Positions 1 through 55,616 are shown, counted from the first letter of the stretch. The stretch: DNA of 55,616 nt from Chloroflexota bacterium (GCA_024277995.1 JAJRUD010000116.1:1-55616); one strand, 5' to 3'. Made by a program: numbers and translations. The notes: generated by a model from the letters alone, not told the origin.

Positions 1-1
1 C

Positions 2-262
2 ATCCCGACGACGGCGCACATCCTGGGCGGGTGTCCGATGGGGCGCGATGCGGCCGAGGGGGTGGTGGGCCTCGATTGTCAGGTACACAATTACCCCGGG
101 CTCTACGTGGTGGACGGTTCCATTATGCCCGCGAATCCCGGCCTGAACCCGAGCCTGACCATCACGGCTCTGGCGGAATACGCCATGTCCCACATCCCGG
201 TGAAACCCGGCGCGACGCCGAAGAGACTCGCATTTTCGGGGCCGGACCGAAAAGACAGCTAA
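2..262 (+). CDS. GMC oxidoreductase (cholesterol oxidase-like), C-terminal fragment, 5' truncated by the window edge
   Basis: Frame from position 2 reads [14 protein letters not shown]...[27 protein letters not shown], the GMC C-terminal His/Asn active-site motifs. Confidence 0.85.
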
Positions 263-295
263 CAGACACATCCGACAATGGAGGGTAATCGCCTG

Positions 296-2131
296 ATGGA
301 ATTCCGCCTGCTGCGCGTCGACCTGGCCACGGGCAGCTTCCAGCGCGACAGTGTCCCGGAGACGTTGGTTCACGATTACCTCGGGGGCTCGGCGCTGGCG
401 GCGCGCCTGCTCTACGCGGGACTCACCGCCGATCTCGAGCCGCTAGCGCCCGAAGCACCGTTGCTCTTCATGACCGGAACGTTGACGGGAACGGCAGGTA
501 CGGCGGTGAGCCGCTCCGTGATCTGCGGGAAATCCCCGGCGACGGGCATATGGGCCGAATCGAACGTTGGGGGGTTCTTCGGAGCCGAGATGAGAAAGGC
601 CGGGTTTGACGGCCTGTGGGTGACGGGGAAGGCGTCGCGGCCTGTGTATCTCTCGATCCACAACGGAAATGCGGAAATCAAGGCGGCGGACCATCTCTGG
701 GGGGGTGCGGATGCCTACGAGACACAGGAGCGCATCAGGGAAGAACTCGGCGATGCGAAAGTTCGTGTGGCGACGATCGGGCTCGGCGGCGAGAGCGGGA
801 TACCTTTTGCTTTAGTGCTTTGCGATCATGGGCGGATGGCCGGGCGTACGGGCCTGGGCGCGGTGATGGGGGCCAAGAACCTCAAAGCCGTAGCTGTGAG
901 AGGGAGTGAGGCCATTCCGCTGGCTGATCCGAAAGGGTTCGCTGCTGCCAGGCGGGCCGCGAACATCGCGTTGCGCGACGAAACCCAGACGAAGGTCCTG
1001 CGCACCAGCGGCACGGGAGCGGCCGCCGAGTATTTTGATTACATGGGCATGGTGCCCAAGCGCTACTACACGAGTGGAGAACCGGGCGGGGTGGAGCAGG
1101 TGTCCGGATCGGCGATGGCGGAGAGCATCCTGAGCGGCGTGAGCGCGTGCCATGGTTGCGTGGTGGCCTGCGGCAGGAAGGTTCGTCTGGAGGATGGGAC
1201 CGAGCGGAAAGGGCCAGAGTACTAGACCATCGTCGGCTTCGGCCCCAATCTGGGGATCAGCGATCTGCCGTTCATCACGCGCATGGGCGAACTTTGCGAT
1301 CGGTACGGCCTGGACACGATATCGCTCTCCAATTGCATCGGGCTGGCCTTCCTGTTGTTCGAGCGCGGCCACCTCGCGGAGGAGGACACGGGGGGGGTGG
1401 CTCTGCGGTGGGGGGACATGCAGGTCGTTGAGCAGCTGATCCATCTGACGGCGCGACGCGAGGCCTTCGGTGAGCGGCTGGCACAGGGAGCGAAGGCGCT
1501 GGCTGAGAGGCAGGGCGTGCCGGAGCTGGCGGCTCAGGTCAAGGGGCTTGAGGTGGCTTATCACGATCCGCGAGGAGCCTCCGGCATGGCGCTGGTCTAC
1601 GCCACTTCGCCGCGCGGCGCCTGTCACAACCAGGGCGATTATTATCTGGTGGACATCGGGCAGGTCGAAGAAAGCCTGGATATCGAGATGCTGCCGATCC
1701 GGGCGGGGGCGGAGAAGGCGGCCAACGTGGCGCGCCACCAGGATTGGCGCTCTTTGGGAAACGCGATCGGCTTGTGTTCGCTGGCGAGCGTGCCGCCGGA
1801 GGTGGTGCTCCATCTGGTCAACCTGGCCACCGGTTTTGACTTCGATCTGGAGACCTTGCTGCGGGTGGGGGCGCGCGGCTGGAATCTGAAGCGGGTGATC
1901 AATTACCGGCTGGGCTCGCGCAAGCAGGATGATCGGCTGCCGGAGATCCTGCTCACGCCGCTGGAAGACGGTCCAGCGGCGGGCTACGTGCCGCCGATTG
2001 ACGAGATGCTGGCGGCGTATTACCAGGCGCGCGGCTGGGACGAGCAGCGAGGCATACCAACCAGGGAGACGCTGGCCGATCTCGGGCTGAAGGAATGCAT
2101 CGCAGAGGTCTGGAGCACCCCCGATGATTGA
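296..2131 (+). pseudogene. Tungsten/molybdopterin aldehyde:ferredoxin oxidoreductase (AOR family), interrupted by one in-frame TAG at 1223-1225 (pseudogene, sequencing error or readthrough)
   Basis: ORFs 278-1225 and 1283-2131 share a frame. Motifs KSPATG, ESNVGG, GRTGLGAVMGAKNLKA, ACHGCVVAC, GPEY*TI, DRYGLDT, RGACH. GGAGG lies upstream of ATG 296 (278 is an alternative start). Confidence 0.85.
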
Positions 2132-2189
2132 TAGAATCGGATGTTGATGACCTGGTGGACGGGGAAATGCTCCCTATGAGGAGGTGCTT

Positions 2190-3815
2190 GTGGCGAAGAT
2201 CGTGACCGTTGAACAGATGCGGGCCGTCGAGCGCGCTGCCGACGCGGCCGGGTTGAGCTACGAACAGATGATGGAAAACGCGGGGCGCGCCGTGGCGCAG
2301 GCGATACTCGATCGTGTGGCGATCGAGGGCGCGCGCGTGGTCATTCTGGTGGGAAGCGGCAACAACGGTGGTGACGGGCTGGTGGCGGGGCACTACCTGG
2401 CGCAGGCCGGCGGCGAGGTCTCGGCGTACCTGAGCAAGAAGCGCCCCGATGGAGACGTGAATCTCAGTCGCCTGAGGCAGGATGGCGCATCTTTGATGGT
2501 GGCGGCGCAGGACGGGGAGGGAGGGGCGCTTCGCCAATGGTTGGAGAGCGCCGACGTCGTGGTGGACGCCTTGCTGGGTACTGGTGCTCGCCTTCCCTTG
2601 AGGGGGAAAGTGCGAGAGGTTCTGAAGCAGGCCAAGGCGTTCCTGGAGAGCAGGGATCGGCCGCCCTTCGTGGTGGCGGTGGATTGCCCGTCGGGGTTGG
2701 ATTGCGACACAGGCGAGATCGCGGCGGAGGCGCTGCGGGCTGATCTCACCGTGACGCTGGCCGCGGCGAAGCCTGGGCTGCTGAAGTTCCCGGGCGCAGG
2801 GTTCGCGGGAGAGCTCGTGATCGGCGAGATTGGCATTCCTGATGATCAGGAGGAGTTGGCGCGCGTGGAAATGGAACTTGCTACCCCCGACGTGGTCAAG
2901 CCCTGGCTGCCGACCCGCCCGCGCGATGCGCACAAGGGAACTTTCGGGCGTGCCATCGTTGTGGCCGGGTCGATCAACTTCCCGGGCGCAGCGGCCTTGG
3001 CGGCGGAAGCCGCCTACCGCGTGGGCGCCGGGCTGGTGACCCTGGCGGTTCCCACCCCGGTCCAGGGATTGATCGCACCAGGAATCCCTGAGGCCACGTG
3101 GATGCTGTTGCCCCACGAAATGGGGGTGATTGCCGCCGGGGCGGCAGAATTGCTACGAGCGGAGGCGGCGCGCGCTCAGTCCATCCTGATAGGACCGGGC
3201 TTCGGGCTGGAGACGGAGACGGCCGAGTTCATAGCCGCCTTTCTCGGAGGATCCCTCGAGGGGCAGCGGGGCGGTATCGGCTTCGTGCATGGCGGGAAGG
3301 GGGAAGAAACTGGCGAGAGCGCCCTGCCGCCGTGCGTGGTGGATGCAGATGGGCTCAAGCTGCTCACCCGGCTGCGGGAATGGCCGCGTCGTCTGCCGCA
3401 GGGCAGCGTATTAACGCCTCACCCCGGAGAGATGGCCATCCTGACCGGGCAGGACAAGCGCGAGATTCAGGCCGATCGGGTGGGCGCCGCGAAGCGCTGG
3501 GCCGAGGCCTGGGGGCATGTGGTGGTCCTGAAAGGGGCTTTCACCGTGGTGAGCGGGCCAGACGGACGCGCGGCCGTGCTGCCCTTCGCCACTCCGGCAT
3601 TGGCGCGGGCGGGGACGGGCGACGTATTGGCGGGGGCGATCGTCGGCTTGAAGGCGCAGGGGGTTGCGCCCTTCGAGGCGGCCGTGCTCGGCGCGTATCT
3701 GCACGGGCGTGCCGGGGAGTTCGCTCACGAGCAACTGGGCACAGCGGCCAGCGTGTTGGCAGGAGACGTGGCGGCGGCCCTGGCCGAGGCGATCTTCGAA
3801 CTGGAGAGCCGGTAA
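2190..3815 (+). CDS. nnr: Bifunctional NAD(P)H-hydrate epimerase/dehydratase (YjeF/Nnr)
   Basis: MENAG, GSGNNGGDG, DALLGTG, AVDCPSG, HKGTFG, VVDADGL, TPHPGEM, AGTGDVLAG. GAGGAGG RBS before GTG 2190. Confidence 0.95.
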   Translation: MAKIVTVEQMRAVERAADAAGLSYEQMMENAGRAVAQAILDRVAIEGARVVILVGSGNNGGDGLVAGHYLAQAGGEVSAYLSKKRPDGDVNLSRLRQDGASLMVAAQDGEGGALRQWLESADVVVDALLGTGARLPLRGKVREVLKQAKAFLESRDRPPFVVAVDCPSGLDCDTGEIAAEALRADLTVTLAAAKPGLLKFPGAGFAGELVIGEIGIPDDQEELARVEMELATPDVVKPWLPTRPRDAHKGTFGRAIVVAGSINFPGAAALAAEAAYRVGAGLVTLAVPTPVQGLIAPGIPEATWMLLPHEMGVIAAGAAELLRAEAARAQSILIGPGFGLETETAEFIAAFLGGSLEGQRGGIGFVHGGKGEETGESALPPCVVDADGLKLLTRLREWPRRLPQGSVLTPHPGEMAILTGQDKREIQADRVGAAKRWAEAWGHVVVLKGAFTVVSGPDGRAAVLPFATPALARAGTGDVLAGAIVGLKAQGVAPFEAAVLGAYLHGRAGEFAHEQLGTAASVLAGDVAAALAEAIFELESR

Positions 3816-3919
3816 GGCGAAAAGGCACCCTGGGGGATCGGTCGGATTTCGTCCAACAGCGGCAAAGCGGATGGTTTCCCCTCGGCAGCAGACCGAGGTG
3901 GCGCAAGCGAAGCAGGCGA

Positions 3920-3957
3920 AAGACAAAGGCGCACCCATTAAGGTGCGCCTTTGTCTT
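3920..3957. terminator. Bidirectional intrinsic terminator between convergent genes
   Basis: Perfect 16-bp inverted repeat AAGACAAAGGCGCACC-CATTAA-GGTGCGCCTTTGTCTT. Confidence 0.85.
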
Positions 3958-3980
3958 ATCATCGACGAGGTGAGCTCGCG

Positions 3981-4400
3981 CTATGCTTTCGCCTCGGCCG
4001 ATTCGTCACCGCCCTCGATCTGGGTCTTCTTGCGGCGGGCGGCCTTCTTGCCTGCGTCAACGGCCTTCTCGATGCGCGTTTTCTGCTCTTCAAGGATGAC
4101 CTGGCCGCGCTGCTGCAGCTCGCTGGCGCGCGCGCGTGCTTCGGCCGCGAGCTCTTCGGCCCGCTTGCGGGCCTCTTCGGCGCGCAGCTTGGCGTCTTCC
4201 GCCAGGCGTTCGGCGCTCGCGCGTGCCTGGTCCGCCGTTTGCTCCACCTGGTCCTTGAGTTCAATACCCTTCTCGCGGATCAGGGTTCGAGTTTCTTCAC
4301 CTGACTGAGGGGCGTACAACAGAGCGACTGCGGCGCCGACCAGGCCGCCGATCACAAACCCTGTCACGAAAGCCCCGAAATCGCCGTTCCGTTCTCCCAT
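3981..4400 (-). CDS. YtxH-domain protein
   Basis: FVTGFVIGGLVGAAVALLYAPQSGEETR followed by a coiled coil; GGAGG RBS. Confidence 0.9.
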   Translation of the reverse strand: MGERNGDFGAFVTGFVIGGLVGAAVALLYAPQSGEETRTLIREKGIELKDQVEQTADQARASAERLAEDAKLRAEEARKRAEELAAEARARASELQQRGQVILEEQKTRIEKAVDAGKKAARRKKTQIEGGDESAEAKA

Positions 4401-4412
4401 AGTTCCACCTCC

Positions 4413-4877
4413 CTACGAGGACTTTCTTCGCTGCCGGGATCGGGTCGATCGGATCATGTCCATCGCCCGCTTCAGTGCACTTACTGAACTGTTCATCTTG
4501 ACGACGGGTTTCACCAGGTTATCGCTCAGGAAGAGCGTCGTGCCGCGCAAGGTGCCGAGTGTTTCGTTGGCCGAATCGAGCAGCGGCGCGATTTCGTTCT
4601 GGAGCAGGGCTGTGAGGCGTGCCAGTTGTACCAGGAGCAGGATGAGCGCCAGCCCGATGATGGAGGCCTCCAGGGCCATGAAAATGATGACGATGTCGCG
4701 AATGGTCTCCGTCTGATTGGGGTGCTGCACCATGGCGAAAACAGCCCAAATCAATCCGGCCAGCAGGATGAGGGCGAGCAGAGCGGCGACGGCGAGCATC
4801 GCTTTCTGTCGGCCAGTAAGCGGTATGTTATCAGTCTTGTCGATAGAATCCGACGTGGAAATAGCCTCATCCTCCAT
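4413..4877 (-). CDS. Two-TM membrane protein with helical tail (YtxG/DUF948-like), upstream of ytxH-like gene
   Basis: Two hydrophobic segments then LQNEIAPLLDSANETLGTLRGTT; TGTTATAAT 9 nt upstream of ATG 4877. Confidence 0.7.
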   Translation of the reverse strand: MEDEAISTSDSIDKTDNIPLTGRQKAMLAVAALLALILLAGLIWAVFAMVQHPNQTETIRDIVIIFMALEASIIGLALILLLVQLARLTALLQNEIAPLLDSANETLGTLRGTTLFLSDNLVKPVVKMNSSVSALKRAMDMIRSTRSRQRRKSS

Positions 4878-5017
4878 GGCAGTGCAATTATAACACAGTG
4901 TGCCGCGTGCCCAGGCTGCGCATAGTCCCACTCATCGTGCCGCGGCGGCCCGGTTTCGCTGAAGAGGTTGCGGTGATCAGGTTGGGCGGGGAATCGAGCC
5001 TGGGCAGCGCGAGGGTG

Positions 5018-5335
5018 TCAGATGCCTGGGCCGGGGCCGGCGATGGGCGGCCTCCTGCGGCGCGGGGGCGGGAGGCCGCGATCGGGGCCGAGCAGCCAGT
5101 CCGTCAGGAAGAGCCCGATAAGGCAGGCCAGCAGCGCTGAGAAGAGATTGAGGGTGCCCAGGCGCAGGAAACGCAATGCCAGCCATTCGCCAACCAATTG
5201 GCCGGCGGCGAAAGACAGCCATGCGGCGAGCAGGAACGCGGCCAGGCGCCTGAGACGGCCGCCGCGCCATAGATGGAAGAGCAGGGCGATGAGGCTGGAG
5301 ATGAGGAAGGCCAGGAATAGGGCTGGTGTGGTCAT
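5018..5335 (-). CDS. Small hydrophobic membrane protein
   Basis: MTTPALFLAFLISSLIALLFHLWRGG, about 3 TM segments; ATGA overlap with the mnmA stop. Confidence 0.75.
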   Translation of the reverse strand: MTTPALFLAFLISSLIALLFHLWRGGRLRRLAAFLLAAWLSFAAGQLVGEWLALRFLRLGTLNLFSALLACLIGLFLTDWLLGPDRGLPPPRRRRPPIAGPGPGI

Positions 5336-6396
5336 GATGTGATGATCCCCATGCCGAGACATTCTTCACCGGCATAGAAGACGGCGGCCTGCCCGGGCGT
5401 GACGTCGTACAAAGGATCACTCAGTTCGATGCGCGCGCGATCGGCGGCGAGGCGCCGAACGCGGCAGGGCACTTCGCTTGCCCTATATCGGACGCGGACG
5501 GTCACCGGTTCCCCTTCGCGGGGTGGGCCGCCAAGGATCCAGTTCGTGTGTGCGATATCGAAGCGATGCCTGGCCAAGGCATGGCGCGGGCCGACGACCA
5601 GGCGGTTTTGTTCGACGTCCTTGACGAGGACATAGAGCGGATGGCGTGCCGCGATGCCCAGGCCCTTGCGCTGGCCGATGGTGTAGAATGCCAGCCCCTG
5701 ATGGTGGCCCAGGACGCGTCCGGTGGGGTCGACGATCTCGCCGGGCGGCGGCAGGGGGACGCCAAGTTCTTTGAGCAGACTTCGGTAATCACCATTGATC
5801 GCGAAGCACAGGTCCTGGCTGTCGGGGCGATCGGCGACCTCCAGGCCGAACTCGTGGGCCAGGCGGCGCACTTCACGCTTGGTCAGCTCGCCTAACGGGA
5901 AGAGGGCCCTGGCGAGCTGCTCCTGGCTGAGCATGCTGAGCACGTAGGATTGATCCTTGTGGCGGTCCACGCTGCGCAGCAGGTGATAGCGGCCGGATTC
6001 GAAATGCAGCCGGGCGTAATGGCCGGTGGCGAGGTGCGTGGCACCAAGGGTCTCGGCGTACTGCAGGAGAAAGGTCCAGCGGACATGGCGGTTGCACTCG
6101 ATGCACGGGTTTGGCGTGAGGCCGCTGGCGTAGGCGGCGGCGAAGGGATCGACGACGCGGTTCTTGAATGGGCGCTGCGCGTCGACGACGTAGAAGGGGA
6201 TTCCCAATTGGGCGGCGATCTGGCGCGCGCGTGCCATGTCATCAGGCGAGCAGCAGCGATTGGCGCGATCGCGGTTCGGGCTCCACAAGCGCATCATGAC
6301 GCCCAGGACCTGCTCCCCCCCCTCGACCAGCAGGGCGGCGGCCACGGAACTGTCGACGCCGCCGCTCATGGCGACGGCCACCCGGCGCCGGGGCAT
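5332..6396 (-). CDS. mnmA: tRNA 2-thiouridine(34) synthase
   Basis: VAMSGGVDSS, TPNPCIECN, ATGHYAR, KDQSY, DSQDLCF, YTIGQRKGLG, VTPGQAAVFY. Start overlaps the iscS stop (TGATG). Confidence 0.96.
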   Translation of the reverse strand: MPRRRVAVAMSGGVDSSVAAALLVEGGEQVLGVMMRLWSPNRDRANRCCSPDDMARARQIAAQLGIPFYVVDAQRPFKNRVVDPFAAAYASGLTPNPCIECNRHVRWTFLLQYAETLGATHLATGHYARLHFESGRYHLLRSVDRHKDQSYVLSMLSQEQLARALFPLGELTKREVRRLAHEFGLEVADRPDSQDLCFAINGDYRSLLKELGVPLPPPGEIVDPTGRVLGHHQGLAFYTIGQRKGLGIAARHPLYVLVKDVEQNRLVVGPRHALARHRFDIAHTNWILGGPPREGEPVTVRVRYRASEVPCRVRRLAADRARIELSDPLYDVTPGQAAVFYAGEECLGMGIITS

Positions 6397-7574
6397 CAGA
6401 CTTCCTCCTGTCTCCCGAGGGAGCGGATGCGCTGCACCAGGTCTGGCAGGACGGCGAGGAAGCGCTCCACGTCCGCGCTGCAGGTGTCGCGCCCGACGGT
6501 GACGCGCAGTGAACCGAGAGCCCATTCATGGGAGATGCCAAGGGTAAGCAGGACGTCGGATGGTTCCGGGTTTCCCGTCTTGCAGGCCGAGCCCGAGGAG
6601 CAGGCGAAACCGGCGGCGTCGAGCGCGGCCAGGAGATGGTTGCCGTCGACGCCGCGCATGACGAAGGATGCGTGGTTGGCCATGCGTTTCTCGGGGTGGC
6701 CTGTCAGGCGTACCTGTGGAATGTGCTCGATGACACCGCTCACGATGGCATCGCGTAAATCGGCGTAATGTGCGACGTGGCGATCGCGTTCATCAGCCGC
6801 CAGGCGCAGCGCCTCGGCGAGGCCGACGATGAGCGGCACGTTATGTGTCCCCGCCCGCAGGCCGAATTCCTGTCCCCCCCCGGTTTGTGCGGGTTGCAGT
6901 GGTGTCCCTTCCCTGACGTACAGGACGCCGATCCCCTTAGGGCCGTAGAACTTGTGGGCGCCCAAGGAGAGCATGTCGACTTGCAGCTCATCGACGTTGA
7001 GCGTGAGTTGGCCGGCGGCCTGGACGGCATCGGTGTGGAAGGGAATGGCGCGTTGACGGCATAGGGCGGCCAGCTCCGGGATGGGGTTGATGGTGCCGAT
7101 CTCGTTGTTGGCGTAAATGATGGAAACGAGGGCGACGTCCTGGTCGAGCCGGCTTGCGAGCGTGGAGGGCGCCACCATGCCATATTCGTCGACCGGCAGC
7201 AGGTCGAGCTCGAAATCGAAATCGGCGGCCAACTGCATGGCCGTATGCAGGACGGCATGATGTTCGACGGGAGTGGTGATGATCCTGCGAGCACCGCGTT
7301 GACTGCGGGCAGCCCATGCGGCGCCGCGCAGGGCCAGGTTGTCGCTCTCCGTTGCGCAGCTTGTGAAGAGCACCTCTGCCGGTCGACAGGCGAGGACGGC
7401 AGCCACCGCCTTTCGTGCGCGCTCGACGGCGGCTTCAGCCTGCTGGCCGTAGCGATGCAGGGATGACGGGTTGCCGTAGCGCTCACGGAAAAAGGGCAGC
7501 ATGGCCTGCAAGACGCGCGGATCGACAGGCGTGGTAGCTGCATGATCTAGATAGACGGGCTTTGAATCCGGCAT
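6396..7574 (-). CDS. iscS: Cysteine desulfurase (IscS/NifS group I)
   Basis: YLDHAATTP, GNPSSLH, NNEIGT, HTDAVQ, AHKFYGPKG, SSGSAC; translationally coupled to mnmA. Confidence 0.93.
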   Translation of the reverse strand: MPDSKPVYLDHAATTPVDPRVLQAMLPFFRERYGNPSSLHRYGQQAEAAVERARKAVAAVLACRPAEVLFTSCATESDNLALRGAAWAARSQRGARRIITTPVEHHAVLHTAMQLAADFDFELDLLPVDEYGMVAPSTLASRLDQDVALVSIIYANNEIGTINPIPELAALCRQRAIPFHTDAVQAAGQLTLNVDELQVDMLSLGAHKFYGPKGIGVLYVREGTPLQPAQTGGGQEFGLRAGTHNVPLIVGLAEALRLAADERDRHVAHYADLRDAIVSGVIEHIPQVRLTGHPEKRMANHASFVMRGVDGNHLLAALDAAGFACSSGSACKTGNPEPSDVLLTLGISHEWALGSLRVTVGRDTCSADVERFLAVLPDLVQRIRSLGRQEEV

Positions 7575-7608
7575 GAGTGGATTCTAGCATGCCTGAGGCC
7601 GAAGGGTG

Positions 7609-8280
7609 TCACGCGTAGACGCCGCGCAGGCGATCGGGGAGCAGCGCGGCAATGGCGAACATGATGCGGTCGGTGAGCTCAAGCGGCTCTTCGTCCGGGA
7701 GCGGCAAGATGGGAGCGCCGATGCGGATGACGACGGGAGCGCGCCGCGGAAAGCGCTTGAATACATAGTCGGTGCCGGCGATGCCAATCGGGACGATGGG
7801 GCACTCGGCCTGAAGGGCCAAGCGCGCGACGCCGCTCTTGCCCGGGCGGAGGCCCTGGCCGTGGCTGCGGCGGCCTTCAGGGAACATGCCCACCATCCGT
7901 CCGCGCTGCAGCAACGCCAGGGCATGATCCATGGCCCACTGGTCGCGTTGGCCGCGATAGACGGGAAAACCACCCAGGCGACGCAGCAGGGCGTCCGAGA
8001 GGGGATTGCGGAAAAGCTGCTCTTTGCCCATGAAGAAGATGGGGCGCGGAACGCTCAATTGCAGGGGGAAGACATCGAAATTGGTCAGGTGATTGCCGGC
8101 AAGGAGGCAGGCCCCCTGCAAGGGGACGTGCGCTGCACCTTCGAAACGCATCTCCATAATGAGAGGCAGGAGCAGCCGCATGAGACCCATGACCACACGG
8201 CGGGTGGTGGTGGGCTCAGCGTAATAGCGCTTCTTCAGGCGGGGATCGTCGAAAGGCGTGGGGGCGGCGCGATTTGGCAT
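7609..8280 (-). CDS. plsC: 1-acyl-sn-glycerol-3-phosphate acyltransferase
   Basis: NHLTNFD (HX4D), FPEGRRS, PIVPIGI motifs. Confidence 0.88.
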   Translation of the reverse strand: MPNRAAPTPFDDPRLKKRYYAEPTTTRRVVMGLMRLLLPLIMEMRFEGAAHVPLQGACLLAGNHLTNFDVFPLQLSVPRPIFFMGKEQLFRNPLSDALLRRLGGFPVYRGQRDQWAMDHALALLQRGRMVGMFPEGRRSHGQGLRPGKSGVARLALQAECPIVPIGIAGTDYVFKRFPRRAPVVIRIGAPILPLPDEEPLELTDRIMFAIAALLPDRLRGVYA

Positions 8281-8337
8281 GAGCTACTCTCCATCTTACC
8301 ACTGACAGATTATACAGTAGGGTTGCCGGTATAATAG

Positions 8338-9672
<1,335 letters not shown>

Positions 9673-9693
9673 ACGACGACCTGAATAGAGAAG

Positions 9694-9719
9694 GCGGCCC
9701 CGGCCTGCGCCGGGGCCGC
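9694..9719. terminator. GC-rich hairpin after eno
   Basis: GCGGCCCCGGC-CTGC-GCCGGGGCCGC, 11-bp stem, no clear U-tract. Confidence 0.55.
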
Positions 9720-9756
9720 TGCGCGTCGGAGTACATGGCGCCCCGGAGGCGACTCC

Positions 9757-10263
9757 CTAGAGATCGAGCGAGGGGGTCGGGATGGCCTCCAGGCCGTCAG
9801 AAGGGGTTTCAGTGCGAAAGCCCGGCGTCGGCGTGGCGCAATAAGGACAGATCTTCCAGGCCAGTTCCATCAGTCGTTAGCATTGCGCGCAGGGCTTGCG
9901 CAGTCGCGTGTGGCATTGCGGGCAGATTTGCCAATCACCTCGCGTTTGAGTGCCACATCCAGGGCAGGTGGGGCGCTCTTCGATGGCACTGAGCAGCGCC
10001 TCCTCTTCCAGCGTGTGCTGATAGGCATCTTCCAGGGTGAGCGGGGGGCGCAGGATGAGATAGATGATCAGGCCCGCTGGGCCGAGAAGCAGGACCATCA
10101 ACGATGCGAGCAGGTGTACCAGGCGATCGTGGTGGCGCGTCTTTATGTCCCGGAAGGTCCAAATGACGAGGCTGAGCCAAAGCGCGGTGAGGAAAGCGCC
10201 GAAGAAGGCGGTCAGGTAGAGAAAGAGGTTGCCGAGCGTGGTCAGGTCCAGGTTGAAGGGCAT
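9757..10263 (-). pseudogene. Membrane-anchored double zinc ribbon (DZR) protein interrupted by an in-frame TAA at 9877-9879
   Basis: Two TM helices, then CPGC..CPQC..CAQC*RLMELAWKICPYC. The fourth CxxC lies after the stop; the frame ends at TAG 9757-9759. Confidence 0.8.
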
Positions 10264-10429
10264 TAAGGGCTCCTGTGAGCGGGATTATACAGGCCCGTCT
10301 GCGGGGTTGCAACATGCGGGCCAGAGCCGGCGCCGGGCTGGACGGCGGCGACGATCATGGCGTACGGTGGGGGGGCGGAGGCTGATGGACGCCTGGGGCT
10401 GTCCGGTTGCAAGGGTCAGGCCGGGCGCG

Positions 10430-10458
10430 TTGACATGGAAAAATGGCTGCTGTATAGT
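10430..10458 (+). promoter_or_regulatory. Near-consensus sigma70 promoter of radC
   Basis: TTGACA-17 nt-TATAGT, 39 nt upstream of ATG 10498. Confidence 0.75.
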
Positions 10459-10497
10459 CCGCACGCGGACGAGGAAGGCGGTCTGAAAGGGGGCACC

Positions 10498-11202
10498 ATG
10501 CGTGAGGGTCGGGCTTCATATCGCATCACAGACCTGGATCGCGGCGAGCGGCCGCGTGAACGGCTGGCGGCGCTGGGTGCTGAAGCGCTCTCAAACGCGG
10601 AGTTGGTGGCGATCCTGCTGCGGTCGGGGATCGAGGGGGTGAACGCCGTGCAGCTCGCGCGGCAAATCCTGGTCGATGTAGGCGGACTGGTGGGCTTGCA
10701 TCGGGTCCCCTACGAGGAGCTGTGCCGGCGGAAAGGGATCGGCCCGGCGAAGGCGGCTCAGGTCAAGGCCGCCATCGAGTTGGGGAGACGCTTGTCGGTG
10801 GCGACGCCCGAGGAACGGCCTGCGATCCAGTCGCCGGAAGACGCGGCGGCTTTGTTGCTTTACGAGATGGGAGCGCTGGAGCAAGAACACTTGAAGGTGC
10901 TCCTGCTCGACACGCGCAACAGGCTGATCCGGATGGTAGAGGTCTATCGCGGTTCTCTCAACAGTTCGATGATCCGCGTCGGCGAGGTCTTCCGCGACGC
11001 CGTTCGGGCGAATGCGAACGCCATCCTGGTGGCACACAATCATCCGAGCGGCGATCCGACACCCAGCCCGGAGGACGTCGCGGTGACGCGGGCCATGGTT
11101 GAGGCCGGGCGCCTGCTGGACATCGAACTGCTCGATCACATCGTCATCGGCAAGAATCGCTTCGTGTCATTGAAGGCGCGCGGCCTGGGCTTCGAGGCTT
11201 GA
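10498..11202 (+). CDS. radC: RadC family JAB-domain protein
   Basis: [47 protein letters not shown]. Confidence 0.95.
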
Positions 11203-11216
11203 GTCCTGGAGGGTGC

Positions 11217-12848
11217 ATGGAATACCAGATCATCCTGCTGCCACGGCAGAACTATTGGGCCTGGGTGCGAGCCTGTCACGACTATGTGATGGCCTACGGC
11301 GCCAATCTGACCGGCGACCCGGAAATGGCGGCGCGCTATATGGCGCCGAGGCAAGTGGTCACGTTGCCCCTGGTCGCCGGCGCCTATCCGGGCCAAGGCG
11401 ATATCGTGCGCTGGTTCGAACGCAATCACCCTGAAGTGCTATTGGATGCGATTGAGGTCAAATCCCCCGACGAGCTGCGGGAGGTCTTCAAGCGTCGCAT
11501 CGAAATGGAGGACCGCTACGGTCGGAAGGACCGGCCCTTCTATCTGCTGTGGCCGACGGATTACCCGGTCATCACGCAGAAATTCGGCGCGAACCCGCAG
11601 ATATACCTCCGGTTCGGAATGCCCGGGCACGAGGGGCTGGACATCAGGGCGCTGCCGAACACGAACGTGTACTGCTGTGCGGATGGCGTGGTCTACAGGG
11701 TCCACTCCAATCCGAAGTCGCATCCTTACGGCATCCACGTGCGCGTGCGGCATCAGGATGGATACAAGACGGTCTACGCCCACCTGGCGCGCGCGCTCGT
11801 CCGGGAGGGCGAAGCGGTGAAGGCCGGGCAGGTGATTGGCAAGGCGGACTCGACGGGCGCCTCCACGGCCTCTCACCTGCATATGACCCTGAAGCGCGAG
11901 GGCGCGAGCCGGCGTGGGGAAACCCGCTATCCGAAGGACGTCATTGACCCTACGCCCTTCATGGTCTGGCCGGACAGAGCGGCGCGGAAATCGATCGAAG
12001 GGCACTACACATGGCCGGCCGGCAAGTGCCTCGTCGGGGCAGTTGGGCGGATAGGAGGACCGCTGGAGGAAGAGGACCTGGCGGTCATCGAGCGCGCCCG
12101 GCTGGAAGCGGTAGTGATTGGCCTATCAGAGCGGCGGGAGACGCTGGAGCGGCTGCGGGCCACGGATCCAGCCATGTTCTTCCTGCTGCGTCTGGAGACG
12201 GACCTGTCGGACCAGCGGGTCACGCCAGATCAGTTCGTCTCGCAGGTGGCGGCCGACCTGGACCGCCTGTATCGCCTGGAGGTCCGCTACGTAGAGTTCC
12301 CGCACCAACCCAACCTGCAGCTCGGCGGCTGGGGGCGAAGCTTCCGCAACGGCGATGAATACGCCGAGTGGTTCCAGGCGGTGTTGGAGCCGCTGCGGCG
12401 GGATTTCCCGGAAGCGAAGTTCGGCTTTCCTTGCCTCTCACCCGGTGAGGCGATATCGGGTTGGCGAGAGGACGCGGCGCGCTTTCTGGAGGACGCGGAA
12501 GCTGCTGTTATCGCGGCCGATTGGATCGGCGTCAGCGCATGCTGGACTGCGGCCGCGGGGATGCGTTCGCCGAAAGGGGGCAGGGCCTACGAGCAAGTGA
12601 GGCTGCAATTTCCGGAGAAACTGATCTTCGTCACAGAGTTTGCCAACGTATCCGCTGACACTCCACCTGAAGCAAAGGCGACGCAGTATCTGGAGTATTA
12701 CCGGGACCTGAGAACCAGGCCGGGCATGGGCGCGGCCTTCGCCAACGCGCTTTCGGCCGCCGCCGGCCATGAGGGGGTTGTGTGGAGAGGCAAAGGTGAA
12801 AAGGCCCCCGGGGTGATCGCGGAAGTGATCGGGCGACGCACCTTCTGA
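11217..12848 (+). CDS. M23 family metallopeptidase fused to a C-terminal glycoside hydrolase-like domain
   Basis: HEGLD, YAHL, HLH zinc motifs; C-terminal region with FGFPCLSPG and FVTEF; GGAGG RBS. Confidence 0.8.
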   Translation: MEYQIILLPRQNYWAWVRACHDYVMAYGANLTGDPEMAARYMAPRQVVTLPLVAGAYPGQGDIVRWFERNHPEVLLDAIEVKSPDELREVFKRRIEMEDRYGRKDRPFYLLWPTDYPVITQKFGANPQIYLRFGMPGHEGLDIRALPNTNVYCCADGVVYRVHSNPKSHPYGIHVRVRHQDGYKTVYAHLARALVREGEAVKAGQVIGKADSTGASTASHLHMTLKREGASRRGETRYPKDVIDPTPFMVWPDRAARKSIEGHYTWPAGKCLVGAVGRIGGPLEEEDLAVIERARLEAVVIGLSERRETLERLRATDPAMFFLLRLETDLSDQRVTPDQFVSQVAADLDRLYRLEVRYVEFPHQPNLQLGGWGRSFRNGDEYAEWFQAVLEPLRRDFPEAKFGFPCLSPGEAISGWREDAARFLEDAEAAVIAADWIGVSACWTAAAGMRSPKGGRAYEQVRLQFPEKLIFVTEFANVSADTPPEAKATQYLEYYRDLRTRPGMGAAFANALSAAAGHEGVVWRGKGEKAPGVIAEVIGRRTF

Positions 12849-12871
12849 GCCGCGGCCTGCATCTGGCGGGG

Positions 12872-14092
12872 CTATGCTGAGGGGTCAGCATCTTCCCGGG
12901 AGGGGGACTTGGGCGGCTTTCTGCGCATCCAGAGCAGGGCGACGGCAGCTAGCAGGAGCACGGGGACAGCGAGCAGGGCCCAGGGCAGCAGCGGTTCGAG
13001 GAGGTCGAAAGTGCCTGTGCCGGGCACCGCCTGGTGGCGCCATTCGGCGTCCAACTGATCGATCGACCGCCGCAGGACGCGCTGGATGCCGCCTTTGCAG
13101 TCAGCGCCTTCCTGGTAAGCGTCGAGCAGGGCGACGATGGCGCCTGAGCCGTAGATATTGCGCAGGTAGCGCACCAGTGATTGGCTTTCGGCGTATGCCA
13201 GCAGAGCGCGGTCGGGGTCATCGGGGAAGGCGGCGCAGAGAGAACTGAGGGGGATGAGGTTTTCCTCCTGGGCTGCCTGCTCCAGCGCGGCGGCGTACTC
13301 CGGCCGCGGTGCCATCTCTTCCATGGTGGCGAGGCCCTCATTCAGCCAGGTCGGGATATTCTCGTAGCGATCACCCATGCGCTGGGCGAGCATGACGTGG
13401 GTGATCTCATGCGGCAGTGCGCGTTCCAGCAAGGTGCGCTGATCAGGACGGGGCGAGGCTGGAACGAGGACCACCCCGATCAAGGCTTCCGCGTGCCCGC
13501 CGATCCAGGGACGGGCGGCGAGGCTGAGAGCGGATTGCAGCGAGGCTTCATCGGGATAGAGGTAGATGCGCAGGCTGGAGGGCAGGGGGATCAAGGCGTC
13601 TTGCTCGACGCGACGCAGGGCCTCATGGGCCAGATCCATTACCTGCTGCCCAAAGGCGAGGTCACCGTTCACCCAATGGAGTGTGATCGGCGCTGAGCGC
13701 AGGGATTGCCACTCGAAGCGATTGTCGGCGTACTCGAAGACGGTGGGCACCGTGGTCTTGCTGGAACCGTCGATCAGGTCGACCTGCCACCAGTAGGTGA
13801 TGTCGGCGAAGGGGGGCCAGATGGATTGACGCAGATTGACCTCCAGGTTGGCGAGCGTGCGGCCGCCGCGCGGCAGGAGATCGGCCTGAAGGACGTCGAT
13901 GTTGGGGGATGACGCGGGGCGGATGAACAGGACGGCGCGGGCGACGGGGGCGGAGGCGTAGATCTCCGCCTGGAAGGTGGCCAGGGAGCCGAATTCGTAA
14001 TCGAGCCGTGTCTCCACCCGAATATCGCGCGTCTGCGGAGGCGGCGCCAGGGCCGTCAACAACACAGCGGCGATCAGGAGCAAGCGGCGCAC
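12872..14092 (-). CDS. Secreted, C-terminally anchored peptidase MA-like gluzincin
   Basis: Signal peptide, HEITH...WLNEGLA, AYAES, C-terminal TM. Confidence 0.85.
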   Translation of the reverse strand: MRRLLLIAAVLLTALAPPPQTRDIRVETRLDYEFGSLATFQAEIYASAPVARAVLFIRPASSPNIDVLQADLLPRGGRTLANLEVNLRQSIWPPFADITYWWQVDLIDGSSKTTVPTVFEYADNRFEWQSLRSAPITLHWVNGDLAFGQQVMDLAHEALRRVEQDALIPLPSSLRIYLYPDEASLQSALSLAARPWIGGHAEALIGVVLVPASPRPDQRTLLERALPHEITHVMLAQRMGDRYENIPTWLNEGLATMEEMAPRPEYAAALEQAAQEENLIPLSSLCAAFPDDPDRALLAYAESQSLVRYLRNIYGSGAIVALLDAYQEGADCKGGIQRVLRRSIDQLDAEWRHQAVPGTGTFDLLEPLLPWALLAVPVLLLAAVALLWMRRKPPKSPSREDADPSA

Positions 14093-14093
14093 G

Positions 14094-15005
14094 TCAGCCT
14101 CCCAGCAGCGCCAACAAGGGGGTTACCGTCAGCGGGCTGAGGAGTGTGGTTGCAAGGACTGCGCCAGTGACGAGTTCAGGCTCCACGCCGAACTCAAGGG
14201 CCAAGACCGTGGTGAATACAGCGGTGGGCATGGCGGATTCGACGATGGCTGCACCGCGCGCCACGCCGTCGAGACCGATGAGCGGCGCCAGAGCCAGGGC
14301 CAGCAGGGGGGACAGGAGCAAGCGCAGGCCGGCTGCCGCGCTCAGGGTGCCGAGTTTTTCCGGCAGGCGATAGTTCGCGATCAGGATTCCGAGCAGGAGC
14401 AGCATGGTGGGGACGGCGGCGTCGGCCATCAGTTGAGCGGGGCGCCATAGTGATAGGGGGATGTCCCAGCCGGAGGCCCGGACCGCGAGTCCCAGGGGGA
14501 TGGCATAGATCACCGGGACTTTGAGCAATCCTTTCAGCGCCTCAAGAGGTGGCCTCTGGCCCACCGTGGCGATGTATACGCCGAGCGAGTTGGTGAGCAA
14601 TGAACTGGTGATGAAGAACATGCCGGCCCACGCCAGGCCCGCCTCGCCAAAGGCGAAGTGATTGAGCGGCAATCCGTAATTCCCGGCGTTCATGAAAGTG
14701 GCTGAGAGGATAAAGGCGGACATCGCCGGGCGCTTGAGGCGGGCAATGCGGGCGAAGGCCCAACTGGCCAGGGCGACAAGGATGATGACGAGCGTGGCCA
14801 GCCCGGCCATGCGGGCGATGTCGGTGGCCTCGATTTCCGATTCGACGAGCAGGACGAATATCAGGGCCGGCGAGAAGACGTAGAAGACGACCTTCGACAG
14901 GGGGCGCGGTTCGATGTCAAGGGTGCGTTTGAGGATGAAACCGATGGCAGCCGAGATCAGGACCGGGAGGATGTTGTTGGTGAAATGCCCGAGGAGAATC
15001 GTCAC
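14094..15005 (-). CDS. AEC (auxin efflux carrier) family transporter
   Basis: Multi-TM protein with FSPALIF, NAGNYGLP, SAMPTAV motifs. Confidence 0.9.
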   Translation of the reverse strand: MTILLGHFTNNILPVLISAAIGFILKRTLDIEPRPLSKVVFYVFSPALIFVLLVESEIEATDIARMAGLATLVIILVALASWAFARIARLKRPAMSAFILSATFMNAGNYGLPLNHFAFGEAGLAWAGMFFITSSLLTNSLGVYIATVGQRPPLEALKGLLKVPVIYAIPLGLAVRASGWDIPLSLWRPAQLMADAAVPTMLLLLGILIANYRLPEKLGTLSAAAGLRLLLSPLLALALAPLIGLDGVARGAAIVESAMPTAVFTTVLALEFGVEPELVTGAVLATTLLSPLTVTPLLALLGG

Positions 15006-15958
15006 CCTTGATCTTCCTCGGATTCGTCGGGGAAGGAGAACAACAGGCCCTGAGTGTTGTCGACGAAGATGAGGTGGTCGAGCGCGTCCTGGATCCAGGC
15101 CGCCTCATCCTCATCCGGTGACGTCTGCAGGAGAGCGGACAGCGCTTGCGAGGCCTGCTCCCCGCCCAGCTGGCCCAGTGCCCATACGGCAGCGATGCGG
15201 ACGTCGTCGGCCACGTCATCGAGCAGCTCGATAAGTGTGGGGACAGCTTCCTTGATCTCCAGCTCACCGGCGGCGCGCGCCGCCTCACAGCGCAGGAGTG
15301 GGGAAGGACTGTTGAGTTCGGCGAGGACCTGCGGATTCCAGAGGTTGTTCGCCGAGCGTCCCATGGCCAGGAGGGCGGCCCGCATCGGTTCTTCGATGCC
15401 CGAATCGTAGGCGGCCTGGATGAGAGCGGTGACCTCGCTGCGCGAGGAGTAGCCGAGTGATTCGATACAGCGCCAACGGACCTCGGACTGAGGGTCGCTG
15501 GCAGAGGTCGCGAGCAGGGCGTCTTCGACCTGCGTGAGCACTTCGCCGCTGATGTTTCCCAACTCTCCCAACAGAACGAAGTGACCAAGGGCGGTTGCGG
15601 CCGCGGCGCGGACGTCGGCGTGAGGGTCCTTCAGCAGGGCGTTGATGAAACGCGGCGCCAGAGAGGGGTCTTCGCTCTCCCAAAGGTTCCCGATGGCGAT
15701 GCAACGCACGACGGGATCCGGATCGTCGATGGCGAATTGATTGATGGGTTCGAAGGTGAGTGCGAAGTGCATGTCGGCCAATTGGCCGAGCTCTTCGATG
15801 AGTTCCCTGCGCCTGGGAGCGGTGAGATTGGGCCAAAGCTGCAGCAGCCGATCGACGCGCGCCTGGTCCAGGTCGGACAGTTCAGAAAGGCGGCTGACCG
15901 GTATGGGGGCGCTTTCGTCCTCGAGGATGCTCAGCAGGTGTTCGTACGAGTCGGACAT
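15002..15958 (-). CDS. HEAT/PBS-lyase repeat protein
   Basis: Repeated D.d..VR..A..aLg units (DPDPVVRCIAIGNL, DPHADVRAAAATALG, DDVRIAAVWALG). Confidence 0.88.
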   Translation of the reverse strand: MSDSYEHLLSILEDESAPIPVSRLSELSDLDQARVDRLLQLWPNLTAPRRRELIEELGQLADMHFALTFEPINQFAIDDPDPVVRCIAIGNLWESEDPSLAPRFINALLKDPHADVRAAAATALGHFVLLGELGNISGEVLTQVEDALLATSASDPQSEVRWRCIESLGYSSRSEVTALIQAAYDSGIEEPMRAALLAMGRSANNLWNPQVLAELNSPSPLLRCEAARAAGELEIKEAVPTLIELLDDVADDVRIAAVWALGQLGGEQASQALSALLQTSPDEDEAAWIQDALDHLIFVDNTQGLLFSFPDESEEDQG

Positions 15959-15965
15959 GACGATC

Positions 15966-17012
15966 TCAGCGCGGCAGAACGATGGGGTTGACGAAATCCT
16001 GCAGGTTTATGTAAAGCATGAGCATGATCAAGAGAAGGAATCCGATGGCGTGGGCGAGGCCTTCATACTTGGGCGAGAGGCGCCGGCCCAGGAGCGCTTC
16101 GATCGCGACGAACATCAGCCGGCCGCCATCCAGAGCAGGGATGGGTAGCAGGTTGGCGATGGCCAGGCCTACGCTGATCAGGCCGACCATGTTCAATGTG
16201 AGGAAGGGCCGCTGTGTGGAACGGTCGATTTCACCGGCCCAGGAGAGCATATCGTACATGCCCTTGAACCCACTGACGCGTGCCTCCTGGGGCGCAATCT
16301 GGCCGCTCAGCAGGCGTCCCGGGAGGAGGACGATCTCGCGGAACTGCACGTAGGTGGAAGTGGCCCCCAACTTGAGGGCTTCGGGCCAGGGCACCGATCG
16401 CGTCGGATAACCGAGGACGATGCCGATGGGGCCGCTGCCCTGCGGTGGTTGTTCGCGGGGGACGAGCTCAACGCTGATCTGTTTGCCTTCCCTCAGCAGA
16501 TCCAGCACGACGGGCTTGCCCAGGTTTTGCGAGACGACGGTCTGCAGGCTCTTGAAGCTGTCCACGGATTGACCCTGGACCGCCAGGATCAGATCGCCTT
16601 CCAGCATGCCGGCCTGTTCGGCAGGCGAGCCTGGTTCAACGCCGGCAACCATCACCTTCGAGAAGTCGGGAGAGGCGAACTTGTAGGCGATGGTGAAGGC
16701 CAGGATGGCAAGGGCGACGTTGGCCAGCGGGCCGGCCAGGAGAACGGCCACGCGCTTGCGTTTGCTGGCGGCCGCCAGGCCGCCCGGGGCCTCAGGGTCA
16801 TCCTCGCCGACCGGGCGGACGAAGCCGCCGAAAGGCAGCAAATTGAGCGTGAACTTCGTGCCGCCGGCTTCGAAGAGCGTCAGCAGCCGAGGGGGGAACC
16901 CGATGCCGAACTCCTCGACCTGCACGCCTGCCATGCGAGCAGCCACGAAGTGCCCCAGCTCATGGCCGAGGATCAACAAGGCGATGATGGCGATGAAAAT
17001 CAGAAGGTTCAC
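15966..17012 (-). CDS. rseP: RIP metalloprotease RseP (M50) with PDZ domain
   Basis: HELGH, FGIGFPP, LLAGPLAN, PDZ segment, NLLPIPALDGG. Confidence 0.93.
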   Translation of the reverse strand: MNLLIFIAIIALLILGHELGHFVAARMAGVQVEEFGIGFPPRLLTLFEAGGTKFTLNLLPFGGFVRPVGEDDPEAPGGLAAASKRKRVAVLLAGPLANVALAILAFTIAYKFASPDFSKVMVAGVEPGSPAEQAGMLEGDLILAVQGQSVDSFKSLQTVVSQNLGKPVVLDLLREGKQISVELVPREQPPQGSGPIGIVLGYPTRSVPWPEALKLGATSTYVQFREIVLLPGRLLSGQIAPQEARVSGFKGMYDMLSWAGEIDRSTQRPFLTLNMVGLISVGLAIANLLPIPALDGGRLMFVAIEALLGRRLSPKYEGLAHAIGFLLLIMLMLYINLQDFVNPIVLPR

Positions 17013-17094
17013 AAATCTACCTCAGCAAAAAGGGCCAGTCTTCTCACGGATTATATCACCGGGGTTTTCAGCATGATGGCGCCTGGGAGCAGCT

Positions 17095-18072
17095 TCACGC
17101 CAGGCGGGCACCATCGCCCGGCGGTGCCCGGAGGACGTCAAGGATGCCGGCAATCGATCGCAGGCGTCGGGAGATCTCCGCGGCGTGTTCCGCCAGGGTG
17201 ATGCAGTGGACGTTGGGGCCGGCGTCGACGGTGTAGAAGACCGGCAGGCCGGAAGCCCGCCAGGCGACGACCTGTTTCATGACTTGAACGGTCTCGGGGT
17301 TCCAATAGGCCAGCGGAGGGGTAGAGGTGAGCATGACGGCGTGCATCATGTTGCTGTCCAGTTCGGCGATGGAGGCCAGGCGCGGGAAATTGCGGGTCAG
17401 AATGGCGTCGCGACAGATCTGCAGGCGGCGCGGCGCGTCGGCGACGCGCGCGGCCTGCAGCGGGGAGGTGTCGGCGAGGGCGTGGCCGGCGGTCGAACTG
17501 ACGGGTTTCTTCTCGCGGGTGACCACAGCCACGAGGTCGACGAGCTCCCAATGCTCGGGGGGAGCCAGTTGTTGGGAAAAGGAAGTCTGGTCGTCCTGGC
17601 CGGCGACGCACTCGACGAATCCGCCGAAGATGGAGCGGCTGGCGGAGCCGGACCCCCGCCTGGCCAGCCGTGAGAGCATGCGGGCATGCAGGTCCAGCCC
17701 TGCGGCGGCACAGGCGGCCAGCGTCAGGGCCGCGAAGGCTGAGGCGGAGGAGGCCACACCGGAGGCGACGGGGAAATTGTTGCGACTTTCGACGCGCGCG
17801 TGCAGCTTGAGCCCGGCCAGCTCGCGGATCAGGTCCAGGTGATGCGAGACCCTGAGCAGCGCGGCGTCCGTCGTGCGAGTGCCGTCCAGGAGGAACAGGT
17901 CTTCCGCCAGGCGCGCATCGAAGGTGACGGTAGTGCGCGTCTCCAGGCCGCCAAGGGTCATTGAGATCGACCCGTTGGCCGGAATGCGCAGATTCTGGTC
18001 GCGGTTGCCCCAGTACTTGATGAAGGCGATGTTGGGAGAGGCGATGGCGGTTGCGCTGCGTGAATTGCTCAT
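17095..18072 (-). CDS. mvaD: Mevalonate (di)phosphate decarboxylase (GHMP family)
   Basis: NIAFIKYWG, NGSISMTL, GVASSASAFAAL, GSGSASRS, DSNMMHA, DAGPNVH. Confidence 0.92.
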   Translation of the reverse strand: MSNSRSATAIASPNIAFIKYWGNRDQNLRIPANGSISMTLGGLETRTTVTFDARLAEDLFLLDGTRTTDAALLRVSHHLDLIRELAGLKLHARVESRNNFPVASGVASSASAFAALTLAACAAAGLDLHARMLSRLARRGSGSASRSIFGGFVECVAGQDDQTSFSQQLAPPEHWELVDLVAVVTREKKPVSSTAGHALADTSPLQAARVADAPRRLQICRDAILTRNFPRLASIAELDSNMMHAVMLTSTPPLAYWNPETVQVMKQVVAWRASGLPVFYTVDAGPNVHCITLAEHAAEISRRLRSIAGILDVLRAPPGDGARLA

Positions 18073-18181
18073 AATGCTCCGTCGTCTGCGAAGTGTACCA
18101 TGCGCGCCGGGTGGTCGTGTCGGGTTGATCGAGGAGCCGGCAAGGCCAATCAGGCGGCTGTCGGTGGAGGCGGCATGGGTG

Positions 18182-18208
18182 AAAAAAAGACGCCCTGCAG
18201 GGCGTCTT
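18182..18208 (-). terminator. Intrinsic terminator of tRNA-His
   Basis: 22-bp palindrome AAGACGCCCTGCAGGGCGTCTT followed by a T-run on the minus strand. Confidence 0.88.
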
Positions 18209-18283
18209 GGGGTGCCCGACGGGTTTCGAACCCGCAACCTCCTGATCCACAGTCAGGCGCTCTGCCATTGAGCTACGGGCACC
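18208..18283 (-). tRNA. tRNA-His (GUG) with encoded G-1, C73 and CCA
   Basis: GGTGCCCG TAGCTCAATGGCAGAGCG CCTGA CTGTGGA TCAGG AGGTT GCGGG TTCGAAA CCCGT CGGGCAC C CCA; TGCTATAAT promoter at 18295-18303. Confidence 0.97.
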
Positions 18284-18361
18284 GCGGCGCGCCGATTATA
18301 GCATGGATTGAGGCCTCTGATGAGCGTAAATCAATCCTCGGCATTGCTGGAACGACTTCAA

Positions 18362-19663
18362 TCACTCAGGATCCGAAAGCGGAGCGGATGGGACCTCTGC
18401 GGCGAGCGTGCTGCGAATGCTTTCGACCAGGGCCGCGCGGGGCACGGTGCGCTGGGAGCGCGAGCGCAGGTCTTTCAGTGTGACCAGGTCCTGCTCCAGT
18501 TCGTCCGGCCCCAGGATGACGGCCAGGGGGATGCCCTGGCGGTCGGCGTATTTGAGTTGTTTGGAGAGCCGAACGGGCAGCGGGTACCACTCGACGCGCA
18601 GGCCGGCCCGGCGCAGATCGCCGGCCAGCTTGAGCGCCTGTGGGAGAGTATCCTCGTCGAAGGTGGGAACCAGGACCTGGGCCGGGTTGGAGCGCAGATT
18701 TGGCCTGGATCCGTATTTCTGCAAGACTAGTCCGATGACGACGTCGCCCATGGCGAAGCCGACGCCCGGAACGGGATCGCCGCCGACATCGGCCACCAGG
18801 TTGTCATAGCGGCCGCCGCCGAGGATGGCGCGGAACTCGCCGGCGGCGTCGCGCGCTTCGAAAACCGTGCCCGTATAGTAATCCAGCCCGCGGATGACGG
18901 TCGGCTCGTAGGCTAGGTATTCGGAGACGCCGAGTGCGTCGGCGGTTTCGAAGAAGGACTGCAGTTCGGGAGACTTCTCCCAGGCGGTGCGGTCCTCCAG
19001 GGCGCGCTGGAGCGCGTCGAGATGAGAATCGGCGACGCCGAGCTCGGCGGCGTATTCCTGCCAGGCCTGGTCGGTCATCTTCTCGCGGCGGTCGATGAGG
19101 CGGAAGACGCTCTCGCGCTGCTCGGGCTGAAAGCCGATTTCCTTGAGCTGGAGATCGGCCAGACGGCGGTTGTTGACCAGGATGCGGATGGACTCCGGGC
19201 CCAGCCCCACCGCCTTGAAGAAGGCCGCGGCGACGGCCGCCAGCTCCGCATCGGCCTGGGGCGAATCGACGCCGAGCAGGTCGATGTTCCACTGGAAAAA
19301 CTCGCGCGTCCTGCCGCGCTGGGGGCGCTCGTAGCGCCAGAAGGGCCCGAAGGACCACCAGCGAATGGGACGCAGGAGCGATTTGCTGCGGGCGGCGATC
19401 ATGCGCGCCAGGGAGGGGGTCAACTCTGGGCGCAGGGCGATCATCTCACCGCTGCGGTCGGGAAAGACGAAAGATTGCTCCTTGACCAGCTCTTCGCCGG
19501 ACTTGGCCGCGTACAGCTCCAGGCGCTCCAGAAAGGGGCCGTCGTATTCCTGATAGCCGAAGGCCTCGGAGACCTCACGCATGCGCTCATAGAGCCAGCG
19601 GCGGAAGGTCATATCCTCGGGGTAGAAATCGCGCGTACCCTTGACGGGCTGTATCTCGGTCAT
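18362..19663 (-). CDS. hisS: Histidine--tRNA ligase
   Basis: VKGTRDF, LRPELTPS, RYERPQRGRTREF, RGLDYYTG, GGGRYD, anticodon-binding domain; GAGGAG RBS. Confidence 0.97.
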   Translation of the reverse strand: MTEIQPVKGTRDFYPEDMTFRRWLYERMREVSEAFGYQEYDGPFLERLELYAAKSGEELVKEQSFVFPDRSGEMIALRPELTPSLARMIAARSKSLLRPIRWWSFGPFWRYERPQRGRTREFFQWNIDLLGVDSPQADAELAAVAAAFFKAVGLGPESIRILVNNRRLADLQLKEIGFQPEQRESVFRLIDRREKMTDQAWQEYAAELGVADSHLDALQRALEDRTAWEKSPELQSFFETADALGVSEYLAYEPTVIRGLDYYTGTVFEARDAAGEFRAILGGGRYDNLVADVGGDPVPGVGFAMGDVVIGLVLQKYGSRPNLRSNPAQVLVPTFDEDTLPQALKLAGDLRRAGLRVEWYPLPVRLSKQLKYADRQGIPLAVILGPDELEQDLVTLKDLRSRSQRTVPRAALVESIRSTLAAEVPSAPLSDPE

Positions 19664-19686
19664 GGCGTTCTCCTCGCGAGAAACGG

Positions 19687-19720
19687 GAACGACGGCGGGG
19701 ATGCCCACGCCGTCGTGTTC
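19687..19720 (-). promoter_or_regulatory. Hairpin in the hisS leader (possible attenuator)
   Basis: ACGACGGCG/CGCCGTCGT stem followed on the minus strand by TCCCGTTTCT, just before the hisS RBS. Confidence 0.45.
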
Positions 19721-19832
19721 GTCATGAGTTGGGCTGCCGGGTGGGCTTATGCGGCGCGTCCCCGTCGATGGTCGGCGGGAGCATGATACAAGAAATCAGG
19801 GCACGGGCAGGTCCAGCAGCGCATGGCGGACA

Positions 19833-21392
19833 TTATAGCACAGCCGCGGCTGCAAGGAGATCGCCGCGCCGGATGAGTGCATCCACCGCGGCCAGTTCGG
19901 ACGTCAAGACGTGGTCGTGATCCTGCATCGGCGCCACGGAGCAGATGAGATCGAAAGCCGGCGTTGTCCCTTTGCCTAGCTGCGCCTCTGGGACCTGACG
20001 CAGGCGCAGTTGCAGGGCGCGGGCGGCGCATAGGAGCTCAATGGACAGGATTTGATGCAGGTTCTGCAGGAGGAGCCGCAAGTGGCGGGCTGCGGTGGTG
20101 GCGTTGGCGTTGTGGTCCTCCTGGCCTGCGGATGTGGGGAGCGAGTGGATCGAGTCGGGCGAGGCAAGGGATTTGTTCTCCAGCACCAGCGAGGCGGCGG
20201 TGTACTGCAACATCATCAGGCCAGATTCAAGGCCTGCGTGTTCGGCATCGGGGACCAGCATAGGCGGCAGGCCGCCGCTGGTGTGACCCGATAGCAGGCG
20301 GTAGATCCTGCGCTCCGCGATGGCACCGACCTCGGCCAGGGCGATCTTGAGATGATCGCAGGCCAGGCCGATGGGCTCGCCATGAAAGTTGCCTCCGGAG
20401 AGCACATCCTCGCCGAAGATGAGAGGATTGTCGGTGACGGCGTTGATCTCGCGCGCCGCGACTTGGCGCACGAAGTCCAGGATCTCCAGGGCCGGCCCGA
20501 GCACCTGGGGCGTGCAGCGCAGGCTGTAGGCGTCCTGGACGCGTCCTGCCCGGTCCATGAGCGTGCTGCCGGCGAGAAGCTGGCGCAGTTGCGCCGCGAC
20601 CTGCATCTGGCCGGGGTGCAGGCGGGCGGCGTGGATGCGTTCGTCCAGGGCGGCGGAGACCCCCATCAGGGCCTCGATGGACATGGCCGCGGCCAGTTGG
20701 GCGACGCGGAGCAGCGGTGTGGCCTCCTGGATGGAGAGGGCCAGCAGCGCGGTGGCGAAGGTGGCCCCGTTGGTCAGAGCAAGCCCCTCTTTGGGGGCGA
20801 GCACAATGCGCGCCAGCCCGGCGCGCTGCATCGCCTCTGTGCCCGAGAGCCGTTCGCCCGCGTGCCAGGCCTCGCCTGAGGCGGAAGTGTCCTCACCCTC
20901 GGGGTCCTTGCTCAGGACCAGGGCCAGGTGAGCCAGAGGGGCGAGGTCGCCGCTGGAGCCGAGCGATCCCTGGGATGGGATCACGGGAACGACGTCTCGT
21001 CGCAGCATCTCCACGAGGGTCTCGATCAGGACGGGGCGCACCCCCGAGTTGCCGTGGGCCAGGGTGTTGGCGCGGATGAGGATGGCCGCCCGCACCACGT
21101 CGGGGGGGAAAGGAGAGCCCGTGCCGACCGCGTGGCTGAGCACGAGATTGCGCGAGAGGCGAGCGGCCTGAGCCGCGTCGATGCGGCGGTCGACAAAGAC
21201 GCCAAAGCCGGTGTTGATGCCGTAGTAGCTCTCGGGTGCGTCGACCAGATGTCGAACCAACTCGTGGTTCGACGCGATGCGTTGCCTGGCCTGCGGATCG
21301 AGGAAGGGGACGGCGCGGCCATGGGCCACGGCTTCGACGTCTTCCAGGGTGAGTGAGCGGCCATCAAGCTTCAGGGTTCTGAGGTTTTCCAT
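19833..21392 (-). CDS. hutH: Histidine ammonia-lyase (MIO enzyme, Ser-Ser-Gly motif)
   Basis: YGINTGFG, LVLSHAVG (HAL-type SH), GSLGSSGDLAPL, KEGLALTNG, QDAYSLRC, GGNFHG, QEDH. Confidence 0.9.
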   Translation of the reverse strand: MENLRTLKLDGRSLTLEDVEAVAHGRAVPFLDPQARQRIASNHELVRHLVDAPESYYGINTGFGVFVDRRIDAAQAARLSRNLVLSHAVGTGSPFPPDVVRAAILIRANTLAHGNSGVRPVLIETLVEMLRRDVVPVIPSQGSLGSSGDLAPLAHLALVLSKDPEGEDTSASGEAWHAGERLSGTEAMQRAGLARIVLAPKEGLALTNGATFATALLALSIQEATPLLRVAQLAAAMSIEALMGVSAALDERIHAARLHPGQMQVAAQLRQLLAGSTLMDRAGRVQDAYSLRCTPQVLGPALEILDFVRQVAAREINAVTDNPLIFGEDVLSGGNFHGEPIGLACDHLKIALAEVGAIAERRIYRLLSGHTSGGLPPMLVPDAEHAGLESGLMMLQYTAASLVLENKSLASPDSIHSLPTSAGQEDHNANATTAARHLRLLLQNLHQILSIELLCAARALQLRLRQVPEAQLGKGTTPAFDLICSVAPMQDHDHVLTSELAAVDALIRRGDLLAAAAVL

Positions 21393-21566
21393 GAACCATC
21401 CTCAGCTCGGACTTCGCGGGTGGAGAGAAGCGCTGGCACAGAGCCATGTCCTGTTCACACGAGCGACATACCGGCTGGAAGTATAGCATGCGCGGGTCGG
21501 GCTCTAAACGGCGCGCCTCATGGTATGCTATGGTGCGCAAGGCAGTCAGCGACGCATTAAGGTCTG

Positions 21567-23135
21567 ATGACCGCGATTCCTGTCCTCATCCTTTTGCTGG
21601 GCGCCGTCGCCCTTTGGGGCATGAATTCGAGATCGGAACGGGTGCTGTGGGCCGTTGCAGCGATGACGGGCGCCACGGCTTGGACATCCGCTTTGATCTT
21701 ATCGTTGCGGATTCCCTTGGAGTGGCGCTTCTCAACCTGGCGCCCCTCAACGCTCTTCGTCTCCAGACTGAGCCTCTCCCTGGATGCCATCAGTTGGCCG
21801 TTGGTCGTGGCTGCCCTCACGTGTACGCTGGCGGTGCTGCTCGCTGCACCTGCCTTGTACGGGAGCGGGCTGCGGCGGGCGCGCCCCTACATCCTGCTGT
21901 ACAGCGCGCTGTCGGTGGCGGCGCTGGAGGCAGCCAACATCCTTACGGTGATCGTCACCTGGACGCTGATCGATCTGGCAGCGTTGCTCTTCATCCTGTC
22001 GGGGAGCGAGGATAAAAGGGATGTCAAGCGGCTTTATCAGAGAGCGGGGATTGATCTGGCAGGGATGCTGCTTCTGCTGGCGGCCAGGTTGTTTGCCCCC
22101 TCGGGCGAGTTCGACGCACTCGGAGGGGCCTCTATCGAGAGCGGGCTCCCGGCATCGTTGCTGGCGATCGGTGTGCTCATTCGTCTGGGGATCTTGCCGT
22201 TGCATTTCGTGCTGCCTCCGTTGAGCGGAGAGCGGCGCGGGGTCGGAACCTTGTTGCGCCTCTTCCCGCCGGTCGTAAGCCTGGCGGTCCTGGCGCGCGT
22301 GATGGCGGCAGGGATTCCGGCTGATCTGGCGCCCTGGCTTCAAGTCGCCGGCTTTCTGGGGATGCTGGCAGGCGGATTGCGATGGGTTCTGGCCAGGGAC
22401 GTCATTCGGGCGAGACCCTACATGGTGCTCACCGTGACTGGAACCGGGCTGTGGGTGGCGGCGGGCCTGACGCAAGGTGCGGCGCCGGTGCTGGTGGCGG
22501 CATTGGTTGTGCTGCTGCTGGGAGGGGTCACGATATCCCTCGCTGAACGCTACGAGCGATGGCATGCGGCGTTCCCGATGCTGGCGGCGTTGCTCTTCGC
22601 AGGCGTCCCCTTCTCGCCTGGCGCAATCATCCTCGAGAGCGCCTTCTCCGCGCGAGGGCCGGGCCCAGGGCTGATGTGGATGCCGACTGCGTTGTTGGGG
22701 ATGGCTGCAATGGCCGCCGGCGCGCTGTCTGGGCTGGGAGAGCGCAAGGTGCATTGGAATGCTGGAGAACGATTGGCGCGATGGGCTTACGCGGCAGGGG
22801 CCTTGCTTCCGACGTCGATCGCGGTCTTGCTGGCGCCGCGCTTCGCCGCAGGGGCATCAATGCAGGGTGGCCTGGGTTTTTCGGTTGTGGCCCTTGTGGC
22901 GTCGGGATTCTGGTGGTGGCGCCGTCGCCTGATGGAAACGGCGGCTCTACGTCTGGAGCGGATGAGCCGTTGGCTAGATTTCGGACCACTGTATCGGTTC
23001 GCGGCTGCGATCTGGCGGGGGCTGTTGCGAGTGCTGAATGGAGTAGCCATCACTCTGGAGGGTAAGGCAGGCCTGTTGTGGGTATATCTGGTCTTGCTGC
23101 TCTTGCTGCTCGCCGTCCCACGAGGTGGGGCGTGA
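21567..23135 (+). CDS. Proton-conducting antiporter-like membrane subunit (NuoL/M/N-MrpA/D-HyfB family), degenerate
   Basis: Many TM helices; LDAISWPL, EAANILT, RLGILPLH, AGVPFSPG. Confidence 0.7.
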   Translation: MTAIPVLILLLGAVALWGMNSRSERVLWAVAAMTGATAWTSALILSLRIPLEWRFSTWRPSTLFVSRLSLSLDAISWPLVVAALTCTLAVLLAAPALYGSGLRRARPYILLYSALSVAALEAANILTVIVTWTLIDLAALLFILSGSEDKRDVKRLYQRAGIDLAGMLLLLAARLFAPSGEFDALGGASIESGLPASLLAIGVLIRLGILPLHFVLPPLSGERRGVGTLLRLFPPVVSLAVLARVMAAGIPADLAPWLQVAGFLGMLAGGLRWVLARDVIRARPYMVLTVTGTGLWVAAGLTQGAAPVLVAALVVLLLGGVTISLAERYERWHAAFPMLAALLFAGVPFSPGAIILESAFSARGPGPGLMWMPTALLGMAAMAAGALSGLGERKVHWNAGERLARWAYAAGALLPTSIAVLLAPRFAAGASMQGGLGFSVVALVASGFWWWRRRLMETAALRLERMSRWLDFGPLYRFAAAIWRGLLRVLNGVAITLEGKAGLLWVYLVLLLLLLAVPRGGA

Positions 23136-23737
23136 GCGTGCCGCCTGCTGTGGGGCAAATCGCGCTGACGGTGCTGCTGGTCGCTGCAGCAGGGGTCGTG
23201 CTGTCGGAAAACAGGCGCATGATAATCCTGTCATTGGGGGCGCAATATGTCGCAACGGCCGGGCTGGCGAGCATGAGCATAGGGGGCGGTATCGCCTCTG
23301 TGAAGGTCGTCGCAGGACTATCGGCGACCGCCATCATCGCGCTCAGCTATTGGACGGAGAGCTTCGAGAGGGTCGAGGGCAGCCTATTGGGATCGCCGAT
23401 AGGGCGGCCCTTCAAAGCGATGGCCCTGGCGCTCGTCTGGGTGGCAGCGTGGGGATTGACCAGAGAGGGAATGCCCGGGATTCCGCAACTGGACGGAGCA
23501 GCAGCGATTGGGGCTGCCTTGTTGGCGATGTCGGGGCTGCTGCAGATCGGGTTGTTTGAGGATCCATTGCGCGCCGGAGTCGGAATCGCGGCTCTGCTAT
23601 CGGGATTTGAGATCGCCTACGTTGCCATGGAGCAATCGTTGGCGGTCCTCGCTCTGCTGGCAGGGGTGCACCTGGGATTGGCGATGGTGGTGGTCTATCT
23701 TCATGGCCTGGAAGCGCAGGCGCGAGGGACGGCATAG
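23132..23737 (+). CDS. Small multi-TM membrane protein (HyfE-like position in operon)
   Basis: GTGA overlap with the upstream stop; about 6 TM segments. Confidence 0.65.
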   Translation: MSVPPAVGQIALTVLLVAAAGVVLSENRRMIILSLGAQYVATAGLASMSIGGGIASVKVVAGLSATAIIALSYWTESFERVEGSLLGSPIGRPFKAMALALVWVAAWGLTREGMPGIPQLDGAAAIGAALLAMSGLLQIGLFEDPLRAGVGIAALLSGFEIAYVAMEQSLAVLALLAGVHLGLAMVVVYLHGLEAQARGTA

Positions 23738-23738
23738 G

Positions 23739-25139
23739 ATGAATGCTCCCCTGGCGGTCTTCGTGATCCTGGGTGCAGGGGCGCTGGGTGCATTCCTGAG
23801 CCAGACGCACGAGCGATGGGCGTGTGGGGCTGCCGCGCTGAGCGCGCTGAGCGCCGGCGTCGTGGCCATTGCGATTCCCCTCGATGAGCCGATGCAATTG
23901 TGGCGTTTCAGCATCAAGATCGATGCCGCCTGGCGGGTATTGGGCCGCACCTTCGCCATGGACGCTGCAAATCAGGCGATGGTGGGCTTCTTGCTGCTCG
24001 CGGGCGGGTACGTCCTGGGGGGCGCGTGGATAGCTCGTGCCGGGAAGCTGATGCCCTCGGCGGGTCTGCTTGTGCTGGCGGGTCTGGCCGGTGCGCTTCT
24101 CATTCGGCCCTTTCTGTTTGCGGCGTTGTTCATCGTGATGGCAGCGCTGGGCGCAGGGCTGATCCTGGCCAATCAGAGAGAACCCGGGAACCAGAGGGCC
24201 GCGCTGCGCATGATAGGGTTATCAGTGCTCGCCGGCCTGGCCTTGCTGATAGCCGGATGGTTCCTCGATATGGGCCCGCTGCCATCCGGCGAGGCGGAGA
24301 CAGCGCGGCGGGTGACCATGCTCCTCATCCTGGGCTTTGCGGTGTTGGTCGCCATTCCTCCCTTTCACATCTGGCTGGCCAACGCAGGAGACGAATCACA
24401 TCCCTATGGGTTCGTCTTTGTGGTGATCGCCTTCCAGAGCGTCGGGATATTCCTCATGCTGCGCTTCTTGAATCAATACCCCTGGCTCAGGGAAAACAAG
24501 GTCCTGTTCGAGTGGATGACCTGGGTCGGGGCAGGGGTGATCTTGCTGGGAAGTGGATGGGCCCTGAGCGCGCGCGGGACGGGCAAGGCCGTGGCCTACT
24601 TGCTGGTGGCGTATATCGGGGCCGTGCTGCTGGCCGTGAGCAGGAACGCCGAGGCCGGGTATCAACTGGCATTCGCCATCACCGCCGTGCGGGTGTTCAG
24701 TCTGGCGGTCTGGGCCCTTGGAACCTCTGTTCTCGCCACGGAACGTAGAGAGTTCGCTGTTGAAGATGATGCCAGGGGATCAGCGGGACCGCTGGCCAGC
24801 GCGGCGATGATAGTTGGTGTGCTCTCCCTGGGAGGCTTCCCGTTGACGGCGGGTTTCCCAGCGCGTTGGGCACTGCTGGAGCTATTCGCCGAATCAGGAA
24901 CGGGGGCGATCTCGGGACTGGCCTTGATCATGCCCACCGCAGTCGCGACGGCCATCGCGCTGCGCCTGGCGGAAAGGGCCATCGGCGGGTGGGAGGCTGG
25001 TCGGCATGAGTCGATCGGCGTGCGAATTTTCCTCAGCGTCGGCATCCTCACCTGCATCCTGCAAGGTGTGTTTCCGCAAATGATCTTTCCGTGGATAACC
25101 GATGTGGTGCGTGGCCTCAGCAATCTGTTTCCGGGATGA
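23739..25139 (+). CDS. Second antiporter-like membrane subunit (NuoN/HyfB/F-like), degenerate
   Basis: IPPFHIWL, SLGGFPLTAGFPARW, GVFPQ; starts 1 nt after the previous stop. Confidence 0.75.
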   Translation: MNAPLAVFVILGAGALGAFLSQTHERWACGAAALSALSAGVVAIAIPLDEPMQLWRFSIKIDAAWRVLGRTFAMDAANQAMVGFLLLAGGYVLGGAWIARAGKLMPSAGLLVLAGLAGALLIRPFLFAALFIVMAALGAGLILANQREPGNQRAALRMIGLSVLAGLALLIAGWFLDMGPLPSGEAETARRVTMLLILGFAVLVAIPPFHIWLANAGDESHPYGFVFVVIAFQSVGIFLMLRFLNQYPWLRENKVLFEWMTWVGAGVILLGSGWALSARGTGKAVAYLLVAYIGAVLLAVSRNAEAGYQLAFAITAVRVFSLAVWALGTSVLATERREFAVEDDARGSAGPLASAAMIVGVLSLGGFPLTAGFPARWALLELFAESGTGAISGLALIMPTAVATAIALRLAERAIGGWEAGRHESIGVRIFLSVGILTCILQGVFPQMIFPWITDVVRGLSNLFPG

Positions 25140-25258
25140 ACGCGACCTGCGTCTCAGGTATACTATCAGCCCTCAGGAAAGCAGTGTGTGATATGGCAGA
25201 AGGGGAGTGCCTGCAGGGGCTCCATCAATGGACCTCTATCCCCATGGAGGGGTGATCT

Positions 25259-26440
25259 ATGGCTGAGCGATTGGACAAGCGAGTAGAGTGGCTCGACGAA
25301 CAGCGAAGGAAAGACGCTGAGTTGATCGCCAGGCTGAGCGAACGGGTGGAGTCGCTCGAGGATGGCATAAGGGTGCAGTCCAAGCAACTGGGGGATCTGT
25401 CGGGCGAGCTGGCCAGGATCGCTGGAGCGCTGGGTCGTCTGAGGGAGTTCGACGAAGCGCTCAACAAGCATCGCCAGGAGATATCCCGGCAGTTGAGCTC
25501 GCTGGAGGAGCGCATCCAGAAACGCGAGGCGCAGCGCGAAGAAAACCAACGGCGGGAGCTGGAAGAGCTATCGAAACGTCTAGCAGAGCTGAAGGAAAGC
25601 CAGCGGGACCTGCGTGAGTTGCGCCAGGCATTTGATGGGCGCATGGAGGAGGAGATCCGTCTGACGCGTGAGCTGGATGCGCTCGCCAAGCGCGTGGATG
25701 AGATTCGGTCGGGCGAGGAGGGGCATGGCAGGGAGATCGCCAGCCTGCAAGAATCGCATGGACAGAGCTTGCGGCGGGTCGCGGAGCTGCAGGGAGAAAC
25801 ATCCGAGATCAGGAAAAGGGTGGATGAACTGCGCGGCACCCTGGATACCGATCAGGATCGCATCCGGCGTGTGGAAACGAAATTATCGGAACTTGAGGCG
25901 AGCGAGGCAGGAAGGCGCGAGGCGCAGGCGCTGTGGATCGAACAACAGGGCATGCGCCTGGTCGAATTCGAAAAGGCCTGGAAGGCCTGGGAGGAGCGTT
26001 TCGTCGAGTTTGAGCGGCGGGGACAGGAGATCGACGAACGCATGCTGACCTACGACGAGACCTTCCGCAACGTGCGGACATTGCAGCAAGAGCTCGGGTC
26101 GGTCATTGAGCGCCTCGAGCGGCGCATCAATGAGGTGGGCGAGATGCACCGTCTGGCGCAGGAACGCATCAAGCTGGATTGGGCGGCCTTTCAGGCTGAT
26201 GACCAAAAGCGCTGGAACACCTACAAGCTCACTTCTGACGAGCAGTGGCGCGACCACACGCGCCAGCACAAGAAGATCGCCTCCCGTCTCGACGCTGTGG
26301 AAGAGACAATGAGCGACGTCACGCGCGACCTGGCGGAGCTGGGAGAAAGCGCCAAGCAGCGCATTACCGACCTGCTCGCCGTGGTCCAGGAATGGGTGGC
26401 TGAGGCGGAAAGTCGGGCGTCCACACCCTCAGGTGGATAG
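25259..26440 (+). CDS. Long coiled-coil protein, function unknown
   Basis: 393 aa E/R/L-rich heptad pattern; GGAGG RBS. Confidence 0.8.
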   Translation: MAERLDKRVEWLDEQRRKDAELIARLSERVESLEDGIRVQSKQLGDLSGELARIAGALGRLREFDEALNKHRQEISRQLSSLEERIQKREAQREENQRRELEELSKRLAELKESQRDLRELRQAFDGRMEEEIRLTRELDALAKRVDEIRSGEEGHGREIASLQESHGQSLRRVAELQGETSEIRKRVDELRGTLDTDQDRIRRVETKLSELEASEAGRREAQALWIEQQGMRLVEFEKAWKAWEERFVEFERRGQEIDERMLTYDETFRNVRTLQQELGSVIERLERRINEVGEMHRLAQERIKLDWAAFQADDQKRWNTYKLTSDEQWRDHTRQHKKIASRLDAVEETMSDVTRDLAELGESAKQRITDLLAVVQEWVAEAESRASTPSGG

Positions 26441-26447
26441 GGCCGGC

Positions 26448-28361
26448 ATGCGCGTATTGGGGACTGCGGGACACGTCGATCATGGGAAGTCAACCCTGGT
26501 GAGGGCGCTCACGGGGATAGACCCGGATCGCCTGAGAGAGGAAAAAGAACGCCAGATGACCATCGATCTGGGCTTCGCCTGGATGAGCCTCCCCGATGGT
26601 GAATCCGTTGGCATTGTCGACGTCCCCGGTCACCGGGACTTTATCGAGAATATGCTGGCCGGGGTGGGGGGTATCGATGCTGCGCTTATGGTGGTGGCAG
26701 CCGACGAGGGGGTCATGCCCCAGACGCGCGAGCATCTCGCCATCCTGGACTTGCTGGAAATCCCACGCGCTGTGATCGTGCTGACGAAGGTCGACCTGGT
26801 GACGGATGAGGAGTGGCTGGGTCTGGTCGAGGAGGAAGTGAGGGGCCTGCTGGCGCCGACGCGCTATGCGCAGGCGCCGGTGCTGCCTGTATCGGCGGAG
26901 ACGGGAGAGGGGCTGGAGGCGTTGATTGCGACGATCAGCGCCATGTTGAGGGAGAGCCCGCCCAGGCCGGATAAGGGGCGGCCGCGACTTCCGGTGGATC
27001 GATCTTTTACCATCTCCGGATTTGGCACCGTAGTGACGGGAACGCTGATGGATGGATCGTTAGAGACGGGGCAAGAGGTCGAAATCCTGCCGGATGGGGT
27101 CGGCGCCCGAGTGCGAGGTCTTCAGACGCACAAGAAGAAAGTGCAGCGGGCTGTGCCCGGCAGCCGACTGGCAGCAAACCTGAGTGGGGTAGATGCGCGT
27201 CAGATCGTGCGCGGCGACGTGGTGGTGCTGCCCGGAACGTATGAGGCAACGCGCCTGATAGACGTCCGCTTCCGCATGCTGGCCGCGGCCGACAAGCCGC
27301 TGAGGCACAACCAGGAGGCCAAGCTCTTCGTCGGTTCGGCGCAGAGAATGGTGCGAGTGCGGGTGCTGGGCGCTGATGAGCTTGTGCCTGGTCAAGAGGG
27401 GTGGCTGCAACTCGCGATGCGTGAGCCGGTGGTCGTGGCGCGCGGCGATCACTTCATTCTGCGCAGGCCTTCGCCGGGTGAGACGCTGGGGGGCGGCAGG
27501 GTGGCTGAGCCGCATCCGCGCCGCAGGCATCGGCGCTTTGATGGTGCGACATTGCAGCGCCTGGAGTACCTGCTACAAGGGACCGCAGCGCAGGTGTTGG
27601 CACAGGCGCTCATCCAGGCGGGGGCCTCTCCCGTCAGCAAGGTGGTGGCCAATGCCTCCATTGAGACTGAGCAGGCGCGCGAGGCACTTAGGGCACTGCA
27701 GGAGCAGGGGGAATTGATGATCCTGGGAGAGGGCGGGCTGGATCCGACGGCTGACACGCTGGTGATCCATCGGGACACTTGGGAGCGATTGATAGAGAAA
27801 GCACACCGCGCGCTGCAGGCATATCACACAGAGCATCCGATCCGCTCCGGTATGCCGCGCGAGGAGTTGAAAAGCCGCCTTGGTTTGGATGGGCGGGTGT
27901 TCAGCTCCTTCATGGAGAGGGTGGTCGAGCAGGGGGAACTGCTTGAGCGAGGCCACCGCGTTGCCCATCCAGCCCACGAGATCAACCTGACCGCGAAGCA
28001 ACGCGCCAAGATCGATGGGCTCATGGGACGATTTCGCGCCAGCCCATTTTCGCCGCCGACAATTAAGGATTGCCGAGAGCTGATAGGCGATGAGCTGGTG
28101 GCGCACCTGATCGAAACCGGCAAGCTGGTGCAGGTATCACCGGAAGTTGTCTTCACGGAGCAGGCCTATCGCGAAATGGTGCAGCGCATTCGCGAGGTGC
28201 TGGAAACAAAAGACACCGTCACCATCGCCGAGGCGCGCGATCTGTTCGGGACCTCGCGGAAGTACGTTCTGCCATTGCTGGAGCATCTGGATGCCGCCGG
28301 TGTGACTGTGCGAGACGGGGATCACCGCAGGCTGGCGAAGGGGCACAAGAGGGCGGAGTAG
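26448..28361 (+). CDS. selB: Selenocysteine-specific translation elongation factor
   Basis: [28 protein letters not shown]; C-terminal winged-helix motif [19 protein letters not shown]. Confidence 0.96.
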
Positions 28362-28468
28362 GAATAGGTCGTCAGCGCGTGACAGGGGCTGGGAGCTCAA
28401 GCGGTCCATCAGGCGCGGAAGAGCACAGGTTCACCAGGGAGACATGAGAGAAAGCCCCCCGATGGCGG

Positions 28469-30070
28469 CTAGAAGGAGCGAAACCTCCAGAGGCCGCCGA
28501 CCATGACCCCAACCGGCGCGATCTGCCATAGAGAGTGCGGCTGCACCCGGAAGGGATCAACCTCCAATACGATGAGGTCGGCCAGATACCCCGTCTGCAG
28601 TCTGCCGCTGATAGATTCGAGGCCGGCGGCGTATGCGGGCCCCTGCGTATAGGCATAAAGGGCCGCGTTCAACCCCAACCGCTGCTGGGGGATCCAGCCA
28701 CCTGCGGAGGGGGAACCGTCATGGCGCCTGCGCGTGACGGCGGCGTGAATCCCCCAGAAGGGGTTGGGGTCCTCAACGGGCGCGTCGGATCCGAAGGCGA
28801 TATGCGTCCCATGCTGGAGCAGGCTGTCCCATGCATAAGCGAAGCGGGTGCGCTTCCCCCAGGCCGGGATGGCCATCGGCATGTCCGATGTTGCGTGGAT
28901 CGGCTGCATGGAGGCGATGATGCCCAATTCGGCCAGCGCGCCCATGTCCTCTGGGTGCAGCAACTGAACGTGCTCGATGCGGTGGCGGAGAGGGGGCAGG
29001 TCCTGCTGGGTCTCCAACCTTCGCAGCCTGCGGAACGCGTTCAGAACTTCGCGATTGGCGCGGTCTCCGATGGCGTGGATCGCCATCGCCAGGCCGGCGC
29101 GAGCCGCTTCGTGGGCCAGCTCGAACAACTCGGCAGAACTCTTGAGCAGGGCGCCGCTGTTGTCCGGCTGATCGTCGTAAGGATCAATCATGGCGGCGGT
29201 GCGCGGACCGAGGGCGCCGTCCGCGAAGACCTTCACGTTGCCGAGGCGCAGCCACTCATCGCCGAACCCGGTCTGCAGGCCGAGCGCAAGGGCGTGCTGC
29301 AGACGAGCGAGCGGGATGTTCGCCAGCACGCGTATGGATAGGGCGTCCCGGGCCTTGAGGGATTGCAGCGCCCGCAGGCAGCGCGGACCGTCGAAATCGT
29401 GGACGCCCGTCAGGCCCATGCGCAGCAATCTGTGCTGTGCATGATCGATGGCCTGCACCAGGGCCTCGTGGTCCGGGTGGGGAATATGGCGCGCGACCAG
29501 CCGGCTGGCACCTTCGAGCAGTATGCCTGTCGGCGTGCCGGCGGCGTCGCGTTGGATGCGGCCGTCATCAGGATCGGGAGTGTTTCCATCGATGCCGGCG
29601 GCCTCGAGAGCAAGGGAATTGACCCAAGAAGCGTGCAGCGACTTCGCGCTGAGGAAGACGGGATGTTGCGGCGCCGCGCGATCGAGGTCTGCTCTCGTTC
29701 CATAGCGACCCCAGAGATTATGATCCCAACCATGCCCCAGGATCCAGCTTACAGGTGGAATCTGTGCGGCGCGCTCGGCGACGGCGTCCAGGCAGGCGTG
29801 CAGGTCAAGGCCCTGGCAATCGATCCTGGTCAGGCTGAGGGCGTACTGTTCGAGATGAATGTGCGCGTCGACCAGGCCCGGAAGCACGATCCTGCCTGCG
29901 AGGGAGACGACATGGGAGGGTGCCACATGATCGAGCAGTTGATCAGCAGTCTCACCGGCCGCGAGGATGCGGCCATCGCGCAAGGCCATCGTATGGACTA
30001 CGGGGGCAGCCGGATCGAGTGTGTAGATGCGACCGTCAGTGAGCAGGGTGACATCCTGGGCCATGGTCAT
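28469..30070 (-). CDS. Amidohydrolase 3 family (YtcJ-like)
   Basis: PGLVDAHIH, KVFADGALG, IHAIGDRAN, RIEHVQ, GSDAPV. Confidence 0.92.
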   Translation of the reverse strand: MTMAQDVTLLTDGRIYTLDPAAPVVHTMALRDGRILAAGETADQLLDHVAPSHVVSLAGRIVLPGLVDAHIHLEQYALSLTRIDCQGLDLHACLDAVAERAAQIPPVSWILGHGWDHNLWGRYGTRADLDRAAPQHPVFLSAKSLHASWVNSLALEAAGIDGNTPDPDDGRIQRDAAGTPTGILLEGASRLVARHIPHPDHEALVQAIDHAQHRLLRMGLTGVHDFDGPRCLRALQSLKARDALSIRVLANIPLARLQHALALGLQTGFGDEWLRLGNVKVFADGALGPRTAAMIDPYDDQPDNSGALLKSSAELFELAHEAARAGLAMAIHAIGDRANREVLNAFRRLRRLETQQDLPPLRHRIEHVQLLHPEDMGALAELGIIASMQPIHATSDMPMAIPAWGKRTRFAYAWDSLLQHGTHIAFGSDAPVEDPNPFWGIHAAVTRRRHDGSPSAGGWIPQQRLGLNAALYAYTQGPAYAAGLESISGRLQTGYLADLIVLEVDPFRVQPHSLWQIAPVGVMVGGLWRFRSF

Positions 30071-30118
30071 GGGTATCTCCCCGGGTGGAAACATGCTTCT
30101 GGGCCGCGAGAGCGCCGC

Positions 30119-31366
30119 TCAGGGGGCGTTCCGGGTGGGGCAGGGCACCTGCAGGCCGATGGCCATGGCAATAACCTCGACGGGATGATAGGCAGGAAGC
30201 CCGGTGTGCGCGTTGAGCCACCAGCGGCACGTCTCGGAATCGGTGATGAGGAAATCGACTTCCGCGGATTGAGCCTGTTGGAAAAGAGGCGAACCTACCT
30301 GGCGGGCGGTGTCGTAGCGCTCGCGCTTGAGACCGTAGGTGCCGGCGACCCCGCAGCATTCATGCTCAGAGACGAGGATTTCGAGCCCCGGGATGTGCTG
30401 GAGCACCTCCAAGGCGGGCGTGCCGACCCCGTGCAGCCGGAGCTGGCAGGGCGGGTGATAGAGAGCGCGGGCGGAAAGAGCTTGGCACTCAAGCCTTGGG
30501 AGCCGGTCGGATGCACGCCAGAGGAGAAACTCAAAAAGGTCGAAGGTGGATTCGGCCAGAGCATCAAAGGTTTCGCTTCGCAAGTCGAGTATGGACCGGT
30601 AGTCGTGTTTGAGCGCCAGCGTGCACGAAGTCGAGGTGCCGACGATGGGGATGCCGGCTTCGATGACGGGTGCCAGGGAACCGGCGTTCTTGCGCGCGTA
30701 GCGGCGGGCGGCGTCGAGCAGACCGTTGGATTGCAGCGGCAGGCCGCAGCAGGTTTGGGGCGGCAGCACGACATTGAAGCCAAGCTGCTCGAGAAGGTGA
30801 ACCGTCATAATGCCAATGTGCGGCTCGTAGTGTTGGCTGCTGCAGCCGTGGAAATAGGCGATGGTGTCCGCCGGGAGACGAGGGATGCGGTCGGCGATCA
30901 CGCAGCGGTCGGCGAGCTGGCGGCGCAAGGTTCGCGGGGCAAAGGGAGGCAGGGGCGCCTCGCTGGCCACTCCGAGCAGGAGCTCCATGGTCTGGCGGAT
31001 GGGGCGCAGGCGAAGCGAGAGGTTGGCCAGGCCGGCGAGGGGGCGAGCGAGGCGAGCCAGGGTGGCCGGCCGGGAGATGATGTGGTCTCGTAGCGGCACG
31101 CCGCTCTGCTGTGCGTAATGAGCCTTGGCGACGATATTGACGTCGGCGACCGCGACGCCATGGGGGCAGACGCGCGAACACACCCCGCAGCCGGAGCAGA
31201 GGGCGATGGATCTCTCGCTCAGTTGCAGACGAGGGTGCCGGAAGCGTTGGGCCTGTGGGCCCACAGCTTTGGGGCCGGGGAAGGCATCGCTGACGGCGGC
31301 GACGGGGCAGGCAGCCGTGCAGATATTGCACTTGAGACAGGCGTCGATGGTGGGCAGGGGGATCAT
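30119..31366 (-). CDS. glpC: Anaerobic glycerol-3-phosphate dehydrogenase subunit C
   Basis: Two 4Fe-4S motifs (CLKCNICTAACP, CSGCGVCSRVCP), CCG domains, DSETCRW. Confidence 0.93.
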   Translation of the reverse strand: MIPLPTIDACLKCNICTAACPVAAVSDAFPGPKAVGPQAQRFRHPRLQLSERSIALCSGCGVCSRVCPHGVAVADVNIVAKAHYAQQSGVPLRDHIISRPATLARLARPLAGLANLSLRLRPIRQTMELLLGVASEAPLPPFAPRTLRRQLADRCVIADRIPRLPADTIAYFHGCSSQHYEPHIGIMTVHLLEQLGFNVVLPPQTCCGLPLQSNGLLDAARRYARKNAGSLAPVIEAGIPIVGTSTSCTLALKHDYRSILDLRSETFDALAESTFDLFEFLLWRASDRLPRLECQALSARALYHPPCQLRLHGVGTPALEVLQHIPGLEILVSEHECCGVAGTYGLKRERYDTARQVGSPLFQQAQSAEVDFLITDSETCRWWLNAHTGLPAYHPVEVIAMAIGLQVPCPTRNAP

Positions 31367-32592
31367 GCGAGCGCAGCCTCCACAGCGCAGTGCGCGGTGG
31401 CAAGGTCGATGCCCTGCCGGGATCCTTCGCGGCTTCGATCGGCGCCCGCAAGCAGGCTGCCGGCGGCGAAGAGGTTTTCGAAGGCGGGTTTGGCGTTGGC
31501 GCCAAGGGGGCGCATGTGCTGATCGACGTGCAAGCCGAAGAGGGCGTAAGGATGGGAGCCGAAGGGATCGCTGCCGAGCCAGCGCGTCCGGTCATCGTCG
31601 TGGGCGACAGGCAGGTCGAAGACGGATTCCTGGACGCGCCCGTCCTCGTGGAATACGAGACCGCCATTGAGGACCCCGCCTGTGGCGAGGATGACGGCAT
31701 CGGCAGCGATGAGCCTGGGGCCCCCCGCCGTCTGCAGGACGACGCCCGAGACGAGTTGTCCGCCCGATCGGCCGTCGACGCGGCCGACAGCCCTCGATCC
31801 CTCGATGATCTGGACACCTGCCGAGGAGAGCGAGCGGCGAAGGGCGCGCTCCAGGCGGATACCGGGGAGCGACGGGGGCAGTGTGGGGATCTCGGATATC
31901 GTCAGAGCGAGAAGATCCTGCAGTTCTTGCCAGACGATGAAGTTGTGCTCAAGGCCGAGGACGGCCGGAAGGGCAAGGTGGCGCACACCCGTCAGGCGCG
32001 GTTTCCAGGACCGGGCAAGCTCGCGGCGCCATTCGGGCGTTTCGAACAGGCGGGCCAGGTCGGTGGCGAAACGCTCGCGTCCTGGCGGGAGTTCGATGAG
32101 CGGAAGGGTGAGGCAGTCTTGGATGTCGGCGCCTTGACGCTGGAGCCCCGAGGCAACGAGGTGGGGACTGAAGTCGAAAAAGCCTTCGAACCCCGCCACG
32201 ACGATCGGCTCGGCGCGGTTCAGATCGCCGGCGGCGAGGGAGAACGGGGCGAGCGCGGTCAGGTGGGCCGTGCCCAGGGCAGTGATGAGGCGGTGATTGC
32301 GCGAGGGTGCGCCGTGGTACTCGATCCCCTGCCGGTCGAGGAGGTAGATGAAGTCGGCGAGAGCGGATTGCAGCCGCGGGAAGCCGCCGGCGAGGGCATA
32401 GGGATGAGGGTGTCTCAGGCGGCGGATGGAGCGTGAAGGCGACTTGGTGGCCCACAGGTCGATGCAGCCGTGGCTGAGCGCCAGCGAGCCTCGGCCGCGT
32501 GCGACCAGGGTGACGCGGGCGCCGCGTGCGGCGGCCAGTGCAGCCGCGAAGAGGCCCGTCAGGCCGGCGCCCACGACGATAAGGTGTTTCAA
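31363..32592 (-). CDS. glpB: Anaerobic glycerol-3-phosphate dehydrogenase subunit B
   Basis: TTG start overlaps the glpA stop; IVVGAGLTG, EIPTLPPSLPGIRL, ILATGG, NLFAAG. Confidence 0.9.
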   Translation of the reverse strand: MKHLIVVGAGLTGLFAAALAAARGARVTLVARGRGSLALSHGCIDLWATKSPSRSIRRLRHPHPYALAGGFPRLQSALADFIYLLDRQGIEYHGAPSRNHRLITALGTAHLTALAPFSLAAGDLNRAEPIVVAGFEGFFDFSPHLVASGLQRQGADIQDCLTLPLIELPPGRERFATDLARLFETPEWRRELARSWKPRLTGVRHLALPAVLGLEHNFIVWQELQDLLALTISEIPTLPPSLPGIRLERALRRSLSSAGVQIIEGSRAVGRVDGRSGGQLVSGVVLQTAGGPRLIAADAVILATGGVLNGGLVFHEDGRVQESVFDLPVAHDDDRTRWLGSDPFGSHPYALFGLHVDQHMRPLGANAKPAFENLFAAGSLLAGADRSREGSRQGIDLATAHCAVEAALA

Positions 32593-34139
32593 TCTGTCAC
32601 CTCGGCGTGCAGAAGGTCGACGTAAACACGGTGTTGCAGGGCCATCTGGCGCAGGGTCGTGCCCCAGGCGAGCGGAGACAGGCCGCGAGAGCGCTCGGAA
32701 GCGAAGGCGTGCAGTGCCTGTTGGGGTGTCTGGGCCCCCGCGCCAACCTCGGCCAGGACTGCCGCTGCACGATAGGCGCAGAAGGTTCCCTGGCAGGGGC
32801 CCATTCCCAGGCGGAGATCGCGCATCAAATCGGCCAGTTCGGCCACGTCGCCGCCTTGCAGGGCAGTGAGCACCTCTCCCTTGGACACCACCTCGCATTC
32901 GCAAAGCAGGTCGGGGTGACCGGTTGCCCGGGCGCTCTCGATTGAAGTCAGGCGGGCGGGAAGCGAGTAATGGCGACGATGGCCGGGCTGGAGAGGCGTC
33001 TCTGCGGTAAGCGACGGAGACCGGATGCCGAGGCGGCGGCAGATGAGATCGACCGTCTGCTCGGCCATGAGGCGGAAGGTAGTGAGCTTTCCGCCGAAAA
33101 CGGAGATGAGGCCGCCCAGCGAATCGTTTTCGGCATGGTCGAGGATGATGTGGCCACGCGTGATGCTCCGGTTGTTGATGGCCTCCACTTCTTGAGGGCG
33201 ATAGAGCGGACGGATGCCAGCCCAGGCGCGCAGCGGACGGTACTGTGAGAGGGAGGGTATGAGGATCTCGCCTTCGGCGAGCAGCAGGTCGATCTCCCAG
33301 GGTTCGATGGAGCGCTGCTCTGGGGAAGAGACCGGCACATCCGTGGTCCCCAGAACGTTGACCGTATCGACCGGCACGATGATGTCGCCATCGGATGGAG
33401 GTTTGCAGCGGTTGATGACGGTATTGACGACGCGGGAAGCCATGGCGATCAGGGTGCCCTTGCCGAGGGTCAACGGTATGTGAAGGCCTGCCAGGGCGGC
33501 CACGGCGGCGGTCCAGGGGCCGGTGGCGTTGACCACGACATCGGCCAGTATGCTGAACTCCTCGCCCTGCGCGAGGGGGCGCACCCGGGCGCCGACGACG
33601 GCCTGGCGCGCTATCAGGAGAGCGACGACCTGGTGCCAGAGCAGGACCTGGCAGCCGCTGGAGCGCACAGATTCGGTGAGGGCGTGGAGCAGGTGAAAGG
33701 AGTTGAGCGAGGCGTCGTTGACGTAGAAAGCGCGGGAGATCCTGGGATTCAACATGGGCTCGCGACGCAGGGCCTGGGCGGGGGTGATCTCCTGGGCGGG
33801 GACATTGCACCGACCGCAGGCTTCGAGCCAGCGGTCGGCGAATTGCGGGGGGTCGGCCGGGGTGGAGACGAAGAGGCCGCCGGTGTCCTCGATGGCTGCG
33901 GGGATGATGCGGCGCAGGATGGCGTTCTCGCGCGCGCAGTCGCGCGCCGAATGCGGGTCTGAGGTAACGTAGCGACCACCAGAATGGAGCAGTCCATGGT
34001 ATCGGCCGGAAGTGCCCTGGGCGAGGTCGCCTTGCTCGAGGAGGATGACTTTCAGGCCGCGCAGCGCGGCATCCCAGGCGATGCCGAGGCCGGTGGCGCC
34101 TCCTCCGATGACCAGGACCTGAGTGGAAAGGGTTGGCAT
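32589..34139 (-). CDS. glpA: Anaerobic glycerol-3-phosphate dehydrogenase subunit A
   Basis: IGGGATG, GTSGRYHGLLHSGGRY, GGKLTT, C-terminal CECE and GMGPCQGTFC. Confidence 0.94.
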   Translation of the reverse strand: MPTLSTQVLVIGGGATGLGIAWDAALRGLKVILLEQGDLAQGTSGRYHGLLHSGGRYVTSDPHSARDCARENAILRRIIPAAIEDTGGLFVSTPADPPQFADRWLEACGRCNVPAQEITPAQALRREPMLNPRISRAFYVNDASLNSFHLLHALTESVRSSGCQVLLWHQVVALLIARQAVVGARVRPLAQGEEFSILADVVVNATGPWTAAVAALAGLHIPLTLGKGTLIAMASRVVNTVINRCKPPSDGDIIVPVDTVNVLGTTDVPVSSPEQRSIEPWEIDLLLAEGEILIPSLSQYRPLRAWAGIRPLYRPQEVEAINNRSITRGHIILDHAENDSLGGLISVFGGKLTTFRLMAEQTVDLICRRLGIRSPSLTAETPLQPGHRRHYSLPARLTSIESARATGHPDLLCECEVVSKGEVLTALQGGDVAELADLMRDLRLGMGPCQGTFCAYRAAAVLAEVGAGAQTPQQALHAFASERSRGLSPLAWGTTLRQMALQHRVYVDLLHAEVTD

Positions 34140-34218
34140 AGGCTATATGGGCCGGTGGACGGACAGGAGGCGGGGGCGGGCAGGGCGTGGGGACATGGAT
34201 GCCTCCAAGAGTCGACGG

Positions 34219-34713
34219 TCACTTATCGGATGGGATATCGGGAGGCGTGGTGGGCGCGTCCGCTTTGCGGACGCCTGCCAGGTCGCGAACGAACTCGAGG
34301 GTGGTGGCTTCCTGCTGATACCCCATGGCGACATAGAAGGCGTGGGCCTCACTGCGGACGACGTCTGTGCGCAGGAGCAGTCGTGCCCGGCCGGATTGGC
34401 GGGCCCAGGTTTCGGCTGCGGTGATCAGGTGGCGGCCGACGCCGCGCCGGCGGTGATGGGGTTGCACGGCGATTGCGACGACCTCGGCGGTCTCGTCGTT
34501 GATCAGGTCGTGCGCCACGCGCAAGTGCGCATAGCCAACAAGCTGATCTCCTTCGACGGCCAATAACAATCGATCCTCCCTCGGCAATTCCTCAAGACGA
34601 CGGCGAAGCGTAGCGACTCTCACGGGGAAGCCGATGGCCTCGTGAAGATCGGCCAACTGGACGAGGTAGGCCTCAGGTGGGTGGCGGGTGCGTATGATCT
34701 GCAAGTGAATCAT
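34219..34713 (-). CDS. GNAT family N-acetyltransferase
   Basis: AVQPHHRRRGVGRHL, AHAFYVAMGY. Confidence 0.9.
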   Translation of the reverse strand: MIHLQIIRTRHPPEAYLVQLADLHEAIGFPVRVATLRRRLEELPREDRLLLAVEGDQLVGYAHLRVAHDLINDETAEVVAIAVQPHHRRRGVGRHLITAAETWARQSGRARLLLRTDVVRSEAHAFYVAMGYQQEATTLEFVRDLAGVRKADAPTTPPDIPSDK

Positions 34714-34828
34714 CCCCGGAGGTTATTGTACATGATCAGATCGTCTTGCGCGATGGCTGGCGAGAGACGCTGATGGTCGGCCCACGTGGGGAGCGGCAGG
34801 GCGAGGAGGTGCGCACAAGGCTCATGGA

Positions 34829-35755
34829 TCAAGGCTCGGGGTCGATGCAGCTGGAGGGGAGGTGATGCAGCCCTCGCAGGAAGGCGTCGCCCGGCATGGG
34901 TTTCCTGCCTGCCGGTTGGACGAGCTCCAGCACGAGAAGGCCCTGCGCCGTTACCAGTGCAGGCGCGTCATCGACGATGGTCAGGGAGCCAGGCGAACCA
35001 GCGCCAGGCCTGGCCGAGGCGCGCAGAACGCGGATGCGCCTTCCCAGCAGGCCGAAATATGACCCCGGCCATGGCTCGAAGGCCCTTACCTGGCGGGCGA
35101 GAAGGTCGGCGGGTTTGCTGGGATCGAGCCAGCCATCGCGCTTGCGGAGCAGGGGGGCATACGTTGCGGCAGCATGGTCTTGCGGTTGTGGCGACAGATC
35201 GCCGGCCGCATAGGCGGGCAGGGTTTGCGTGAGTAGTTCGGCCCCCATTCGAGCAAGGCGTTCAGAGAGCTGCCCGCCCGTCTCGTTGGGGGCGATGGGC
35301 GTCTCCTGTTGCGCGAGAATGGGACCGGTGTCCAGCCCCTCGTCCATCTTCATGATGGTCACGCCTGTGATGCGGTCGCCGTGCAGGATGGCGGCCTGGA
35401 CGGGTGAGGCGCCGCGCCAGCGCGGCAGGAGCGAGGCGTGAACGTTCAGGCAGCCCAGGGGGGGCAGGGACAGGACCTCCGGCTTGAGGATCTGGCCATA
35501 TGCTGCGACGACGATGACATCTGGCGCCCAGGCATGGAGCTGCTGGAAGGCGTCAGGGTGACTGAGGCGGGGAGGCTGGATCAGGGGGATGCCGTGCTCG
35601 CTGGCAGCCTGCTTGACGGGCGGGGAGCGCAGCTTGCGGCCGCGCCCTGAGGGCCGATCGGGCTGGGTGACTACGCCCACGACGTCGGTGTGTTGTGTCA
35701 AGGCCGCCAGTGCGGGCAGGGCGAACTCCGGGGAGCCCATGAAGACGACGCGCAT
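34829..35755 (-). CDS. fmt: Methionyl-tRNA formyltransferase
   Basis: FMGSPEFA, VVTQPDRP, VAAYG, NVHASLLPRWRGASP, GLDTG. Confidence 0.96.
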   Translation of the reverse strand: MRVVFMGSPEFALPALAALTQHTDVVGVVTQPDRPSGRGRKLRSPPVKQAASEHGIPLIQPPRLSHPDAFQQLHAWAPDVIVVAAYGQILKPEVLSLPPLGCLNVHASLLPRWRGASPVQAAILHGDRITGVTIMKMDEGLDTGPILAQQETPIAPNETGGQLSERLARMGAELLTQTLPAYAAGDLSPQPQDHAAATYAPLLRKRDGWLDPSKPADLLARQVRAFEPWPGSYFGLLGRRIRVLRASARPGAGSPGSLTIVDDAPALVTAQGLLVLELVQPAGRKPMPGDAFLRGLHHLPSSCIDPEP

Positions 35756-35926
35756 GTTGCTATCCTAGCACGGAAGACGCATGAGGAGAATTGCAACCAA
35801 GAGGAGGTATGGGGGTTATACAAAGTGAGCTTGCGCTAGCAGGAAGGATCGCTACAATAGGTGCATGCTTGAGATCCGGGGGATAGGCCTCGGGAAAGCC
35901 AAATCATCTACGGAGGATAGAGAGCC

Positions 35927-36253
35927 ATGAGCGAAGAACCGCAAGTAACCAGCGACGACAAGCTCTGGGCGGCATTGGGGTATCCGATACCCCTTATCGC
36001 CATCATCGTGCTTTTCATGGAGGAGAAGAAAGCGCGTCCATTCATCAAGTTCCATGCTGTTCAAGCCCTGGTGTTCAACGTTGCCCTGTGGGTGCTGATC
36101 CTTGTGCTGAGCACCGTCACCCTGGGTTTCGGGGCGATCTGCGCGCCTCTGCTGTGGCTGGTAACGCTTTGGCCGGCCTTTGACTCCTACAAGGGCAACT
36201 ACACGGAAGTGCCCGTTATCACCAACTTCATCAAGAACCAGGGCTGGGCATAA
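35927..36253 (+). CDS. DUF4870-like small membrane protein
   Basis: DDKLWAALGY, FIKFHAVQAL, 3 TM segments. Confidence 0.85.
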   Translation: MSEEPQVTSDDKLWAALGYPIPLIAIIVLFMEEKKARPFIKFHAVQALVFNVALWVLILVLSTVTLGFGAICAPLLWLVTLWPAFDSYKGNYTEVPVITNFIKNQGWA

Positions 36254-36271
36254 CCCAGGTTGGGGACATAT

Positions 36272-36300
36272 ACGGGGCCCGCGCATGCGGGCCCCGTTTC
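36272..36300 (+). terminator. Hairpin/terminator between the DUF4870 gene and recJ
   Basis: ACGGGGCCCGC-GCAT-GCGGGCCCCGT followed by TTC. Confidence 0.6.
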
Positions 36301-36323
36301 TCGTCGCCCACCTGCCATAAACC

Positions 36324-38018
36324 ATGATATCGGCGCGCAACGCAAAATGGTCCATCGCTGAAGGGCCTCCCAAGCACGTCCGTCAGAGGCTGACGGACTT
36401 CGCGCCGTTGATGCAGCGCATTCTCTACCTGCGCGGCATTAGCTCCAACGAGGAGGCCGGCGTCTTCCTGGACCCAGAGGGTGGAAAGATTCATGACCCG
36501 CATGAGCTGAAAGGCGTTGAAGAGGCGGCTCGTAGGGTGTTGCAGGCCGTCGACCGCGGTGAGCAGATCGCCGTCTACGGGGACTATGACGTGGACGGTG
36601 TAACGGCGACGGCCCTCGTGATCGAGCTGCTGCGTGGGCTGGGTGCTGAGGACGTTCGAGCCTATATCCCCAATCGGTTCGATGAGGGGTATGGACTGAG
36701 CAAGACGTCGCTGACGAGGCTGAGGGACGAGGGTGTGAGCCTGGTGATCACGGTGGATTGCGGTGTGCGCGCCGTGGAGGAAATCGAACACGCGCGGGGC
36801 CTGGGAGTGGACGTCGTGATCACCGACCATCACAACCCCGGCCACGATCTGCCGGCGGCGGCCGCGGTGGTGAACCCGAAACAAGCGGGGGATGCGTATC
36901 CGTTCAAAGAGCTTTCCGGTGTGGGACTGGCGTACAAACTGGGACAGGTCATGGCGGATCTGAAGGGGGAGGCGGTTGACGAGAGCCTGTTGGAGCTGGT
37001 GGCCTTGGGCACGGTGGCGGACGTTGCGCCGCTCATCGATGAGAATCGGGCGCTGGTAGCGCGCGGGCTGCATTTCCTCAACAGAACCAGGCGGTCGGGA
37101 TTGGTGGCGTTGGCGGGAGAGGCCGGGTTGAGGTCTGGCGAGATACGCGCGTCTTCGATTGGGTTTGGTCTGGGGCCGCGCATGAACGCCGCCGGAAGGC
37201 TGGAGACGGCGACGACGGCGCTCGATCTGCTCCTGTGTGATGACAGGACAAGCGGCGAGCGCTTCGCACGCGAACTCGATCTCATGAATCAGCGACGGCA
37301 GCGCATTACCGAGAAGATGGTTGAGCGTGCACGCGAGCTGATCAGAGAGCGGCCGGAGTCAATCCCGCTGCTGTTTGTGATCGACCGCGATTTCCACCAG
37401 GGCGTGCTGGGTCTGGCGGCGTCGCGCCTGATGGACGAGTACTATCGGCCGGCGATCGTGGGCTGGGATAACGGGACCGTGGTGCGCGCGTCAGCGCGCA
37501 GCATCCCCGGCTTTGACATCACGCGCGCTCTCGATGGAGCTGCGCATCTCTTTGAGCGCTACGGCGGTCACGCCGCGGCGGCCGGGTTCACCGTTCGGCG
37601 GGAGCGGCTGGGCGCAGTGCGTCAGCACCTGGCTGAAAGGGCCGTGGAGGTTCTCGGGGAAGAGGCGCCGCAGCGCCGACTGACGGCGGACGCCGAGGTC
37701 ACCTTCGCAGACCTGGATGCCGAATTGCTGCGTTTCGTTGAGTCTTTGGAGCCGACGGGCTTTGCCAATCCGGTGCCGATGTTCTGCGCGCGAGGCGTGG
37801 ACGTACTGGATGCGCGGGCGGTGGGGCAGGGAAAACACCTCAAGATGACCCTGGCGCAAGATCGGCGCGGCTTCGACGCGATCGCCTTTCGCATGGGGGA
37901 GTTCAGCGCGCGGATGCCGCGCAAGGTGGATCTGATGTTTCACTTTGAACGCAATGTATATCGGGGAGTGGAGAGCATGCAATTGCGCGTGGTCGATCTG
38001 AAACCTGCGGGCGCCTAG
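36324..38018 (+). CDS. recJ: Single-stranded DNA exonuclease RecJ
   Basis: GDYDVDG, EGYG, TVDCG, TDHH, GTVADV, PRMNAAGRL, GGHAAAAG. Confidence 0.96.
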   Translation: MISARNAKWSIAEGPPKHVRQRLTDFAPLMQRILYLRGISSNEEAGVFLDPEGGKIHDPHELKGVEEAARRVLQAVDRGEQIAVYGDYDVDGVTATALVIELLRGLGAEDVRAYIPNRFDEGYGLSKTSLTRLRDEGVSLVITVDCGVRAVEEIEHARGLGVDVVITDHHNPGHDLPAAAAVVNPKQAGDAYPFKELSGVGLAYKLGQVMADLKGEAVDESLLELVALGTVADVAPLIDENRALVARGLHFLNRTRRSGLVALAGEAGLRSGEIRASSIGFGLGPRMNAAGRLETATTALDLLLCDDRTSGERFARELDLMNQRRQRITEKMVERARELIRERPESIPLLFVIDRDFHQGVLGLAASRLMDEYYRPAIVGWDNGTVVRASARSIPGFDITRALDGAAHLFERYGGHAAAAGFTVRRERLGAVRQHLAERAVEVLGEEAPQRRLTADAEVTFADLDAELLRFVESLEPTGFANPVPMFCARGVDVLDARAVGQGKHLKMTLAQDRRGFDAIAFRMGEFSARMPRKVDLMFHFERNVYRGVESMQLRVVDLKPAGA

Positions 38019-38701
38019 TCGCGAAAACGATACTTCAGCAAGGTCCAGACGGCCTCAAAAGCATCCCGCATGCCGATCTTCTTCCCCTCGTGGTATTCGC
38101 GGGGATTGAAAGAGATCGGAACCTCGAAAATGCGTATCTTGCGCTTGAGGAGCTTGGCGGTGACCTCTGGTTCGAAGTCGAAGCGCTTGGCGTTCAGGGG
38201 GATATCTTGGATGACCTCTCTGCGGAAGAGCTTATAGCCCGTCTCCATATCGGAAAGGATACTGTTGTACAGGATGTTGGTCATGAAGGTCAGCAGTTTG
38301 TTGGCGATCATGTGCCAGAACATCGTCGGGCGGCGGGGAGCTCCCAGGAAGCGGGATCCGAAGACGACATCGGCTCTATCCTCGTCGATGGGTTTCAGCA
38401 GGATCGGGTAGTCGCGCGGGTCGTATTCGAGATCGGCATCTTGGATAAGGATCAAGTCGCCGCGGGCGGCCTCGATGCCGGTGCGGACGGCGGCACCCTT
38501 TCCCTGATTCCGCTCGTGCATGATGAGCCGCAAGCGGTCGCTCTTCGCCGAGAGGGATTGAAGGATTTCTCTGCTTCCATCGACGGAGCCATCGTCGACG
38601 ACGATGATCTCATCTGCCATCCCGGTCGCCTCGACGCGACGCAGGATCTCTTCAATGGTCTGGCGCTCGTTATAGACGGGAATGACCACGCTGAGTTTCA
38701 T
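38015..38701 (-). CDS. GT2 glycosyltransferase (polyprenol-phosphate glycosyltransferase-like)
   Basis: LSVVIPVYNE, VDDGSVDG, GKGAA, QDADLEY, DMETGYK. Confidence 0.92.
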   Translation of the reverse strand: MKLSVVIPVYNERQTIEEILRRVEATGMADEIIVVDDGSVDGSREILQSLSAKSDRLRLIMHERNQGKGAAVRTGIEAARGDLILIQDADLEYDPRDYPILLKPIDEDRADVVFGSRFLGAPRRPTMFWHMIANKLLTFMTNILYNSILSDMETGYKLFRREVIQDIPLNAKRFDFEPEVTAKLLKRKIRIFEVPISFNPREYHEGKKIGMRDAFEAVWTLLKYRFRD

Positions 38702-38888
38702 GGGCGGGATTGTACTAGGGGAAAAGGCCTGGCACAAGTGGACTGTTGCCCCTTGGCTAACCCGCATATATAATCCAGCCGGTGTTTGAGGCCGGAGGTT
38801 GGGGATACATGTATCGGAAGGCGACGCGTAGCATCAGAGGATGGAATACGAGAAATGACGCGGTCTTGGTTGCCTATGGAGGCGAGTG

Positions 38889-40244
38889 ATGTCCCTTCCT
38901 AGAACTCCTGCGCGCTCGGCATCGGCGCCAGCGGGAGGGCGCTCGACTACGTCGAGCCTGCGCTTTGTCCCCCCACCAGTCAGTCGCGTGGAGGACACGG
39001 GGCTCTCGCAGCTATGGCTGCAGGACCTGGCGCTGAAGATCCTGTATTTCCGGGGATACCTGACGGGCTTCAACATCGCGGAGGCGATGGCGCTCCCCTT
39101 TGCAGGCCTGGTTGATCAGATCCTGGATGCCCTGAAGAAAGAGAAGTTCGTCGAAGTGAAGACGCAGATGGGATTTGGTGAGGGTTCATACCAATATGCC
39201 ATCACAGGGGCCGGGATCGCGCGCGCCCGAGAGGCCCTGGAACGCTCGCAGTATGCGGGGCCGGCACCGGTGCCGCTCGCCGTCTACAACGACGCCATAC
39301 GACGTCAGAGTCGCGGCAGGCCTACTGTGCACCCGCGCGCGATGCGCCAGGCTCTGGTCGACCTTGTGCTTTCCGAAACCACCTTCAACCGCATCGGGCC
39401 GGCGGTCAACTCTGGCACCTCCATCTTCCTCTACGGCCCGCCCGGAAATGGTAAAACTTCCATCGCGCGCGCCATCGGGCGCATGATCCTCGAAGAGGAC
39501 ATGTTCATCCCCTTCGCGATCGATATTGACGGGCAGGTCGTCAAGCTCTACGACTCGGTCAACCACGTCCTCTCGGAGGAGGATGAGGTCACCTCATCTG
39601 GCACCGGGACTTTGAAGACAGGTGCCAAGCGGGACCCGCGCTGGGTGAAGATACGCAGACCATTCGTGGTCGTAGGTGGCGAGTTGACCATGGCGGGGTT
39701 GGATCTGGTCTTTGACGACGTCAACAAATTCTACGAAGCCCCCTTCCAGGTGAAGGCCAACGGCGGCGTGTTGTTGATTGATGACTTCGGGCGCCAGCAG
39801 GTGCGACCGCGCGATCTGCTCAACCGATGGATCGTGCCGCTGGAAAATCGCATCGACTATCTCACCCTGCACACAGGGCGCAAGGTTGAGGTGCCCTTCG
39901 ACGTGATGGTGGTCTTCTCTACGAACCTGCCGCCCAAGGACCTGGTGGACGAGGCTTTCTTGCGGCGATTACGGCACAAGATCGAGGTCGGGGACCCATC
40001 TTACGAGTCCTACCGCAAGATCTTCAAGCGGGTGGCCGAGGGCAAGGGCGTGACGTATTCGGATCGGGGGTTGGCCTACTTGCTCCAGGAATGGTACATC
40101 AAACGCAATCGGAAGCTGAGGGCCTCGCACCCGCGCGACATCTGCGATCAGATCCTGGACATCTCGCGTTACATGAACGTCGAGCCCGCCATGACGAAAG
40201 AGCTCATCGACCGGGCGGCGAGCGCGTATTTCGTCGAACTGTAA
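38889..40244 (+). CDS. AAA+ family ATPase with N-terminal winged-helix-like region
   Basis: Walker A GPPGNGKT, Walker B LLIDD, FSTN, DEAFLRR. Confidence 0.88.
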   Translation: MSLPRTPARSASAPAGGRSTTSSLRFVPPPVSRVEDTGLSQLWLQDLALKILYFRGYLTGFNIAEAMALPFAGLVDQILDALKKEKFVEVKTQMGFGEGSYQYAITGAGIARAREALERSQYAGPAPVPLAVYNDAIRRQSRGRPTVHPRAMRQALVDLVLSETTFNRIGPAVNSGTSIFLYGPPGNGKTSIARAIGRMILEEDMFIPFAIDIDGQVVKLYDSVNHVLSEEDEVTSSGTGTLKTGAKRDPRWVKIRRPFVVVGGELTMAGLDLVFDDVNKFYEAPFQVKANGGVLLIDDFGRQQVRPRDLLNRWIVPLENRIDYLTLHTGRKVEVPFDVMVVFSTNLPPKDLVDEAFLRRLRHKIEVGDPSYESYRKIFKRVAEGKGVTYSDRGLAYLLQEWYIKRNRKLRASHPRDICDQILDISRYMNVEPAMTKELIDRAASAYFVEL

Positions 40245-40246
40245 CC

Positions 40247-41032
40247 ATGACCGTGGCATCGGTGTGGCTTCGCCAACAGGCCCCAATGGTGATCGGCCAC
40301 CGTGGGGCCTGTAAGCGTGCGCCGGAGAACACCATGGCCGCATTTCGCCTGGCGGCGGAGACGGGCGCCGATGCCATCGAGTTCGACGTCAAGCTGACCG
40401 CCGACGGCCACGTGGTGGTCATGCATGATCAGACCCTGGATCGGACCACCAACGGCTCAGGGCCAGTCCATGCATCAACGCTGGCAGAGATCAAGAGGCT
40501 GGACGCGGGGGCTCACTTCAGCGAAAGCTATGCCGGCGAAACGGTCCCCACGCTGGACGAGGTCCTCGACGAGCTAGGCGAGCAGCTCCTGCTCAATATC
40601 GAGATGACGAACTATGCCAGGCTCTGGGATCGGCTTCCAGAGAGCGTCGTGAGGCTGGTGCGCGAGCGTCGGCTGCAGGATCGAGTGCTGCTCTCATCGT
40701 TCAACCCGATTGCCCTTTTGAAGGCGGCACGAATTGCGCCGGAGATTCCCAGGGGGCTGTTGGTGATGCCGAGTGAGCCGCGCCCGGTGCGGGCTGGGTT
40801 GGCCAGGGTGGTTCGACGCGAGGCGCTCAACCCACACGACGCGCTGGTCAATGCACGTATGATCAGGACCGAGCATGGCAAGAAACGACACGTGTATGTC
40901 TGGACCGTGAACGACGGGGGACGCGCGCGGGAGCTGTTGACGATGGGCGTCGATGGGATAATCACGGATGTACCGGACGTGATTCGAGCGAAGGTTGACG
41001 CTTGGGTTGAAAGTCGGGACGGGGAGCAGTGA
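40247..41032 (+). CDS. Glycerophosphodiester phosphodiesterase (GDPD, UgpQ-like)
   Basis: GHRGA, PENT, IEFDV, HDQTLDRTT, WTVN, GIITD. Confidence 0.93.
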   Translation: MTVASVWLRQQAPMVIGHRGACKRAPENTMAAFRLAAETGADAIEFDVKLTADGHVVVMHDQTLDRTTNGSGPVHASTLAEIKRLDAGAHFSESYAGETVPTLDEVLDELGEQLLLNIEMTNYARLWDRLPESVVRLVRERRLQDRVLLSSFNPIALLKAARIAPEIPRGLLVMPSEPRPVRAGLARVVRREALNPHDALVNARMIRTEHGKKRHVYVWTVNDGGRARELLTMGVDGIITDVPDVIRAKVDAWVESRDGEQ

Positions 41033-41068
41033 CGTTGATGGGTGTGAGCGCCGGAGGGCGAGGGAGTG

Positions 41069-41899
41069 ATGACGACGGCTGATGCATGCACGATAGACGA
41101 AATCATGTGCGTTTGCATCGCGCGCCAGGTGCGAGACGGTGAGATCGTGGCTCAGGGCCTGGCGACACCGATCGTCGCCGCGGGGTACCTGCTGGCCTGG
41201 CATACGCACGCGCCCAACCTGTACTTCGCCTCGGCCATCGGGCAGACGCTCTGCAGAGAAGGAGCGCCGCTCGGCCTGACGACGATCGAGTCTCTATGGT
41301 TGGACCGCGCCATGAACAGCTTCGGGTTTGTGCAGGCCGCGGCTGATCTGCTGCCCAGGGTGCGGCCGAAGGAATTCTTCCGCCCGGGACAGGTCGATGC
41401 CAACGGCAACTTCAATAACGTGGCGATTGGCAAGGATTATCATCGGCCCCGCCTGCGCCTGCCAGGGGTAGGTGGGATCCCGGATGTCACCGTTGTGCTG
41501 GGAGATATCTATCTCTACGTGCCGAGGCACTCACGGGTGACATTCGTCAGACATCTGGACTATCTGTCCGGGCTGGGCCATCATCCGGATCGCCGGTGGG
41601 GCCGTGGGCCGCGCTATTTGGTATCGGACCTGGGCCAATTCGATTACGAGGGCGGGCGCATGAGGCTGACGCACCTACACCCAGGCGTAAGCGTGGATCG
41701 CGTGCGGGCAAAGACGGGATTCGAGATCGGCGTCGCGTCAGACCTGAAGCAGACTCGGCCGCCCACCAAGCGGGAGCTGAGGCTGTTGCGAGAGGCCATC
41801 GACCCCTTGGGAATACGCAAGCTTGAATTCATGAGCGGATCGGCCCGCAGAGCGGCGCTGCGCCAGATCGTGGCGCGCGAGAGTGCGCGCAGCGGATAG
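41069..41899 (+). CDS. CoA-transferase family I beta-subunit homologue (GctB/IpdB-like)
   Basis: GQVDANGNFN, RLPGVGGIPD, VSDLGQFD, LHPGVSVDRVRAKTGF. Confidence 0.85.
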   Translation: MTTADACTIDEIMCVCIARQVRDGEIVAQGLATPIVAAGYLLAWHTHAPNLYFASAIGQTLCREGAPLGLTTIESLWLDRAMNSFGFVQAAADLLPRVRPKEFFRPGQVDANGNFNNVAIGKDYHRPRLRLPGVGGIPDVTVVLGDIYLYVPRHSRVTFVRHLDYLSGLGHHPDRRWGRGPRYLVSDLGQFDYEGGRMRLTHLHPGVSVDRVRAKTGFEIGVASDLKQTRPPTKRELRLLREAIDPLGIRKLEFMSGSARRAALRQIVARESARSG

Positions 41900-41996
41900 G
41901 CGCATCCATTGCTTCACGAATAGGCCCTCCCGGGCACTCGGTGCAGGTGAGAGGGGGCTTCCGTCCAGGTAAGGGAGGTGAGGTATACTCAGGTCG

Positions 41997-44765
41997 ATGC
42001 GGCGGTTTCTGCTGGTATTCGCCATAATCTCGCTCCTCTTGGGGGTCACCCACAGAAGTGGAATAGCAGCGTCGGCGGATGACACTGCGAGCGGACTTCT
42101 GGATGCCATGACGCCTGAAGAGCGCGTCGGGCAGCTCTTTCTCGTGACCTTCAAGGGGAGCGACCCCGCACCTGATGATCCAGTATTCGACCTCATCCAA
42201 GACGGGCATGTCTCCGGCATCCTCTTGACGACTGAGAATGATAATTTCGTCGGCGCGCCGGATACACTGGAAGCGACCCGGGCACTGGTGGAGCGCCTGC
42301 AGACGGAGGAGTACGAAAGTTCGTTGGAGTTTCTGCTGCAGGATCCGCTGTCGGGAGAGCCGCGGCGCCCGGTGTACGTGCCGCTGTTCATCGCGCTGAG
42401 CCAGGAGGGAGGGGGAGCGCCCTTCGCGACGATCCTGGGCGGCCTCTCCGAGGCGCCCTCGGAGATGGCCATCGGGGCCACCTGGGACCCGAATATGGCA
42501 GAAGCAGTGGGTGAAGTGCTCGGTCGTGAGCTCAAAGCCCTCGGCGTCAACATGATCCTGGCGCCATCGCTGGACGTTCTGGAAGACCCGCGCCAGGGAG
42601 TGCCGGGCGACCTGGGCGTGAGGGCTTTTGGCGGAGATCCTTTCTGGATCAGTCGCCTCGGCATGGCCTATGTACGCGGCCTGCACAAGGGGGCGCAGGA
42701 TGGGCTGGCGGTCGTGGCGAAGCATTTCCCCGGGTTGGGGAGCAGCAACAGGCCGCTGGGCGAAGAAGTAGCAACGATTCGGCGCTCGTTAGAGCAATTG
42801 AAGCAGGTCGATCTGGCACCCTTCTTCGCCGTGACGGCGAAAGCGCCGGGAGAGGCGCAGGAGGCCGTGGACGGGCTGCTGACTGCCCACATTCGCTACC
42901 AGGGTTTCCAGGGGAACATTCGGACGCAGACGCGCCCCGTCAGTCTCGACCCGACGGCGATGGATGCGCTCATGGGATTGGAGCCGCTCGCTTCATGGCG
43001 CGAGGCGGGGGGGATAATTGTCAGCGATTCGCTCGGATCGCGGGCGGTCAGGCGCTTCTACGATCCCACTGAGGTGACATTCAAGGCGCATCTGGTGGCG
43101 CGCGACGCGTTCCTGGCGGGAAACGACCTGCTCATCCTGGACGATTTTCGCGCCTCGGATGCGGCAGATGAATACGCAACCATACGCGAGACGTTGGCCT
43201 TCTTCGCCCAGAAGTATCGCGAAGACCAGGTTTTTGCCCAGCGGGTCGACGAAGCTGCCTTGCGGGTGATCAGGACGAAGCTTAGGCTTTATGGCGGAGC
43301 CTTTCTGCTCTCACGGGTCATCCCGGCCGAGGGTGGGCTCTCCTTGATTGGAAATAGCCCTGACGTCGCATTCGAAGTCGCTCGCAACGCTGCGACCCTC
43401 ATCAGTCCCCCCGCAGAAGAGCTGGCGGAGCGTCTGGGCGACCCACCAAAGCTGGGCCAGCGTGTGGTCTTCTTCACAGACTTGCGCCTTGTGCGGCAAT
43501 GTTCGACCTGCGCACCGCAAGCGAGGATCGGGTTGCGGGCCCTGGAGGAGACGGTGCTGCGGCTCTACGGTCAGCGCGGCGCCGGACAGGTTGGAGACTG
43601 GAACCTCACCTCCTTCAGTATGGCGGACCTGGCTTTTTACCTTGGAGAGGCGCCATCCGGTGTGCCGGAGACACCGCTGACGCAACCCGAAGTCCTGGAC
43701 GACGCGCTGCGGGCGGCGGATTGGCTCGTTTTCTCGACGCTGCGCTCTGATGAAGATGTCTACGGATCAAACGCCTTGAAGCTGCTGCTCAATCGCAGAC
43801 CGGATTTGGCCCGTGGAAAGCGGATCGTCGTATTCGGGCATGATGTGCCCTATGATCTCGACGCGACCGACATCAGTAAGATCGATGCGTATTACGCGCT
43901 CTATGACGCCTCACCCTCCTTCGTCGATGTGGCCGCGAGGCTCTTGTTCCAGGAGCTGACGCCGACCGGGGCCCCCCCGGTAAGTGTTCCGGGTATCGGA
44001 TATGACCTGATCAAAGCCCTCTCTCCAGATCCATCACAGGTGCTGCGGTTGCGGCTGGGTGCATCCGGGCCTGAGGCTGAGCGGGGATTGAAGGTAGGGG
44101 ACATAGTCGAACTCGAGACGGGACCCATCGTGGATCACAACGGAAACGTGGTCCCCGATGGAACACCGGTGCAGTTCCGCATAACCAGACAGGGGGACAC
44201 AGGGCCGCCGGTGATCCTGGAGGCGACCACCGTCGAGGGAATGGCGCGTGCGTCGATGACCCTGGACAGCCAGGGGGTGTTCGCGATTCGCGTCGAGGCA
44301 GATCCGGCGCGGGTTTCTGATTTGATACAGCTTACAGTCCAGGAAAGTGGACCGGGTTCGGTGGCGGTGATCCCGCCCACCTCGGTTCCCACGGTTTCGG
44401 TCAGCCCGACTTCGACAACCCATGTGGTCACGCCCACTGCGGAACGGTCGGGCGAGGCGGAGGAAAGCGTGAAGACGGGCGGCGATGGCGTGGGGCTGCT
44501 CGGGATGACCTGGGGGCTTCTGGGCCTGGCCCTTGTGGCGGGCGGCGAGATATGGTGGGCGCGGCGCAAGGCGAGGTCGCGAAGCGGCGTTCGTCCTCAG
44601 TTGATCGTCGTGGTAGGTGGATTGCTGCTGTTCAATTACTTCTCTTTGGGATTGCCAGGATCGGAGCGGGTGATCGATGGGCTGGGCGCGCTGACCGGTC
44701 TGTTGGCGACGATGGTCGGCGGGCTGACGGCGCTGCTCGTGGCAAGGTTGAGCCGCGTGCTATAG
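41997..44765 (+). CDS. GH3 (NagZ-like) protein with signal peptide, beta-rich domain, P/T-rich linker and C-terminal TMs
   Basis: MTPEERVGQLF, SQEGG, PSEMAIGAT, KHFPGLG, IVSDSL, AGNDLL. Confidence 0.85.
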   Translation: MRRFLLVFAIISLLLGVTHRSGIAASADDTASGLLDAMTPEERVGQLFLVTFKGSDPAPDDPVFDLIQDGHVSGILLTTENDNFVGAPDTLEATRALVERLQTEEYESSLEFLLQDPLSGEPRRPVYVPLFIALSQEGGGAPFATILGGLSEAPSEMAIGATWDPNMAEAVGEVLGRELKALGVNMILAPSLDVLEDPRQGVPGDLGVRAFGGDPFWISRLGMAYVRGLHKGAQDGLAVVAKHFPGLGSSNRPLGEEVATIRRSLEQLKQVDLAPFFAVTAKAPGEAQEAVDGLLTAHIRYQGFQGNIRTQTRPVSLDPTAMDALMGLEPLASWREAGGIIVSDSLGSRAVRRFYDPTEVTFKAHLVARDAFLAGNDLLILDDFRASDAADEYATIRETLAFFAQKYREDQVFAQRVDEAALRVIRTKLRLYGGAFLLSRVIPAEGGLSLIGNSPDVAFEVARNAATLISPPAEELAERLGDPPKLGQRVVFFTDLRLVRQCSTCAPQARIGLRALEETVLRLYGQRGAGQVGDWNLTSFSMADLAFYLGEAPSGVPETPLTQPEVLDDALRAADWLVFSTLRSDEDVYGSNALKLLLNRRPDLARGKRIVVFGHDVPYDLDATDISKIDAYYALYDASPSFVDVAARLLFQELTPTGAPPVSVPGIGYDLIKALSPDPSQVLRLRLGASGPEAERGLKVGDIVELETGPIVDHNGNVVPDGTPVQFRITRQGDTGPPVILEATTVEGMARASMTLDSQGVFAIRVEADPARVSDLIQLTVQESGPGSVAVIPPTSVPTVSVSPTSTTHVVTPTAERSGEAEESVKTGGDGVGLLGMTWGLLGLALVAGGEIWWARRKARSRSGVRPQLIVVVGGLLLFNYFSLGLPGSERVIDGLGALTGLLATMVGGLTALLVARLSRVL

Positions 44766-44777
44766 CCGATGGGCGGA

Positions 44778-45764
44778 TCAGCGCAGGCTTGAAGCCAGGG
44801 CGACCACCAGCAGGACGAAGGCCAGCCCGGCAAGGACTTGATCCACAGGCGAGGAAAGCCACCCGTCGAGCAAGGAAGTCACTCGGGACCGCGATTCGAG
44901 GTGGGGGAGATGCCCAGAGCCGAACAATGCCTCGCGCAGGGATGTGACGTCGGAAGGGCGATCGTCAGGGTGCAAGGCCATGGCCCAGAGAAGGGCGCGC
45001 TCCAGCCTGGGGCTGATGGCCGGGTTGAGCTCTCTGGGGGAACGCAGCGATCCCGCTTGCAAGAAGCGCTGCTTGGCCTCGACAGGTGGTGTGTTGGTAA
45101 GCAAGTGATAGAGCGTCGCACCGAAGGCGTAGATGTCGCTTCTGGCGTCGGTGTGCCCGGAATCGCCGCCGTATTGCTCCAGCGGTGTGTAGAGAGCCGT
45201 GCCTCTGCCTTGAATGACGGTGACGGTCATCTCGTCGGGGACCATTTGCTTGACGAGGCCGAAGTCAACCAGCTTGAGCAGGCCGCCAGGAGTGACTTTC
45301 AGGTTGCTGGGCTTGATATCGCGATGGATGACCGGGGGGGCCTGCGCATGCAGATATTCCAGGGCGTCGATGAGTTGGGATGCCCAGCCGAGGACCTGAT
45401 CGAGGGGCAGCAGGTGACCGGCGCGACGGGCGCGATCCATCAGGGTCTTCAGATCTTCACCGGGAACGTAGTCCATCACCAGGTAATCGCGTTCGCCCTC
45501 GGTGAAGAAATCGGAGACCTTGGGTAGATTGGGGTGATCGAGGCGGGCGAGGACCGACGCTTCGCGATAGAACTGGCTGCGTCCCTGTTCGCGGATGTTC
45601 TCGGGGAGGTCGGGGTCCTGCTGGACTTCCTTAAGAGCACAAAGCCTGCCGGGGAGGCGGTTATCCTCGGCCAGATAGATAGACCCCATGCCACCGCGGC
45701 CGATGATGCGCCTGATGACATAGCGATCGCGCAGGACCAGTCCGGGCTCAAGAGGCTCGGGCAA
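44778..45764 (-). CDS. Hanks-type Ser/Thr protein kinase with a C-terminal TM
   Basis: [32 protein letters not shown]; TTG start. Confidence 0.93.
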
Positions 45765-45895
45765 CGCTGTCCCTCATCAATATGATCGCGGGCCAGGGAG
45801 CTGAGGTGGTGACAGGCATGGCTCTCGGCGTAGCCCCGCTCCCTGGAGGAAGGGCTTAGAGCGCCTGATTCACTCTTGCATTATACTCATTCACG

Positions 45896-46594
45896 ATGGC
45901 AAGCAAAACGACCGGGATGAGAGGGTCTGACATGGAGGTCCGCCAGGAAGATACTCCCGTCTTGGTGGCACAGACGGGCGAGCTGCGAGGAGGACGATGG
46001 CCACTCATGGGGGAGGAATTCCTGATAGGGCGCTCGCCGGATTGCGACCTGGTAGTGCCTGACCGCCAGGTATCGCGATATCACGCGCGGCTGAGGCGCG
46101 AGGGGACGGGCTTCGTGTTGGAGGATCTTGGGAGCAAGAACGGCACGCATCTGAACGGCACGCCAATTGAAGAGCCCGCACCGGTCCAGGATGGGGACGA
46201 GATCCAGATCGCACTCGCGGTCAAGCTCACTTTCTTGGGAACCGATGCGACCATCCCACTTTCCGAAGAGGATGTGACCATGATGGGGCTGGGTCGCTTG
46301 CGGATGGATCCCTTGGCACATAGGGTGTGGGTTGGCGGGGAGGAGGTGGATCCGCCGCTGTCGCCGCCGCAATATCGCCTGTTGGAGATCCTGTACCGCA
46401 ATCCGGGCCGTGTCGTACCGCGAGATGAGATCGTGGCTTACGTCTGGCCGGACAGCCGTGAGGAAGGCGTGTCCGAGCAGGCCATCGACGCCTTGGTGCG
46501 GCGCCTGCGAGAGAGATTGTTCTCTGTTGATCCCGGCCACCAATACATCCTGACGGTGAGGGGACACGGGTTCCGACTGGACAACAGGCTGTAG
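45896..46594 (+). CDS. FHA domain + OmpR-type winged-helix transcription regulator
   Basis: IGR...SRYH...SKNGT (FHA); LSPPQYRLL, VRRLRERL, TVRGHGF (Trans_reg_C). The start could be 45932. Confidence 0.9.
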   Translation: MASKTTGMRGSDMEVRQEDTPVLVAQTGELRGGRWPLMGEEFLIGRSPDCDLVVPDRQVSRYHARLRREGTGFVLEDLGSKNGTHLNGTPIEEPAPVQDGDEIQIALAVKLTFLGTDATIPLSEEDVTMMGLGRLRMDPLAHRVWVGGEEVDPPLSPPQYRLLEILYRNPGRVVPRDEIVAYVWPDSREEGVSEQAIDALVRRLRERLFSVDPGHQYILTVRGHGFRLDNRL

Positions 46595-46603
46595 GGGAAT
46601 GAC

Positions 46604-46646
46604 GAAACACTGCGGGGCACCCAGAAAGGGTGCCCCGCAGTGTTTC
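46604..46646. terminator. Terminator hairpin between the FHA gene and the tmRNA 3' end
   Basis: Perfect 19-bp stem GAAACACTGCGGGGCACCC-AGAAA-GGGTGCCCCGCAGTGTTTC. Confidence 0.88.
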
Positions 46647-47050
46647 TGGTGGAGATGGCGGGAATCGAACCCGCGTCCGAAGGTTTCTGTACGCGAACCT
46701 CTACAAGCATAGCCGGCCTATTTGGTCTCGCCGATCGCCCCCCGGCCGGCGGGGTAATGCGATCGACCAGCCACTCGGGCTTACGCCCCTTGGCCGCAGG
46801 ACGTGGCCCGCCTGCGGTGCACCCCGGCGATTTGGACGCTCCGCAGCGACCGGCCGGGGGGCGGTCTGCTGGGAACGGGTCCAGCGGCTGGCTGGACCTT
46901 TGGGCCTCACCCTACGCGCTTATGCTGCGAGGGGGAGGGCCGCAAAGTCAGTGCGGTTGGCACTTATAGGTTTTGCGCTGATTTTACGAGCTCGGCGCCT
47001 CTCGGCTTGCAGTTCGCGCTCATCCACCTCCGTCGACACCATTCATCCCC
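46647..47050 (-). ncRNA. ssrA: tmRNA; predicted tag (A)ANRTDFAALPLAA (46961-46920)
   Basis: 5' GGGGATGAATGGTGTCGAC; 3' GGACGCGGGTTCGATTCCCGCCATCTCCACCA; ATAAGT-GCC resume context; TGCTATAAT promoter; smpB nearby. Confidence 0.96.
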
Positions 47051-47161
47051 GTAGGCCCATTATAGCACATATTCCAATTCGCATAGTCACCTTCGTCCAC
47101 CCTCTATATCCTCTCTCTATCCATGATCCGATCCAAGGCTATGCGCACCGAGGGGTTTCTT

Positions 47162-47950
47162 CTACCATGTTCCTCCAGGGAAAGTATCCACCCCGGCATG
47201 CTCGCCGACGCGCTTGTACATCGTCACATCTGTAAAGGGCTTACCGAGGATGCCATCATGAATCGCCCAGCTGCGGCCACGCATGCTGTCCGCCTGAGCG
47301 GGCCTGCGGAAGGGGGAGGAGCCATCCAACTGGGCGCGCAGATCTCCGCCCGGCTGAAAGCCTACGTGAATGCGCTCCATCATGCGGCGCCCCTTCGCGT
47401 ACGCAAATCCATAGCGTTCAAATATGACTGCGTTGTGATAAGAAAGGGGCTCTACGAAGAAGAGATCGTGCCCGAGCGACGACACGAATTTCTCGAAGGC
47501 GCCTATCGCGTGACGCAGCATACGCAGGCCGCGCCGCACCTGTCCCGGAGCCAGACCAGCTTGCATGGCGGCCAGCTCGGCTGCCAGATTGCGGCGGTCA
47601 ATGCCAAAGTGCGTCGGCGTCCCATCGGGCATGCGGTCAACGTCGAAACGCGGCGATTCGGGGTCGTTGACCACGTACAGCAAGACGTGAACCTGCCCGT
47701 TCATCGTGTCCGTCAGATGAGCATAGAGAAGCGGGTCTGGCGCATCGGCCCGATGGCGCAGATCCACCACAACATCGGTTGATCCTGCCTTGCAGCGCAG
47801 CTCAAGGAGCTGCCGCCCTTCGGCGTCCACGAAGTCCTCGGAGATATTGAACCGCTCAAGGAGCTGACGCGGAATGAAACGCTTGTAGATGGCTTCCTTC
47901 TCTTCGCGAGGAAGGCGATTGATCGCGGAGATAGAAGTGGGGCTGTTCAT
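47162..47950 (-). CDS. Uncharacterised protein, probable GNAT-like fold
   Basis: 262 aa; ATGA overlap with the smpB stop; APGQVRRGL and YHNAVIFERYGF resemble GNAT motifs A and B. Confidence 0.75.
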   Translation of the reverse strand: MNSPTSISAINRLPREEKEAIYKRFIPRQLLERFNISEDFVDAEGRQLLELRCKAGSTDVVVDLRHRADAPDPLLYAHLTDTMNGQVHVLLYVVNDPESPRFDVDRMPDGTPTHFGIDRRNLAAELAAMQAGLAPGQVRRGLRMLRHAIGAFEKFVSSLGHDLFFVEPLSYHNAVIFERYGFAYAKGRRMMERIHVGFQPGGDLRAQLDGSSPFRRPAQADSMRGRSWAIHDGILGKPFTDVTMYKRVGEHAGVDTFPGGTW

Positions 47951-48414
47951 TGCCTTCCCTTTCGCGCCAGCGTCCGCTCCATCTCGCGTGCTGCTTCGCG
48001 CTTGGCCAGGTCGCGGCGCTTGTCGTATTGCTTCTTGCCGCGCGCCAACGCGATCTCTACCTTGGCGCGCCCGTTCTTGAGGTACATTCGCGTCGGCACG
48101 ATGGTGTACCCCCGCTGGCGAACCTTATCGAACAGACGCAGGATCTCCCGCTTGTGCAGCAGCAACTTGCGCGGGCGGCGCGGCTCGTGATTCATCTTGC
48201 TGGCAGGGTCATAGGTCGCGATATGTGCGTTGACCAGCCAGGCTTCGCGCCCATCGACGCGCACATATGCCTCGCGCAGGCTCACCTTGCCGGCGCGCAC
48301 CGACTTTATCTCACTCCCCTGGAGAACAATCCCCGCCTCAATCATCTCTTCCAGGTTGAAGTCGTGCCTGGCCTTGCGATTGGTCGCAATGACCTTGAAG
48401 TCCTCTTCATTCAC
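47947..48414 (-). CDS. smpB: SsrA-binding protein
   Basis: NRKARHD, GSEIKS, RKLLLHK, GKKQYDKR; GGAGG RBS before GTG 48414. Confidence 0.97.
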   Translation of the reverse strand: MNEEDFKVIATNRKARHDFNLEEMIEAGIVLQGSEIKSVRAGKVSLREAYVRVDGREAWLVNAHIATYDPASKMNHEPRRPRKLLLHKREILRLFDKVRQRGYTIVPTRMYLKNGRAKVEIALARGKKQYDKRRDLAKREAAREMERTLARKGRQ

Positions 48415-48581
48415 CGTACCGGCCTCCACGCTGCCCCGAACGTCGTAAGTCAAACACGGATGCCCTGCGCCCACGGGAACATATACGTGGCGAGCATTCC
48501 GGGTGCCCTGTAGTCTATGCAAGTCGTGCGCCCCAACCGCCGGGCTCCTTTCAAGTACAATAAGTCTACTACGCCGATACG

Positions 48582-48762
48582 AAAAACGGCGCACAAGGCG
48601 CGCCCGCCGCATGAAGGGTCTCTGCCGCCGGTTGGCAGGCACGCCGCCAGAAGGGTACCGCTCTCAACCCGGAGCTTCTGCCAGTCGGAAGTTGACGGCG
48701 CCAGAGTGCAACGCTGACCGCCACGAAGAGATGCTCGCGGGTGAGCGGGACACACCAGTCCG
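48582..48762 (-). ncRNA. Putative structured small RNA (6S-like candidate)
   Basis: TGCTACAAT at 48769-48777, long irregular self-complementarity, and a GGCGCGC-CTT-GTGCGCC-GTTTTT terminator. Confidence 0.5.
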
Positions 48763-48834
48763 AGAACGATTGTAGCATGCCTGCCGGGCCCTCAATGCAG
48801 GACTGCACAGCAGGCCGCTCCTTCGGAGACGCAT

Positions 48835-49257
48835 GTGGCCAGAATCATCCATACCGACCCTCCGGGCAGGGTCAGACGTCGCATACTTCAGTTGCTGGCT
48901 CTTGCTCTGCAGCATCTTGCCAAATGCAAGCGCCGCGAGGAAAAAGCTGACGTGCTAGCCTTCATGGTGCTCGCCCTGCGCGAGCTCGATGACACTATCG
49001 CGCGCACCGTCAGCGCTTGGGAAAAGCGAGGCTATTGGTTGAAAGCAGAGCGCTTTCGTGCAGACTGGCAATGGGTGGACTTCTTGCGCCGGCAAATCGA
49101 GGCAGCACTAGAGGCGGCGGACATCGCACGCGCCGCGGCCGCCGCAGCAGGGCTGGAATCCTACACGGCTGACGTCAAGATCCCGCGCCGGATCATGGCT
49201 TCCCGCCCTTGGGATGGCGCTTTCGATCGCTGGCGAGCTATCAGCACGGACACCTAG
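48835..49257 (+). CDS. Hypothetical protein
   Basis: GGAG RBS and GTG start; protein-like segment AWEKRGYWLKAERFRADWQW. Confidence 0.7.
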   Translation: MARIIHTDPPGRVRRRILQLLALALQHLAKCKRREEKADVLAFMVLALRELDDTIARTVSAWEKRGYWLKAERFRADWQWVDFLRRQIEAALEAADIARAAAAAAGLESYTADVKIPRRIMASRPWDGAFDRWRAISTDT

Positions 49258-49377
49258 GCAATCGCGACCGCGCGGCTCCCGCTGTGGCCGACACGATTTC
49301 CTCTCGCCTGCCTGCACCTGTATAATCGCTGCGTAACTGTCCGCAGATATGAATGGCCTACATGGGGGCCTGACGGA

Positions 49378-51687
49378 ATGACGACAAGGACATCAGAGGG
49401 ACCCCATCCATCCGATCGGCACTCCGAATCGGTTGGAACTGGAGTCGCGCAGAGCAGATTCGCGCAGGCGCTGCACGAAGCTGCTCTGGCCCTGAGTGCT
49501 GAAACGGATCACGCGCGACTGCTGGACAGGATCCTGGAGCAGGCCATGCTCGCCATCCCCTGCGACGCGGCCAACATCCTCAGCTACGAGGGAAAGCTGA
49601 GCAGGGTCCTGAAGGGGCGCGGCTATGAGCGCTTCGGGACCGCGCGCGCGGAGATTGAAGGCACCACTTTCGCGATCGACGAATATACAACGTTACGCAA
49701 AATGGTGAGCGGCCAGGCGATGGTCATCCCCGACACGGCACAAGACCCCTGCTGGGTCATCCGTCCCGGCTTCGAGTGGCTGCGTTCCTGGGTCGGGGCT
49801 CCCATCCTGCATGGCGGCATCCTGATGGGGTTCATAAACCTGGACAGCGCCACCGCCAACGCTTTCAACCAAGACACCGTTGACCGACTGCGCGCTTTCG
49901 CCGCCCACGTCGCGGCCGCCATGCAACGCACCCGGCTTTACGAACAATTGCGGGGCGAACACGCCCGGCTGCAGCATATCCACGCCATCAGCCGACGCCT
50001 GGCGGGCGTGCTGGACCGGGATGCAGTTCTCACCAACCTGTTATGGGGCAGCCTTGAAGCCATCGACGGCGAGATGGCATTGATCTACTTGCTGCGAGGC
50101 GATCGCGGGCAGCCGCACCTTCAGGCGTGGATATCGCGCCTGGACACGTTGGATCCGCTGGCTTCGCATCCCATGGCCAGCGACCTGGCGCGCGAGACGG
50201 TGGAACGGCGGCGCAGTCTCAGCAGAGCCTATACCATAAAGGGCAAGCGGTATTGGACGCTGGGCTTTCCCCTGCTTTCGGGAGAATGGACGTGGGGCGC
50301 CGGGATCATCTGGCTTGCGTCAGAGGCAGAGCCTGATGGCTCATGGCTCAACGTCTTCGACACCGTGGGCCAGCAGGCGGGCTTGGCACTGCGCAGTGCG
50401 ATGCAGCATACAGAGGTGCAGCGCAGACTGCGCGAAATGATGGTCTTGCAGCGCGTCGTGGGTGCCGTCGCCAAGCGGCTGAGTCCTGACGAGATGATGG
50501 CCGAACTGGTGGTGCAGTTGCATCAAGAGCTTAACTTCCCGGCCGTCCAATTGCTGCTACGGGAGGGGGATTCGCTGGTCGTGCGCCATTTCAGCGGGCC
50601 GCGCCCGCTCATCGATGAGATGCCCATGGGGCGGGGGATCATCGGCCACGTGGTCGAAACAGGGAAGCCAGCGCTGGTGCGCGACGTTCGGCAAGACCCC
50701 CATTATGTCGCGCTCCTGGTGGGCACGCGTGCCGAAGCCGCCGTGCCCATCCGCCAGGGAGATCAAACAGTGGGCGTGCTCAACGTTGAGACTGCAGACC
50801 AGTCGCAGATCAACCACGAGAGCGTATCCCTGCTCTCCACCATTGCTGATCAGGTGGCGGTGGCCCTGCACAACGCAGCTCTATACGATGAACTGCGCCG
50901 CAACATGGAAGAGCTTGAGGACCGCGTTGAGGCCCGCACACGCCAGCTCCGCATCGCGCTCGAACAGGCGCATGCTGCGGAGCGCGCCAAGTCACAATTC
51001 GTGGCTGACGTATCGCACGAGTTGCGCACGCCGCTGACGAACATCGGTCTTTACCTGGATCTACTGGACATCGGCGCCAAGGAACGACGCGAAGAGTACA
51101 TGGCGACCCTGCGCCGCGAGACGGCGCGCCTGGGATCCCTGATCGAGCAATTGCTCAACATCGCGCGCCTGGACAGCGGCCAGCTCGAGCTGCGCGGCCA
51201 GGCGATCGATCTGTCCGCACTTGTGCAGGTCCTTGTCGATGACCGCAGGAAACACATTGGAGAGAAAGGCCTGTCCTTGCAGGTCAATAAGCAGCCTGAT
51301 CTGCCCCTGGTCTGGGTGGATCCCCGACTGATCCTGCAAGTGATGGGCAATCTGCTGAGCAACGCGATCCATTACACTCCTTCCGGCGGTGATATCTGGC
51401 TGAGCACCGAGCTACGCAGTCGGGAGGGGACCCAATGGATCACTTTTTCCGTTCGCGACACCGGCCCCGGCATCCCCGAGGAGGAGCGCGACAAGATATT
51501 CGACCGCTTCTTCCGGGGCGTCGCCGGCCGAACAAGCGGGCTTTCCGGCACCGGACTTGGCCTGGCCATTTCGAAGGAGATCGTCGAGAGGCACGGGGGC
51601 ACGATCACTCTGGATTCGCACGGCGGTCAAGGGGCATGCTTCACGGTCTGGTTGCCTTCGCTGAAAGACCACCATTCATTCCAGTGA
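49378..51687 (+). CDS. Cytoplasmic multi-GAF sensor histidine kinase
   Basis: About 3 GAF-like repeats, SHELRTPL, NLLSNA, DTGPGI, GTGLGL; no TM. Confidence 0.93.
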   Translation: MTTRTSEGPHPSDRHSESVGTGVAQSRFAQALHEAALALSAETDHARLLDRILEQAMLAIPCDAANILSYEGKLSRVLKGRGYERFGTARAEIEGTTFAIDEYTTLRKMVSGQAMVIPDTAQDPCWVIRPGFEWLRSWVGAPILHGGILMGFINLDSATANAFNQDTVDRLRAFAAHVAAAMQRTRLYEQLRGEHARLQHIHAISRRLAGVLDRDAVLTNLLWGSLEAIDGEMALIYLLRGDRGQPHLQAWISRLDTLDPLASHPMASDLARETVERRRSLSRAYTIKGKRYWTLGFPLLSGEWTWGAGIIWLASEAEPDGSWLNVFDTVGQQAGLALRSAMQHTEVQRRLREMMVLQRVVGAVAKRLSPDEMMAELVVQLHQELNFPAVQLLLREGDSLVVRHFSGPRPLIDEMPMGRGIIGHVVETGKPALVRDVRQDPHYVALLVGTRAEAAVPIRQGDQTVGVLNVETADQSQINHESVSLLSTIADQVAVALHNAALYDELRRNMEELEDRVEARTRQLRIALEQAHAAERAKSQFVADVSHELRTPLTNIGLYLDLLDIGAKERREEYMATLRRETARLGSLIEQLLNIARLDSGQLELRGQAIDLSALVQVLVDDRRKHIGEKGLSLQVNKQPDLPLVWVDPRLILQVMGNLLSNAIHYTPSGGDIWLSTELRSREGTQWITFSVRDTGPGIPEEERDKIFDRFFRGVAGRTSGLSGTGLGLAISKEIVERHGGTITLDSHGGQGACFTVWLPSLKDHHSFQ

Positions 51688-51762
51688 ACGCATGACCTTG
51701 CGAAGATTCCCTTGGCGGGGGATAATCGGGCTTGCAGTTCTGGGTTGGATGGGAGCTATGAG

Positions 51763-52821
51763 ATGGTAGGTGTGCCCAATAGGGACAGCGCTGTCACCCT
51801 GCTTGTCGTCGAAGATGACCCCGCCATGCTGGTGGCGTTGCGCGATATCCTGGAGAGCGCCGGCTACAACGTGCTGACAGCACCCAACGGGAAGATCGCC
51901 CTGGACATCCTGGAAAACGCGCGCCCGGCGCTCATCCTGTCGGATATCTCGATGCCCGTCATGGATGGCATTCAGCTCTTCGAGGCCGTCCGCAAGCTAC
52001 CACGCGGCATGGCCACGCCCTTCATATTCCTGACGGCCAAAGGCACGCGCGAAGATATATTTGCCGGAAAGATGATGGGTGCTGACGACTATATCACCAA
52101 GCCCATCACCAGCCATGAACTCATCACAGCCGTGCAATCCCGACTGCAGCGCGCCGACGAGATCATGGTCGCGCAGCTGAAGGAAGCCTACAAAGCCAGC
52201 CTGCGCACCCTGGCCAACGCCATTGAGGCCCGGGACCACTATACCCGCGACCACGTCGAACGCGTCAATGCCTACGCCCAGGCCTTGGCCATGGAATTGG
52301 GCTGGGACGAGGACCGCCGCGACGCGCTCGAATTCGGCTCGATACTGCACGACATCGGCAAGATCGCCGTGCGTGAGGCCATCCTGTGCAAACCAGGGCC
52401 GCTCACTACAGAGGAGTGGGCGGAGATGCGCCTGCATCCCGAAGTGGGCGCTCACATGATTGAAGGTATCCCCTATCTGGCGCCGGCGGTCCCGAGTGTG
52501 CTGCACCATCACGAGCGCTGGGATGGGAGCGGTTACCCTCATGCGCTGCGGGGCGACGCCATACCTGAGGACGCCCGCTTGCTGGCGGTCGTTGACACCT
52601 TTGATGCCATGACCTCTGACAGACCCTATCGGCCGGCCATGGAATTCGAGCGCGCTTTCGAGGTCATCCTTGAGGAATCGGGCCGCCTCTTCGATCCGAC
52701 CATGGTCGACTCGTTCCAGCGTTGCTGGTCGCGCGGCGAGATCCAGCGCATCGCGATGACCGCCGAGCCCACCAAGCCCACCCATTTGTCGTCTGGTTCA
52801 CGGCAGAGCGCCAAGAGCTAG
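51763..52821 (+). CDS. Response regulator with HD-GYP (c-di-GMP phosphodiesterase) output
   Basis: VEDD, SDISMP, TKP receiver; HDIGK, HHERWDGSGYP. Confidence 0.93.
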   Translation: MVGVPNRDSAVTLLVVEDDPAMLVALRDILESAGYNVLTAPNGKIALDILENARPALILSDISMPVMDGIQLFEAVRKLPRGMATPFIFLTAKGTREDIFAGKMMGADDYITKPITSHELITAVQSRLQRADEIMVAQLKEAYKASLRTLANAIEARDHYTRDHVERVNAYAQALAMELGWDEDRRDALEFGSILHDIGKIAVREAILCKPGPLTTEEWAEMRLHPEVGAHMIEGIPYLAPAVPSVLHHHERWDGSGYPHALRGDAIPEDARLLAVVDTFDAMTSDRPYRPAMEFERAFEVILEESGRLFDPTMVDSFQRCWSRGEIQRIAMTAEPTKPTHLSSGSRQSAKS

Positions 52822-53009
52822 CCGGAGCTCTCTCGCATCACGGGGCAGGGGGGCGTGCCCGCCGGCTCTCTCGAATGGTCGCCTCGCTTGCCAGCGCGCC
52901 CCTCGCCCTTCTCCGGCCCCGATCGGCAGCACCTCGCGCGCTAGGACTGCGAAAGCAGGAGGGTGGGGTGCTCGTTGACGGGAGACAGGATTTGGAATAA
53001 AATTGCCAT

Positions 53010-53037
53010 GCTTGCGATAAGTATCATTAGCGTTAGC
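53010..53037. other. dif-like recombination site (11-6-11)
   Basis: GCTTGCGATAA-GTATCA-TTAGCGTTAGC; arms 8/11 inverted identity (11/14 over 53007-53040); directly upstream of a Xer-type gene. Confidence 0.7.
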
Positions 53038-53065
53038 ATGACTTCTTCCAGTCAGGACGGCGCTC

Positions 53066-54085
53066 ATGGCCAACAACGATCGCCATAATGCACCCGACGC
53101 CCGCTCTTTCACGGTCCAGGACGCGATCCTGGCCTATCTGGACAGCGTGCGCCTGGCCCGCAGCGCCAACACGGCGCGCACATACCGCAACGCGCTGCGC
53201 TCTTTCTCCGCCTCGCTCGCATCCCATGGCATCGACCCACACGATAATGCAGCCTCTGCGGCCAAAGAAGATTGGATTATCCCTTTCATCGGCGATCTGA
53301 AACCCTTTGCGCCGGCCACCGAGCGCCTCTACCTCACGGCCGTCGCCGGATGGTACGAATACCTCGCCGCCGAGGGTATGGCGCCCATCAACCTGCCACG
53401 CCTGCGCCTGCTCATCCGTCGGCGTGCCCGGCGCCCCGGCCAACGCCTGCCACAGTTTCCGCGGCACGCCATCGAATCCATCCTCGCATATGCAACCTAT
53501 CTTACAGCACGCCCGGTGCGCGACAAGGCTGAACGTTTGCGAAATCTGCGCGACCGCGCCTTCCTGTTGACCCTGGCCGATACGGGCCTGCGCGTGCACG
53601 AGGCCTGCGCCTTGCGGCGCGGCGATGTCGATTGGGGTGAAGCCAAGGCCGTCATCGTCGGCAAAGGCGATCGCGAGGCCGTCGTTCGCTTCTCCTCACG
53701 CTCCCTGAGCGCCATTAAGGACTATCTGGCGGCACGCAGTGAGCTCGACGGCGCCTGCGGCAAGCCCTTGGCTTCCCTGCCGCTCTTCGCCCGTCACGAT
53801 AGAGGCGCCGGCAGGCGCGTGCTTCCCATATCCACCACCACTGGCCGCACCATCGTCCACCAACGCGCGCGCCAGGCCATCGGAAAGGAGAGCGAAGGTA
53901 ACATAACACCGCATTCCTTCCGCCACTATTTCGTCACAACCGTCCTCCGAGGCTCAGGCGGCAACCTCAAGCTCGCTCAGGAGCTGGCCCGCCACCGCAA
54001 CATCGCCGTCACGCAGCGCTACGCCCACCTGTCGGACGATGAATTGGACCGCGGCTACCATGAGATCTTCGAGGGCGACGGCTGA
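53066..54085 (+). CDS. Xer-type tyrosine recombinase
   Basis: SANTARTY N-terminal domain; catalytic R (TGLRVHE), K (GKG), HxxR (HSFRH), H (ARH), Y (TQRY). Confidence 0.93.
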   Translation: MANNDRHNAPDARSFTVQDAILAYLDSVRLARSANTARTYRNALRSFSASLASHGIDPHDNAASAAKEDWIIPFIGDLKPFAPATERLYLTAVAGWYEYLAAEGMAPINLPRLRLLIRRRARRPGQRLPQFPRHAIESILAYATYLTARPVRDKAERLRNLRDRAFLLTLADTGLRVHEACALRRGDVDWGEAKAVIVGKGDREAVVRFSSRSLSAIKDYLAARSELDGACGKPLASLPLFARHDRGAGRRVLPISTTTGRTIVHQRARQAIGKESEGNITPHSFRHYFVTTVLRGSGGNLKLAQELARHRNIAVTQRYAHLSDDELDRGYHEIFEGDG

Positions 54086-54306
54086 TCCCCACTCAAGCGA
54101 CGCGCCCCTATCCCGAGGCGGAAGTGACGTGGAAAATCCGAACAGCCCGCTGGCAAGATTCCCGCCTTGCTCTGGGCGTGGCAGCGGCCAGTCTCGCGTT
54201 CGGCAGCGGGCTGTGCGCCCTGGTCGTCCTGCGCCAGAGATGGCTGCCCGTGGCGGGTACGCCAAAGCGCGTCAACCATCCGCATGCGTGAACTGGCGTC
54301 CGCTTC

Positions 54307-55614
54307 TCAACGGGCCAACCACATGTTCTGGTGCTGCGGTACTCCAATCGGCGATGGGACGTAACCTCTCACATACGGCTTAAGGACCATGTAAGCCACA
54401 CCTGGGTGACTGAGAAACAACGCCGGCGCCTCCTCCCAAAGCTTTGCCTGCGCATCGCGATAGAAGGTCAAACGCCGCTCGCGAGTGGTTTCGACTCGCG
54501 CCGCTTCCACCAATGCGTCGTATGTCGCGGAGCGGTAGGCCGAGTGATTCTGCGGTGACGCGCTGTGGAAGAGCACGTCGAAGAAGTTCTCGGGGTCCGG
54601 GTAGTCGGCGCACCAGCCCTCCATGAGCAAATGGCTGTACTCGCCCGCGTCGAGCCGGTCGAAGTAGCTGCGGACATCGATCCCTTCCAGCAAGATCTCG
54701 ACCCCGAGCTCGCGCTCCCAGGCATCGCCCAAGAAAGCCACCGACCCCGAGACGCGCCCGCTGCTGCTGGGGACTGTCCACACGATCTGCGGCAGTTGCC
54801 CTCCATAGCTGGACTGCTCCAGGAGCGCGCGCGCCGTGGTGGGATCAAACTCCGGGCCGCGCGCCTGCGGGTCATAGCCCGGCATGCCCGGCGGGAGCAA
54901 GCCCTCGGCTACCACATCCTCGCCGTTGGTCACGGCCTCAACGTATCCGGCCCGGTCTATCGCCAGCACGAAAGCGCGCCGGACCAGCGGGTCATCAAAT
55001 GGTGCAAGGCGCGTGTTGAAGGTCACGTAAAAGGTGCAGAACCTCAGCTCAGTCAGGATGTTGCCGTAGAGGCCATCGGCGGGGTTCTGGGCCCGCGCCA
55101 TCTGATCGCGTGTGATGCCCGTCATGTCCACTTCACCCAGCTCGTAGAGCTGCTGGGCGTATCCTTGATACATGCTGTATACGAGGTATTCCAGCCTCGG
55201 TGGATCCGCATAGTGAAAGGGATTGGCCTCCAGGACCAGGATCCGGTTCTCCAGATGTTGCACCTGACGGAAAGGCCCAGTCCCATTGGGATGCAGTTCC
55301 CAATTGGGAAGGGTTACGTTGTAGCGGTCTACCACCCAGGAAACCGGGTAAGCCAGCTTCGCAAGGAAATAGGGCTTCGGGCCATCCAGGGTCACCTGCA
55401 GCGTGCGATCATCCAGCACCCGGACGCCCTCTATGCGCTGGGCCTGCCCGGCGCGATAGGCCGCCAGGCCCACAATATCTCCCATGTAGAGCAGCACTGT
55501 CTCTGAGCCGGTTTCGGGGCTGGCGGCCCGTTCCCAACTGAACAGCACATCCCAGGCCGTCAGCGGCCGCCCGTTATGGAAGCGCGCGTTGTGACGCAGG
55601 TAGAAGGTGTATAC
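54307..55614 (-). CDS. Peptide ABC transporter substrate-binding protein (OppA family), 5' truncated by the window edge
   Basis: FHNGRPLTAWDV, NGTGPF, PFDDPLVRRAF, GWCADYPDP. Confidence 0.92.
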   Translation of the reverse strand, partial: VYTFYLRHNARFHNGRPLTAWDVLFSWERAASPETGSETVLLYMGDIVGLAAYRAGQAQRIEGVRVLDDRTLQVTLDGPKPYFLAKLAYPVSWVVDRYNVTLPNWELHPNGTGPFRQVQHLENRILVLEANPFHYADPPRLEYLVYSMYQGYAQQLYELGEVDMTGITRDQMARAQNPADGLYGNILTELRFCTFYVTFNTRLAPFDDPLVRRAFVLAIDRAGYVEAVTNGEDVVAEGLLPPGMPGYDPQARGPEFDPTTARALLEQSSYGGQLPQIVWTVPSSSGRVSGSVAFLGDAWERELGVEILLEGIDVRSYFDRLDAGEYSHLLMEGWCADYPDPENFFDVLFHSASPQNHSAYRSATYDALVEAARVETTRERRLTFYRDAQAKLWEEAPALFLSHPGVAYMVLKPYVRGYVPSPIGVPQHQNMWLAR

Positions 55615-55616
55615 GG

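Follow-up and report, generated by a model that had tools for sequence, protein, structure and literature searches.

Does a bacterium separate its joined sister chromosomes with one enzyme that is encoded directly beside the site on which it acts? Most bacteria use two enzymes for this task, whereas at the locus described here it is very probably one. The window, by which we mean the whole analysed stretch of 55,616 nt (Chloroflexota bacterium, GCA_024277995.1 JAJRUD010000116.1:1-55616, one strand), ends with an AT-rich imperfect palindrome followed by a tyrosine recombinase gene, and a first-pass annotation had proposed that the two form a self-contained, one-enzyme dimer-resolution system. 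The best reading of the locus is indeed a lineage-specific one-recombinase Xer/dif module. Positions 53008-53039 are quite probably the chromosome dimer-resolution (dif) site of an Anaerolineales bacterium, on which the adjacent recombinase would act. This reading is supported by the conservation of the site, by its single copy, by its position at a switch of GC skew and of KOPS-like motifs, and by a XerD-like paralogue without the catalytic tyrosine. Less certain than the dif reading are two further claims, namely that the enzyme needs no partner and that it represses its own gene. The features of the locus are as follows.

1-53006, + strand: flank with strand composition and KOPS-like motifs pointing at the site (GC skew, motif counts)
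52975-53003, + strand: sigma-70-type promoter, TTGACG (52975-52980), 17 nt, TAAAAT (52998-53003) (promoter scan)
53008-53020, + strand: left arm of the site, ATGCTTGCGATAA, the better-conserved half, with a (near-)invariant inner GATAA
53021-53026, + strand: central region GTATCA, 6 bp, asymmetric, the presumed strand-exchange region
53027-53039, + strand: right arm of the site, TTAGCGTTAGCAT, the looser half (position counts over 70 distinct sites)
53066-54085, + strand: gene encoding a 339-aa tyrosine recombinase of the two-domain ("simple") type (PF00589, catalytic set, AlphaFold model)

Anatomy of the dif-like site

The palindrome was found where it had been reported, as the 34-nt string CATGCTTGCGATAA-GTATCA-TTAGCGTTAGCATG at 53007-53040 on the + strand. 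With as many as 3 mismatches allowed, the window has no second match, and none of 100 shuffles gave one. Its 14-nt arms agree with each other at 11 of 14 positions. The geometry that had been assigned to it has to be corrected, because the unit which is conserved among relatives is 13-6-13 (53008-53039), neither 11-6-11 nor 14-6-14. The distance to the gene also changes: ATG 53066 is the sole start candidate in the open frame, so the gap measures 25 nt and not 28.

Comparing 70 distinct sites gives the consensus ATGSTTNYGATAA / GTAYYA / TTATCNNAARCAT. In the left arm G13, T15, A16 and A17 are each present in all 70 sites and A14 in 68, and the right arm begins with TTA in all 70, followed by T (57/70) and C (50/70). 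The inner GATAA and TTA are thus (near-)invariant, which bears out the ATAA-N6-TTA core of dif sites that had been noticed in the window. Within one site the arms are identical at 8 to 13 of the 13 positions, most commonly at 10. The centre reads G in 65, T in 70, A in 62, T in 50, C in 38 (T in 26) and A in 70 of the 70 sites, and as these 6 bp are not self-complementary the site has a direction. In size and build, two inverted arms around a short centre, the 13-6-13 site falls within the range of about 28-34 bp of dif sites.

The recombinase

The protein scores 88.4 bits against PF00589 (cut-off 27.1) and is therefore a member of the tyrosine recombinase superfamily. The intact R-K-HxxR-H-Y pocket described before is borne out by an alignment of 22 orthologues, in which R176, K200, H283, R286, H310 and Y319 are all invariant; the codon of the catalytic Tyr319 lies at 54020-54022. 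The best NCBIfam matches of the protein are XerC, XerD, XerA and XerS, whose curated equivalog cut-offs range from 220 to 335 bits. It reaches 115.7 bits with XerC (TIGR02224, cut-off 335.15), 105.7 bits with XerD (TIGR02225, 329.6), 111.4 bits with archaeal XerA (NF040815, 220) and 45.7 bits with XerS (NF003462, 267). Because these scores are far below the cut-offs, we regard the protein as a Xer-like "simple" tyrosine recombinase outside those families.

Archaeal XerA is the nearest relative of known structure, both by sequence (5hxy and 4a8e, with E values of 4e-16 and 2e-15 in a PDB search) and by fold, where 5hxy and 4a8e take ranks 1-4 in a search with the AlphaFold model (mean pLDDT 85). 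The further fold matches, after XerA, are the integrase of phage Brujita, an integron integrase, XerD, Cre and XerH.

Conservation, copy number and distribution

The host lineage belongs to the Anaerolineales, a large and mostly uncultured order which is common in sludge, sediments and soils and which gains here a dimer-resolution system that can be tested. In a species-level genome collection at least 575 loci encode a relative of the recombinase, and orthologues with 49-72% identity are present in 31 of 41 relatives. Of 80 Anaerolineales loci, 71 have the 14-nt core GATAAGTATCATTA, with no more than 3 mismatches, in the 350 bp that precede the gene. A second set of 30 loci from relatives, searched over 400 bp, gave 23 such cores and two more that are recognisable variants; of the rest, two or three are cut by contig ends, one is a copy without the centre (L016) and one has none. 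With a profile built from the 70 distinct sites exactly one hit was obtained in 75 of the 80 Anaerolineales loci, in all 75 upstream of the gene, with one common orientation and a median distance of 43 nt to the protein match. Five of the 80 had no profile hit, one of them being cut by a contig end. A motif conserved upstream of the orthologues, as the module proposal had called for, is therefore present.

Among more distant orthologues the layout is kept and the arms are changed. In family f14 the site is ATGTTTTCGATAA-GTATTA-TTATCGAAAACAT and extends into the -35 box of a TTGACA-17-TATAAT promoter. Family f32 has ATGATTCGGATAG-TAAACC-TTATCCGAATCAT directly 3' of a TATAAT box, and a relative with 36-39% identity has TGGTTAGTTTAA-TGTCAG-TTAAACGAACCA 3' of a TTGACA promoter. 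Site and protein change jointly in these relatives, as is expected when the one binds the other. Three f25 orthologues (49% identity) and the f35 locus L340 (47% identity) show no such site in the 200 nt that precede the gene.

The expectation of one copy per genome also held. The 19-nt centre of the site is unique, at up to 3 mismatches, in the whole metagenome-assembled genome (MAG) to which the window belongs (3.36 Mb in 272 contigs, 86% complete). Searching the 41 whole genomes of relatives with a 32-nt degenerate pattern gave matches with 0-1 mismatches only beside the recombinase gene and only one per genome, and the site is absent from those of the 41 that have no recombinase orthologue. 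Additional matches with 2 mismatches are not palindromic and about as frequent as in the control. Of 123 loci that were scanned for clusters of hits, 103 have one, 20 have none and none has two. A regulon operator such as a Fur box, which the site resembles, was rejected on account of the single copy.

In evenly drawn samples the recombinase is present in 15 of 201 genomes of the class, with a few of the class matches in sister families, and in 20 of 251 genomes of the phylum, all 20 of which belong to the order of the window. These figures bear on the idea that the gene is the integrase of a mobile element with its attachment site, or part of a DNA-inversion switch. Such an origin would agree with the phage and integron integrases among the nearest folds and with a cassette-like turnover, since in some genera an unrelated second module replaces the first (see below). 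It is nevertheless highly improbable, because there is one copy per genome and no paired site, the module occurs across the order and not beyond it, the recombinase has no arm-binding domain, no phage genes were noted beside the module in the window, and a two-component regulator is kept as neighbour at 35 of 109 recombinase loci. Inserted mobile elements of the IMEX kind were looked for in the 123 loci, none of which has two sites within about 1.5-3 kb. Likewise, among 80 listed of 87 stretches from viral contigs there was no full Anaerolineales-type site, the best profile score being 32.9 as opposed to about 37-52 for real sites.

Position relative to the replication terminus

A dif site should lie near the maximum of the cumulative GC skew, and in three of four long assemblies (G036, G042 and G044) this maximum is indeed found 5-10 kb from the site. 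The clearest case is G036, a closed chromosome of 6,366,660 bp with dnaA at 4.314 Mb and the site at 1,452,749, which is 45% of the chromosome away. Sampling gave predominantly positive skew between about 4.2 Mb and, past position 0, 1.28 Mb, and predominantly negative skew between 1.6 and 3.8 Mb. The cumulative curve, computed over 400 contiguous kb, has its maximum at about 1.445 Mb, and the skew is +0.023 to the left of the site and -0.041 to the right. In the long MAG contigs G042 and G044 the cumulative curve peaks near 1.712 Mb and 1.229 Mb, with the sites at 1,717,058 and 1,239,149, respectively. The distance between dnaA and the site amounts to about 37% of the draft genome size in G042 and about 27% in G044, not 50%, and over all assemblies it ranges from 4% to 45% of the genome. 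The window itself is consistent with a terminal position: its skew is +0.09 to +0.18 over 1-47.5 kb and at most +0.014 thereafter, so that the turn precedes the site by about 5 kb.

The fit is not clean in two assemblies. G041 (CP070708.1, a MAG "chromosome" of 3,405,363 bp) has four sign changes of the skew and carries the site at 2,789,939, only 139 kb (4% of the genome) from dnaA, beside which there is a local skew minimum at 2.65-2.67 Mb; neither the coarse nor the fine skew profile is clean, and the site lies on a broad plateau at the change from plus to minus. A misassembly or a rearrangement may be the cause. In the closed genome G164 (about 4.4 Mb) the recombinase gene is 0.68 Mb, or about 15%, from dnaA. 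The first-pass annotation had regarded a canonical XerCD/dif elsewhere at the skew extremum as an argument against the module; in G036, G042 and G044 it is the site itself that occupies this place, with G041, and by its distance from dnaA also G164, as exceptions. The 32-bp site could serve as a marker of the replication terminus for orienting and checking MAG assemblies, a use for which the messy G041 "chromosome" is an example.

The flanks of the site also differ in their oligonucleotides. When 8-mers were ranked blindly by how polar they are around the site, GGGCAGGG (79 toward, 9 away) and GGGTGGGG (73:8) came first. The former matches GGGNAGGG, which we take to be the KOPS consensus from work on E. 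coli. Counted as forward/reverse, first to the left and then to the right of the site, GGGNAGGG occurs 18/4 and 3/17 times in G036, 42/9 and 10/58 times in G042, and 21/3 and 9/36 times in G044, with freely fitted switch points that lie 735 bp, 150 bp and 7.5 kb from the site. The polarity is weak in G041 (21/14 left, 10/16 right). In the window, which was excluded from the motif discovery, the counts are 15/1 on the left and 1/0 on the right, where it extends for only 2.6 kb, too little to be informative on a switch point. Pooled, the GGGNAGGG class is polar by 192:38 or 5.05:1, compared with 1.89:1 for other 8-mers with at least six G as a control; the motif was picked using the position of the site, and G-rich 8-mers are in general already polar by about 1.9:1. 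The G/C ratio of the leading strand is only 1.07-1.10. Converging motifs that would orient FtsK are thus found as they are expected around dif, with a flip 0.15-7.5 kb from the site in three of four assemblies, and FtsK would be expected to read GGGNAGGG in this lineage. The pattern was counted in G164 as well, where it has 859 matches; this number has no bearing on polarity.

These results suggest the following course of events. Each of the near-identical 13-bp arms would be bound by one recombinase molecule, and FtsK, guided by G-rich polar motifs that are directed at the site on either replichore, would bring two sister sites into contact where the septum closes. Four molecules of this single recombinase could then, as a tetramer, exchange strands across the asymmetric 6-bp centre and convert the chromosome dimer into monomers. 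Binding, cleavage, the homotetramer and the dependence on FtsK are properties which we infer for the recombinase at this site.

Promoter and possible self-repression

The first-pass annotation had placed a promoter, TTGCGA...TAGCAT, inside the site. These hexamers are absent from our promoter scan and are unsupported, since a different promoter further upstream is the one conserved in relatives. This is TTGACG-17-TAAAAT, which agrees with the consensus at 10 of 12 positions, is the sole promoter-like match in 52600-54400, and in the window leaves 4 nt between its -10 box and the site. A promoter match of at least 10/12 within 60 nt upstream of the site is found at 53 of 74 orthologous loci, and at 39 of the 74 the -10 box and the site are separated by exactly 4 nt. 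From this spacing it follows that transcription should start inside the left arm and that the bound recombinase probably represses its own gene, as we propose. In both layouts, with the site at +1 in the family of the window and over the -35 box in f14, a bound recombinase would be expected to block RNA polymerase. On the arrangement of these sequences self-repression by the recombinase is plausible.

The same arrangement invites the view that the palindrome is nothing but an operator for self-repression and that the real target of the recombinase lies elsewhere, for it abuts or overlaps the promoter in both layouts. We consider this very unlikely. No second similar site was found in any genome searched, an operator would have no reason to sit at the switch of skew and KOPS-like motifs, and an asymmetric centre of 6 bp, conserved and enclosed by ATAA and TTA, is a feature of recombination sites.

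Transcription from this promoter would also place the site at the start of the transcript in the family of the window, where it might form a 5'-UTR hairpin, and T is often paired with G at position 12/29. As a structured RNA the site is already largely refuted, and we hold this reading to be scarcely tenable: there is no Rfam match, many arm pairs would not pair in RNA (30 of the 70 sites have G/G, C/A or G/A at one position, and 20 of the 70 have G/A or G/G at a second one), and in f14 the site is upstream of the -10 box and hence not transcribed.

Comparison with known Xer systems

Several systems with one recombinase resemble the Anaerolineales module in different respects. For XerS/difSL of streptococci and lactococci, the Castillo 2017 review (PMC5357621) states that the gene is immediately beside the site "as a single module", and both this review and Le Bourgeois 2007 (PMC1914069) describe one recombinase and a site at the terminus. 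These three traits are shared by the Anaerolineales module. Differences from what is stated there are a centre of 6 bp instead of 11, a site of 32 bp instead of 31, near-symmetric arms, and the 45.7 bits of the protein against the XerS cut-off of 267.

XerH/difH of Helicobacter and Campylobacter, according to Debowski 2012 (PMC3325230) and Bebel 2016 (PMC5241119), likewise combines one recombinase with a near-palindromic site, and XerH-difH complexes (5jjv and 5jk0, ranks 28 and 32) are among the fold matches of our protein. The link to these reported systems is one of fold only, as the match is distant (TM about 0.4, 18% identity) and the hosts belong to another phylum; the family-model matches of the protein include no XerH model. 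Archaeal XerA/dif, for which Cortez 2010 (PMC2958812) describes one recombinase, provides the closest proteins by sequence and fold (5hxy, 4a8e). In contrast to what is described there, the present host is a bacterium with genes for FtsK gamma domains, and its protein has 111 bits against the XerA cut-off of 220.

The XerL protein of the Legionellales is presented in the text of PMC9765430 as a divergent single Xer restricted to one order and missed by homology-based surveys. As stated there, its dif is about 30 bp long, AT-rich and palindromic, and located near the maximum of the cumulative GC skew (89 bp-79 kb away) with varying neighbours. The Anaerolineales system, with an order-restricted single Xer, has a site with the features listed in that text. 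It differs from the XerL account in that no mobile element exposing the site was found, that the gene stands beside the site as a rule, and that it is known from sequence alone.

With the XerC/XerD-dif system, as outlined in Kono 2011 (PMC3025954), the site shares the ATAA and TTA arm ends around a 6-bp centre and the terminus position. It is distinguished from this system by having one active enzyme, with the XerD-like paralogue catalytically dead in the family, and by scores of 116 and 106 bits where the cut-offs are 335 and 330. A further likeness is the polar motif that matches the consensus GGGNAGGG.

Within the Chloroflexi, the text of Kono 2011 (PMC3025954) has dif predictions for three Dehalococcoides genomes only, and the string "Chloroflex" does not occur in the main text of Smyshlyaev 2021. 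A search of full-text literature gave no description of Xer/dif for Anaerolineae; such proteins could be listed in the supplements to Kono 2011 and Smyshlyaev 2021. Taking these accounts together, the module would be of the same kind by mechanism as XerS/difSL, XerH/difH, XerA/dif and XerL/dif, with a protein that falls by its sequence outside the XerC, XerD, XerA and XerS models. It would represent one more independent case of a single Xer-type enzyme beside its own site.

A catalytically dead XerD and a second module

Whether the enzyme really acts alone depends on the other Xer-type genes. The MAG of the window has four PF00589 matches, including the gene beside the site. The others are a 287-aa XerD-like gene next to a purine nucleoside phosphorylase-like gene (this neighbour was named by eye), a 340-aa degenerate copy, and a fragment of an integron integrase at a contig end. 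The XerD-like protein ends with ...LLGLSSPNSIRSHRSGR and is therefore without His-II and the nucleophilic Tyr, while Arg-I and HxxR are kept. It is present in 22 of 24 family genomes, which makes 23 copies with the genome of the window; two of these are unreadable, and His-II and the catalytic Tyr are missing in all 21 readable ones. The loss of the Tyr is not an assembly slip. Four XerD-like copies from other families keep LLGHANLSTT[QL][IV]Y. A search at E <= 1e-30 did not find the paralogue in 12 of the 16 other families that were covered in the order, and nine of these 12 carry the module. Its presence does not depend on the type of module in a genome. Two FtsK genes with a gamma domain are encoded in the MAG, one of them about 7 kb from the XerD-like gene on contig C100.

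The check for other xerC/xerD genes, which the first-pass annotation had named, came out in favour of the module in so far as the only XerD-like paralogue is Tyr-less. Reservations remain, because this protein could be a non-cutting partner and because in a MAG that is 86% complete another Xer gene could be unassembled. A two-protein Xer system, in which the site is dif and the enzyme works in a hetero-complex with the paralogue, a non-cutting subunit that would occupy one arm or pass on the signal from FtsK, has to be weighed here. Its wide presence in the family, the retention of Arg-I and HxxR and the loss of His-II and Tyr suggest that the paralogue is under selection and probably a non-cutting DNA binder, and the looser right arm and the nearby FtsK gene would suit such a role. 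Against it stand the near-identity of the arms, the families that have the module and in which the paralogue was not detected, and its indifference to the type of module. On balance we think a hetero-complex unlikely. By analogy, the near-symmetric arms and the single active enzyme favour a homotetramer of the recombinase, as in XerH, XerS and XerA.

A further view, which is rather unlikely, would be that the Xer functions have been split in the family of the window. The new recombinase would have taken over catalysis at dif, the ancestral XerD would be kept throughout the family as a DNA binder without Tyr and His for a non-catalytic task at the terminus, where it might relay the FtsK signal or unload SMC, and the recombinase with its site would form a replaceable cassette, in place of which some genera carry a second, unrelated recombinase that has a palindrome of its own. 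A XerD that is dead across a family and the swapping of recombinase and site as a cassette both bear on how such systems replace XerCD. The family genomes without the module include four (G001, G006, G010 and G024) with a different recombinase of 375 aa, which is 27% identical to the 339-aa protein of the window. It has its own palindrome, AATGCAACTAA...TTATATTGCATT, in three of four readable loci, 3' of the same kind of promoter. One genome, G016, carries both recombinases, the 339-aa and the 375-aa type.

Recombinase-like genes in the genome of the window

Three further recombinase-like genes were found in the metagenome-assembled genome to which the window belongs (G000):

C100, 55766-56626 (= L001:1477-2340), minus strand: XerD-like paralogue without His-II and catalytic Tyr
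C224 (L004:1447-2469), minus strand: 340-aa recombinase-like protein, also present as L072 in the relative G038
C252 (L003:1417-1911), minus strand: integron-type integrase fragment, 245 bits to TIGR02249

The XerD-like paralogue ends in LLGLSSPNxIR, so that both His-II and the catalytic tyrosine are gone. These two residues are missing from each of the 21 readable copies in the window's own family; in other families of the Anaerolineales LLGH...Y is retained (4 copies). Judged from its sequence, the paralogue is a conserved but catalytically dead Xer protein. It adjoins a purine nucleoside phosphorylase-like gene, a neighbour recognised by eye, and contig C100 also carries an FtsK gene about 7 kb from the paralogue.

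The catalytic region of the 340-aa protein is degenerate, with HxxR replaced by SFDMCRW and the Tyr motif absent, and this protein is kept in relatives, the closed genome G038 among them. Of the integron-type integrase the C-terminal 164 aa are present, the gene being truncated by the contig end.

Other recombinases in related genomes

A second type of module, again a recombinase gene with a palindrome, occurs in relatives, and one genome carries a recombinase that differs from those of both module types:

L074:928-2052 (= G006:C3:302001-303125): 375-aa recombinase of the second module type; further loci L320, L321, L322 and L323
L067:1066-2139 (G038:C1, about 1.493 Mb): 357-aa recombinase of G038

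The 375-aa protein shares 27% identity with the recombinase of the window. In three of four readable loci the palindrome of the second type, AATGCAACTAA...TTATATTGCATT, lies downstream of a GGGG-TTGACA promoter. Four genomes carrying this type (G001, G006, G010, G024) are all without the first type, the dif-like site with its adjoining gene seen in the window, while G016 has both. Neither type is present in G038 (closed, 2.6 Mb), which has the different 357-aa recombinase about 57% of the chromosome away from dnaA (at 0.5 kb). This protein may represent a third terminus-linked recombinase type.

A variant copy of the site and a similar viral palindrome

L016 (G013:C293), about 30 nt before the orthologous gene: centre-less dif-like site copy, ATGCTTCCGATAAGCGCAAGCATA
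L401:872-903, intergenic, IMG/VR contig of 4,381 bp: near-perfect 13-6-13 palindrome, TTAGTTCCGATAA-GTATTA-TTATCGGAATTAA

The L016 copy lacks the centre and adjoins a recombinase gene that looks intact; it may be a decayed site, a variant of the strain or an artefact of assembly. L401 is a piece of phage DNA carrying a P22-like portal gene; its palindrome is identical to the Anaerolineales site in the inner core but differs in the outer arms.

Neighbours of the dif-like site

Window 49378-52821, immediately upstream of the site: GAF-type histidine kinase and response regulator

The solute-binding protein downstream of the window's module is a neighbour in none of the 109 orthologous loci. The response regulator, in which an HD-GYP-like motif (HHERWDGSGYP) was spotted by eye, is found in 35 of these loci and the histidine kinase in 12.
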